A stretch of DNA of 64,000 nucleotides from Adineta vaga (lineage: Eukaryota; Animalia; Rotifera): NCBI GenBank assembly GCA_021613535.1, contig CP075497.1:11532001-11596000 (forward strand), written 5' to 3'. Of the stretch, positions 1-64,000 are shown piece by piece. Position numbers and translations under genes: made by a program. The number at the start of each line of letters is the position of its first letter. Position 1 is the first letter of the stretch. Under the pieces are notes generated by a model. That model worked only from the letters and a program-made list of their open reading frames with translations. It was not told the DNA's origin and did no database searches.

Positions 1-668
1 TGGACCGAAAACGACGGATAAAGATGATCAATCTACTGCACATCGTGATATGTTTCGTCATTTAGAGTCAGATGATCCATCGACAAATGCACTCGTCATA
101 GGAAAATTACATTCTTTCCTAGTCGATAAACAATTATCCAAAGAAATATCTCTTCAAAAATTTATTCAAGCTTTACAAACGGTTTTCAAAAATTCTCGAA
201 AATTTGTGCAAATAAGATTGGATGAATGGGCAACATTGATTGCGAATAATCGTGGAAAGGTAAATTTAAGAAAATCTTATTAAAATCAATTCTATTCATC
301 TTCTTCATTAGATCTTTACAAATGATATTCAATGTGATCAACTAATAATAAATATTCTCTGTGCTCGTCTTAATTTACCAATTGATACCTTCACTTCATT
401 ACTTCGTTTCATTCAATCAAAGAAAGCACATGAACGACACGATGGATTTCAGAAGTTAATTTTGATTTTACAAAATTCTCAAATAAAAAACGAAAACGAT
501 CCATGGAATCATTTACCGACAATATCAAATCAACTTTATGATATAATAACTCGCGTTATATTTGATCAAAAATATAATGATAATCAAGTTCGTCTTTGTT
601 TAACAGCAGCGAAAAAGACATGCCTATTGAATAGTGAACATCGACAAAAACTGAATGAAATTTCCTAA
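1..668 (+). CDS. 3' end of an unidentified protein-coding gene (last two exons; runs off the window)
   Basis: Open frame to GGAAAG|GT at 259/260, intron to AG at 311, then exon 312-668 in frame with ORF 462-668 and ending in TAA. No recognisable motif. Confidence 0.6.
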
Positions 669-821
669 TTCGTTTTCTTGTCATCATTAACTTCTTTTCT
701 TTTGTATGCAAACTACCCGTACTATGACTAGAACATTTCTTTTTTGTTTTGCATTTATATAAAATATAAATAAATATATATCACAAAATTCGATCAGTTT
801 CATGTTTATAAATATGAAGTT

Positions 822-2538
822 TTAATGACGCGATTTAACCACGTCATCCTGAGAAAATTTCACTTGTTTCGAATTAGCGCTTGCTTGCCATTGTTTGTCT
901 TCTGGAGCACTGAATTGATGATTGAAACGATGAGGAAGTGGAATCGTAAATGATTTTCGATCCCTATCTGCAGGTGTATAATGTAATTCAAATGTTCCAT
1001 TGTTCTCTTGAGTGTTTTTGTTTTTATTTGCATCTTCTAATACTTTTGTCACCATATCACTAACAGCACGTGATGCAGCTATTTCCCAACTTTCACCGTG
1101 AGCTATAACAAAGCATCTTTTTGATTATCTTTTTCTAAGAAACAATTTATGTCTTACCAGTTACATCAAGACCTTCGAGTTCATCTTCTTCTGCTAAACG
1201 AATACCCATAATAAAATGCAAAGGAAGAAGAATACCAGCCGTACATACAGCAGCGAATGCTAACAATACAAATAAAGAGAATATTTCCTTCCAAGTAATC
1301 AGAAAAATATTTCACTTACCAACAGCAGTCAATATCCCGGCAATCTGATACCACAACTGAACCGGTCGACCATAGAAAGCACCATCGAATCCACCTGCTT
1401 CATTCACCCATTTCTCTGCAAATAATCCAGTCATAAATGCACCAGCTATACCTCCTATATATCAACATAGACAAAAATCTCTTCAATCCGAGAGAAAAGA
1501 ATAACATACCACAACCATGTACTAATGCAACATCTAATGTATCATCGAAACGCATATACTTCTTCAGTAATAAAAGAACATATACAATAGCTGTCGCTAT
1601 GATAGCTATCAATATAGCCCATCCTGGTTGAACAAAACCACATGCTGGCGTAATAGCTACCAACCCAACAATAGGACCGATACAAGCACCAGAGATTGCG
1701 ATATGACCACGAACAGCATCGATCACTACCCATGTAACTAATCCAGTCGCGGCAGCTGTGTGTGTATTGATCAATGCAAGAGCAGCCAGACCACTAGAAT
1801 GACAAAGAACAATGAGTTTCCCATATATTTCTCTGTTTCATGTTACCTCGCAGAGTTAGCTGAACCAGCATTGAAACCAGTCCATCCAACCCATAAAAGA
1901 CATGTACCCAGAATAGTAAATGGAAGATTATGAGCTGCTGTACTATGTGCATCATAATCCTGTCGTTTGCCAAGAATAATCGATGCAACAAGACCAGAAA
2001 CACCCGATAGTATGTGCACAACTGTCCCACCAGCAAAGTCAAGTGTTCCCAAATGTTTCAACCATCCATTATCACCCCACACCCAATGTGCCATCGGATC
2101 ATAGCATACTGTTGTCCAAAGAAAGATAAATATCATGTATGGAATGATCTTCATTCGACCAACGATGGCACCTGAAATGAGTGCAGGTGTGATGATTGCA
2201 AATGTACCTTGATATGCACAATAAGCCAGCAGCGGATATGTTGGACTGTAGTTTGGATTGTATGATTCTCCAAATCGAAGAACAGACCATCCGAATGATC
2301 CGAAACCACTACTCACAGGTGGGCCAAAGGCAAATGAAAATCCAAAGAGTACCCATTGAAGAAAGACGATGCCCATGCATATGAATGAAAGAAAGAGTTG
2401 ATTGAGAATGTTTTTATGATCGACAAGACCACCATAGAAGAAGGCAAGAGCTGGTGTCATGAGAAGGACGAGTGCAGTAGATGTCATCATCCATGCATTA
2501 TCACCCGTATCATAATTACCTGTATTTGTTGAATTCAT
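822..2538 (-). CDS. amt: Ammonium transporter, AmtB/Mep type; exons 2538-1847, 1793-1510, 1454-1320, 1259-1158, 1102-822
   Basis: DTGDNAWMMTSTALVLLMTPALAFFYGG, DFAGGTVVH, LWVGWTGFNAGS, GLVAITPACG, DDTLDV..VHG and GLD..HGE motifs; four GT-AG introns restore a continuous frame. Confidence 0.95.
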
Positions 2539-3410
2539 TGTTACTGACGAGTTTGTGTTGTTGAGGAAAACGTTTATGACGGAGTAATATACAAAAAGAA
2601 TGTAAAACTAAGGAATATATTAGATGGAGTGTCTTTAACTATTAAATATTCATATTTCAGCAGTTTTTTTAGAAAGAATAATATATTTTTTTTCTGTAAC
2701 AGTAGCATAGGTAAAAAAGAAAAATTTTGTCTTTGTATGCAGGTTGTGAGATGTGCATGTGCGTTGAATGACAGCTGCAGGATATAACCTTCGATAATTA
2801 TATGACCCAGGAAAAGAAATTCTTATGTGTTTTGCCTTTTTACTTCACGAAACACCTGTATTTTTTGATCAAAATACTGTTTCATTCTTTTGATAGGAGA
2901 ATGGTGCGTTTTTAATATAGCTGTGTTTTTTCTCCTGCTGAGAACATAATTATAACTCTTATGTCAACATTAATCATAAACATGATGTATGGGCAAATTC
3001 ATTTAGATGTCTAATGGTATTTACACATTTATGAGTGTTCTGCATAGTTTTTTTGTTCTCGCTTGAATATACATTTTCTAAAGTATTCATATAAGTATAT
3101 GAATAAAATATGATTCTAATTTTCAAATGTATATTAAAGAGAAAAAAGGACATATTGTTGGAATATTTACTGCCTGCTTATTTTTTTCATATTCATCACG
3201 ATCAATAATATGAATATTTGAACTTCTTCTCAGGAAATTATTGATTATTTTTAAAGTATCTATTTAATGTTAATCTACGTTCTGTAAAAAAAAGATTTTA
3301 TTTATTTTAAATTCTCAAAGTCTTGATCACGCAAGCGAATTCAGCGAAACAATTTTAAAATGAGTACGAGTTACAAATAAGTAAATATGATATTTTTTTG
3401 TGCCAATATT

Positions 3411-3957
3411 TAAAGCTGATTCGACTTTTTAAAGTATCCCTCTTGTTCTTTCTGTTTTCCTGATCGAAAGAGGGAGTTGATTTCATACGTAAAGTTGATA
3501 ATGGCATTATCACTAACGTCTGTCCTGCACTTGTTCTTGATTTGTAATTTGTTCTTCTATAATCTTCGCTAGGACATTATTTAAAGCTCGTATTACCGCT
3601 ACTTCTCAACTTTCGCCAATCGAATACCAATTGTCCAATGTAATGGCAGTAGAATACCAGCTATACACACAGCAACAAATACGAATAATAATTATCACAT
3701 ATCACACTCGATGGACTTTAACTATATAGGTTTTCACTTACCATTATCTGTGTGTATCCCGGCAATCTGATACCATAGCTGAATTGGTCGAGCATGAAAG
3801 ACCTTCTTCAGTAATAAAAGGACATATACAATAACTGTTGCAAGGATAGCTACTAATGTAGCCCATCCTGGTTGAACTAAACCACATGGTGGCGTAATAG
3901 CTACCAAACCAATAATAGGACCAATACAAGCATCTGAAATAGAGATATGAGCACCGT
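3411..3957 (-). pseudogene. Decayed tandem paralog of the Amt gene (3' half)
   Basis: 3800-3950 aligns with 1560-1710, 3730-3800 with 1315-1380 and 3620-3680 with 1200-1260. GESW has become GES-TGA, there are two internal deletions, and the intron-3 donor GTAAGT is retained. Confidence 0.85.
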
Positions 3958-4514
3958 CTAAAAAGAGGGATGGAATAAGTTTTGTAACAAAAATAAAAAT
4001 GTAAATTTAATATGTGCCAGACTTGAATTCTAGGGCATTCACTTCAATCATTTGATTTGAGAAATACAGTCGCATATCCAAAAGTTTGGTTTGTTTTCTG
4101 TTAAATTAATATTCTAAACTTCAGTGATGTAAAGTGTTTTGATTGCTAATATTAGTGAAACCTTCGATGCTGAACGATGACGTTGAACTTAACAACTAGT
4201 GTTTTTATTTTTATTTCAAGTTATTTTATTAATTGGAATTCCTGTGCACTATATGACAGAAGAATCTGTATGTTACTACTATCCAAATATGATTATGTTG
4301 AACATAACTAAAGACAACTGATAACAATGCCAGATGAATAATAACCTTGTTATGTTAATCATCAAATAAATGTTTCATATCCACATATACAATATATCAT
4401 ATTACCCTCATTTTAATCTCATTATTTCAATATTCAAAAGGCTTAAAATATCATGTATAAAATTGTTCATTTATAAATAGAAGTTTTTCATTTATTTTTT
4501 ATATTTCTATAACA

Positions 4515-4967
4515 ATGTTTTATTCTATTGTAACATGCCTTTTATGTATAACATTTCTTCAAACTATCTCTTGTCAAAATCTCAATGGAGTATTCCTAAT
4601 TGATTCCTGCAAGTGTAATTCATCTGCTGAAGCATGTGATCCAAGTGGACCATTTATATTCAATCAAAAACGATCAACACTTGGTGTTAGATATGGTTCG
4701 CAACAAGTTGGTGTTGGTTCCTCACGAAATAATCAAGTTGATTTATATATCAATCAAAATCGATGTAAAGGTCTATGGAATGGTAAAACACATTCTGCTG
4801 AACTTAAATGTTTACACCAAGGTGGCATTGTTTGTGCAACAAATCTTCGTTGTCTATCAGGTTCATGTCTTGATGATACATCCATCGTCATTTCTTCAGC
4901 TTCATTTTCAACTTCATCAATATTTCCATTTCTATTCATGATCATTTCATTGATCATCATAGTTTAG
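4515..4967 (+). CDS. Intronless secreted cysteine-rich protein, probably GPI-anchored (150 aa, orphan)
   Basis: Hydrophobic N-terminal signal peptide, 8 Cys in the mature part, Ser-rich spacer then a hydrophobic C-terminus with no cytosolic tail. Confidence 0.75.
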   Translation: MFYSIVTCLLCITFLQTISCQNLNGVFLIDSCKCNSSAEACDPSGPFIFNQKRSTLGVRYGSQQVGVGSSRNNQVDLYINQNRCKGLWNGKTHSAELKCLHQGGIVCATNLRCLSGSCLDDTSIVISSASFSTSSIFPFLFMIISLIIIV

Positions 4968-5024
4968 ATTTTATTTATGACATAACAACAAAACAATGAT
5001 AGCTGAATAACTAATGAATGAACA

Positions 5025-6541
<1,517 letters not shown>

Positions 6542-7051
6542 CTAAAAGGCGAAAATCATATCAAGGATCTTTTAGTACTAAAACGAAGAGAATATCGAAG
6601 TTTTATTTACAGAAAAAAAAAGGAAACGAAAAAAACAAATCTATAAAATGTATTGCGCTATAAAAGAGAGAGAGAGAGAAAACATAATGTATAATATATT
6701 ATGTGAATCGAATGATTTGAAAAAGAAAATCTTGCACAAACAAAAATTTGTTTTAATCTATACGCCCCTTGTTCGACAGATATTTACAATAAAAAAGAAA
6801 AGAACGATTTGAGCGAAATACAGTCGATAAGTTTGTTAGGGAAATTGTTTTTTGTTCTAGATTATCACATTATATAAATACTTTTCATTATTTGTCAGAA
6901 ATTCTACTGTTCGTTTTGTTAATATCACGGAATGAAATCTTATCTACATGAAACTGTCTTATTTAGTTAGAGAAGTAATCAAGTCAAATCATTGAAAGAC
7001 AAAAGAAGAAGAAGAAGAAGCGACATGAAATATATTCAACAAGATTTTTAT

Positions 7052-7550
7052 CTAATCTAAATCGGCATCAGTTTGATCCGGTCGACAATATTTATTACGT
7101 TGATTGATATGTTGAGAGTAGGAGCCTGAAATTGATGAAATATATGAATGAACAAAAAAACTTGTTTTGAAAAACTACCGGAATGACTGAAACGTTTTCC
7201 ACATTTATCACATGTGTATGGTTTTTCACCAGTATGTAATCGTTCGTGTTCTTTTAAATGATGTTTATGTTTAAATCTTTTCGAACATGTTGAACATTGA
7301 TATCGTCGTTTATCATCTTCAACGTGTTGATTATTTGTATATGATGATGATGATGATGTTGATGTTGGTGCAGTATTTAAATGTTCCTGAGATCCATATG
7401 GTCCAATTGTATGATGAAAATGTCCTGTTGTTGATGAAAGGGATGATTTGATAGAAGATCGATTTGCTTTTCGATTGATTGGTAATGATGATGAAGATGT
7501 TGATACATCATCTTGTGTATCAGATAAATCACTATCTCCTGATAAACCTC
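7052..7550 (-). CDS. Two exons (7550-7179, 7125-7052) encoding a ZEB/Zfh1-type C2H2 zinc-finger pair; candidate alternative 3' end of SMARCC
   Basis: Spliced translation [42 protein letters not shown]|[15 protein letters not shown] matches the ZEB C-terminal finger cluster; starts at a phase-1 acceptor (CTTCTAG|GA). Confidence 0.85.
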
Positions 7551-8044
7551 CTAGAAGCAGCAAAGAAACATAAAACAATCAGATTGGATTTTTTTCTATA
7601 CAGATTTATATATGTATATTTTTTGCTTGTTTTCATTTTTTTAATGATCAACAACAAATAAGAAATAATATAAGACGCGTTATTATAACACATACAAAGA
7701 ATTTTCTTTTCTCTCATTTGCTGTTTTAGCTCTGACAAGAACAGATAGATAATTTGAAATTTCTAATAGAAGTAAATATATATATATGTATAATACACTA
7801 AGTTTTGTGTATGTAAGTGGCAGCAAGTAATGTATGTGTTATTTGAAAAGAATAAGAGAAGAAAGAAAGAAAGAAAGGAAAAAAAGAATCAAATTCTAAT
7901 AACAGACGACACACACACATACACACAAAGATCATTCGAATGAGTTTACACGCCTGGCCGGCAACTTTTTAAGAGAAGACGCTCGAGAGAATGAAACACA
8001 GAAAACGACGATGAGAAAACACACAAAAAGATTTGTTTAGTTTG

Positions 8045-11000
8045 TCAATAATTAGAATTATTTGAATTGTCAGCTTCTGCAATGGCAGGAACAGGAGCAT
8101 TAAGAACACTATCATTTGTTTCACTACCATTTTCACCGGTGTTTACAATGAGTATTTTCTCTGTTGTAGTTATGGTTGTATTACTAATTGTAACACCAAG
8201 AGAAGATGCAGTTTCTGTTGTTGTTGTTGTTGTTGTTGTAGTTGTTGATGTTTCCATTGCTGTCTCTTCCACTGTACCGCCTGAAATTGGAAAAAGATAA
8301 TAACAAGAAAACAGAAGGAAGAGAAAACGAAAGAAGACAAACTATTGCATATTGTCAAATATACAATAAATAATGAATAGAACAACATCATAAAATATGT
8401 TCATAGGAGTGAAAGATACAAAAGAATTGCTGTGTTTCTTTTTCATGCATCAATTCATTGTCTTCTACTAGAGAAAAGAAAAATAAGATGATGCATGCAG
8501 TCCCATATATATATATATATACATATATTCATGTGTAGTGATATGTACAAAACAATGACGACAGGTAAAAAAGATCATAGATATGAAGTGAACATGCAAA
8601 ACAAGGACAACATTGACAAAACAACAAATATGCTCTCTTCCCTCTCTCCCTCTCTCTTTGGTTCACTTTAGCATTCTGGCCAGATAACATCAATTGAAAG
8701 ATAGAGAAAACCAACACCCAAGGAATAGACAAAACGATACGATAGTGATAAAACGAAACATAAACAGGCATTTATAGATCATATATGTATGAATGAAGCG
8801 AGTTTCTCTCGAACTAATTGTAGAAAAGATAGTTAAGAAAGAAAGAAACAATGTCAATAAAGCATTAGAGCAGATTCTACCCGTTTCCGTTTTTTGTTTG
8901 TTGAGTTTTCAAAACAAAAAAATAAAATAAAGTATTATTTAAGCAGTATAAATCTACAGTTTGTTTGTTTTTTAGAAATAGAACTAACTAAAAGAAAGAT
9001 ATTCGTATTAAAGCAAAACTAATTGTCGAAATTTGATTCTAAACTGACTAGCGAGAGAGCGTATGTCTTTTTCTATCTGTTGTCAATATGTGTTTAACAT
9101 GTATATGTATATATATTTATGTGCATCTAATGATATACATGCAATAACTACAACAAACAATAGGAAAACGGAGAAAATAAGCAAGCAGCTGATCGAGCAA
9201 ACAAAAATCTATATACACATGCATATTTTACCTTCAAGATTAGCATTATCATTTGCTATTGATGATATCATTTTTGGTGATGGCATTGGAGCTGGTGAAG
9301 CTATGATATAAAACAAGAATATAGAATTCAAATGAAAAGTATGATTTTAGTGTTTAAATTACCATCGCTTGGTTGTGAATCAGTTGAATCTTCATTTGGC
9401 ATCATTGGTTCAGTTCCATTCATTGTTGGTGTAGGAATAATACTTCCACCTGTTGTTGTACTTGTTGTAGTCGGTGGTAGAGATGGTGGTGGTGGACTAG
9501 TATTCGATGATGGTTTACCATTTGTATTGACAAGAAGAGTTTGACTATTATTTACAATTGTTGATGCAGCTGTTGCATTAGAAGTTTGACGATGTTTTAA
9601 TTCCGATGTTTTGATTTGTTCTAATTGAAATTGCTGTCGTTCTTGTAAAAGTTGTTGTCGTTGAATTTCTAACATTTCACGTTCACGATCCATAATTGTT
9701 TCTAATTCTTCAAAATGTCGTAATTTAATTTCAAGTTTTTTTATTTGCATTTCAACAACTTGAGCAACAGCTGATTTTATTTTACGTTCCTCAATCGAAG
9801 CTAAATACTAAAAACAAACAAGAATTTAATTAGCTTTATCAATTTCCCCAAAAAATTTCAATATACTTTAGCTTTAACTGCTGCTGCAGCTAATGCACTC
9901 GCAGCAGCTGTTTTGATATCTCGTTCATTAGTATCATTTGATGAAAGTTTCCTTGCATCTTGATCAGTATTTACACTTGTTGTTTTCGGTGCAGTTGATG
10001 AAGTTTCGTCAGGAATGATTTGAGTATCTGTTTCTGTTGTTGCTTTGTCATTTTCATCAACATCCATTTTTTTCGATTCATCTTCATGATTGACCTAAAT
10101 GAATATTTAGTTGAATAAATGTTCTTCTCTATAAAAAAAAGGAATTCTTACAGATTTATCTGCAGCTGATTGTTGTTGTTCATCATTAACATCCATTTTT
10201 TCTTGTTTTACTTGTGATGAATCTTCGCTACTAGTACCATTCTTTGTTTTGTCTGCAGAATTTTCTCCTTCTAAAATAAAAACCATTGAATAAAAACATC
10301 TTTCTCGTTAATTTCATTCTTATTTACCTGCATTACTGGTTAAACCAAGTAATTCTAAACTTGAATTTTCATCAAGTTCTTTGCCTTTTTTCAAAGCATT
10401 TTCAATAATTTCTCGATTAGTTTCAATAAATGATGGTGATACTTCATCACGCATTTTTGTAAATTCATCTAATGCAGCTTTAACAGATGCACTTGCAACA
10501 CGTGGATCAACAACTGATGCAAGAAATGCCACAGTTGACATAACTGGATTACCATTTTGACTAAATGGTATTGGTTGATAAGCAAGTGGTCCTAATGACG
10601 AGCCATTTCCTTCTAAATATGGATCTTCGATTGGTAATTGAAGAAATTTTAATATACATTCATCTTGTGTTCGTGTACCAACATGTTCACAAACTTTATT
10701 CCAATCATCTTTATACATTTCAAGACCTAAAGATTCCAATCATATGAATGTAAATGAAGATATTAATAAACAAAGTCTTACCTTCGAGTAACAGAAGAAT
10801 TTCTTGATCTGACCAATCTTTTACTTTTGTTTTAGGATTCTAAAAAAGAAATAATTTATTCATCGAAATTTTTCGAAAAACAATTTCACATACTAAAGTA
10901 AGTTTTTTATTGTATTGATCAGTTCTTATACTTAAATTATTGTCCACTTCACGTTCTTCACGTTTTGTTTCTTGTTTCAACTCTGTTAATTGTTTCGATG

Positions 11001-13340
11001 TTGAATTCTATTTACAAAAAAAAATAGAAAAGATAAATCTATCTAAATTAAATCAAACATTTTCTCTTACTTCTCGTTGTATTCCTTTCGGATGTCCAAC
11101 AGGCGCTAAACCACATGGTGTATCACCTAAAACTGTAAAATGTGATGTACATGGTGGTCCCATCGGTGTTGGACGTAAATCAGCATCAACTTGATAATTA
11201 ATTAAACCCCATTGTTCAAGAAATGCATGAATACGCATAATCGCACAAACATCACCAGCAAGATTTCGTCGACAAGCAGTAACAGTTAAATATTCACTAG
11301 GATTTAAACGATATGTATCAATCATGAAATTTCGATAAGCCATGTAACTAAATAAGAAAATAAAATAAGAATAGTTCGTGTCTTTTGCAATAGAATGTTA
11401 CATTTCTGGAGTTTTTGATCGATTTTTTCCATTGAAAAATTCATTTAAACCACGTTTTTCTATTGAATTAATGGCATTATAATCGAACCATGCGGAATAA
11501 CTTGGAATAACAATATGATGTGATTGTTCACAAGCATCTGGTTCATTAAATTTTTTGATTTGATTTGAATCACCTTGGATCTGTTGATCATCAACATCTT
11601 CTTCATCATTTAAATCATTCGATGTACCACCGCGTGGCAATTGTGAATCATTGATTTTTTGACCAGTTAAAGCTAAATTAAAAAAAATACGGACACATGT
11701 TTTCTTTTATTTTCAACTTTTGATTGAAGTATTACGTGTTCTTGATGATGTCTGATCGTCAAAAAGTGATTGAGATAAAGAATTTTCTCCATCTTTTGAT
11801 AAATCATTTTCATCAGTATCCATTGCACTTCCACCACCACGTCCTTTTTTTCTAAAAAAAAATACAATGTTATTTTTTTGTTTGTAAAACAGATCATTGA
11901 TTTACCTTCGTTTAGCAGCTGCTGTATTAGTTGTACCACGTTTTTTCGAATTATTTGTTGGTCCACTTGGAACTGTAGTTGGACTTGGTGCAGTTTTACG
12001 GTCAGGTACAAGCTAAATTATATTAGTTTTTCAGTACGAAATTCTTATTTATTCGTGATAATGCTCTAGTCATTCTTTCTGTCTAAGAACGATATACGAG
12101 AGAGAAAAAGATTTGAATGTCTTTCATTTATCCATGATTGAGAGAATAGAAAGATAAATGAACTTAATACTGCTGTCAAGCTCTTTTTTTATACTTTCTC
12201 AATCAAAAGATCGTTTTCTTACCATTGATAATGTTTTTCGTCCTGAAACACAATTCTTCAATTTAATTCTTCCTTGTTCTCTTCCCTACAAAGTAGATCA
12301 AGACATTCTCTTTCTTTGTCTCGAATATTAGAACATACTAAATCTTCATCAATTTCGTAATCTTCTTCATTCATCCATTCATTGAATTCAGCTGTATCTA
12401 AAATCCAATTGGCAGCGACATGCCAAATACCTTGAAACGTTTCATCTCGTTTCTCTGATTCTTCAGCATCGACATTCGATACCCAAATATCAAATGAATC
12501 TGGATAAAACCAATAATGTAGACGACAATCTTTGCCCCGTTTTTCGACCACACGAACAATTTCATCTATGAAAAAAGAAAATTCTTCAAATATCAAAACA
12601 AAAACTTATCATTTCGTTTTTTCTATACTTTCACGTTCACTATCGATCTCTTTTGGATTTTCTGTGATTGGTGGATAAACAATATGATCAGCATCTTCTT
12701 CATTTTCTGCAACAGTACCATTATTTTTTTCAATAATTTGTTTTAATTGTGTTTGTAAACGTTTATCAATATTTGGACGTAAATAACAGATTGGTAATGT
12801 TAAAACATTTCGTTCAATTAGTAGTTTTTGAATATATTGAAATAACTTTATAACTTCATTTCGCGAATGTTAGATAGATCGAGTTTTTTCCTAAACAAAG
12901 ACATTTTTCTTTTGTACAACGAAACAAATCGATTAGATTTGATTTTTCCTACCAATTATGATTATTTTTATATTCATAACAACCATAAATAATAGTATAC
13001 AGTGCACCTGATTCCCGAAAGTCTAAGAAACATTCCATCTAAAAAAGAAAAACTTCGATTTTCTTGAACTTTTTTTTCTTTTTCTTTGTCTTACAGGAAT
13101 TCGTATGAGTGGTGCTGAACCATTTGATTGTTTTCCAAGATGTTCTTCTTGAAAATGTAATAATTCAATAACAAGTTGAGCGATATTGTCTTTTGTTAAA
13201 TGATTTTGATCATCACCAAACACTTTCTTTAATTCTTTTTTTTGCAAGGCTTTACGAATGGTATCAAATTGATTTAAGGTTTCAACAGAGTCGAAAAATT
13301 TTATATTTGGATGACCGTCCTTGTGACGGATGATGGACAT
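8045..13340 (-). CDS. SMARCC: SWI/SNF (BAF) core subunit SMARCC/BAF155-170/Moira; multi-exon, with candidate alternative last exons
   Basis: Chromo-like [22 protein letters not shown]; [47 protein letters not shown]; [33 protein letters not shown]; [14 protein letters not shown]; [21 protein letters not shown]. Confidence 0.95.
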
Positions 13341-13513
13341 TATTGAAAGTTATTAACACGAACGATCTAAATAATAAATCTAACGATAACAATAGCCTTG
13401 AAGAAAAGATATTTCAAATCAAATAGAACAACAAACACCGTCCAAATGAACCAACCTATTATGTGTAAGGAAAAGGAAATAAATAAAAGGAACGTGATAA
13501 TGGTGACCTCGGA

Positions 13514-13547
13514 TTTCTATTGGATGACGAGTTAACCAATAGAAACA
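13514..13547. promoter_or_regulatory. Inverted pair of CCAAT (NF-Y-like) boxes upstream of SMARCC
   Basis: TTTCTATTGG-N12-CCAATAGAAA is a perfect 10-bp inverted repeat; TAACCAATAGAAACA recurs exactly at 26801. Confidence 0.5.
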
Positions 13548-14277
13548 CATTTGGTATTGATTGGAATGGAAGGAACGATCTCTTTTCTGTTCTATTTGTA
13601 TATTTTAATCCAGTTATACAAAAAAATAATATAAAACTTAAAATAAATGTTTTCGACTTCTATCTTGCTAATTCGTTCGATGAAAAATCCTATCTGAATT
13701 CTATAGAACAAACACGATGGAGCTTTCAATTATTAGATGTAATCATATACGCTCTGTGAAATATCTCTTTTGTTTTAGGTATTAAATTAAGCTGTATTGC
13801 ATTACTTGAAGTAAAAAAAAATGCTTACGATATGTCAATACTAACTTTTACATATATTTCTATTGATGAAAAGGAATATTATAATATTTTTATCTTCATA
13901 TACTTTTCATTAAGTGTTTGTCATAATATAATACTAAAAAATCCAAGAGATCTGTTAAGGCACCGAAAATAGTGAAAAGAGTTGTGATATTGTGCAATTA
14001 GTGCCAAGTCCAGAACATCACTGAAGCGCATAATTAAACCAACAATGATGGTAAAAGTGAGCTTCCATTGTACCCGAGAAAAGTAGTGTCGTCTCTCAAT
14101 AACTTCGAGACGTACTTTACAGCCTACTATACTATATGTAACTTAACATATCAATGGAAATCATTGATTGCGAATACTATTTTCTTCTTTTGGAGATTCC
14201 AAGACGATAATTTAGACGTCTGAATCCGAAAGACACCCTCAACAACATTTTTGAGTTGATAGATCAACTTCAGAAAC

Positions 14278-14810
14278 ATGGGTATTTTAAAAACTAAAGC
14301 AAGCAAATTGCATATGGTGTTTTTATCAATGATTTTTCTAAGTGGTATTGTTATTGACGAAAATATAACCTACGCAAACTTCGTATTATTTCTCTTCAAC
14401 CTTTTAAACAGTATTTATGGATTATTGAAAGAAGAACAAATTCATGAAACGATCTTGATCAATTTTATTGAAAGAACTGTAGAACAAAACAGATTTCAAG
14501 TTAATTTAGAAATAGTGAATACAGATAAAAATCTTTTCAACATTCATATGTGTATTTTATTCATAGATTGTTATGAGTAGATTATCAATTGAACATATAT
14601 AAATTTCAACGTATACAGATGCTTGGTAAAAGTTTTGCATTTAGTTTATGAATGTCAAATATCGGATAGTACAAATGGCACGAGTACATAAGATCCAGTA
14701 AAATTCGTATCGATCAAATAATACTATGAAAGACATGTTTTAGCTTCAAGAGAAATATTCATCATTTTCGGTCTGCCTACGATCATACAGGAAGTTACAT
14801 GCAGCTTACC
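14278..14810 (+). mobile_element. Possible highly decayed integrase-type (Ginger/retroelement-like) relic
   Basis: Stop-interrupted translation gives LFNIH..YE*I..VYRCLVKVLHLVYECQ (loosely like an integrase zinc-binding region) and REIFIIFGLPTIIQ (like integrase core IF..FG.P.I.QSDNG). No termini seen. Confidence 0.35.
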
Positions 14811-15707
14811 GGTGTCAACATCTATCATTTTGATACGTTTTTAGTCACGAATATAGCATTCAAATGAGATGTGTTTCTATTTTTCGTTTCTTTCTTTACT
14901 ACTTTTTCGACCGATATATATATTTATATGCACGTTCTTCGTTTTGAAAACAATATTTTCTTCTTATACGAAACTCTCGTAGTGAATGTCTTTCGTTGAT
15001 ATCTAAAAAAGACGGTAGCCGTTTTCTTACTTTCACATGTAACGATCTTTTAGTAAAAAACAAAATTTTATATTGTATTCATCAAGTTTAGGAGAGAGTA
15101 AAGGGATAAAATAACACTTCGATATTTTTCTCTTCATGTCGATTGTATTTAATTGATATTTTCTTCTTTTTGGTGAATGTTTGTTGTTGATAAACCCGAT
15201 CAAACGAACTACAACGAAAATCTTTTTCTTATGTATTAAACGACATTAATATACATTTTGTGATTATTTAAAAGCTTCCTCTTTCTTTCTAGAAGATCTC
15301 ATCCTTTTACACTAGAACTTCTGTTCAAATAACTATTAATATTTCATTCAATTGTACAGAATGAGATTTTCATTTTGATAGTTCCATTATTATCATTGAT
15401 CAATGAAAATCATACGCGCTATGAATGAGCGGACAGAGAGCGGACAAAAATATTAAAATACGTTCTGTAGAGGTCGTTCGGTTCCGAACATGTTTATGAG
15501 TATTTCTACCTTCTTTATGAAGGTTATCAATGAGTAACCAATAAAAATCTCTCTATTCCACTGAACTGAATAACTGTCAGCTGTATCTGTATTTTCGTGA
15601 GATATTTGTTTTTGATCCGAGTTTTGCTCAAATTGAAATGAGGTTGAAGAAAAGATAGATTTTATTGTAGATTATTTTAAAAAGAACAGTAATTTGTAGT
15701 TTTCGAG

Positions 15708-18604
15708 ATGAATCCGCTTCTACGGCGGACTCTCTTCTCGTCTCCATTTTTCAAGTGCACTTATCAATATCGTCTATCACCGATTACAAATAGTCCATTA
15801 AGAACTTTTCTTAAATCGTCCATACTATCAAAAACTCATCAAACGTATAATCATGTAGGAAAGACATTTTTGTATCTATTGAAAATGTCTTTTCAATTGA
15901 TTGTATAGGCAAATATTAGATCCGCATCGAATCTTTTTGGACAAAGTCGAAATAGCTTTCGTGTTCTTATGGTAAAGACTCGTTAAAATTGATTGTATAA
16001 AAAAATGTTAGTCACTATTTAGCGGAAGTGGCATGGGCGTCATGGTAATACCGGAACAGCTGCAGATGCTAGTGGGACAACAAAAACTGTTTCAACACGA
16101 TACATTCTCAAAGCAATGCTAGAATTCATTTGGCCAAAAACTGGCAAACAAGTGAAAATTCGTGTAGTGATTGCACTATCACTTCTTTTACTTTCAAAAG
16201 TATAATTTAATATTCTATTTAAATAAAAATCTTCATTACAAAATTCATTTTCTTAGTTATTGAATATCAGTGTTCCATTTATGTTCAAATATCTAGTTGA
16301 TGAACTTAATAAAGGTCGAACATTACATGCAGATACAACTCAGTCGGCTGTTATATCAATGATCACTGCATTATTGATCGGATGTAAAATACAGTTGATA
16401 TTCTGAATATGTACAAAAACGAATGGTTTCATTTAGATGGTGCTGCACGAGCTGGTGCTGCTCTCTTCGGTGAACTACGTAATGCTATATTTGCCAATGT
16501 TGCTCATCGAAGTATTCGTGAATTGGCTAAAAAAGTCTTTTCACATATACATAATCTTGATTTAAGTTTTCATTTGGGAAGACATACAGGTGCATTATCC
16601 AAAGCTATTGATCGTGGAACAAAGTAAAAAATTCTTGAAAAAAATGTTCTTTTCATGTCAATATAATGATGAAACATGTCTGAATAGAGGTATTAGTTTT
16701 GTTCTCTCGGCATTGGTATTCAATATTGTACCGACTATTTTCGAAGTTGGATTGGTCAGTGGAGTTTTGGTAAAGTTATTTATATTACATTTTTCTTGTA
16801 CTTATGAACGTATTATTTAGTGGTATAAATTTGGTTTATCATATGGAGCGATTGGTAAATATGTCTTGCTTTGTACTTCGATTTGAGAAGAAAGAATTTT
16901 GTTTAGCTTTTGGTTGTATTGCAAGTTATACTGCATACACTTTGGCCGTCACTCAATGGAGGTATGTTGAAAATATTTTGAATAGAATTCTAGAGAAATT
17001 TAAATATTTAGAACAAAATTTCGTGTACAAATGAATAAAGCAGATAATGAAGCAGGCAATAGAGCAGTAGATTCATTAATCAATTTCGAGACTGTCAAGG
17101 TATGAAATGAAAATGATTGATTTACTAGATATTTCTAATTTTGAAATTTTAGTATTTTAATAATGAAGCACATGAACTTGAACGATATGATAAAACACTA
17201 TCTGAATATGAAACAGCATCTATTAAAACACAAACAAGTTTAGCTATGTTAAAGTGTGTTCTATCTTTGATAATTAACTGAGTCAAAACGAAAACTTTTT
17301 TTGTTTAGTTTTGGTCAAAATGCAATATTCAGTTTAGGTATAACAGCTATTATGTTATTAGCTGCTGGTGGAATTAGTGATGGTTCAATGACAGTTGGTG
17401 ATTTAGTTGCTGTAAATGGACTTGTTTTTCAATTGTCAATGCCATTAAACTTTTTGGGTTCAGTTTTTCGTGAAGTTAAACAATCCGTTGTTGATATGGA
17501 AACAATGTTTCGTTTAACAATGGTGGAAGCAAATGTTAAAGTAAGTTGATTGTGTTCATATGAATTATGAATGATTCATTTGATTTTAGGATAAAGAAAA
17601 AGCAAAAAAAATAGATATAGATGCAGATCATTCATCGATTGTCTTTAACAATGTGACATTTGGTTATGAAGAAGGACAAAAAATACTTGATAAACTTTCG
17701 TTCACTGTTCCTTCGGGACACAAAGTTGCTATTGTTGGTGGTTCCGGTTCAGGGTAAAGTTTAATTTGAAATAAAACGATAATTAATGTGAAGAATTTGT
17801 TTTCTAGAAAATCAACTATTGTTCGTCTCTTATATCGATTCTATGATCCGCAGAGTGGAGAAATCCGTGTGAATAATCAAAATATTCAAGAAGTATCTCT
17901 TTCCAGTCTTCGTAAAGCTATTGGTGTTGTACCTCAGGTAAATTTCACTTCCTTTTTCGCTACAAATCTTGACTTTATTTTGCTAGGATTCGATTCTATT
18001 TCATGATTCAATTTTCTACAATATTAATTATGGAAATTTAAAAGCATCGAAAGAAGATGTTTATAAAGCTGCTCAGCTAGCTGAAGTACATAATGCTATT
18101 TTGAGAATGCCAAAAAAATATGAAACAATGGTTGGTGAACGTGGATTGAAACTATCCGGTGGCGAAAAACAACGTATTAGTATTGCTCGAGCTCTTCTTA
18201 AAGATCCAATTATTTTAGTTTATGATGAAGCAACTGCTCATTTGGATACAACTACCGAACAAGTAGAATTTCTTCTATTCCTTTCCTATCTATTCAATTG
18301 ATTTTAGGCAATTTTGAATTCTCTTCAAAAATTAACGACAAATCGAACATCAATTGTCATTGCTCATCGTTTAAGTACGGTTACTGATTGTGATAATATC
18401 ATCATATTAGATCAAGGTAAAGTTATTGAACAAGGTACACATGAAGAATTATTAGCGAAAGAAAATGGTCATTATGCATCGATATGGAATAGTCAACGGA
18501 CTCATCGAAAACTTCGAGAAGATAAAAAAGAAGAAATAAATGTTGATGGAAAACAAGTAGAAAAATATGAAAAGAAATCAAGTGAAGAACCTTTACTGAA
18601 ATGA
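15708..18604 (+). CDS. ABCB7: Mitochondrial ABC half-transporter ABCB7/ATM1 (multi-exon)
   Basis: Arg/Ser-rich targeting-like N-terminus; [22 protein letters not shown]; [16 protein letters not shown]; Walker A GGSGSGKST; [15 protein letters not shown]; IAHRLST. Confidence 0.95.
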
Positions 18605-18719
18605 ACAGTTTTTTTTAGTAGATTTTTATTTCGATATAATAAAAAACTAGCTGATTTTCTGTTGTATAAATAAATAGAAACAACATTGCGATTATTGTGT
18701 TTTTACTTTTTATTTTCCG

Positions 18720-19637
18720 ATGATTGACAATAATGATGATGATGATGGTCCACCACAATTATCGGCAGATACATTGAAAGCTTTACAAGAATGGCAACAA
18801 GAAGAAGAACAAAATCGAGCGGCCGATGTACCACAAGAAGATTGGGTTAGTCAATTCAATAAAAACGAATGATTTGACTTGTGATAGTGATAAAGTCAAA
18901 CTATACTTTCATTTGAAAAGAAAAAACTGATTAAAATTTTGATATATTTAGCAATTGAGTCAATTTTGGTATAACAATGAAACGGCGACTCGATTGATGA
19001 ATGAAGTCATTGATATTCTACCTGAAAATGGAAGGTAATAAATATTTATTTTCTATTACATATTTTTGACAATCCATTGATTTTCTAGATGTGCTTTCAT
19101 TGCTTGTCCAACAGTGTGGAATCTAATGAGAAAAGTAAGATTTATTCAATCGTAAATTACAAGAAAATATTCTTAAAATCGAATAGGAACATCCTGAGAT
19201 TCATAATGTTCTATTTGAATATGATACACGATTTGCTACTGGTGATCATTCATTTGTTGAATACGATTATAATGATGATGATCGAATCGAGCAAACTTAT
19301 ACGAATTTAAAACATTCATTTGATGTTTTGCTCATTGATCCACCATTTCTTTCTCGAGAATGTTTTGAAAAAGTATCTCGTCTAGCAAAATTTATTGGTA
19401 AAACAAATCCAACATGCAAACATATCATTTGCACGGGTAAAGAATAATTTGTATTGAGAATAAAAAAAAGAAATTAATTGATTCTTTTCTCTTCAAGGTG
19501 CTATTCAGGAAGAAAATATCAAAGATTTCTTTCCAGGTGCTGATCGAGTGACATTCCAACCTCAACATGAACGTAATCTAATGAATCCTTTTGCTTGTTT
19601 TGTTGATTATGAAACAAAAACATTAAACAATGAATAA
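18720..19637 (+). CDS. EEF1AKMT1: EEF1A lysine methyltransferase 1 (N6AMT2 family), multi-exon
   Basis: PQLSADTLKALQEW, EDW|QLSQFWY, IACPTV, LFEYDTRF, LLIDPPFLSREC, IICTG, FQPQHERNLMNPFACF across GT-AG introns. Confidence 0.9.
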
Positions 19638-20050
19638 AGGATAATGTTTCTCAGGAAGAAATATGTAATGAATAGTTTTCATCTCATTCGTTGTAATTGA
19701 TATGTGAACAAGTTTTTCTCTCGATATGTCATTCTTCACGCTGTTTGATATAAGTTAGTTCAAGGTATAGTTAACTAGAATAGAATGAAACCTTGTCGTA
19801 AATGTATATTGATCTAATCAGTTTCTTTTTTCTTTTGTTCAATATGGCATAAAAGGCAATGAATAAATGAAAAATGAAAGAAATGTAATGAAGTAACAAG
19901 AAAAGGACAAATCATTGAAGTATGACCAATAGATATACATGAAATATTTATGAGTCGATATATTCATTGAACATTTTCATTTATAACAAACGAAACTAGA
20001 CGCATTGTACAATTGATTTTCTTTTTTGTACTAACGAACAATTCTCGACA

Positions 20051-20794
20051 ATGTTGACACCTTATAATCACAATCCTGGACCACTTGTGAATCAACAATA
20101 CAATAGACCTCCTGGTAATTATGGTAGTATAAATGATATCAATGAAGGCGAATTATTAGGTTCACTTTTTGGTCTTGCTCATCAATTAATGGGTGAAATC
20201 TTACGAAATACACCAGGTTTAAGTCCGAATATGGGTTTAATGCCGAATATGTCCCAAGGAAAAGTATTTGGTGTAAGTTCAATGAATGTGACACAAATAA
20301 CACGTGGACCAGATGGTCGACCACATGTGGTTCAAGCACATAAAGAACGTCGTATGGGACCAGGAGGTACCTGGCAAACGAAAAAGACAGTACATGATCC
20401 AAATCGCGGTATTGATAAAATACAATATGGTTATTTTACTGGGGATCATGGTGAAATTATAGAACGTCGTTTTGATCGAGCTACAGGACAATATCATGAA
20501 GAGATTCAACGACGCGAATTTGCTCCAAATGAATTTAATTTTCCATCTCATTTACCAATACAATCTCAACCAATCTTAAGACAACAATATCCTTATTATT
20601 CTCAACCTCAACAACAATTTCCCTTCTATCCACAACAACAACAACAACAACAACGACCAATGCTTTCTTCTTATTTACAACAGCCAATGCCCAATTTTCC
20701 ATCTTATTCACCACAACCGATATCAGCTCTTACAGCTCATCCTGAAAAACCCAAACCAGCTCTTCCTTCACCTCCAATGTTTCCATACATATAA
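20051..20794 (+). CDS. Myeloid leukemia factor (MLF)-like protein, intronless, with Q/P/Y-rich tail
   Basis: GPDGRPHVVQA..RRMGPGGTWQTKKTVHD..GIDKIQYG...DHGEIIERRFDRATGQ resembles the MLF core (RRAPGGIKETRK..RDSDSGLEKMAIGHHI). Confidence 0.75.
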   Translation: MLTPYNHNPGPLVNQQYNRPPGNYGSINDINEGELLGSLFGLAHQLMGEILRNTPGLSPNMGLMPNMSQGKVFGVSSMNVTQITRGPDGRPHVVQAHKERRMGPGGTWQTKKTVHDPNRGIDKIQYGYFTGDHGEIIERRFDRATGQYHEEIQRREFAPNEFNFPSHLPIQSQPILRQQYPYYSQPQQQFPFYPQQQQQQQRPMLSSYLQQPMPNFPSYSPQPISALTAHPEKPKPALPSPPMFPYI

Positions 20795-20968
20795 ATTAGT
20801 TTTTCCTTCGTCGTTACTCAATTTATAAAATGTATCAGATAGCAAAGACATACACACATATATAGATATAGCGAACTTCAAAAAAAATTCAATTCTTAAC
20901 GAATATAAAAATGAATCTAAGAAAAACGAAACATTGTCTTTTGATTTTTCTTTTGCTCTATACACATA

Positions 20969-21220
20969 CTATTGGACGCTTGCCGGACCGGCCCAAACAA
21001 GCCATATAGCATGAATAACACCAGGTAACCATCCCAAAATAGTCAATACTAAATTAATCCAAAAATGCGTTGAACAACCAACCTATTTCGATCGAAACTC
21101 ATCAGTTTTTGTTTTTGAAAAATCTTCATCGAAAAGTAAACTTACTCGAATAATTGCTGCTATAGGTGGTAATAAAATAGCCAGAACTGTTAGAAGAATT
21201 TTACCTATGAGTTCACTCAT
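20969..21220 (-). CDS. PMP3/YqaE/RCI2 (UPF0057) stress proteolipid, copy A (one intron)
   Basis: MSELIGKILLTVLAILLPPIAAIIR|VGCSTHFWINLVLTILGWLPGVIHAIWLVWAGPASVQ*; not in the ORF track. Confidence 0.92.
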
Positions 21221-22281
21221 TATTATTCTTTCTACAGAAATCAAAAGTTACAAAATAAAACTTTCCTATCTAAAAAAAGAAGAAAAATAAGTATTTCAAG
21301 ACTTTATCATCGTCGTGATTTGTTCTAATGTCACCTAAGTCAAACGACAAGGAAAAATCGTGAATCATTACATACATGTTTACATGTTGCATGTCGAAAA
21401 AACGAAAAATGAAAATATGCATCGGTTACATATTAGCTGATTTATATGACTGTATATCAAATATATGTTCGTTCCAGTTCAGTAACTAACGTTTTCTCTT
21501 TTTATGAAGATACAATGAAACGTTAAAAATAACGAATAAAATTAACATGAGCTTTGTTTTCGAGTAAGAGAGAAGAATTTTCTTAACTATTCATTAAAAT
21601 TTGAAAGTGAAAGTGTGTAATTCAAGATATGATCGTATTTAAAAACAAACGAAATGCTAATCATAAACATAACAAACACATTTGCGCATTTATAATCCAT
21701 GATTCTTTTGATTGATTTAATTTAGAACGTTGTTTGCAACTATTAGTATTTATCTCTACTTTTCTTTGAAGATATAAAACAGATTTCTGATGCTTTTGTT
21801 GTCAAAACATATAAAATTTCATCATAGATTTCCTATTGACAATTATCTTATCAGATAATCAATATTTGAATTTTTCTTCGATTAGTCAACTGAAAATAAT
21901 ATCATTAGCAATTTGATCCTATGTTTTTCAATTGAATCAAGTGTATTAGTCACATAGAGATATAAATAATAAGTAGGAAAGTCTTTGTTTATACGTTGGT
22001 ACCATATGGGCTATGTTGAAAGAGAATGAAAGAAAGGAAAAAAAGAAGGGAGAGAAATGTTATATGTGCAAAACTGAATAGAGGATGCCGTTTATAGATT
22101 TGGCAGGCAAAAAATATCATTGAGAGGCGAGAAGAAATATGAAATAGGCTCCCTTCCCAATATTTTTCTATATTGTTGGGTGTAGAAAGGAAAAAGAAAG
22201 GAGGGACTGACACTAGTGGGTAAGGGAAAAAATTGTTGATATACATAACTTTTTCATCTCTACGGCTCGTCGTTTGTTATC

Positions 22282-22569
22282 ATGGGTTTACTTGGAACAA
22301 TGTAGGTTGATATTTGAATAAATAATTTATATAAAATCTTGTTTTTTTTAGTCTTTTAACACTTTTAGCAATTTTTCTTCCACCGGTTGCTGCTTTAATT
22401 CAAGTTGGATGTACTTTACACTTCTTCTTGAATATGTAAAACAAATTAGATTATGGAATATACGAAAAATATTGATCTTTCTTTTGCTTTTAGTCTTTTA
22501 ACTATTCTTGGAATGATTCCTGGTTGTATCCATGCTTTATGGCTTGTATGGACTAATCGGCTGGCTTAA
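22282..22569 (+). CDS. PMP3/YqaE/RCI2 (UPF0057) stress proteolipid, copy B (two introns)
   Basis: MGLLGTI|LLTLLAIFLPPVAALIQVGCTLHFFLNI|LLTILGMIPGCIHALWLVWTNRLA*; not in the ORF track. Confidence 0.92.
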
Positions 22570-23478
22570 TTTGTTCAGTTTTCAATGGAAATATAACTTC
22601 AAACTTTGTGTTTTCTTTTGTTTCTATCAAGTGTGATTTTTCTTAGTTTATAATTATCATTGATAGTCGTGCATGCTTTGTCAAGAGTTTTCATTGAATA
22701 AATGAAGAAGATTATATGAATATGATTTGATCGAAGAAAATATTTAATTGAGATACTTGAGATGAGAAAGAATTATTGTCAATGCACGAACCTGATTGAT
22801 GATGTAATTAGAAACGAACGAAGAGAGAGTCAAAGAAAAAATTAGTTGGAATTGTCTTTGATAAAAAGTTGAATGTCATATGAGATCTAATCTTTTCTTC
22901 TTCTTCTTCTTCGTCTTTGGTTTTATTTTTACCTCTCATGTATACACATCTATTGTTGATAGTGTATGTCAAACTGAAATATACATAGAACAGTAAACTG
23001 ACATAACACATAGACACTATCAACATTCAAACGAAGAGAAGAGAGAAAAAGAATTGTCTATAGAAGAGTTCGATTACACAATCAATTCAAAGGAGTTGAT
23101 AGTAGTCATTCGTCAGTATCGAAGAAAGATTCTCAATCGTTTATCCCAATAATCATCAACATTTAAGTGAAGATGGATAACTATTTGATATTTTTGTATC
23201 GTAGAAAGAAAGAAAGATCAAACAAGACATTTACTATTGTTATTGGACCATAACTTAATCAACCATTCTCACACGTCTATCATCTCTTTCTCTTCGTTCT
23301 CTCGCTCTCTTTCTCTCTTGTCTGTTGGTGTCTACTACATTGATCACTGGCAATTGCATCACAGAACTAACGTTTACTTAAGCTTTTTCTTTTTGAAGAA
23401 AGAAAAAAAGAAAACAGGTAAAATGTTTATCCTCAATATCATTGTCTTTTATTTCCAGACAAAATATAATTGAAGACA

Positions 23479-24395
23479 ATGTTCGAAACCATACGACGAA
23501 CATTTACGGGTAGTAATACAACAGATCGAAGAAAGAAGAACAACAAGTAATATCTCATATATTTTTTTGCATGTGTCAAAAAACAAAAAGAATTCATTTC
23601 ATTCCAAAGATCATCTCAAGTAATAACAACGACAGTTGATAGTAATGAAGAAACCGATTCATCATTGAGTGATGATTTTAAAAGTATACAAAATTCGATT
23701 ATTTCCATTCATCGACCATCATCGATTGTTCTTAAAAGGTATCTAATTGATTTCTTATGAAATCGGATATAAGCTAATTTTATGCTTGAAAAAGCCTTGA
23801 TGAAAGGATTAACTATTGAATGAATGGAATAGATAGAAAAAAATCATTTATTCTTCTTTAGTTTTGCTCCACATTCATCTTCATTACCATCAACATCGAA
23901 TATTCACGATGAAGATACTCCATGGCTACATGAGAATGTAACGAGGTATAGAATATAGGTCAACTAATATATACAATAACGTGTATATTTTGATTAGAGA
24001 AGCAGTCGAAGATGCTTTATCATATCGTTCAATTGGAAGTTTTTTTGTTCGACGATCAACAACAGTGACAACAACAGATACATATGTTCTGTCAATTCGT
24101 GTACCAAAATATATGAAACGTTCATGTGTTGTACATTATTTAATTGATCGAAATGATCATGGATATCATTTAAGAGTAAGAAAGCGTGGAGTGAAATCTT
24201 TTTCGATTTGGATTTTCTTTGGTTTTTTAGGGAATAAAAAAAGTATTTCCAACATTAAATTCTCTTATTGTTCATCATTCAATTGTCGCTGAAAATCTAC
24301 CTGTTGTTTTAGATTTACGAGCTTATTCATCATTAGATACAATAGAAGATGATGATTTAAATAATCAAGTTGCACGAAATGAATATGTTATATAA
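23479..24395 (+). CDS. Small single-SH2-domain adaptor protein (multi-exon)
   Basis: PWLHENVTR|EAVEDAL..GSFFVRRS..YVLSIRV..VVHYLI..GYHLR|GIKKVFPTLNSLIVHHS..NLPVVL follows the SH2 fold pattern. Confidence 0.85.
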
Positions 24396-24600
24396 CAGAG
24401 AAAAACCAATAAGAATTATGTTTGTCTGAATGTTTTGTATTTCATTAATAAAAATGTTGTGTCTTGATATTTTATCTAATTCTATTCAGACAAACTTTAT
24501 TTTGTTCATATATAGAAAAAAATTGTACGATGAATATAAAGAGTAAAAAAACCCAGAGAAAACTAAGTAATATTAATCAAAAAAAAAAGAACTGAATTCT

Positions 24601-25997
24601 TCAATCTTCTTCACTATCTTGTTCGTTATAATGAGGATTTTGTTGTTGTTCTTGTAATTTTCGTTGATATTGTCTTCTTGGACGTCGTGGTCGTTCAATT
24701 GGTTTATCTGGAGGAAGAACACCACCATATCCACGTTCAATACATGTTTGAGTATTTGGAATACCTAATGACCAAAAATGTTCTGGAGTATGAACAACAG
24801 GCCGCTGTCGATGACGACAAGTTAAACCTTGTTTATGACGAAGTTCTTCAGGTAAACCAAGCCAATAATTACGACACATTGGACATGCATAAAGTAGTTC
24901 TTCACTTTCAATACCAGAATAAGGTGATTGTAGAATTGCATTATTTTGAAGATTTTCTTCGTCATCTGTTGTTGTTGTCGTTGTTGTTACTAGTTCATCA
25001 GTAATAGTTGGTGAAGGAATCGATTTTCGTTTGAGTGACTGTCGATGAGGTGATAGAATTTCATTTGTAGTAAATAAGAAATTGTTCTAAAATAGAGATT
25101 CATTGTTTCAGTTATAGCTAATAATGAAACTGACTTGTTCATTCTCATCATCGGTATTTAAATCAAATGGTTGAGCTAAACCAATCAATGATTCTGGCAT
25201 GAATGTTGTTGTTTCATTTTCTGGTGTTTCTGGTTCTCGTTTAACTAGAGAAGAATTTGTTGTTGATTTAGGCGATGGAATAGGATCAAATAACTGTGTC
25301 ATTGTCATCTGACGTAATGATGAATCTGCAGATGTTGTTTTATGTTTACCATTTTGTAGGGATTTGGATTGACGTCGTTTCGCTTTTGGCTACAAAAAGA
25401 AGAAAAAAAAACACCTACGAACTCAAATGTTCTTTTTTATTTTACTGGTGTAATGAATTCTTTCTTGATATGAATTGAATCATTTCTGGATATCCAAGAG
25501 GATTTTGGTTGATGATTATGATTAATTTCTGTTTGTTGTCTTGCATTTGGAACAGGTAATAATGGTATAGTTTCATTCGATGTATTTGTTTCTGGTTCAT
25601 TGATAGGTTGAGAAGTATCATCCATAGATTTTGATGATAAATCAACTGGATATGTATTGGTATCAATTTGAGATTCAAAGGCAAATGGTTCTCCTAATGA
25701 AGTATTAACTTGATTATGAGCAAGAAGACTATCAAGATTATTTTGTTGTTCATCAAGTGCTTCTTGAATTTCTTGCATGAAAACATCAAGTTCATTGATA
25801 AAACCTTCTCAGAAGTCTATGCATATTCACTGATCAACATTTTCATTCCTTACCTCCGAAAACAACTGAAGAATTCGTCCTTTTTGTTTCAATTCAAAAT
25901 TAGGTATAGTCGATAGAATAAGTTCCGCTGTTTCATATCGTAAACCACCACCCAAAATCGTATGTACTTGTCGTGTTGATGATGCTGATCTCGTCAT
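24601..25997 (-). CDS. RBBP8: CtIP/Sae2 DNA end-resection factor, compact form (multi-exon)
   Basis: C-terminal CPMC (CxxC), CRHR, TPEHFWSLGIPNTQTCIERGY match the CtIP C-terminal domain; short helical N-terminal segment. Confidence 0.88.
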
Positions 25998-26196
25998 GAA
26001 AATATCCTACAATTATCACAAATAAATTTATTTTGTCAAAAATCACTTGTTCGTTGTTTTATTCACATTAATGCATTTTTTGCTATTAAAAATAAAAATA
26101 AATAAGACGAAAGAAAAGAAAACCACTGTAACATTGTCAAAAGAAAAAAACTGATTGAATTGAAGAAAACGAAATGAAAATCTAGTTCATAGAGTT

Positions 26197-26367
26197 TTAA
26201 CCAGAGCGTCGTCGAGCGAAGAAACCAATCAAGGCACATAACCCGAATATTAACATTGCTAAACCAAGAATTAGTGCAATAACATCCATTGCTCCCATAC
26301 CGGCAGCAACACCTTGGACAACGAAGAAGAGAAGAAATAAAAGTGACGATTGAACTAAATCGAACAT
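26197..26367 (-). CDS. SMIM30: SMIM30-like microprotein (56 aa, two hydrophobic segments)
   Basis: MFDLVQSSLLFLLFFVVQGVAAGMGAMDVIALILGLAMLIFGLCALIGFFARRRSG* parallels human ..VEAVEAGDAIALLLG..GICACLGVYARKRNG; below the ORF-track cutoff. Confidence 0.85.
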   Translation of the reverse strand: MFDLVQSSLLFLLFFVVQGVAAGMGAMDVIALILGLAMLIFGLCALIGFFARRRSG

Positions 26368-26886
26368 ATTTGTTGTTGAAGAATCAATGACTAAGCAGAA
26401 TCTAAAACTAAATAAAAAAAAGAAGAAGAGTTATCTTTTCTTTGCTGTTTATAAGGTGAAAATGACGAGAAAAAAGACTGGTAACAAAATAAATGAAAAG
26501 ATAAGATAATGAAAATGATTCAAACTTTTGTTGACTTTTGTTTTTTTTCAGCTCGTTTTTAATTAAGTTAATCGATTCATTCGTTTTTTTTGTTCATTTA
26601 CAAGGAAAATGTTCTAAATGAATCATTTCAATGTGAAAAAAAAAAGAATCGAAGCGCTACCATCAACGTTAATCAATTCGAAAAGAAATTTCGTTTTAAT
26701 GAAAAAAAGAGATTTGTTAGTTGAAAAGATTTCAAAAAAGATTCTTTGTCTTTAGTCCTTTGTTAAGTATTTTTTAAGAGATGATCGTATTGGTTGAAAC
26801 TAACCAATAGAAACAGCAAATCAACCACTTGAGAAATCTCGTTATATACTATTTATTTCCTTTTCTTTTGTCTCTATTTATTCATC

Positions 26887-27822
26887 ATGAATCTTTTTGA
26901 TAAACGAAGTCCATTCGAAAAAGCGAAAGAACAAGTAAATTGATGACATTCTTCAAAATAGATAAAAGAATTCTTCGATATTTTAGACTCGTTCGATAAG
27001 TAGTCAAATTCGTCATGAAAAACGTCAACTTGATCGAGAAATAAATCGTAAGAATTTCGTTGATTGAATCATAAATCGAAACAATATCTTCTCTTTCAAA
27101 AGGTTCTGATCGAGAAATTCAACGTCTTTCCATTGATATTCGGAAACATGCAGCTACAAATAATAAAGATGCAATCCGTACATTAGCAAAAACAATTGTC
27201 AAGTAAATATTGTTGTTTCTCAAGTGACATGACAAGATTTTGTTGTTTTCTTCGTTTTTTCAAGAATAAAACATGATAAAAGTCGTTTATATACAGCAAA
27301 AGCAAATCTTGATACGATTGATAATGCAGTAAAGAATCAATTAGGTAAAGAAAGGATTTTGTCAATGAAGAAGATAAGAATACGTGTGTTTTTCATATAG
27401 CAAATATTAAAATTACGGGAATTATGCAGAAAAGTAATGAAGTTGCACGTTCAATGGCACAATTAATGAAAGTTGGACAATTTCAATCAGTTGCTGGACA
27501 ATTTTCGAAAGAATTAATCAAAGTATGTTAATAAGATAGTTATATTCTTAAAATTCGATGTATTATCTAGATGGGTATTATGGGTGAAATGATGAATGAA
27601 GCTGTTGATGCTGCTATGGATAATAATGAACTTGAAGAAGAAACAGATGAAGAAATTGCGAAAGTTTTAGATGAAGTTCTTGCTGGTAAAGTTGGTCAAT
27701 TGCCAAGTGTTGCTGTTGGTGGAACAACTGTTCGAGAAGCAGCAGGTGCTGCTGCAGCAGCAGTAGATGAGGATAGTGAAGAAGATGAAATGGAACGACG
27801 TTTACAAGCATTACGAAGCTAG
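26887..27822 (+). CDS. CHMP3: ESCRT-III subunit, CHMP3/Vps24-like (multi-exon)
   Basis: IRHEKRQLDREI, RLYTAKANL..VKNQL, MQKSNEV, FSKELIKMGIMGEMM, C-terminal EMERRLQALRS. CHMP2 not fully excluded. Confidence 0.82.
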
Positions 27823-28019
27823 ATTTATTGTATATAGAAAACATTATGAAGAAGAATCTTTTTTTTCTTTTCTCTCGTTTATTCATATATCTCTTTTAAG
27901 CAAATCTGATCTGAATTTTTCGATTCTAATGTCATATATCGACACAAAAATAAATTTATTCTTTCCAATAACTTTCGTCATATGTTTTTTGGAAAATGAA
28001 AAGAATTGTTTTCCTACGA

Positions 28020-29663
28020 TTAAGATCTTGCATGATCTGTATATGGTAACTGATATTCTTCAGATTCCGTTTCGTCCTCACTTGATGATATATTAGATAT
28101 TTTCTGTTCACCAAATACACTAACAAATGAATGTCCATCATCATGATCAAAATCAATATTATTATTCGTTTTCATTTGGATTCGATTTTGATATTGTTTA
28201 ACACGTTTACTCATTCGTTTGATTTGAACGTGATGATCAACAACAATAATTCGTCTTAATTTAATCGATACATTTTGTGAGAATTGTCGAAAAGCGCTCA
28301 CCATTGCACGAACTGTCATTTCATTAGCTGGACGTCTTTCCGTTGGAGATTTCACTACAAGAAAAGATTATTCTATGAAATGACAATGAATCGAAAATAT
28401 GTAAGATAGATTTACCGCTTGGTTCAAGAACAGGCATAGCAAGACTTGTTATTCCACTTTGATCAATAGTTTGTAGAGTACGATAGATAATTTGTTCATA
28501 AGTTGGTTGATAAGAATTGATATGGAAGTTGTCTTTTGTTAGTTCATTATTGATTAAACGTGGAACAACAAAGATGATTAAAACTTTTGCAGGAATTTGA
28601 AATTCACGATTGGGATAAACAATAATCTATTTCGAAATTTTCTCTATAAGAAAAGAGAAAACTTCAAACTTACTTTTCCTTCGAACACACGTGTATCTCG
28701 TGTTGCTAAATCATGTAAATAATTGGAAAGATTAGTTTTACCCAATGATTGAATTTGTTGATCAATTGCTGTATGAATTTTATAACGATTATTTATTGGA
28801 ATTCTTCGAAATGAAAAGGAGATAAAAGTATTCGAAAAGAAAAATCATTTCATTTCTTACAAAATACTGTCGACATTTTGTTCCATTAATTTCCCATTCA
28901 TGACTTTAACAGTTAAATTTCCACTATGTAAATCATAAGATTCCGAAGTATTTGTTTGATTTGGTTTGGAAAGTTTATAATGAAGATATGAATGTATAGC
29001 GTTTAATAGAAAGATATGACCTTCTAATAGAATTGAACTATCGGAAGTTATTTGACTTTTTCCACCTAGAAAATCAGATGTAGACATGAATAAAAGGCAA
29101 AAAAGGAACTTGTCAAACCGGATGCATGTAGAAATGGTAGACAATGTTGAAGAAATGAGTTCATTTGATTGAATTGTTTCATATGTGAATCAATAAAACA
29201 TCTCGTTTGTTGAAACAAATACGAAGATAGATGTGATAAATGAATCGTTGATCCATCGGAAAGTGTATGACGCATATTTAAAATCTTTTCTTCGGCTATT
29301 GAGAACAGAAAAAAAGAAGAAGAAGAAGAAACATATCAATGATCAATTGATAGAAAGAGATTTTCAATTTACTTCGTTTTGATTTACATAATAAAAGTCC
29401 CGACTGAATCTGTGTTGGATAGAGTACATTAACATTTGATGTTAAATTTAAAAAATATTCTTTTATAATAATTGAATGAAGATTTTGAGAATCAATTGAA
29501 GAAGATTTTATATAGAATGTTAATAAAACTGGCGTGTCCATATTTTGTTTATTTAACATACTTATCGAAACAAATATGTTTATATTCATGACAAATTATA
29601 CATTATTTACGCTTCAATGAATTGCTTTGAGGCATTCGATCGTCTCAAGGTAATTATAGTCAT
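28020..29663 (-). CDS. Protein with a degenerate macrodomain (multi-exon; start uncertain)
   Basis: VKVMNGKLMEQNVDSILIP..IDQQIQSLG..IPAKVLIIFVVP..IIYRTLQTIDQSGITSLAMPVL..VRAMVSAFRQF..LRRIIVVD follows macro-fold motif order. Confidence 0.7.
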
Positions 29664-29809
29664 GAGAAGTAGAAAGATTTTCAACTCATGCCGTTTGTTT
29701 GTACTTAGAAAAGTTCTTTGAGATTTTTATATTTATTATGATGTATGTCAAATCTAAAGGATGGATTTTCATGGAGGAAAAAAAAGAAAGAAAGGAGTAT
29801 TTGTTGTAT

Positions 29810-30313
29810 TTAAAGGTATAAAATCATCTGATATGCATCAGGTTCATGAGATTGAACAAATGAAGGCATATCATGAGGATGAAAGAAAAAATCTTTGAAT
29901 AAATATTGTTTTCGAAAACCAACTTTTTCATAGAGACCAATTGCTTTTTGATTATTAATTTGTGTATGTAAAATAACAGCAAAATACCGTTCTTTTTCTC
30001 CCCATTCTTTAATTGATTTTAATAAATGTGTACCAATCCCTTGACCTTGACTAGATTCTGCAACACCAAATAGTTTTATATAAAGAACATTTTTATGTTT
30101 ATGACTTTGTACAAGTGCACAAGCAATATGTCGATTGATTTTCTTATCAAAAATACACCAAATATGATCAACACTGGTAATGATGGAACGTAATCTTTGC
30201 ATTCCATAGTAATCACCAAACAAAGGTCCAAGGACGGATTCGACATCCTCGAATGAAAATTTGGAATTATGTCGAACAGAAATGGGTGAAAATTGTTGAT
30301 AAACAAACTTCAT
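29810..30313 (-). CDS. GNAT-family N-acetyltransferase (RimI/NAA-like), intronless, about 167 aa
   Basis: LYIKLFGVAESSQGQGIGTHLL (acetyl-CoA motif A) and LHTQINNQKAIGLYEKVGF (motif B); first ATG at 30313. Confidence 0.9.
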   Translation of the reverse strand: MKFVYQQFSPISVRHNSKFSFEDVESVLGPLFGDYYGMQRLRSIITSVDHIWCIFDKKINRHIACALVQSHKHKNVLYIKLFGVAESSQGQGIGTHLLKSIKEWGEKERYFAVILHTQINNQKAIGLYEKVGFRKQYLFKDFFFHPHDMPSFVQSHEPDAYQMILYL

Positions 30314-30658
30314 TTGTATTTTTTTTTCTTCGTTAATAAGAAAAATAAATCGACAACTGATTCCACGGATCGTAAAAAAAGCGACGAAAAGAAAAATAGA
30401 TACACATAAATATATCACCACACCTAGGCAATACGAAAATATTCTTTTATATGATTCATTTAATTAACGTTATTAGTCATTCGTTTTCGAATAACGAATT
30501 CACTTTTTCATTTCCGTAGATACAACATCAATATAAATGAGTTTTAAAGGAAAAGATTAAGAAGATTTTTCAATACAATGTAAAAGAAGAAAAAGAAGAA
30601 GAAGAAGAAGAAGCACATTTCGATGACGGAATGAATATTGAGTAAGGATCAATGTTCA

Positions 30659-33600
30659 TCACACTGTCGTTCGCAAGCCATCAATCGATTGAATCATCGT
30701 TGGATCCTAAGAAGAAGAAGAAGAAAAAAAAACAAGAAAATATAATTTGAAAATTATTTTCGTTGATGATTTTACGTTCAAACAAAATGACATGAAATCT
30801 TGCATGGTTATATAACCTTGATGTAATTTGTCAAATCGTTGAAAGACAAAAGCTGTATGTTCTCGAATGATATCAAGATCATATCGAGGACTTGATACAT
30901 TTCCAAGTAAAGAATAAACAGCACAAATAATAGCAAAAAAATCCTATGTATTTTCAACAAAAATAGGTAATTAAGTTTAGTTTATTGAAGAAAGAACTAA
31001 CTTCTTGTGTTAATTTTCCGGCTTTTTTTGTATCATATAGAGTAAATATCCATCGAAGTCGATCTTCAACTGATCCACGACATAACGTTGATAAACAAAG
31101 GAGAAAATCTTCAAATGTTACATAACCTGATGAACGTAAATCAAACGTAGCAAAAACGAGATGAGCATAAGATGAGGTATCAGCAAATGGGAAAAATTGT
31201 CCATATATATGTTTAAATGTTTCTTCGTTAACAATACCTAAAGAAAAGAGAATTTATCAAATAAGAGAAAAAGATTGAAAGAAGAAAAATTTATACCGGA
31301 CGGACATTCTTGTTTGAAACCTTGATAAATAAGTTGAATTTCTTTCTTACTAAATTTTGTTCGACTTGCTAATTCATCAAGACTACGTGGTTTATAACGT
31401 TTTAATGTTTCCAAACCATCATCATCAAAATCAGTGTCTAAATAAAGAAAATATTCGTTCATATTTATGAAGTTTTTCAAAACAAAACCATGACTTTTCT
31501 CTCATATCTTACGTTTTATCTTAGCCATTTTCTCTTCTGCATAATATTTGATGAAAAATGTCTTTTTTTTCCTCATCAAACTATCACACTAACTTGATGC
31601 ATTCATTTATATTTATAATCATCATCTGTTCAATGTTGAATCTAACTTACTTCTATGTGTCATTTCTGGCAAAATAAAATAGTATGAATTCTATAATTCC
31701 ACTTCAATACTTCTTTTATCATTAAACTCATTATCATGTCATACACACGATAAGAGTCACAAAAAAAAACCTATGATCCCATCCTTCCTGTTCTGTCATG
31801 ATACGAAGTTTATTTTCTAGATAATGACATTCTGATTTTCTTTTCCCTTCTTTTTCCTCTAATATAAACAAGACAAAAAATTAGCTTAATCAATTTCTTT
31901 TGATAATAAATACTTCGGCAATATTTACATAGAAACAATATGTATCTGTATCATTTCTCTTTTCGATATTCGAATAATAAACATATCTGCTATTTGCAAA
32001 TGGTGTCAAATCAACTACTGTGCACTTAAAAGAATGTCTTATGATTTATTATGATAATAAATGCATCGTACACTATTTAACTAGTACATCTTATCTAATT
32101 TTAATGAGGTTTTTCTTTTCTCATAAACATGAGAGAAAAAAAGATTCAGTCACACTCAATGTTATTGGTTTGTTCAATGACACGTACGACTCATGAAAAT
32201 CTCTGAGGAATCTATGTTTGAAATAAAGTGTTTAGAAAACAAATGAAGTAACTTACAGCAGACGGACGAAGAATATTCGTCCATCGTCGATCATCCATAT
32301 GACTCTTACAAAAGTAGATAATAAAGGAACATTATAGAGTAGATTTGTGTAAATATGTATATCTATATATGAATGTGTGAAGATATATTTATATAATAAG
32401 TAATACCTAATCGACTTCTTCCCTTCGAGATCAAAATAATGATTGTGCTATTTTTTCCTTTGTTTTTCTTTGCTCTGTTCTTTTTTTTTCTTAGTTTTTT
32501 TTCTGTATCTCAAAGAATCGCCTTTTCCAGATAGGAAACCATGTTATACTCGAGGATAATCAATTATTCATAGCACATTGTACGAAAATAAAGAGAGAAA
32601 AAGGGAGAAGAAGAAGATTTCAGACGAATACGGGTGGTCTGGGTGTTGATGATAGTTAAGGAAAGGCGAGAATAGAATGTCGAGTTGTTGTCGCCGTCTA
32701 TGAAAAAACCGTTTGTCTTTCTCGACACAGAGAAGAGATGAAAAAAAATGACATTTTGAGTGTCTTTTTTGCCTCAAACAAAAAACCGTCGTCTTTCTCT
32801 CTCTCTCTCTCGCTCTCCTTTTCTCGATTCTAATATGCGATGTTACATAAAGAAAAAAATAAAAAAAAAACTCAGAAAGAAAAGAAAAATCGAGAACTGA
32901 AGAAATGTTCAACTTCAAAAAAAACAAGTCCAATGATAATAAATATAGAATGTAGTCGAACGAGTATGAGTGTTCAATAAAAATAATGATGACAGGAAGA
33001 GACGAACGACGTGTCAATGTATCGAATAGAGTCAAGGATCTTTTCTTCTTCTTCTTCTTCTTCTTCTTCTTCTTGCAAATCTTTTGTTATCTTCCAGATG
33101 AATGAAAAGAAGATCAAATAGTAAATAGATTTCTTCGTTTTTTTGTCGCTTGCAAAAATTCTTCTCGCTCTTTCGACATTGTTTATGGATGAGCATAGAC
33201 TTTTTTTTATTCACTCGACTGTCTTTTTTTCTTCTTCGCTCGGAACTATAAAAAGATTACTATTTGACAAGAATGTATTAGATAAATTAACAAGCAAAAG
33301 AAACGCACAAAATGTGTGATAGATCTATGTTAGTTAGAAGGTATCGGAGTTATCCTCGACAGTGGCGGGGGAAGAGATATCCTTACACCCTACTCGATCA
33401 AATGTCAATAGAAAATGATTGTCGACATTATTAACATTATCATATTGTTGATAATGATAAATTCGATTGATGAGAGATTCTTTGATATGATGACAGAATG
33501 GTTTTTTTCCAAAAGACAGACAATATAATTGATCGATAGACAATGTGTTAATTGAGAAGTCAAGAGGGATCAATTTTCCGATAGGAACAAGAATCTACCC

Positions 33601-34479
33601 ATTTTAATCTTGAGAATATGAAGAACAAATAAATAAAACTTACTATATGGTATACTTGATAATGACATTTTACTCAAAAAGAAAAATTGAATTTATTGAG
33701 AAAAAGAAAAGTAATGAATGAATTGATGTTGATTGTCAATGCTTATTTCTGTGTAGCATCGAATAATTTATTAATATTTCTTTTTTTTACAAACACGCAA
33801 ACATACATTAGTAAAATATCGTCATTTCTGGAAAGATAAAGACACGAACATTCAACTACTTCCGTTATATTCTTTTATTTGATATAGACAATGCGATTAA
33901 GACACCTTACTAATTCAATATGATCAAAAGCGACTTGTATAGATCTTCTCATTCTCGATTGGTTTGTTCTTGTTTTCTTATTACAAAGAAATATGATTTC
34001 ATCTGAGTTAATAAATTATTCATCTAAAGTAACATTTCATTTCTTTCTTTTTTTCTCTTCATATATGCGAGTATTATCAAATAAGAAGAGAAAAGAACAC
34101 ATACAATTTAGACAGATTTGACGTCGAAGAAAGTCTTCGTAAATACCGGAAAAATTCCTAATCAAATCGAGAAAAGTTCTATATGTATCATCGAATTTAA
34201 TATCTAATCTATCCTAAGGAAAGCATATTTAACAAATCTTTTCGATTGGCAACAAGATTGAATGTCTTATTTAATATCGATAAGTTTCCTGAACACTTCA
34301 TCTAACGAGAGCGAGAGAGGGAGAAAACGTCTTTCCAGATCGTAGGAGCGTGTGGAAACATCATTATCTTTCTTTTTTTTCTTATTATATTAATTTAATT
34401 TGTTACTCTACACATAGTGGTATTCCAAAATTCACTTACTTCCTCCAAATCGTGCACTGATAACCATGGCAACACCCAT
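30659..34479 (-). CDS. KCNIP: Kv channel-interacting protein (KChIP/NCS family); core exons 31437-30659, probable first exon 34479-34440
   Basis: RTKFSKKEIQLIYQGFKQECPS|GIVNEETFKHIYGQFFP..YAHLVFATFD..LCRGSVEDRLRWIFTLYD; upstream exon MGVAMVISARFGG ends in a phase-1 GTAAGT donor. Confidence 0.88.
33042..33074. repeat. (CTT)n microsatellite; other short (GA)n, (GAA)n and (CAA)n tracts occur near 6665, 7003, 30592, 32797, 36657 and 43250
   Basis: About 10 tandem CTT units read directly. Confidence 0.85.
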
Positions 34480-37400
34480 CGTTTATTGCAAAGACAAAAG
34501 ACTTAGTAATTTTAGAATTTGTAATCTTTGTTGTAATGATTGGATTTCGGAAGATAGATGTAGAATATCAGCATCATAAACATGCCACCGCATGTTATTT
34601 AGACAAATATGTAATAGGAAAACAAGTTTGACATCTTAAATATCTCAATAGAAGATTAAAGAATAGGAAATCGAACGGTACCGAAAGAGATGTAGTTTCA
34701 AAAGAAAGAACGGCTTTTCTCATCATTGTCAACATATAATAATGAAACTCTTCTTTTTTTTTTGCTTCGTCTTAGACTTGTAACTCGACCTCTGATCAAT
34801 ACTCTGTATAGTTATTAACATTATTCAACATCAAATATCTTCTATCAAATAGATGGAATTCTCTCCTGCTCTCTCTCTCTCTCTTTCTGCTCTTGTCGCA
34901 TTAGATTATTCTCATCTCATTTTTTAAATGCCAATAATATGAAAAATGGAGAGAAATTATCTCAGTATAATTTATGAAATATGGGATATAATACAGACAT
35001 ATTTATGTATATATATCATCTCTTAAAGGACGATAGACGACATATTTTCGATATAGATCATTCTAGGAGAGACGTCAAACTTGTGTTTTGAATAAAAACT
35101 CTCGGATATCAAGATCAATATGAATTCTTCGGTAAGAAGGAGAGAAAATAACTATCGGCTAGATATTTCCTATCAATAAGAAAACGACAATAACGAAAGA
35201 AAGTGAAAGAAATATTTTGTCAAGGTGGAGAAAGCGAAGAAGAGAATAAGGAGAAAGTAGATTGAATTTTTTTCTCGCTGCCGTGTTTCGTTTCTGTTTA
35301 ATTTGGATTCTAATCAGACAGATTTCTCACAACTAACAAAACATTGACGAAAGAAAAAGAAGGTCAATTATATCGATTGATGAAGCACAATTCCTCTTAC
35401 AATAGTTCATCTATTCTTTATTTCATCAATATATATAAATATATATGTGTATGTTATATCGTGTTCGAGGATCTTGTTTTGTTTTTACAATATATTTTTG
35501 CACGAACGATAAGTAGAGACAAGAATATAATGTTTTTTTCTCAAGTTAATCTTCGAATATTGCATGCACATCTCTATACAATCTATGACAATATCTCTTG
35601 AGAATATAGAGACAAATTGTATACCTGTCATGTTACGATTATTACAAAAAGTCATTTCAATAGATTTCTTTTTCGAAATAGAAAACATTTCTATCAACAA
35701 TAAACTAGTATCTTTTTCAGTCGATTTGTTGATAAGTTCTGAATTATTTTAACAACTGTTACCGTTTACTGATGATTAACAAACAAGATCTGATTTAACA
35801 GCTGTTCATCATTTTCATCTGGACATCTGTCAATCTATTTATGCAAAAAACCGACTAGCTAGGATATTTTTCAATCAGATCATTCGTGATTTTTGTTGTT
35901 GCTTCTATCATTCAAAAAACAATCGTGTATTTCTATTTAAAATTTCTATTAACAATCATTGACGGAACTATCTAGATAATAATTATCATTCAAATCGGAT
36001 GTTCGCTTCCAAACGATGGCATTCATAAGCAAGACAAGTAACTATTGTTGCAGAATTAATACATCAGATTTTTTCTTTCTTTCAAACAAAAATATCGAAT
36101 AACTATTCTTTTAAAAACTTCATCGTTCTCATTTTTCTCTTTCTAATCTTTGTGTCTTAGATTATTTTAAATTATTACATGGCTCAGATATCGGATACTC
36201 AATGAACTTTACCAAATTTATTTTTTGGTTAATTAGACGTCTATATAAATGTTCATATGCTTACCTTTAAGACCTTTACGCACAAATTTGCGTGTTCTAG
36301 AAATGAATGATGAAGCAAATTTTGTTCGAAGTGTTGATTGTCGTGCAAAGTGGCTCATGATGAATTTTCTTCTATTTTGTCAGACTGTTACAAAAGAAAA
36401 GAGAACTAAATATATACATACACATATATTCAAATAATAATTACTGATAAAGATAAAGAACTCTATAGTTACGCTTATAATTGTGCCCCTGATCGACGGA
36501 AATGATTACATTGTATACTGAGTGTATGTGTTTTGACTTAATCGTTGTGTCGTGAATGTTTGCTTTAACACACAATGTTTGAAGTCGTATGTGCGTACGC
36601 GCGATAAGCAACGTAATGAAGAGTGATTTGAAAAACCGACAGTAAGACGAGAAGACAGAGAGAGAGAGAGAGAGAAGCAAAAGAAACGGAATACAAAACC
36701 GAAGCGAACAATAACGAGAAGCATAGAGCAAAAATTGTGTTTCTCCTATTTTCTTTTCATTATAGAATGCAACCTTCTTCAATGAGATAAAGTAGAGTAA
36801 GAAAAAGATGAAAAGAAAGATAGTTATGCAGAAAATTGATCATAATGTTCTTTTTCATCAGTAACATCCTCGTGCATGTATTCACTATCGAGCAATTGTT
36901 CCTCGACTCGTTTCTATACAGCCGATCGATGAAAAGGCAGACGAACGAGTGATTTATCTAAGACACACTCATGGCCGACTTCGTTATCTTGCAATTGAAC
37001 ACAACTCAGAGTTGTTAAACGAGAAAAAAATATATAGTTCAAAAACATAACTATTCGAGAAAACAAACCGAATCATTTATTCAATGTATAATCAAAACAA
37101 TTCAAATGAACAAACATCAAGTAAATTACTATATGGTATTTTCAATAAGCATATATATATCATTCGAAATATTCCTATGCGTAGGAAACATTTATTACAG
37201 ATAAATAAGTATAAATCTTTTAATCTTTTCATATCGATAAGTAATCTCTCAGCAATGTGCAACGCAGTTAATAGAATGAATAAGTCGATTTTAAAGACAT
37301 TATCATGATAAAAATCAATTTCATCTCGATTTTCTTATGACGAGTATTAAACTCATTTTCTTGATTGCAGATCTCGATCATATTTTTTCAATTGATACTA

Positions 37401-38015
37401 TCGACTACTCGTTCATAAGCAACATGTCAAGAAATCCATTGCCAATGATAAAAAAGATAGATTATCATTCTTTTGAAGACACACTTCTTTTTAATGTTTG
37501 TTAAATCATGACATTGATTCTATTCATCGATGGTATGTGATCTTTTATCTGTTCAGAAAAAACTTTAACTATTCGCATTGTAGAAATCTCGAAAATAACA
37601 CTTGTCTAAATCAATATTATCTTAGGTATAGTGCTGTGAAAAAGTACCACTTCGACTTTAACTAGAAAATCTAATTGAAGTGCAAACATCATCCAATATA
37701 GAAGAAAACAAACAAAAATATTTCTATTTTCTTGTCTTAAAATACAAAGAATTCTTATTTAATTATCAAAATACGTTTAGAATGGCAGTGCATTTTGTTT
37801 AAACGTGATGTATTTCTTCAAATGTAAATGATAGTAAATTAACACGTGTAAAGAAGAATAATTATCACATTTTTTTTATTATTTTCTAAAATAATACTTC
37901 ATTGAAAATAATGATTACAACTGACTAGTGAGAATAAAATGTAAAGCAATACAGCTGTTTTGAGAAAAATACTCAGAGAAAAATCAGAATAAAAGTCATT
38001 CTTCTAACAATATCT

Positions 38016-39384
38016 ATGTGGTGTACAGGACGATCAATTAGACGAAAATCTGAAGCATGTAGCAGCGAAGAAGAAAATGATAATGATGACGATGATGATG
38101 ACACACCCAATGGAAAGAATTCTAGTTCAACCGGTACGTTCTTTTTATTTTAGACATCTCGATAGTTTTGAACAACGTATATTTACTAAGGAGTTATTTA
38201 TATCTCTCGGTAATCGAATAGATAAAAGAAATACCTTTGTTCTTTATTCATACGTGGAGATATTCACCTCTCCTCTAATGCACACATTTCGATCAGCATA
38301 TTTTTACTGGTCCACGAACGACTTAATGGAAAAGAGAAAAAGAAAGGTTACATATGCACTATTCAATATATCATAAAAAAAACATCTAATCTTACTATTT
38401 ACTTTCGTATATCAAAAGAAAAGAAAGTAACAGTAGTTTTTAAAGAAAAGAATTATAACAGGCAGAAGAATTCAATGTTATCAAATGCTATTCTTATGCA
38501 TCACTAACGATAACAAAGATAAAATCAAATAGGAATTAATATGTCCGCTATTTCATCCCATGGATCTAACAAAGGTTAGTCAAAAGTTTATCTTCTATTC
38601 AAAGTAACAATTTTAATGCCTGCAAATAGCGATAGTGTTTCTCCTACAATAATAAGTTATATCAATACGATTTTTTCTCTCAAATAAATTATTAAGTTTG
38701 TTTTTGTATTTAGGAAATGTACATAAAGAAGATCAACGATTACATAATCTCCTTTATCGTAAATCTAAACTTGAAAGTGTCAATGAAACATCCGCATTAC
38801 TTAGTGGTTTTGCTATTGTAAGTTTTTCAAGAAAAATAAATCTATATCTTAGATTTGCTTTTTAGGTAGCGATCGTCGAATTATCATTAGATTCTTATAT
38901 TGAACATAAATCAGGTGATGGTTTGATTATTTGTTATGCAATTGTATCATGTTTACTTGTTGGTATTCATTTACTTGCTTTATTAATGTCAATGTGTATA
39001 TTACCGGAATTGAAAAGTGTCATTCGTCAAAGTGATATGTGGATGAATAATGAAAATACAAAACCATTATCATCATTGAATATTTATATTGAAATAGCAT
39101 GGGTGGTGTCAACGGGTTTAGGTTTATTCTTATTTATCATTGAATTATGTCTTATTTTTTGGATTAAAGTCAGTGGCTTTTCTCAAACAGCAGCTATTGC
39201 TGCTTTAGTCACACTTTGTCTTGTGGGCTGTCCATTTATTCTATTTGCTGTTGGCTTTTACTTTCGTGTTGCAAGAGCGAAAGTTCATTTACATCAAACG
39301 GATTTAGAAATCATCGAACGTGGTGCTATTGCACGTGGAATATTCACGAATACTTCGATAAATCCAACAGAAACTAACCGCTGA
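38016..39384 (+). CDS. Orai: Orai (CRAC channel) paralog 1; candidate first exons 38016-38133 or 38541-38574, then 38714-38817 and 38866-39384
   Basis: KSKLESVNETSALLSGFAI|VAIVE (TM1), LLVGIHLLALLMSMCILP (TM2), IEIAWVVSTGLGLFLFIIELCLIFWIK (TM3), VGCPF (TM4). Confidence 0.93.
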
Positions 39385-39441
39385 TTAGATTTATATATAA
39401 ATAATAATAAAGTTTTTACAAAAGAAAATAAAAGTTCGAAT

Positions 39442-40626
39442 CTAACGAGATTTCATTGTATTTCTTACTTGTCTTTCATAATTTACTGTTTCTAATACAC
39501 GTGGATTTCTTTCTTCATGAAAACGTTTTTTTGCTAATAATGATTTCCATGATTTGAAACCGTATAATTTCTCTCCTAGATCAGTAAGATGAAATGTCAA
39601 TGGAAGATCTTTTTTTGTTAATGGATATGAACGAATAGCTTCATCAGCAACTGGCGCCATATGAAGATATTGAACGATTCTCATTCGATTTGAATTATTT
39701 GGAAAATTTCCATGAGGTAAACGAGAATCCCAAATAAGTAATGAACCTTTTCGAATTGGCATACGTTGAATATGTTGTCGAATAGGATCATCATTAGGTA
39801 TTTGTACTGTCGTTGGATCTCCACCTTTATTTGTATCGATACATAATTGTTGATTTTGTTTTGTCCATGTTTGAATGAAATGTTGAAAACCAGGAACAGC
39901 ATGAAAACCACCATCTTCTTCTCGACAATCAACTAATGCTAAGATGCCTTGTAATTTTCTTCGAAGCATTCCATTATTGGTTGGTTTTGTTTGTGCAGTT
40001 AAGGGATCTGATGAACTATCAAAATGACTTTCTGCTACACTTTCAAAGCCAAATGTAGTCGCTCGACCTGTCAATGGATTCATATCAAGATGAAGCCATT
40101 CAGACATCGTTTTCCATTCATCACGATCTTCTGTTCTATCAATCGAAGGAAAATAGATATTTTTTGTTGGTCGCATTAAACCAGCTCGAGTTATATTGAC
40201 AATTAATTCATCTTCACCTAATAGTGTTCGAAATACTTGATAAATATTGACATTCTGACGATTGTCACAAGCTTGTGGATATAACCAACGTTGATTTCCA
40301 AGAATTCCAAATTTTGAAAAACTAGGCCATCCATTACTCCAACTTTCTGGTTTATCTGCTTCAATTTCTTCATTAAACATTTCACGTAAAAACAGCCATA
40401 CTTCATCGACACTACGTTGACATTGTTCATCCGTTAAAACATTTGATACAACGACAGCACCATGTTTTTCAAAAAATGCTAAGATTTCATCTTGTTGTTC
40501 AACTGTAAAACTGATAATAAACCCATCTGAGTCAACAGGAAGATCTGGTTGAAATATTTCATCATTACCATCAGATATATTTATGTTCGATGGTTTTATT
40601 TCAGTATTACTCTCCGAATTGCCCAT
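39442..40626 (-). CDS. PhyH-like Fe(II)/2-oxoglutarate dioxygenase, intronless (about 394 aa from the ATG at 40626)
   Basis: FFEKHGAVVV, WLHLDMNP (HxD), LQGILALVD...DGGFHAVPG, GSLLIWDSRLPHGNFPN..RIVQY (distal His and Arg); MGNSES N-terminus. Confidence 0.88.
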   Translation of the reverse strand: MGNSESNTEIKPSNINISDGNDEIFQPDLPVDSDGFIISFTVEQQDEILAFFEKHGAVVVSNVLTDEQCQRSVDEVWLFLREMFNEEIEADKPESWSNGWPSFSKFGILGNQRWLYPQACDNRQNVNIYQVFRTLLGEDELIVNITRAGLMRPTKNIYFPSIDRTEDRDEWKTMSEWLHLDMNPLTGRATTFGFESVAESHFDSSSDPLTAQTKPTNNGMLRRKLQGILALVDCREEDGGFHAVPGFQHFIQTWTKQNQQLCIDTNKGGDPTTVQIPNDDPIRQHIQRMPIRKGSLLIWDSRLPHGNFPNNSNRMRIVQYLHMAPVADEAIRSYPLTKKDLPLTFHLTDLGEKLYGFKSWKSLLAKKRFHEERNPRVLETVNYERQVRNTMKSR

Positions 40627-41793
40627 ATCAGTTAATAGCACAATAAAAAGTTCTATATTTGAATAGCAAAAATGCGAATATCCTCTATATAGTACAGATA
40701 TGACTCATCAATATGTGATGTCACTATATCCAACGTGGAAAATATGAATCATATTTCTATTTACTCATTGCGCTACTATTTATATAAATCGATCATTACT
40801 TCTTACATATAATTAGACGATTGTCAGAAAGATCCTTGAGCATAACAGGCATGTATAGCAGAAGAATTTTCGTAATTCGTATAGATAGTGATGATATTTG
40901 ATCAATATTACAGTATGCATATGTAGAGCAATCGATTCCATTTTCTAACTGAGATTATAAACAATTCGATCTATTTTTACTTTTAAAACATAAAAAACAA
41001 ATAAACTTATTGCTCATTTACATAGGTATATATGTTACGAGGCAGAATGACCTATTATTTCATATGTTAATATCGTATAAAAGCCATTCTATACATAATC
41101 TACGTCTATAATTTAATGACGCCAATTTTATATCGACTCCCTCTAAGAAACAGAATAATGAAGTGTATCCTTGAGTGGAAATCATCTTCAAGGTTATATA
41201 AAAGAAGTTTTCATTCACTTTGACAAGTCTAGAGGAAAAAAGGTTTGCATTAATATATAACTTCTTATTGTCAAGTGCATATTGTCCGTTGAGTTCTGAA
41301 TTGTTCACACTTACAAATAGTGACCTTTAAAATAGATCTTAATTATTCAATTTCTTTTTTTTTCTTCTTTCTCTATGAAATCATCGAAATATCGAAGTAA
41401 AGTATTGGACAATTTAATATATACCTTGCTTCTTTACTTGAAAAGAAAAGAAATGAAGGATATAATTTACGAAATATTCGACTTTTCAATTGTGCCCAAG
41501 GAAATGTGTCCTTCGAAAATCTCAAGGCAATATTTGAATACAATATTGAAATGGTAAAAGAATTGATTGACAATGAACATCATTTTCGCAGAAAAATAAG
41601 ATTTAGTCTCAAGTTATCATTAACCTCATTCAACTTTTCAATTCATCTTTCATTCGATTAGCTTGATAATATTTCCTATAGAGAACTATGAAATCATATT
41701 TAAATGTCATGTTATTTCGATAATAAACATATGTGCTAAAAAGAAAAGATTATTTAAAGCTATTCTATTATTTAATCAACACAAAAAGTAAAG

Positions 41794-42647
41794 ATGTCTG
41801 ATGCTTCATTGTATGTTTCGAATACCGGTGCGTAGAAATGATTGATATAAAGATAGATATTATACCATCATTACTTAACAAAGGTGCTCATTAGATGCCA
41901 GAAAAAATATTCGAAAGTTCATACAAACTTTTCGAGAAATGTCTCTGTTGATATTTAGGAAAAGCACATCAAGATGATCAACGATTACATAATCTTTTCT
42001 ATCGTAAATCAAAGCTCGAAAGTGTCAATGAAACATCTGCATTACTCAGTGGTTTTGCTATTGTATGTTTATATAAACAAAGCAAATTCTATTTATTATT
42101 TCTATTTCTTTAGGTAGCAATTGTTGAATTATCACTTGATGCCTATACAAGTCATAATGCCGGTGATACACTTTTGATATGTTATACGATTGTATCATGT
42201 TTACTTGTTGGTGTTCATTTACTTGCTCTATTGATGTCAATGTGTATTCTACCGGAATTAAAAAATGTCATTCGTGATACAAATTCTTGGATAAGAGATG
42301 AAAATAAAAAACCTCTTTCATCATTTGGTATGTGGATTGAAGTAGCATGGATAGTTTCAACGGGTTTAGGATTATTTTTGTTTATACTTGAACTTGGTTT
42401 GATCTTATGGATTAAAGTTAGTGGATATTCACTTACGGCAGCAATATCGGCGATTGTGACACTTTGTCTTGTCGGTTGTCCATTTATATTATTTTCCGTT
42501 GTATTATATATTCGTTTAGCAAGAACAAAAATCTATTTACATCAAACGGATTTAGAAATCATCGAACGTGGTGCTATTGCACGTGGTATATTCGCTAAAC
42601 AATCACCACCTGTTATTGCCATGGCCAATCTTGAAACTATTTCTTAA
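41794..42647 (+). CDS. Orai: Orai (CRAC channel) paralog 2; exons 41794-41827, 41959-42062, 42114-42647
   Basis: Same motifs and intron positions as paralog 1. Confidence 0.93.
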
Positions 42648-44926
42648 AAATATGTTCTTAATGTTGAATACTTGTCTATAATTAACTTTCTAATCAATAA
42701 ATCAATATTCATAGAATGGTTTCATTCATTAAATAAAAGAGAGAAACGAAAGTAAATAAGAAGACACCCGAAGCTCGGTTATATTTTGAATATATATCGA
42801 TTCACTCAGTACATACGTTACCTTACTAGTGAAATATTTGTCTAATGACCTATATGTGCAATTTTTCTATTATTTTCGATTTCATCAAAAAAATGTATGG
42901 ATGTATAAGAATTCATCTCTATTAATATTTATATTGATTTGAGTCATTTCAATAGCTTGTTGATAATCAAAGTACTGGTGAAATCTTCTCAAACGTAAAA
43001 CGTTGTTTTTACTCATGTCTTCTTGTAATCAAACATTGAATCAATATTTAACAGGTAAGAACATTCATCAATAAGATTATCATTCGTATTTTCTTGTTCT
43101 TAGAAAGAAATACTTGCCATATTTATTTCGTCTTGAAAAAATACAAATGAATGTATGTGTATAGTGAATACATATTTCAATAGAGAAAAGAAAAGAAATT
43201 TGCATCGATTGATAGTCAACACTTAAGAGTCAAAGTAAACCCAAGTGAGAAGAGAGAGAGAGAGAGAAAAGATGGATTGTAATGAAAACATACTTCTCGA
43301 TGATTGTGTCTAGAGAAGTATGTATGTATATGGCCTTGTCATTGTTTCTAATGCCTGTTTGCATCCGCAAAATGTTCTTAATGGCTTGTGGGAGTCACTG
43401 GATGACGGTAGCAACAACAAACATCAGTTATATTTTGTCGCTTTACCTCCATAGAGACGTATAGACAAATCTAACAGAAGTGTCATTCGATCAACAAACA
43501 GGTTAATGCAATGATCATTAATTATAAAAAAATGTTATTGTTCACAATCAAAAGAACTTCATAATAACATTTCAATGGTCTCCTTTTCAAAATGAGATTC
43601 TTTTTCACTTCTTGACAGCAATATATATACATATATGAGCGTGTATATCAATGATAAATACTTTCACAAAGTTGATTTCATATGCAGAGAAAATTTAGCC
43701 AAAATAAAAATGGTCTAGACAGCTGTCGATCAATGAAGTGAGTGAGACGTCTCATACGTATGCATATTTATGTTAGTTATTAACAGACTTCTATACTTCT
43801 CTTTTCCCTATTTCTTTATTGCATAAACTGACTTTCTTACAGTGCAACAGCAGCTCAGGGCTATTGTATTATCCAACGGGGTTGTAAATCAACTACATAT
43901 ATACTGTATTATAAGCGAAAGAGAAGTTTCATCCCTTGCTTCTTCTCTCTTCTCTCTTCTCTTACTAGTATGCACAAAAAATATGTTACAGCTTTTTCTT
44001 CTTCTTCTCCTTCGTCTCTATTCTGTACCATCCATATAATCGAAGCTAAAAGGCTTTGGTAACTTACAACAATTATCATAATTCCTTTCTTTCAGGCGTA
44101 TATGTATATGTATATACATTCATAGACGCAATGAACGCATACTCATACGCACGCTTGTATATATAGTTTGATGCATATGTATATATTAGGTCTGAAAGAA
44201 GGAGGCGTTTATTTAACCTTTTATCCACGGACAACGACGTGGTGTTCACCGGTCTCACTCTCCTCTTCATTCAAGTCGATTTGTACTGTAATCGATTTCA
44301 TTTTTCTTGTGTTGATTTTCTTTTCTTTTTTATCAAGTTTCAATTTTGACGAGTAAGTGGATGAGTAGTGAGGAAAAAAAACATTGGAACATAAACAACA
44401 GACAAAAAAGCCGTTTCTTACAAAGATTGATTAGAAAGCAAACAGTAAACTCGAGTAGGAAAAAGAGAAAAAACGAAAAAAAATCACGATCATACAGAAC
44501 AGAAAGTTCGATTGCATTATTTGCGGTTTTATATGTTGATCGTGATAAACTTTCTAGTTAACGCTTGTTAAATTGCTTGTACATCAATAGATTGTGTACA
44601 CAGGTAACAACTTCCTTCAATCTGCAACGATATTACGCATGTCAAATGCTTATTGATAAGGGAACGATAAGACTTACATTTTTCTTCCCTTCATATGCAT
44701 ATAGTTGTACTTATTCCCACATCACCAAAAACGAACCTTTTTTTTCTTCTTATATCAATGATTAGATTTCAAATGAAAATGAAAAGATTCTTTTCTTTTG
44801 TTTTTTTAGATGGTATTATATAGTCTGAATAATATCATTATTGACTAATTGTTCGATTGGCACTTGACCATTGTATAAGAACATCGTTGACATGCGAATA
44901 TCGGATCGCCATGGTTGATTTAGACC

Positions 44927-47364
44927 ATGTTTGGCATCTTTATACAACAACAATTCGTCGCTATTCGACATTTATTTTTTCTTCTTTTCTTCCATTTAAC
45001 ATTCCTAGCAACTCTTTCATCAACTAATATGGTCTATACACCACCGTATGTTCATTATGTTCGTCGACATCTTCAACACCAACAACAACAGCAACAACCT
45101 TTAATTTCATCCGCATCCGCATCCACATCAACAGATCCGAAATTTCTCGCCTCACTTCTTGAACGTTCACGTGCTCAACGTGATACCTATGATGAACGGC
45201 AAAAACTTGTTTCAACTTATAAAATTATCTCTAAAACACAATGTCTATTACAAATGCGTTCTCTCGATGGTTATGTTGATGCAAAACATGTGACAAATCT
45301 TGAAGATACACAAGAAACAAAAGATGGTAAGAATTATTCTTATTTCGACTAGCATACAAGGACAAAGGACAGGAGAAAGACCATGAAATAGATGAGTGTA
45401 TATATATATACACACAAGAGGATAATGTGGATAATTGCGTCAATTTACACATAGGAAATTGCCGAATGTGCTGACGACCTTGGTTCGTTCTCGACATATT
45501 TAGAATAAAATCAAACGAGATGCTAATTGTTCTGAATGTCTATTACATCAAGCAAACACTTGTTGGACTATTGAGGAAAGAGAGAAGAAGAAAAAACAGC
45601 GAATTTTTTCATATCATCATCTGTTATCTTTCAGTTATTTCATTCGACATCTTTTCTTTCTCTCGTTTGAAAGATAATTTATCATATTCTATGCTTTCTT
45701 TTCTCGGTGCAAATCGAAGGGTAAAGAAGAAAAAAAAATCGCGATGTCAAATTAATTAACTAATCTGTTCATAATGATCGTGATCATGCGTATCTATATC
45801 TGATGTACTTTCATTGACCTATGCACGTCGACTATTATCATAGGCTGAGTTTACTGATATTTTCTTATCAGATTCATCTTTCAAATAAGCATGATTTTCA
45901 AGGAGAAGAACTGGCAGTTGATTCGTTATATAATTGATCTGAATGATCTTTTACGTAAAAACAGAGATGAAACTAACTAGATAGATATTCTTCTACTTCT
46001 TTTCTCATGTTTCATCTCATTGATGATCATATAACTTGATTGATTATTAAATATACATTGAGAAAATGAACCGTTTTTTCTTGGGGTCACCATGATCGCA
46101 TAGTTGAAATGATTGCTTTATGACTTTTTATTTGATGATAAATGTCGATTTTGAATAACGTTTTTCTGTCAATTATGTTCTTCCTCTGATACAATTTCAT
46201 ATCGTTTCTTTTCTTTCAAAACACCTCATTAATCATAGAATAAAGCATTAAAGCATCATCTGAAACATGTCAATACTTTCATTAACCCGCCTTGATATTC
46301 GATGTCGAATAGTTATTCGTAAATCTCCAGGGTTCCTTGCGATCGTAATCTGTATATTTGCATTGGTACTGCATCGACTCTTTTTTCCGATGATACATTG
46401 CATCAATAACGATTATTTACAGATTGTTGATGAGGGCTTTCTGCTAGCGAAAGCAGATCTAACTGTGTGAGATTAACATCCAAATAAGTCGTATTTCTCT
46501 GGAAAGTATCATTCGAAAACAAACAGAAATCTGATTCAGTGGAAAAAGCAAGAACGATAATTATCAAAAAGACCTCGATAGAATATTAATAATCCGACTA
46601 ATCAAATTTACTACTAAAAGGATGATAAATCAAAATCAATCTTTTGTTTATATTTTCTAGGGATTTTTTTATTTCTTCCAATTGCTGTTAATCTATTTCT
46701 GGTACAACATAAAGAAAGTAAACGTTATCTTTGTGGTGAAAACAATCAATTATTTGGCCTTGTAAGTCATTTAAAAGATATGAAAAATTCAAATATCATC
46801 AAAAATGTCTCGTTTTTCTAGTTGGAAAGAAACGAACGTCAATGTGTCTTTGAAACAAGACGGTCGGATATTGATTTTGGTCGATGGGATTCCTATCGAC
46901 TTTTTTATGAGAATCCTAATCGTGGTTATCTATCCATTTCGCATATGTGTCATACAAGATTGAGAAGAAAATTTGATAATGATAATTATTTAAATTTTCT
47001 CGCTTTTGTTCGTATCAATACGGATATTTCGATTGAAACAGCTGCTGCACGTCGGATAGTTAATCAAGAAAATCAATCTGGAAGACAAAGAACAAAAATT
47101 ATCAATGGAACAATTAATAAACCACCAAAATTAATCAGTGACTATCGACAACGATTTCGAATATCTCTACCAACAACAACAACTTCAACTTCAACAACAA
47201 CAACAACAACAACAACGACCTCCAGGCCAATACGAAGATTTACGACTTCGACAACATTAACACCTTGGAAATCTTTAATGGTTCATGTTTATAATCCAAC
47301 ACCTAGTTTACATATCCCAATAACAACTCGACGATGGCGTTCGCGAAGAACACGTCGTCCTTAG
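44927..47364 (+). CDS. Divergent fibroblast growth factor, FGF8/17/18-like; exons 44927-45325, 46661-46761, 46822-47364
   Basis: Signal-like N-terminus; PPYVHYVRRH and KLVSTYKIISKT (FGF8 PNFTQHVRE, RLIRTYQLYSRT); KESKRYLC; RQCVFE; phase-1, 101-nt exon, phase-0 layout typical of FGF genes. Confidence 0.72.
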
Positions 47365-47732
47365 TTTAGTGCTTCATTTGTCAGATTTTCCCCTCTCATC
47401 TATAATACATAAATGTATATTACTAATGAGCATGAACATATTATCAATGAATGAGATGATGACATGTCTAATCTAGACAAATTTATATGTAGGCAATTGT
47501 TGTTGTTTTGGCTCTCAATGAAGTTGTACCAAAGCGAATTATACTTGTTTGTTTGTTTGTTTTTCTAGTCTTTTCTTTCTTTTTCTTTTATTTAAAAAAA
47601 TAACTTTATATTCTCATTGTTTTCTTTTCTTTTTTTTTGTTTTCTATTTCTTTCAATTCTTTTCATCAAAAAAATATACATATATATAGACTAAATAGAA
47701 CAAGGAAATCATATTCTCATTTTTCTATTATT

Positions 47733-50700
47733 TTATCGACGTTTTTTCCAATTACTATTCGAAACTGTCTTTGATTTAATATCAAGAACAAGATCACCTT
47801 TTTGTTTATGAATAAAATTGTATAGTAAAGATGCTTGCTTAGAATTGCCCATAATCGATGTTAGTTCTTCTTCATTTAATTGACTTAATTCTCGTAGATT
47901 TGTTACTTTATTCATAATTAATTTATAATTTTTAAATGTTATACCGGGCATACGTATTAAAAGATCCTAAAATGAAATATATCGATAAGAAATATCATTG
48001 TAATTAGTTCATTACCTGAACAATGGAATTGTATCGTTCATCTTCATCAAGTAAATCCGATTCAGCGGTAACTAACATGGCATTTTTTGAATCGGGTTCT
48101 TCACGATCTCTCTGAATGTATGAAATATAACTTAGAATTCGAATGAAATGATTTTACTTTTAAATCTTCAAATAATTCTGCACTTGCATATGGTGATGGG
48201 CACCAAAGAATTCGTAATTTTGGAAAATGCATTGTTAATAAAGCGAGTTTTGATGTGATATCATGTGCACTGAATTCAGATGAGGAATTGTATCTTTGTT
48301 TATTCTATAGGAAAATGAGAAGAAAGAGAAGATCTTCGCAAGAGAAGGATGAATATTACTGCAAGATGAAATGCTTGTTTTTGATCGAATTCAATTAATA
48401 ACATAGGTTTTTTATAGAATCTTGTCATTTGTAAAGCTTGTTGATATAATCGACCATTATTTAATGAACCAATTAAATCCGATACACTCTTTCTTTCAAT
48501 ACAAATTTCCGGTGTTAAAATATAATCTCCAACTTCAAGTGTCACTGGTTCAATATCAATTCCTCGTTTCCAAATTAATGATGGAAGTTCACTACGAAAT
48601 TCTCTCATATCAACAATCACTTTTGGTCGACTATTTGATATCGTTGTTATTGCCATCATTCCACCACGTCTTGTATCATATTGATCAATAGTAGAAGCAG
48701 CACCGGTTCCATATGCTTGTTGATTCGCTGGAGTGGGATCACGATTTAATAATGGATTATATTCATCACGACCTTCTCGTTCCTCTGGAATTACCATTGA
48801 CTTGAACGAGAAATAAAATCGTTTAGAAAGGAGAAAATTTTGATGTAAATCTTACAGCTTTTTCTCGAACGAGATTTTCAAAAGCTTCTTTCTCTTTTTT
48901 AACACTTAATAAATATCGTTGTTCTTCAATGGATTTACCATAGAGAAGAAAATAGATTCGTAATGGATGAGTAGGATTTGTTGCTTTAAAAACCTAGAAT
49001 AAACTTAGTTTTATCTTTGAAAAAACAAATGTGACAATGTATTTTACTTCAAGTTGTCGGACAAATGTTAATGATGCATCGTATAGAATCACAAATCGTG
49101 GACGATATTTATATAAAATCTTTCCAAGAACAAAATGATTATCAATATTTCCACTAAATGGATAAAGAACAGTTGTAGATGGACATGTTATACCATCATC
49201 ATCTTCAATGACATAACCACCTTCAATCTAAAACAAATTTTTAAGAACAAATTTCATTGAAATTATCAAATTTTACTCCTTCAATATCAGGTTTTTCATC
49301 GGTATTTGAATTATTATCGTTTGTTGTTTCTTCTTTTGTATCATTGGTTGTTCGATTCTTCTTAGGTTTTTTTTCCTAAATTAAGATTTTAATCACTAAC
49401 AAATGTGTAATGTTCTTTTTACGGTCGGTTTTTTCGTTTCAGTTTCATTGGTAGTTGATGGATTGAGGGTTTGTTCTAATAAACGTTCAAGCATAACTCT
49501 TCCGCCTAGTAAAAGATACTTCAGAGAGAAATGAAAAGATGATTTATTGAAGATTTTATATATCAATATTCAACCTGTTTTAATTGTGAACATGCTCGAT
49601 CTTCTGCACAGACGATTAAGGTTACTGGTGGTCCTAATTTTTTATTATCTTCATTTTCACGAATTTCTTGTAAAACATCGGCAACGAGTTTTAATTTGGG
49701 ATTTTCTTCTAGTTTCGGTGGTTCTTCATTATCTTTTGCCGTTTGTATTTGTTTCTTTGCTACTTCACCAAACACTCGACATTTTGATGCCTAAATAAAT
49801 CTTTTATCTGCTCTCTCTCTATTCAGACATTCAATTCTCCTACTAACAACTAATAACTTTTCGGCACCAGGTAAATAAAGCCAACTTCCCGTTGATCCTT
49901 GTGATGAATAGACATTCTTTCCACGTGATCCATACATTTTCTCGTTAACAAACACAGCTTGTACTGCATTATAAAACGTCACACAATCATATTGTGTTAA
50001 ATAAAGTACAAATAATCGTAAAGTTTTAATATCATTTAATAATTGTTTTGTTCGAATACTAACTTGATTCCAAATCGGTTGTAATTGTATACGAATTAAT
50101 CGTTCAAATGAACTTAATATCGCTTGATCAACCGTTAATAAATCATTATCTAACCAAGTTGTTGACGAACGAAGTTCTTGTAAACACGCATTAATCAATT
50201 CTGTTAAGGATATTTGAATATTCATCATAAGAATAGTTAATGGAACTTGTAATTCAATGACATCGGGTGAGCAATTTTCAAATGTTGAACGAATTGTTAG
50301 TTGAAATCTTGGATAAAGATAAACATGACGAAGAAAAAGATTCTTCATCACACATTCTAATTGATTATAACCACGAGAGAAATCCAATGCTGAATCAGTC
50401 AAACCTTTAATAAATCCTGTTTTATTTTTATCACGATATAAACGAATTATAAATGATTCGGACGAAGAATCTGTTATACGATGAGCACGATATATTAATA
50501 AACCTGTAATTAAATCTATTGGTAAACGATCCGTTAAGAAATCAACAGTTAAAATTCTAAAGAAACGAAATTTTATGAATTAATTTATCTTTTCCATTCG
50601 AATGGAATTACCGTGCAGTGACAAAGAATAATCCACCTTGTAGATAAAGTTCTTTTCGTTCATGAATCGATACATCTGCAGTAATAACGCGTGGTGGTGG

Positions 50701-50996
50701 ATCAATTCCTTCCATAATTAATTGTTCAATAAAATATGTTTGTTCAACATCAGTACAACCCAAAATAAAGACAAGATTATGTTCAGCACAATATAACTTT
50801 AGCATTTCGCAAAAGATTCGTTCTAAACCTAAACCTCTACAAAGATTTTCCTTATAGAAATATACATGTCAAGTTTTCATTAGATTGATTACCTTGCTAA
50901 GACTAATAATCCATCTTCATGAAACATTTGTAGAAGAATTTCATTTTCATATTGAAGTATTCCATTAATCTTGGCTAATTTTTCCTCGATCTCCAT
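47733..50996 (-). CDS. ERCC4: XPF/ERCC4 structure-specific endonuclease (multi-exon)
   Basis: [74 protein letters not shown], HhH tail. Confidence 0.96.
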
Positions 50997-51196
50997 GGAA
51001 TCTTTTCTGAAAAAGTATCATTTGATTGATAAATCGTTCACAAATATTTGTTCTTTTATTAAAATTTTCCAAAAAAACCCTCCATATCACAATATAAATA
51101 TAACTGACATAATTGCCTATTGAACTATCAATGAGAAAACGCACACACATACATGTACAAAAAGAAATAGCGTCGAAAAGATTTATCAGTCAGAAT

Positions 51197-52668
51197 TTAA
51201 TGAGATTTTTTCTTTTTCTTGACTAAATGAGCAACAGTCGATTTGATCAAAGTTTCATTATAAGTTACGCGAATATGTGTAAAGAGTTTCTTCTTTTCAA
51301 TATCAACGATTTCATATTGCAAATTTGAGAGACCATCATGTGACATTAAGTTTGTTCCTAGATGTAAAAAAGTAAATCTAAAAAGTAAACGAATAATTCA
51401 ATAACAATAACAATGAAAAACAAAATAACCTATTAGAATTTGGAGTATCAGGACGATGTCGTAACATTCGATAACGACCAATCGATGCTGGATAACGAGA
51501 GATACGATATTTCGTAATAATCCTACCGGACATATCTATTCAAATAATTGATAATGATTTTCTTTTTTTTTATGTAGCTATTCAAATCTTACCATCATCT
51601 TCTCCACCCCAACCAAAAAATTGATTTGAAAATCCATTAACTGTTTCCATTTGTTTTACTGTCATAGCTGAAACACCACCAAATATTCCTCGATAGGGTA
51701 ATCTAATCAATAAAAATGTATAACCAAATATTGACTTTACTTTTTTGTTCATTCTTACTCATAATTAAAAGTATTTACAGAGACGGACATATGACGTGGT
51801 TCAGGTGGACATGAATATATATTGCGATCATCTTCAGGTATTAAATCAACATCATGAAATATAAAGCATTGCCATGGATATTGTTTTAACGTTTCACGAA
51901 AACCAATATTAAAGAGTAATGCTCGATTGAATTTGATTCCTTCGATCTTTCGAAATATAGAAAATGAGAAAAAGAGGTTTCTTTTCTGTCGATTAAGAGA
52001 TAGTTACTGGTTCGATCAGATAGATTTGATAATCTATTTGTTGTTTTTGAAGAAATGAATGCATGAAGTTGAGAAAGATTCGTAATTGCATATCTCGATT
52101 TCGATAGGGAATTATAATTGCTACGCGATAATGAGCTGTACAATGAGATGGATGCCAATGACCTCCAAGTTGAATACTTGAATTGGCTAGATGTTCTTCT
52201 ACTTCTTTCATTTCATATGAAAATAAATCTGCTGTGACACGACCAACTGAATTACAAAGAAATCCGATTTAATTGAATCATCTTTCGAAAGAAATAAACA
52301 TTACCTAAATTCGGTGGAAGAAGTGAACATGGTGCCAGTGTTAACTTTTGATTTTCATCTTGAATAAAACAAAATTCAAACAATCGAAATATTTTCTTTT
52401 GAAAAATACCTTTTGTTATTTGTTGTTTATTGAAACGTTTATAATTTTGATGTAATAATAATCGTTCACTCTTTTCAATTAAATCTGCTGGAAGAGGACC
52501 AGGTGGTAATGGCTTAGCAAATGGATCTGCTTCTGTTAAAACACGATCTGGATATGTTTCTGTTTCTGTTGTCGTTTGATAACGTAAAATTGTATAGGTT
52601 GAAAGGACAATAAGATGTAGAACTAACAAAAGGACAAATAAAGGTCGACGTTTACCACGATTAAACAT
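51197..52668 (-). CDS. Beta-1,4-N-acetylgalactosaminyltransferase (bre-4/B4GALT family, GT7), multi-exon
   Basis: Type II TM anchor; [54 protein letters not shown]. Confidence 0.92.
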
Positions 52669-53040
52669 TCTAGTTCAATGAATTTTGATTGTTCGACAAA
52701 TGATTATACAGCAGACATATCACAGAACGTAGATGATTTATCTAATAGAAAATGAAGATGACGAAAATAGTTTTTGAATAACTTTTGTTGGTTTTTTTCT
52801 TCTTTATTTTTGTCTTTCATAGAGATATCAATCGACAAAGAAGTAGAGATAAACGATCACACAATCAGCGCACAGTATCGAACACCACGAAAAGAACAAA
52901 GAGAAAGAAAAGTAATCCACATCGACGATTACAAGTATATATATTTACATAAAGAAAAGGAGATAGTAAGAAGACAAATATTTGTAATTGTCCGAAAAGG
53001 AAAGAAAGAAAGAAAGAAAGAAAAGGAAGTCGTATCTTCA

Positions 53041-54521
53041 TTATCCGTCGGCTTTTGGTGCTGTATACCATCCACTTTTTTCATGTACACTTGTTATATG
53101 ACGAAATGCTTGTTGAGCACGTTGCAAGGAAAATGTTTCGTTTAAAGAATTGAAATCTATACGTGCACCTGCTTTGCACAATGTGGCTACTATTTGAAAA
53201 AGTAACGATTCGACACTATATGCAGAAGACCAACCTTGTCGAGTCAGTAATTCCATGCCTAAAATATTATTTCATATAGATTTAGAATTGAAAATATTAC
53301 GAGAAGAAATATTTACATATAGCTCCGGAATAGACATGACCACCGGTAATGATCGGTCGAATTACACGTACCTAGACAAAAGAATGAATGTTGGAATTGT
53401 TGTGGAAAGATTTTTATTAAACTTACAAATGGAGGTGCAAATGGATAATTATCATTAAAGGTGAAACTTAACAAAATATGATCTAATTTATCTAAATTTT
53501 TCTCTGAAGTTTTCATTTCTTCAAGATCAACATATAATTTACTATCTTTATCAACATGAAATAACTAAACATAAATGAAATTAGATGAAATCGTTTTCAT
53601 GAAAAGAAACTTTTTGTTTTACTTTAACATTCCATTCATAGAGACTTTCATCCACTAATTCAATGGTAAAATCTCCTTTCTTATATGCTTGTGAACGAAA
53701 TATTTCTCTTAATTCTTTCATTAATCGATCAGTTGCTTGTACGGATGATGTTAATACTGAGGATGAGGATGAGGATGCACTTTCTTTTCTTGCTGATGTA
53801 TTACTATTACTATGATTATTATTATTATTATTAGAATAGATTTTTTCATGATTTCGTTGTGCTGCTTCATTAATTCGTTTGTATTTTAATGATTGAAGTA
53901 ATTGCCAATTTTCTAAAGATATACCATCGACATCTTCAACTAATTGTTCAGTTTGTGGAAGTTTTTCATCATCATCCAATGAACATTGATCATGATCATG
54001 ATTTTGATGTTGTTCAGTTTCATCATCATCGTCATCTTCTTCTTCTTGATCAACGCCTGAATCTTCTGGTTCAATACGATTTGTTGAATTTGTTATTAAA
54101 TGACTTGGTAATAGTAAATTCGATGCATTAAAAAATGTATTTAAACGTTCAATAATTGATTCAAGTTGTAATGTAACGCTACGAGTTTCATTTGATGAAT
54201 TCGAATTTAATTCATCGAAGACTAATGTTAATTGTTCTTGTACATCATCACTATTATCACTTTCAGTATACCATAAACATTTATTTGGTACTTCAAGTAT
54301 TTTACACTGAAAAATAAACAAGAAAACATATGTTGTTGACATGAGTGATGAAGGTTGTCATTTACACAAATAGATATTGATCGTTGATTAATCGAATCAC
54401 GGTATGTACTTGTTATATCATCGACAGTAGCATTGATTATTGAAAATGGTGCATTTAAACGTTTTGGAAAATGTTGTTCTAAGACACGTAATTCTTCTTT
54501 TAGAGATTGTAGTGAACGCAT
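53041..54521 (-). CDS. UBE2Q: Ubiquitin-conjugating enzyme E2 Q (multi-exon)
   Basis: [42 protein letters not shown]|[31 protein letters not shown]. Confidence 0.95.
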
Positions 54522-55058
54522 TATCAAGAAAAATCTACGATAAAAAAGGAAATAGATAGTTAGTTGTTTGTTTTTTATATATCATCAGTTACCTACGAGT
54601 CAGTCGGCGGACGAAAGAACGAAAAATGAACAAGTACGATGTGAGGCAGAAAATCCCTGTTTCAATGACAAGTATACATATGCAATGAAAAGAGGGAGAG
54701 AGAGAAAAAAAGTCAATGTTCTCATTGGAGATTGTCTTCCTATCAATGAAATTATTATTCAAATTTCCTCATTTTTATTTTCGATTTTATCAAAGAATTT
54801 CGATAAATTTTTTCTCGAAAAAAAATTGATTTAATACAAAATAACGAAGGTTGATATAAAGAATCTCATTGGTAAATTTTTAAACCAATCAAAAATTAAT
54901 ATGCACGCGCTTGATATCATATGTTAATGTCAGCTGGTCTATCTCCATTTCGCATAAAAATAAAACGCATCATTATATTCTTATATAATTAATCGATAAA
55001 ATATGAAAAGTTTTTTTTCTCTTTTTCCACAAATCAACATAAACGTCAAACATAATCA

Positions 55059-55072
55059 TTATCACGTGATAA
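55059..55072. promoter_or_regulatory. Palindromic E-box (CLEAR-like core TCACGTGA) in the divergent UBE2Q/ATG2 promoter
   Basis: TTATCACGTGATAA is a perfect 14-bp palindrome about 105 bp upstream of the ATG2 start. Confidence 0.55.
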
Positions 55073-55176
55073 ACTTGTTGGAAGAAAATTCTCTTTTCAG
55101 ATAATGAAATGATTCATTTCACAAATTCTAATATAAATCTTCCTTTTTTTTGGTTTCAGATTCATATTTACTTCTA

Positions 55177-58100
55177 ATGCCCTGGCAATCGTTTATACCT
55201 TGGTCGAATTCTTTGAAAACACGTGCATGTCGGCAATTAATACATCATTATTTAGGTGTATTTTTTCAAGAGAAACTTTCACTTGATCAATTATCTGTGG
55301 ATTTATTTTCTGGTTGCGGACAAGTGAAAGATGTTATATTAAATTTAAATGTAACATTAGTTTCTTTTTCTTCATAAGAATCTTATCGTTCATTTTAGGC
55401 TTTGAATGAATCATTAACAAATAATAATATCCCTTTTGAAATTGTTAAAGCATATGTGGGCGAAATCAATCTATCAATTCCATGGACATCATTATTGAGT
55501 GATAATTCTCTACTTGATATCAAAGGTTTAGAAATAACTATTCGACCTAAACAAACAAATGATCAAAGTAAAAGACAAATAATAAAGATAAATAAACTGG
55601 ATTTTACTTCTTTTTTTTCTTCTAAAGACATATCCGATGGAAGTTTTGAATTATCAACCATGTTTAATAGTATGAATACAAGTATGCTTATTGCTCAAGA
55701 ATGTTTAAAAAATGAAACGGAAGAAGATACAACATATCAAGGATTAGAAACATTTGCTGCAACTATTGATTCAAGTAAGAGAATTTGTTAGGTGTTTTTT
55801 TTTAGATAATTTAATCATTATTTTGTAGTTCTTGCTCGAGTTAAAGTTGAATTAACTGATACTGTTATTCGATTGGAACATTTGATTAATAATAGTGATC
55901 AGGGTGTTGCACTTGAAATTCGTATAAAAAAGTAATTTTGAATTTGTTTTATAATAAAACTCAATCATTTCATTGGATTGATTCTGTTTAGATTCAAATA
56001 TTTTGACAGTGAAGCAACTAGTATTGATATGACAGTACCACTCGATTCGAATTCTTTGATACGTCCAACTGTATTTACAAATAAAAACTTTGAATTAAGT
56101 GGTGTAACACTTTATACGGATGAATTTTCAATTTTAAGTCATTCATCACATATGACAGATTCATCGGAACTTAATCTATCGAATCGTTTGAATGGAGTAA
56201 GAAATCAAATATAATTTGATGTAAAGAAAATTGTTTGATTTGTTTAGGAGAGTATGACATCAAGTGTTTTAACAAATAGTTCATCGTCAATAATGACAAC
56301 GACTTCAAATGGAAATACACGAATGGTTGGATATGAAACATTTGATCCTGTTTTATGCTTAACTATTTCTGGTAAACAAGATATTCGTCTTAAACTTAAA
56401 CAATCGGAACAAATCTTTGGACCAAAAGTAAACTAATCACAAATTTCATCTTGTCTTTTCTTTATTTCTTTATTTATTTGAACTAGGTTGAAATCGAAGT
56501 TCACTGTGGTTCAGTCAATTGTTTATTAACACCGAAACAATTACAATCATTAATTATACTTTTTAGTGCTTATCAAAAAGCTGGTAAGGTTTCATTTGAG
56601 TTTCTTGTTTTTGTGATAGATTATCGTTTGTTTTTAGCATTGAATTCGACAAGCGATCCTAATTTATATAATACTGCCTCTGTAAATAATCGACCAATGA
56701 CGGAAGATGATTTTAAACGTATTGAACAAAATTTAGCTGAAGAAATTCGAAAGAAAAATTGTCAAACTGGTTCACAACAGTCTGACAATGATTTTTATCA
56801 TTTTTCTGATGTCGATAACACACCTGGTACGACGAATACAACAAGAAAAAAAGCATTTCTATTCAAATCTTTCCTTTCAGATCCATCGGATTCAATGTTT
56901 TGTTCGGTCAAGGGAATGTCAACAAGTATTGATTTGGAATCATCCTATACAAGTAGTCGACCAGATTCAGCTTCGATATCAAGTAAAATCCGTTTATTTA
57001 ATTTCATTTTAACTACAACAGATTCTTTAGGTCATCGTCGTCGTTCATCACCTCATCATCGTTCAACGGCGAATCCATCACTCGTTGATAAAGCACATTT
57101 AAAAGGTAAGTTAAATTTCATTATTCTATTGAAAATTTCATCGAATTTACTTTGTTTAGAAACAACAAAACGTTTACTTGAACAAAGTCAATCAATAATT
57201 AGTACGAAATGTCGTTTACAATTCAATTTTGTATCGTTATGTTTACTTCATCGTGATATTCAAACAAGTTCAACATCATTGAAAGATTTTTCTGATAGTT
57301 ATTTTGCAAATGTAGCAACAATAAATACATCAGGAATGCTTGATGAAAAACAAATCTATGAACATCGATTGAAATATTCTCAAGCTTGTGCACAAGATCA
57401 TATTTCGTATGTTATTTCTTTTCGTCATGATATTTCAAAACAAAAAAACAATGTCTACTTTATTTAGATTAATTGGCAAACCTTTAATCATCGATTTTAC
57501 TCAACAATCAGCGGAAAATTGTCTCTGTTTGGATTTGGATATACGTTTCAGTTCGGTAGATCTATGCGAATGTTTACAACCAGAAAATACCAATATACAA
57601 CAGAAAACAAGCAATGTTAATCAACAAATGGTTTTTAATCGAGTATGTTATAATGGATGGATAAGCTTTTGATCTTTTCTTGTCTTATAGTTATTGTCAT
57701 TTATTCGTTCAAATGAAAATTCATTCGAGTCTTCATCATCTTATCAAGTTCCCTATAATGGTATTCAATCATCAATTCAAATTTCGATTACAAATTTCGA
57801 TATAAATGAAACAAAAGTATGACAACATTGAAATTTGATTGTCTCAAATAACTTTCGTTTTCTTTCTTTTTATAGAAAAAGAGATCTACCAGTGCTTTTA
57901 GTCGTCGTCTAGCAACGTTACGACCATTCAGTGATGTAAATATTCGTTTAGGAACATGTAAAATTGATTTTGATATATCCATTCTCGATCGAATCTATTC
58001 ATCAATCAATGCATGTCAAGTCAATGTAAGTCATCTATTCGTCATTCTACAAACAAATTCATTCTCATCGATTTTCTTCATAGAATTCTTCATCAACAAA

Positions 58101-61100
58101 CAAAAATTCGAATTCATCGCTTACAGTGTTATCAATTAATTCTGTCGGTTGTATTCTTAACTTACGGTATGAATATCAAATTTTGATTTGACAGCTTTTA
58201 TTAAAGTTTTCGGATTGATTTAGATTTCCAATTGCTGATTTACAACCGTTAAGTAAACGTCGACCTTGGTGGATACAAGCTGTACATAAAGAAATTTTAA
58301 CATTTGATTTAAAACAAGTTCAATTTCAATCAGATTTCGATACTGATGAAGCAAATGCATTAACAATAACCAGTGAATCAATTCAAGGTAATTGAAAATA
58401 TTTCTTTATATTGAAAATTTTCTTTTCTTTACAGTTTATTTTATGACGAGTATCGATTCTGAACGATCACATATCGCTCAATTATCATCTAGTAACGGCG
58501 AAAATATCAAGTAAATAAGATGTTCTCGATTTCGATAGGAAATAAATGTAAATTTGTTTTTTTGTTTAGATTAATTGTAAATTTAAATGATTTGAAAACA
58601 TATATAAGTAATCAATTGAATCCACTAATGACTGAGACCTTATTCGAATCAGTTTTTTGTCGTTTACCAACGAATGATAATAAACTTCCATTAAAGAATA
58701 AAAATACTTTAAATGATAATCGACAAATTCTTGAAGTAGCTGATGCTGAAACGATCAAGAAATTCATTTCATCATGTAGTCAAGAAACGAAATTAAATCT
58801 TCATATTATTATTCCATATATCTTACTTTTTATCCCAAATCAAACGTTTCTCGAAACAATTTATAATCGGTAAATAATTTAACAAAAAAATCCTTTCCGA
58901 AACGATTTGTTGTGTTTAGTTTTGTAAATAATTTATTTATGTGGGAAAGTTCAGCACCGACGACCAATGAACATTCGACTAATGTCAATCGACAATTGAT
59001 CAATTCACTTGGAAATATTTCGAATGAACAAGCATTTCAAACATGTCGATCGATTATTAATCGATTTCATAGTCATTCGTCCGACGAAGATCAAATTTTT
59101 TCCGATGAAGATGATGATGATGAACATGGCAATGTGACACCGAGAGGTTCAAAGAAAAAAGGACCACATAGTTTTGTATTAGAACTTAATATACATAATA
59201 TTCATTTAGCGGCGAATGCACCTTTAGTAAGTCAAATAAAAAAAGAACTAAGAAGTGATTCATTTCGTTTTAATTTAGGGCGAGAAAATCGCAAAAGAAT
59301 CTCGAACAACCAATTCGAATATGGGTGAATTTCGAATTGATGGACAAGGTTTAACTCTCGCAATTGTTGATGGTTATCAAGGTGATATTAATCTTCAATA
59401 TTTCTGCTTATTAAGTCATTCAGCATTAATTTATCATAATGGTACGAAGAAATTCGTATTTAATTTGATTTATTTTTACTTTTGAGTTTTAAGGTAATGT
59501 TCCAGCAATGAAATCGAATGTGCCTTTAAGTGAAGTTCTTGGTCGATCATTACCTGAATTGATTACACGTTTACCAGCAAATGCATTTCCAAAATATAAT
59601 AATAATGGTACAATGGTTCGAGCTGCCTTTGAAATTCGTACAACAGGTGATAGAATTGAAGGAAGACAGAAAATGATTCGAGGTTCATTTACCATCGAAG
59701 GAGCAATGTTACATCAAAAGATTGTACCAAAAGCTGAAAGTTGGCTTTTACAAGTGAGTTTTTATTTGATAAATTTCATCTGTAAATTTGCTTTTTTAGC
59801 TCATTGAATTATTTGATTTAACTGATGAAGAAGTTGCTGGATATATTCCATCAACTTCATTAGTTGATTGGCATTTGGAATTTCGACATTGTGCTGCTCA
59901 TTATCGGTAAAAGGGTTTTTAAAATATCGAAAATTTCGATTTCATAGTTTTCGTTTAGACCATTATATTCTGATACGAAATGTTTTGTTGCTATTGATTC
60001 ATTAACATTAACAAATACATTTGTGAAAAATAGTAAAACAACATTACTCGAGTAAGATTTCTTGTATTGATTAGATTTATTAAAACTGTCTGTTTTTCTT
60101 AGACTTAATTTAGATGATTGGGCTATTTATTTATCTAAACAAAAACGTGATCGATATCAAATTGATTTATCGAATGATTATATTTCTGTTATTAATGGTG
60201 GAGCATTTGAAATCAAATTATGTTTTAATGAAAGTACAGAAGACATGCCAATGGTAAATTTCAATTCAATCGAATTTTTCCAAAACTATTTTAATTTTAT
60301 ATAGAATGATCCGTTAGTTGATATTCGTATTGGATGTAACATGATTCATATTCGATCTTGTTCGGATTCAGCAAATGCTTTGATTGAATTGTTGAAATAT
60401 GTTATTACAGAAGGTGATCTTCAACAACAACAACAAGTACAACAGACCAATGAAATTAGTCGAAGTAGTACACCAATTGAAAGAAAACGAAGTGATCGTC
60501 CTGTTCGAATGATTAGTGATGAAACATTGAATAATGAACAATTATCGAGTGATAATGTATTTCGAATAACTGATTGAATAAGAATATGAATGTTTGTTTT
60601 TGTTTTGTTTTTATAGACGTCGAATCAAATGTTATTACTCGAAGAAGCAATGAAAGAAGATTTTCATGAACCTATGGGTAAATAATATATAAATTCTTTG
60701 TAATGAATCTTGAAGATAATTTGAATTTTAGGTACATTGAATGAATCCGGTATGGGATTGAATGATCATGGTATGACCGGTAGTCATTCATCTGATGTTG
60801 AATGTGGATCAGTATTTTCGTCATCAACTTATGGCAAAGATGATAATGATGATGGTGATGATGATGATGAAGATTCTCCTTCATCACATAGACGTCAGAC
60901 AACTTACAGTGGAGAAAATAATCGAGATTTTGAATTAATCGAACGAGAAATTGGAATGTGTCGACCGGTAGGGTTGTTTTTCGATAAATTACCAAGAAAA
61001 GATCAAACAACCTTTTTATTTTAGCCAGAAAATGGTTTATGTGAAGTACATGTATTAGGCAACACACCAATACAAATTCATGAGAATCATTTTGCTAAAC

Positions 61101-63101
61101 CATTGGAACGAAATGATATTCTTAATGCTCCAGCACATTTACCGGTTCCAACATTAAGATTTTCAATTCGACAAATATCCATTGTTTGGCATATTTATGG
61201 TGGAAGTGATTTTACTCTACCAAAACCAAGTAAATCATTTTCCTTACTTTATCTTAATACATTTATTTCGGTTTCTAGATGATAGTCATCAACAACCGGT
61301 TCAATTAAATATTAACGAATCTGTTCGATTTAGTGCAAATTCATCATCATCGTCATCTTCTACACAGTAAGTCATCTATACACGAGGAGAATTATCGATG
61401 AATATCTTTGTAGAGAAAAAGCTGGTGGTCGATTGTATAGTTCTTATGATACAACACGTTTAGCACGTCATGAACGTGGTGGTCCATGTCGAGATTTACG
61501 AACAAGTATGGAATTTTCTATTAGTAAAGCACGATGTCAATATGAAACCTACAGTGAACATGAAAAAGCTTCATCAAGATTTGTTTTTGCTATACACGAA
61601 TTTGAAATTCGTGATCGATTATTAGCAAGATCAGAAATTAATAAATTTTTATATTTACATACAACAGAAGCAGCACCAAGACGAACACATGCTGATATGG
61701 TAAGAGAGAGAATAGCGTAGATCTTTTTTGGTTCTAATCACGTTTTTCATTTAGTTGGTTGTCAAAATTTTGAATACAAAACCTGAAGGCTATTTTATGA
61801 AAGGTCCTGATGAAGAATTTGAAAATGGAATTAATCCAAATACATCATCAGAACCATTGGAATGTGAAATCAAAGTATCATTACAACCATTAAGAATCAA
61901 TATTGATCAAGTAATTAAATTAAAAATGAAAGAAATTCTTTATTTTTCTCTATTAAAAAATATTTAGGATACATTGGTGTTTATGAGAAATTTCTTTGTT
62001 AATCTAACACATCCAACCAATAATAGAGATACATCCGTTCCTATTCCAGGTAAATCCATTTCATTCAAATCTTTATAAACATCTTACATCGATTTTTACT
62101 CTGTTATAGTTGTTGATCAAAATGTTAACAATGATTATCCATCATCATCTTTAGATTCTGATCTAAGCACATCACCAACTTCACATTATGCATCTTCTCC
62201 AACATTGAACACGACATTTAGCGGCGAATCCACATCACCATCTTCATCATCAGCATCGAATTCGAATGTATTTATAAAACATTTCGTTTTTTCACCTGCT
62301 TGTCATATTCGTATTGATTATCGTGGAAAACTTCGTAATGAACAATTATTCGAAACAGGACCATTCTTGAACTTATTAATTGGTTTAGCTCAATTAGCTA
62401 AAGTTGATATTTATTTAAAACGCATTTCCTACAAACGTGGTCTATTAGGTTATGAAAAATTACTAACCTTTTTATTAAATGAATGGTTAAGTGATATACG
62501 TCCAACGGATGTTATCAAAGGTATTGTACCATTATCATCGATATCACAAATTATTGTTGGAATAAAAGATTTATTTTACTTACCAATTGATCAATATCGT
62601 CGTGATGGAAGAGTTTTACGTGGTATACAACGTGGTGCATCATCATTTACAACAAGTACAGCCTTAGCATTGATTGAACTAAGTAGTCAAGTCGTACGTT
62701 GTGCACATTTTGCTGCTCTCTTATGTTTTGAATTGGTTTCATCATCAACAATTCCACCTAATGGAACAATATCATCCTCACCATCAACTCAAGCAATTAT
62801 GGTACGAAATCATCCTCCACCTAATGATATTCGTGAAGGTGTAACGTATGCAGTTAATGTTATTCGACAAAGTTTTAATACAACATCGCATCAATTACGA
62901 ACAGAAGCACAATTAGGACGACGACGAAAAGGTGTTCTAGGTGTTGTTGGTGGTTTATTAAGACAAATGCCATCCGTAGCTATACAACCGATTGTCACAA
63001 CAACAAAAGCAGCTGAAAATTTTCTTGTTGGTGTTCGAAATCAAATCGATCGAGATGAAAGAAATGATGATAAAGAAAAATATCGAAGTGAACATAATTA
63101 A
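55177..63101 (+). CDS. ATG2: Autophagy-related lipid-transfer protein ATG2 (many exons)
   Basis: KTRACRQLIHHYLGVFFQEKLSLDQLSVDL, INLSIPWTSLL, GLETFAATIDS, IHIRSCSDSANAL, EIRDRL..INKFLY, SLQPLRINIDQD, IRIDYRGK, GRVLRGIQRGASSF, PNDIREGV, GVRNQI. Confidence 0.96.
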
Positions 63102-64000
63102 AATGAACTGACTAACAAAAAATGCTATTTTATGTTTCGTTTTTCTCTTCTTCTTCTTCTTTTGATAAACTCGTGTCTGTTGTGTGTATCATTCTTCTTT
63201 TTTTCACGCCTTTCTTCTTTTTTGTATATTACTCTTTTGGCAATGTGTGTTTGTAAAGACTTTTTCTCTCTTCTTCTTTGATAAAAAAAGAACGAACGAA
63301 AACTTTAAGTATAAGAAGAAATTCATGAAATCGAATTTGATATTGATTATCCAATCATTTTCTTTGACTTTATTGTTTCGGTTAAAATCTCTGAAAAGAT
63401 ATATATATGTATATTTGAAAACTATCATTTTCTCATCATGAATACATGTATCGTTTTTCTATTCATTGAAAAGAATCGTCGAAGCAAAGAGGTGTAATTG
63501 TTTCTTCACTTATTCAGTCTGTCTGATATCATTATCGAGCGTGTTCCGTTTTTTCTTTCTATTCAATTCCAATGAGACTACCTGTTGTGAGAAAGAGAGT
63601 CTTTATACATTCATTCTTTATATACATATAATGAGCATCGACATGTATATTGTCATCAATGGTAAAATGATAAAATAGCATTAAAGACGATTGTATATAT
63701 TCTAATGATCAAATAATGATTGTGATAACCTGTTTTTTTCAATTCATCGATGGAATGTCATATCACTTCATTGCTAGATGAATATATGTTCTGCTTTTCA
63801 TTCTCTTCTTTCTTATATGAGAGAATGACGATGCTGATGATGGCCATTAGTCAAACGATTCGTCGTCGATGGCACCCGGGTATCGATTGTTCCATTCTCT
63901 CTTTCTTTCTTTCTCTCTCTCTCTTCTACCTGGTCATTAAATATTTCGGGCGGCAGATAAACGGCGACATTCTCAACACCCATGTCTTTATGATCTATTA

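What the first reader, a model, noticed from the sequence alone, without database searches (positions are those of the whole stretch)
7052..9300. SMARCC (BAF scaffold) appears able to splice into ZEB/Zfh1-type zinc fingers
Seen: the last shared SMARCC exon (9300-9232) ends in a phase-1 donor (GAA G|GTAAAA). Downstream on the same strand a phase-1 acceptor at 7551/7550 (CTTCTAG|GA GGT TTA) continues in frame through a Ser/Thr-rich linker into two C2H2 fingers with the ZEB signature [28 protein letters not shown] found no convincing start exon, homeodomain or other ZEB finger cluster for a standalone gene between 7550 and 9230. Known: SMARCC proteins have no sequence-specific C2H2 fingers, ZEB clusters bind E-boxes (CACCTG), and mammalian ZEB1 is reported to recruit the BAF ATPase BRG1. 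Inference: a chimeric isoform could tether BAF directly to E-box targets, switched by last-exon choice.
Basis: partly seen in the sequence, partly recalled or inferred. Interest (0 to 1): 0.92.

Follow-up and report, generated by a model that had tools for sequence, protein, structure and literature searches.

The report
Rotifer SMARCC gene with optional ZEB-finger tail

Summary
The window is Adineta vaga. SMARCC lies on the minus strand (13340-8045). Its exon 9300-9232 ends in a phase-1 donor (D1). A phase-1 acceptor at 7551|7550 (A2) opens a 123-codon exon without any Met. That exon, plus a last exon after a 53-nt intron that RNA contigs show spliced, encodes the last two fingers of a ZEB C-terminal cluster.

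RNA contigs show that D1 normally joins 8280, a terminal exon with its own stop at 8047-8045. Two contigs do carry non-adjacent letters upstream of A2, and D1 fits both best.

The comparative evidence is strong:
- The SMARCC-finger arrangement, the acceptor and the matching phases are kept in both A. vaga paralogs, in Rotaria and in Didymodactylos.
- The fingers are under purifying selection.
- No start codon is conserved.

Against this, the assembled RNA contigs of two other bdelloids show only the unspliced read-through form, so a fusion isoform is probably minor.

Verdict: partly supported, about 0.55 that the fusion isoform is real. It would be a new variant of a known kind.

The parts
8045..13340 (-). 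SMARCC (BAF155/170-type) coding region, canonical isoform. It corresponds to the annotated I4U23_030896, 1063 aa.
   Evidence: ORFs and Pfam hits to SWIRM, Myb/SANT, SWIRM-assoc_1 and SWIRM-assoc_3. Thirteen introns are seen as CT..AC joints in RNA contigs. P0275 is the matching protein.
9232..9300 (-). Last exon shared by all proposed isoforms ([23 protein letters not shown]). Its donor D1 lies at 9232|9231, phase 1.
   Evidence: Sequence. The joints 9300->9363 and 8279->9231 appear in runs X1, X3 and X5.
8281..9231 (-). Intron from D1 to A1. It is 951 nt, whereas most other introns of the gene are 53-63 nt (one is 210 nt).
   Evidence: Motifs shared with the paralog and with Rotaria are visible.
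8045..8280 (-). Canonical terminal coding exon (G-GTVEE...[11 protein letters not shown]...NSNNSNY*), with the stop at 8047-8045.
   Evidence: Translation. RNA joint to D1. The C-terminal tail ...ENDN.NNNNY* is conserved in Rotaria, L007, L008 and the paralogs.
8126..8128 (-). Candidate internal donor D2 (GAAAATG|gtagtg, phase 1). Several public fusion models use it.
   Evidence: The GT is present in most lineages but is replaced by GC in the R. sordida main gene and by AT in its paralog. A. vaga RNA contigs run straight across it.
7551..8044 (-). Ultraconserved non-coding block. It is the 3'UTR of the canonical mRNA and would be part of the intron of a finger isoform. Canonical contigs end at 7584-7591, after a TATAAA at 7610-7605.
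   Evidence: Mean column identity 86% among A. vaga and two Rotaria. Nine-sequence alignment. Contig pieces covering 7584/7591-8201.
7627..7636 (-). Annotated mini-exon ATGAAAACAA with a GC donor (the 'MKTR' start of I4U23_030895). Probably an annotation device.
   Evidence: The ATG and/or the donor are absent in L007, L008, L017, L020, L022, the paralog and the P0002 species.
7179..7550 (-). Finger exon 1. It follows the branch-point-like CTGAT, a pyrimidine tract and the acceptor A2 (7551|7550, phase 1, in a TAG|GAG tandem). It encodes an acidic and Ser-rich linker, finger 1 and the first half of finger 2.
   Evidence: RNA contigs stop matching the genome at 7549 or 7552 and then carry 30 or 4 other letters.
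7126..7178 (-). 53-nt intron inside finger 2 (SHSG|SYSQH).
   Evidence: Spliced out in contigs of X1, X3, X5 and X6 and in L007 and L008.
7052..7125 (-). Finger exon 2 (rest of finger 2, then [17 protein letters not shown] and the stop TAG at 7054-7052). A 3'UTR follows, down to at least 6665.
6541..6543 (-). Start of the next gene (KRR1-like). Its ATG (6541-6539) comes straight after an AG (6543-6542), so it is probably a spliced-leader acceptor.
   Evidence: Synteny in Rotaria.

Best explanation
The two finger exons (7550-7179 and 7125-7052) are an alternative 3' coding end of the SMARCC gene.

Most transcripts splice D1 (9232) to 8280. They end with the short conserved tail ...NSNNSNY* and either stop near 7590 or run on with the finger exons as untranslated 3'UTR.

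A minority would splice D1 (or, in some lineages, the internal donor at 8128) to the acceptor at 7550. That would give a SMARCC scaffold whose C-terminus carries an acidic/Ser-rich linker and the last two fingers of a ZEB C-terminal cluster. A core BAF subunit would then have its own sequence-reading module.

Shown:
- the exon structure
- transcription of the exons
- use of the acceptor region as a boundary in RNA contigs
- coding selection on the fingers
- lack of a start codon
- conservation of the arrangement
- phase match between D1 and A2

Inferred:
- the D1|A2 junction itself
- the abundance of that isoform
- DNA binding (an E-box-like CACCT site) and any recruitment of BAF
For: - The finger open frame (148 codons over both exons, from A2 to the stop) has no Met. 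The spliced leader, verified in the genome in 59 copies, has no ATG.
- The annotated ATG mini-exon and its GC donor are not conserved.
- The fingers are under purifying selection. Third-codon differences are 0.16-0.34, against 0-0.09 at positions 1 and 2. The frame is open from A2 in 11 loci, and a 3-nt indel sits right at the acceptor.
- The gene order ABC transporter / SMARCC / fingers / KRR1 is kept in Rotaria sordida and R. sp. Silwood2. SMARCC-fingers is kept in Didymodactylos, in the A. vaga paralog on contig C3 and in the R. sordida paralog.
- D1, A1 and A2 are phase 1 in every locus read.
- Public models with SWIRM+SANT+zf-C2H2 exist in A. vaga (paralog, P0284), A. steineri, R. sordida, R. 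magnacalcarata and Didymodactylos. P0278 and P0291 use D1|A2.
- A. vaga RNA: the X5 contig matches only down to 7549 and then has exactly 30 (k-1) further letters, as the D1|8280 junction contigs are read to have. The X3 contig matches through 'AG' (7552) and then has 4 foreign letters. That fits ...TTGAAG of D1, not ...AATG of D2 or ...ACAA of the mini-exon. One hidden joint in that output is unaccounted for.
Against: - No D1|A2 joint was displayed.
- In X3 one contig of depth 42.7 appears to cross D1 to 8280 without a branch. The depths around D1 in X5 (14.4 in, 14.3 out) leave little room for a second outlet, yet the finger contig is about as deep (16-22) as the gene body.
- Logan contig L008 and JGI RNA contig L007 run unbranched from the SMARCC coding sequence through the stop, the 3'UTR and the unspliced acceptor into the finger exons.
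- No RNA-derived fusion ORF of 432 aa or more appeared among the listed hits (best 120) of the length-matched protein searches.
- All fusion proteins found are automatic gene predictions. Such predictors tend to merge a start-less ORF with its upstream neighbour.
- A. vaga's own annotation, built with transcript evidence, keeps the two genes apart at this locus.
Confidence: 0.55

Rival explanations
1. The finger exons are an independent small gene, as annotated (I4U23_030895, 151 aa). It would be transcribed from inside or through the SMARCC 3'UTR. It would start at the ATGAAAACAA mini-exon (7636-7627), joined by a 76-nt GC-AG intron to 7550.
For: - The public model P0001 has this structure, and the annotation pipeline used transcript alignments.
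- The finger contigs are about as deep as SMARCC and are separate from the 3'UTR contig.
- The 30 extra letters of the X5 contig could in principle lie at 7626-7655.
- The ATGAAAACAAGC string is identical in A. vaga, two Rotaria, L021 and L023.
Against: - The donor GCAAAA is unlike the 14 GTA.. donors of this locus.
- The ATG or the GC is missing in L007, L008, L017, L020, L022, the A. vaga paralog and the P0002 species (ACG).
- A. vaga contigs run unbroken across 7627, which a well-used donor should prevent in a de Bruijn assembly.
- The X3 contig has 'AG', not 'AA', before 7550.
- The identity of the string is not informative, because the whole block is 86% conserved.
Confidence: 0.15
2. The acceptor at 7550 is a spliced-leader trans-splice site. 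It would cut a downstream cistron out of a SMARCC-fingers-KRR1 polycistronic transcript, as in an operon. The finger protein would then be made from a non-AUG start, or not at all.
For: - Bdelloids trans-splice a 23-nt leader to more than half of their mRNAs (PMC1925144, citing Pouchkina-Stantcheva and Tunnacliffe 2005).
- The leader gene is present in 59 copies.
- Canonical contigs end about 40 nt upstream of the acceptor, after a TATAAA. The KRR1 ATG follows an AG directly.
- The X3 contig ('AG' plus 4 letters) also fits the leader end ...CAAGAG.
- RNA coverage is continuous from SMARCC to KRR1.
Against: - A leader-capped mRNA would have no in-frame AUG, and no near-cognate codon in the leader frame, yet the fingers are clearly under protein-level selection.
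- The X5 contig stops matching at 7549, not 7552, and carries 30 letters, more than the 22-23-nt leader.
Confidence: 0.12
3. The finger exons are an untranslated remnant of a captured ZEB fragment. They would persist only as part of a conserved SMARCC 3'UTR.
For: - L007 and L008 show the exons inside a long read-through SMARCC transcript, downstream of its stop.
- The neighbouring non-coding block is itself extremely conserved.
Against: - Substitutions in the fingers concentrate at third codon positions.
- The frame is open in 11 loci across deep splits and in both paralogs.
- Indels keep the frame.
- The internal intron is kept and spliced.
Confidence: 0.05

Closest known systems
SMARCC1/SMARCC2 (BAF155/BAF170; yeast Swi3, Drosophila Moira)
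   Same: SWIRM, SANT/Myb, SWIRM-associated regions and the coiled coil are all present. The canonical isoform (P0275) has the ordinary architecture.
   Different: The known family members that the searches listed outside rotifers (mainly vertebrate SMARCC1/2) show no C2H2 fingers in their precomputed Pfam domains. Here a conserved pair of ZEB-type fingers lies in frame behind the last shared donor, in both paralogs and across bdelloids.
ZEB1/ZEB2, Drosophila zfh-1, C. elegans zag-1
   Same: The two fingers and the tail ([35 protein letters not shown]) match fingers 2-3 of the ZEB C-terminal cluster. Identity is 72% to a fish ZEB1 and 70% to the ZEB-like protein of Adineta ricciae.
   Different: There are only two fingers, with no N-terminal cluster, no homeodomain and no first finger of the C-terminal cluster. 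An intron splits the second finger; the match to the ZEB-like locus on A. vaga contig C5 runs in one open frame across that position. Bdelloids keep a separate ZEB-like gene with a homeodomain (P0466, P0477).
Alternative last exons giving two C-termini from one gene (competition between splicing and polyadenylation)
   Same: One donor (D1) faces two in-phase acceptors (8280 and 7550). Each is followed by its own stop and apparent 3' end. The intervening sequence is highly conserved, as is common around regulated exons.
   Different: Use of the distal acceptor from D1 is not demonstrated. Read-through transcripts that keep the proximal exon and still splice the distal intron are the form seen in other species.
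Spliced-leader-resolved operons (nematodes, tunicates, chaetognaths)
   Same: Genes on the same strand are tightly packed, an acceptor lies shortly behind an upstream 3' end, and the leader is abundant in this genome.
   Different: The would-be downstream cistron has no start codon.

Membership tests
SMARCC / SWI3 family | SWIRM domain | tested here: met
   PF04433, E = 3e-19, in exon 11343-11053.
SMARCC / SWI3 family | SANT/Myb domain followed by the SWIRM-associated regions and the coiled coil | tested here: met
   PF00249, PF16498 and PF16495 in exons 10739-10320 and 9750-9328. PF16496 is on record for the full protein P0275.
ZEB / zfh-1 family | ZEB-type recognition helices in paired fingers (KHKHHL.EH and SHSGSYSQH) | tested here: met
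   70-72% identity to ZEB C-terminal fingers 2-3. ZEB1/2 and zag-1 are the most frequent named non-rotifer hits, apart from multi-finger KRAB-type proteins whose many fingers add up to higher scores.
ZEB / zfh-1 family | Two finger clusters flanking a homeodomain | tested here: not met
   Only two fingers are found. No homeobox hit in the exons, and no other finger ORF between 7550 and 9230.
Alternative last-exon gene | The same donor joined to each of two terminal exon sets in RNA | tested here: inconclusive
   D1|8280 is seen in three runs. D1|7550 was not displayed: two joints were hidden, the X5 contig has 30 unplaced letters and the X3 contig has 'AG' plus 4 letters.
Alternative last-exon gene | Reading frames of both terminal exon sets compatible with the shared donor, and conserved | tested here: met
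   Phase 1 at D1, A1 and A2 in A. vaga, its paralog, the R. sordida paralog and Didymodactylos.
Spliced-leader operon, downstream cistron | Leader sequence joined to the acceptor in RNA | tested here: inconclusive
   The leader was verified in the genome. The X3 contig end is compatible with it, the X5 contig is not.
Spliced-leader operon, downstream cistron | Downstream ORF with its own initiation codon | tested here: not met
   No Met in the finger frame of A. vaga, and none before the fingers in most relatives. No ATG in the leader.

The most novel reading that the evidence does not exclude
Bdelloid rotifers make, from both of their SMARCC paralogs, a BAF core scaffold with built-in ZEB-type fingers. 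Choice of the last exon (D1 to 8280, or D1 to 7550) would switch the remodeller between an untargeted form and one with intrinsic sequence reading. The roughly 500-nt ultraconserved block between the two ends would be the regulatory element of that switch.
Probability: 0.4. Interest if true: 0.75.

Novelty: new variant of a known kind. Interest (0 to 1): 0.6.

Why it matters
Core BAF/SWI-SNF scaffolds are thought to be brought to DNA by separate transcription factors. ZEB1 recruiting BRG1 is one described case. A scaffold subunit that carries ZEB fingers itself, kept for the whole history of bdelloid rotifers and in both duplicated copies, would be a natural experiment in hard-wiring a remodeller to a sequence motif. 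It would also show how one donor with two in-phase terminal exon sets can toggle that property.

Even if the fusion proves rare, two results stand. The locus has a non-coding block more conserved than the neighbouring coding linker. And public annotations treat the same architecture inconsistently: fused in some genomes and split in others.

Tried and rejected
- **Library-wide search.** The search of the finger exon against the 1.84-billion-protein representative library was swamped by multi-finger proteins and gave nothing usable.
- **JGI metagenome scan.** A scan for the start of the finger exon found five bdelloid contigs. All were genomic DNA with the acceptor region unspliced. L015, labelled as from a human-gut metagenome, was left unread and unused.
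- **Search for RNA-derived fusion ORFs.** None was listed.
- **Loose end at 7771.** Its 30 letters are not in the window. I read it as a low-complexity mis-join.
- **Internal donor D2 as a conserved splice site.** It looked promising, because the GT is kept while the residue changes G/S/C. But R. sordida has GC and its paralog has AT at that place.
- **Mini-exon start.** Rejected as a general solution because it is not conserved.
- **Rfam.** Nothing reached threshold in 6600-9300.
- **PDB sequence search.** It returned only generic C2H2 proteins.
- **Distant ENA contig.** A contig with SMARCC and the fingers from a more distant organism had no DNA on hand.
Full report
**What is there**

The window comes from the bdelloid rotifer Adineta vaga. 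The finger exon is 100% identical to the NCBI protein I4U23_030895, and the upstream gene to I4U23_030896.

On the minus strand a SMARCC gene runs from its ATG at 13340 to a stop at 8047-8045. Pfam finds SWIRM, Myb/SANT, SWIRM-assoc_3 and SWIRM-assoc_1 in its exons.

Exon 9300-9232 ends ...CTTGAAG|gtaaaa with one base of the next codon (donor D1, phase 1).

Downstream, the sequence ...ctgattgttttatgtttctttgctgcttctag|GAGGTTTATC has a branch-point-like CTGAT, a pyrimidine tract and an AG at 7552-7551. The codon GGA spans the boundary, so this acceptor (A2) is phase 1.

The frame then runs 123 codons through an acidic and Ser/Thr-rich linker into [41 protein letters not shown], without a single Met. 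A 53-nt intron (7178-7126) interrupts the second finger. The last exon gives [24 protein letters not shown] and a stop at 7054-7052.

**What the RNA shows**

Their contigs carry minus-strand GT..AG joints for all 13 SMARCC introns in the stretch, so they are RNA.

- D1 is joined to 8280 in three runs. This is a terminal exon that reads G-GTVEE...[11 protein letters not shown]...NSNNSNY* and is the ordinary SMARCC end.
- Contigs continue unbroken from 8201 down to 7584-7591, just after a TATAAA at 7610-7605. That looks like the 3' end of the canonical mRNA, about 40 nt upstream of A2.
- The finger exons form separate contigs (6665-7124 joined to 7178-75xx, with the 53-nt intron removed in all four runs). 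Their depths (17-22) are similar to the gene body.
- At A2 these contigs leave the genome. In X5 the match ends at 7549 and exactly 30 (k-1) more letters follow, the form I infer for the D1|8280 junction contigs. In X3 the match runs through 7552 ('AG') and 4 foreign letters follow.
- Of the candidate upstream partners, only D1 (...TTGAAG) fits both. The internal donor at 8128 (...AAAATG) and the annotated mini-exon (...AACAA) fail the X3 test, and contigs cross both places without a branch. The spliced leader (...CAAGAG) fails the X5 test.
- The output hid two joints. One must be 7124->7178. The other is unknown.

So a cis-splice into A2 very probably exists, and D1 is the best-fitting donor, but I did not see the junction.

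**Comparative evidence**

- *Homologues.* The finger exon has full-length homologues of 120-176 aa in many bdelloids.
- *Synteny.* In Rotaria sordida and R. sp. Silwood2 the order ABC transporter / SMARCC / fingers / KRR1 is the same as in the window. In Didymodactylos, a distant bdelloid, the fingers again follow SMARCC.
- *Paralogs.* A. vaga has a second, shorter SMARCC paralog on another chromosome (contig C3) with the same layout: D1, an exon with its own ...NNNNY* stop, then A2 and the fingers. The Rotaria sordida paralog has it too.
- *Phase.* D1, the proximal acceptor and A2 are phase 1 in every locus read.
- *Selection.* In the fingers, differences from A. vaga are 0.16-0.34 at third codon positions against 0-0.09 at the first two. 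The linker is only weakly constrained, but it stays open and in frame from A2 in 11 loci. One lineage has a clean 3-nt deletion right at the acceptor.
- *No conserved start.* A. vaga has no Met at all, and most relatives have none before the fingers. The in-frame ATG inside the pyrimidine tract exists only in some Rotaria. The annotated ATGAAAACAA|GC mini-exon loses its ATG or its GC in L007, L008, L017, L020, L022, the paralog and another Adineta-like species. Its donor GCAAAA is also unlike the 14 GTA.. donors of this locus.
- *Spliced leader.* I verified it as 59 genomic copies of TGCTTATTACAACTTACCAAGAG against 0 for the control. It has no ATG. Bdelloids trans-splice it to more than half of their mRNAs (PMC1925144).

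The only conserved way to translate these exons is to enter them from a coding exon upstream, and the only same-strand gene upstream is SMARCC.

**Public gene models**

Automatic annotations already contain SWIRM+SANT+zf-C2H2 proteins:
- A. steineri: P0273 and P0285
- R. magnacalcarata: P0277, P0278 and P0288
- R. sordida: P0286
- Didymodactylos: P0287 and P0291
- A. vaga paralog: P0284

Others use a donor inside the proximal exon (...NTGENG|).

That internal donor (8128 in the window) keeps its GT in most lineages even where the residue changes. It is GC in R. sordida and absent in its paralog, so it cannot be the universal route. D1 can.

These models are predictions, not transcripts. They show that in-frame sites exist everywhere, not that they are used.

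**Evidence against a major fusion isoform**

- Two RNA-derived contigs from other bdelloids run without a branch from the spliced SMARCC coding sequence, through its stop and 3'UTR, across the unspliced A2, into the finger exons, whose own intron is spliced. These are L007 from a JGI sample and L008 from a Logan run.
- A third contig (L030) retains the last two SMARCC introns.
- No RNA-derived fusion ORF was listed in the length-matched protein searches.
- In X3 and X5 the depths around D1 leave little room for a second outlet.

The common RNA forms are therefore canonical SMARCC with a short 3'UTR, or with a long 3'UTR that contains the fingers. A fusion isoform, if real, is a minority or is stage-restricted.

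**What the fingers are**

The pair is 72% identical to fingers 2-3 of the C-terminal cluster of a fish ZEB1. It is 70% identical to the same fingers of the ZEB-like protein of Adineta ricciae, including the tail after the last His.

It is not a ZEB gene. There is no homeodomain, no N-terminal cluster and no first C-terminal finger. Bdelloids also keep a separate ZEB-like gene with a homeodomain. Whether two fingers suffice for CACCT-type recognition was not tested.

**Most likely mechanism**

One transcription unit has two in-phase terminal exon sets. D1 to 8280 gives the ordinary scaffold. D1 to 7550 would give a scaffold ending in ZEB fingers.

The 494-nt block between the stop and A2 shows 86% mean column identity among A. 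vaga and two Rotaria. That is more conserved than the coding linker beside it. It contains the presumed proximal polyadenylation site, so it is a natural candidate for the element that controls the choice. I put this model at about 0.55.

Rival explanations:
- a separate small gene as annotated: 0.15
- a spliced-leader-resolved cistron with unconventional initiation: 0.12
- an untranslated relic: 0.05
- the remainder is unassigned

**Novelty**

I found no paper on a rotifer SMARCC with fingers.

The architecture exists unremarked in public automatic annotations. I rate it a new variant of a known kind, with moderate to high interest that depends on one simple junction count.

**Procedural notes**

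L015, from a sample labelled human gut, was not read. The scan's earlier notes did not bear on this locus.

Noticed in passing
window 7551-8044 (minus strand); L004 9546-10036; L007 3407-3856; L008 1710-2282: The non-coding stretch between the SMARCC stop and the finger acceptor shows 86% mean column identity among A. vaga and two Rotaria, with long invariant blocks. One such block is TCTTAAAAAGTTGCC.GCCAGGCGT..AACTCATTCGAATGATCT. The core GAATGATCT survives even in the paralog and in Didymodactylos. This stretch is better conserved than the adjacent coding linker.
   Followed up: partly
window 8281-9231 (minus strand): The last regular SMARCC intron is 951 nt, in a gene whose other introns are mostly 53-63 nt. 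It shares motifs (for example GCTCTCTCGCT.G.CAG) with the paralog and with Rotaria. There is a weak, sub-threshold match to an H/ACA snoRNA model (ceN59, E = 0.56) at 8369-8499. Low RNA depth at 8800-9200 comes with loose ends and may be a repeat.
   Followed up: no
genome G000, e.g. C1:2551160-2551336 and C5:9884356-9925969: There are 59 copies of the bdelloid spliced-leader sequence TGCTTATTACAACTTACCAAGAG. Most lie as head-to-head pairs about 154 nt apart and in clusters.
   Followed up: partly
window 6539-6543 (minus strand): The KRR1-like gene's ATG follows an AG directly (ccttttag|ATGGGT). This looks like a spliced-leader acceptor. RNA depth is continuous between the finger 3'UTR and KRR1, so the three genes may be co-transcribed.
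   Followed up: no
window 10489-10728, and the joints 9762->10182 and 10226->10489: A second set of RNA contigs with 17-19 differences and non-canonical 'joints' lies on the SANT region. These are probably transcripts of the paralog on contig C3 laid on this locus.
   Followed up: no
L030 3370-4233 (Logan SRR14782835): This is an otherwise fully spliced SMARCC RNA contig of another bdelloid that retains the last two introns. It hints that the 3'-terminal introns are slowly or conditionally removed.
   Followed up: no
window 7547-7552 (minus strand); L020, L022: The finger acceptor is a tandem TAG|GAG. Two other bdelloid lineages lack the GAG, so the first Gly codon of the exon is optional.
   Followed up: no
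ENA contigs of ERZ1426828, ERZ1426852 and ERZ1426531 (no DNA available): A more distant organism also has a SMARCC ORF and the same split ZEB-type finger pair on one strand of a 6-kb contig, with two further ORFs (231 and 156 aa) between them. The linkage may therefore be older than the bdelloids.
   Followed up: no
L029 13160-13210 (Didymodactylos): Here the proximal exon is only 33 nt up to the conserved ...ACCGGTGAAAATG|GT, and reading on gives just GDKMLY*. The long ...ENDN.NNNNY tail of other bdelloids is absent.
   Followed up: partly
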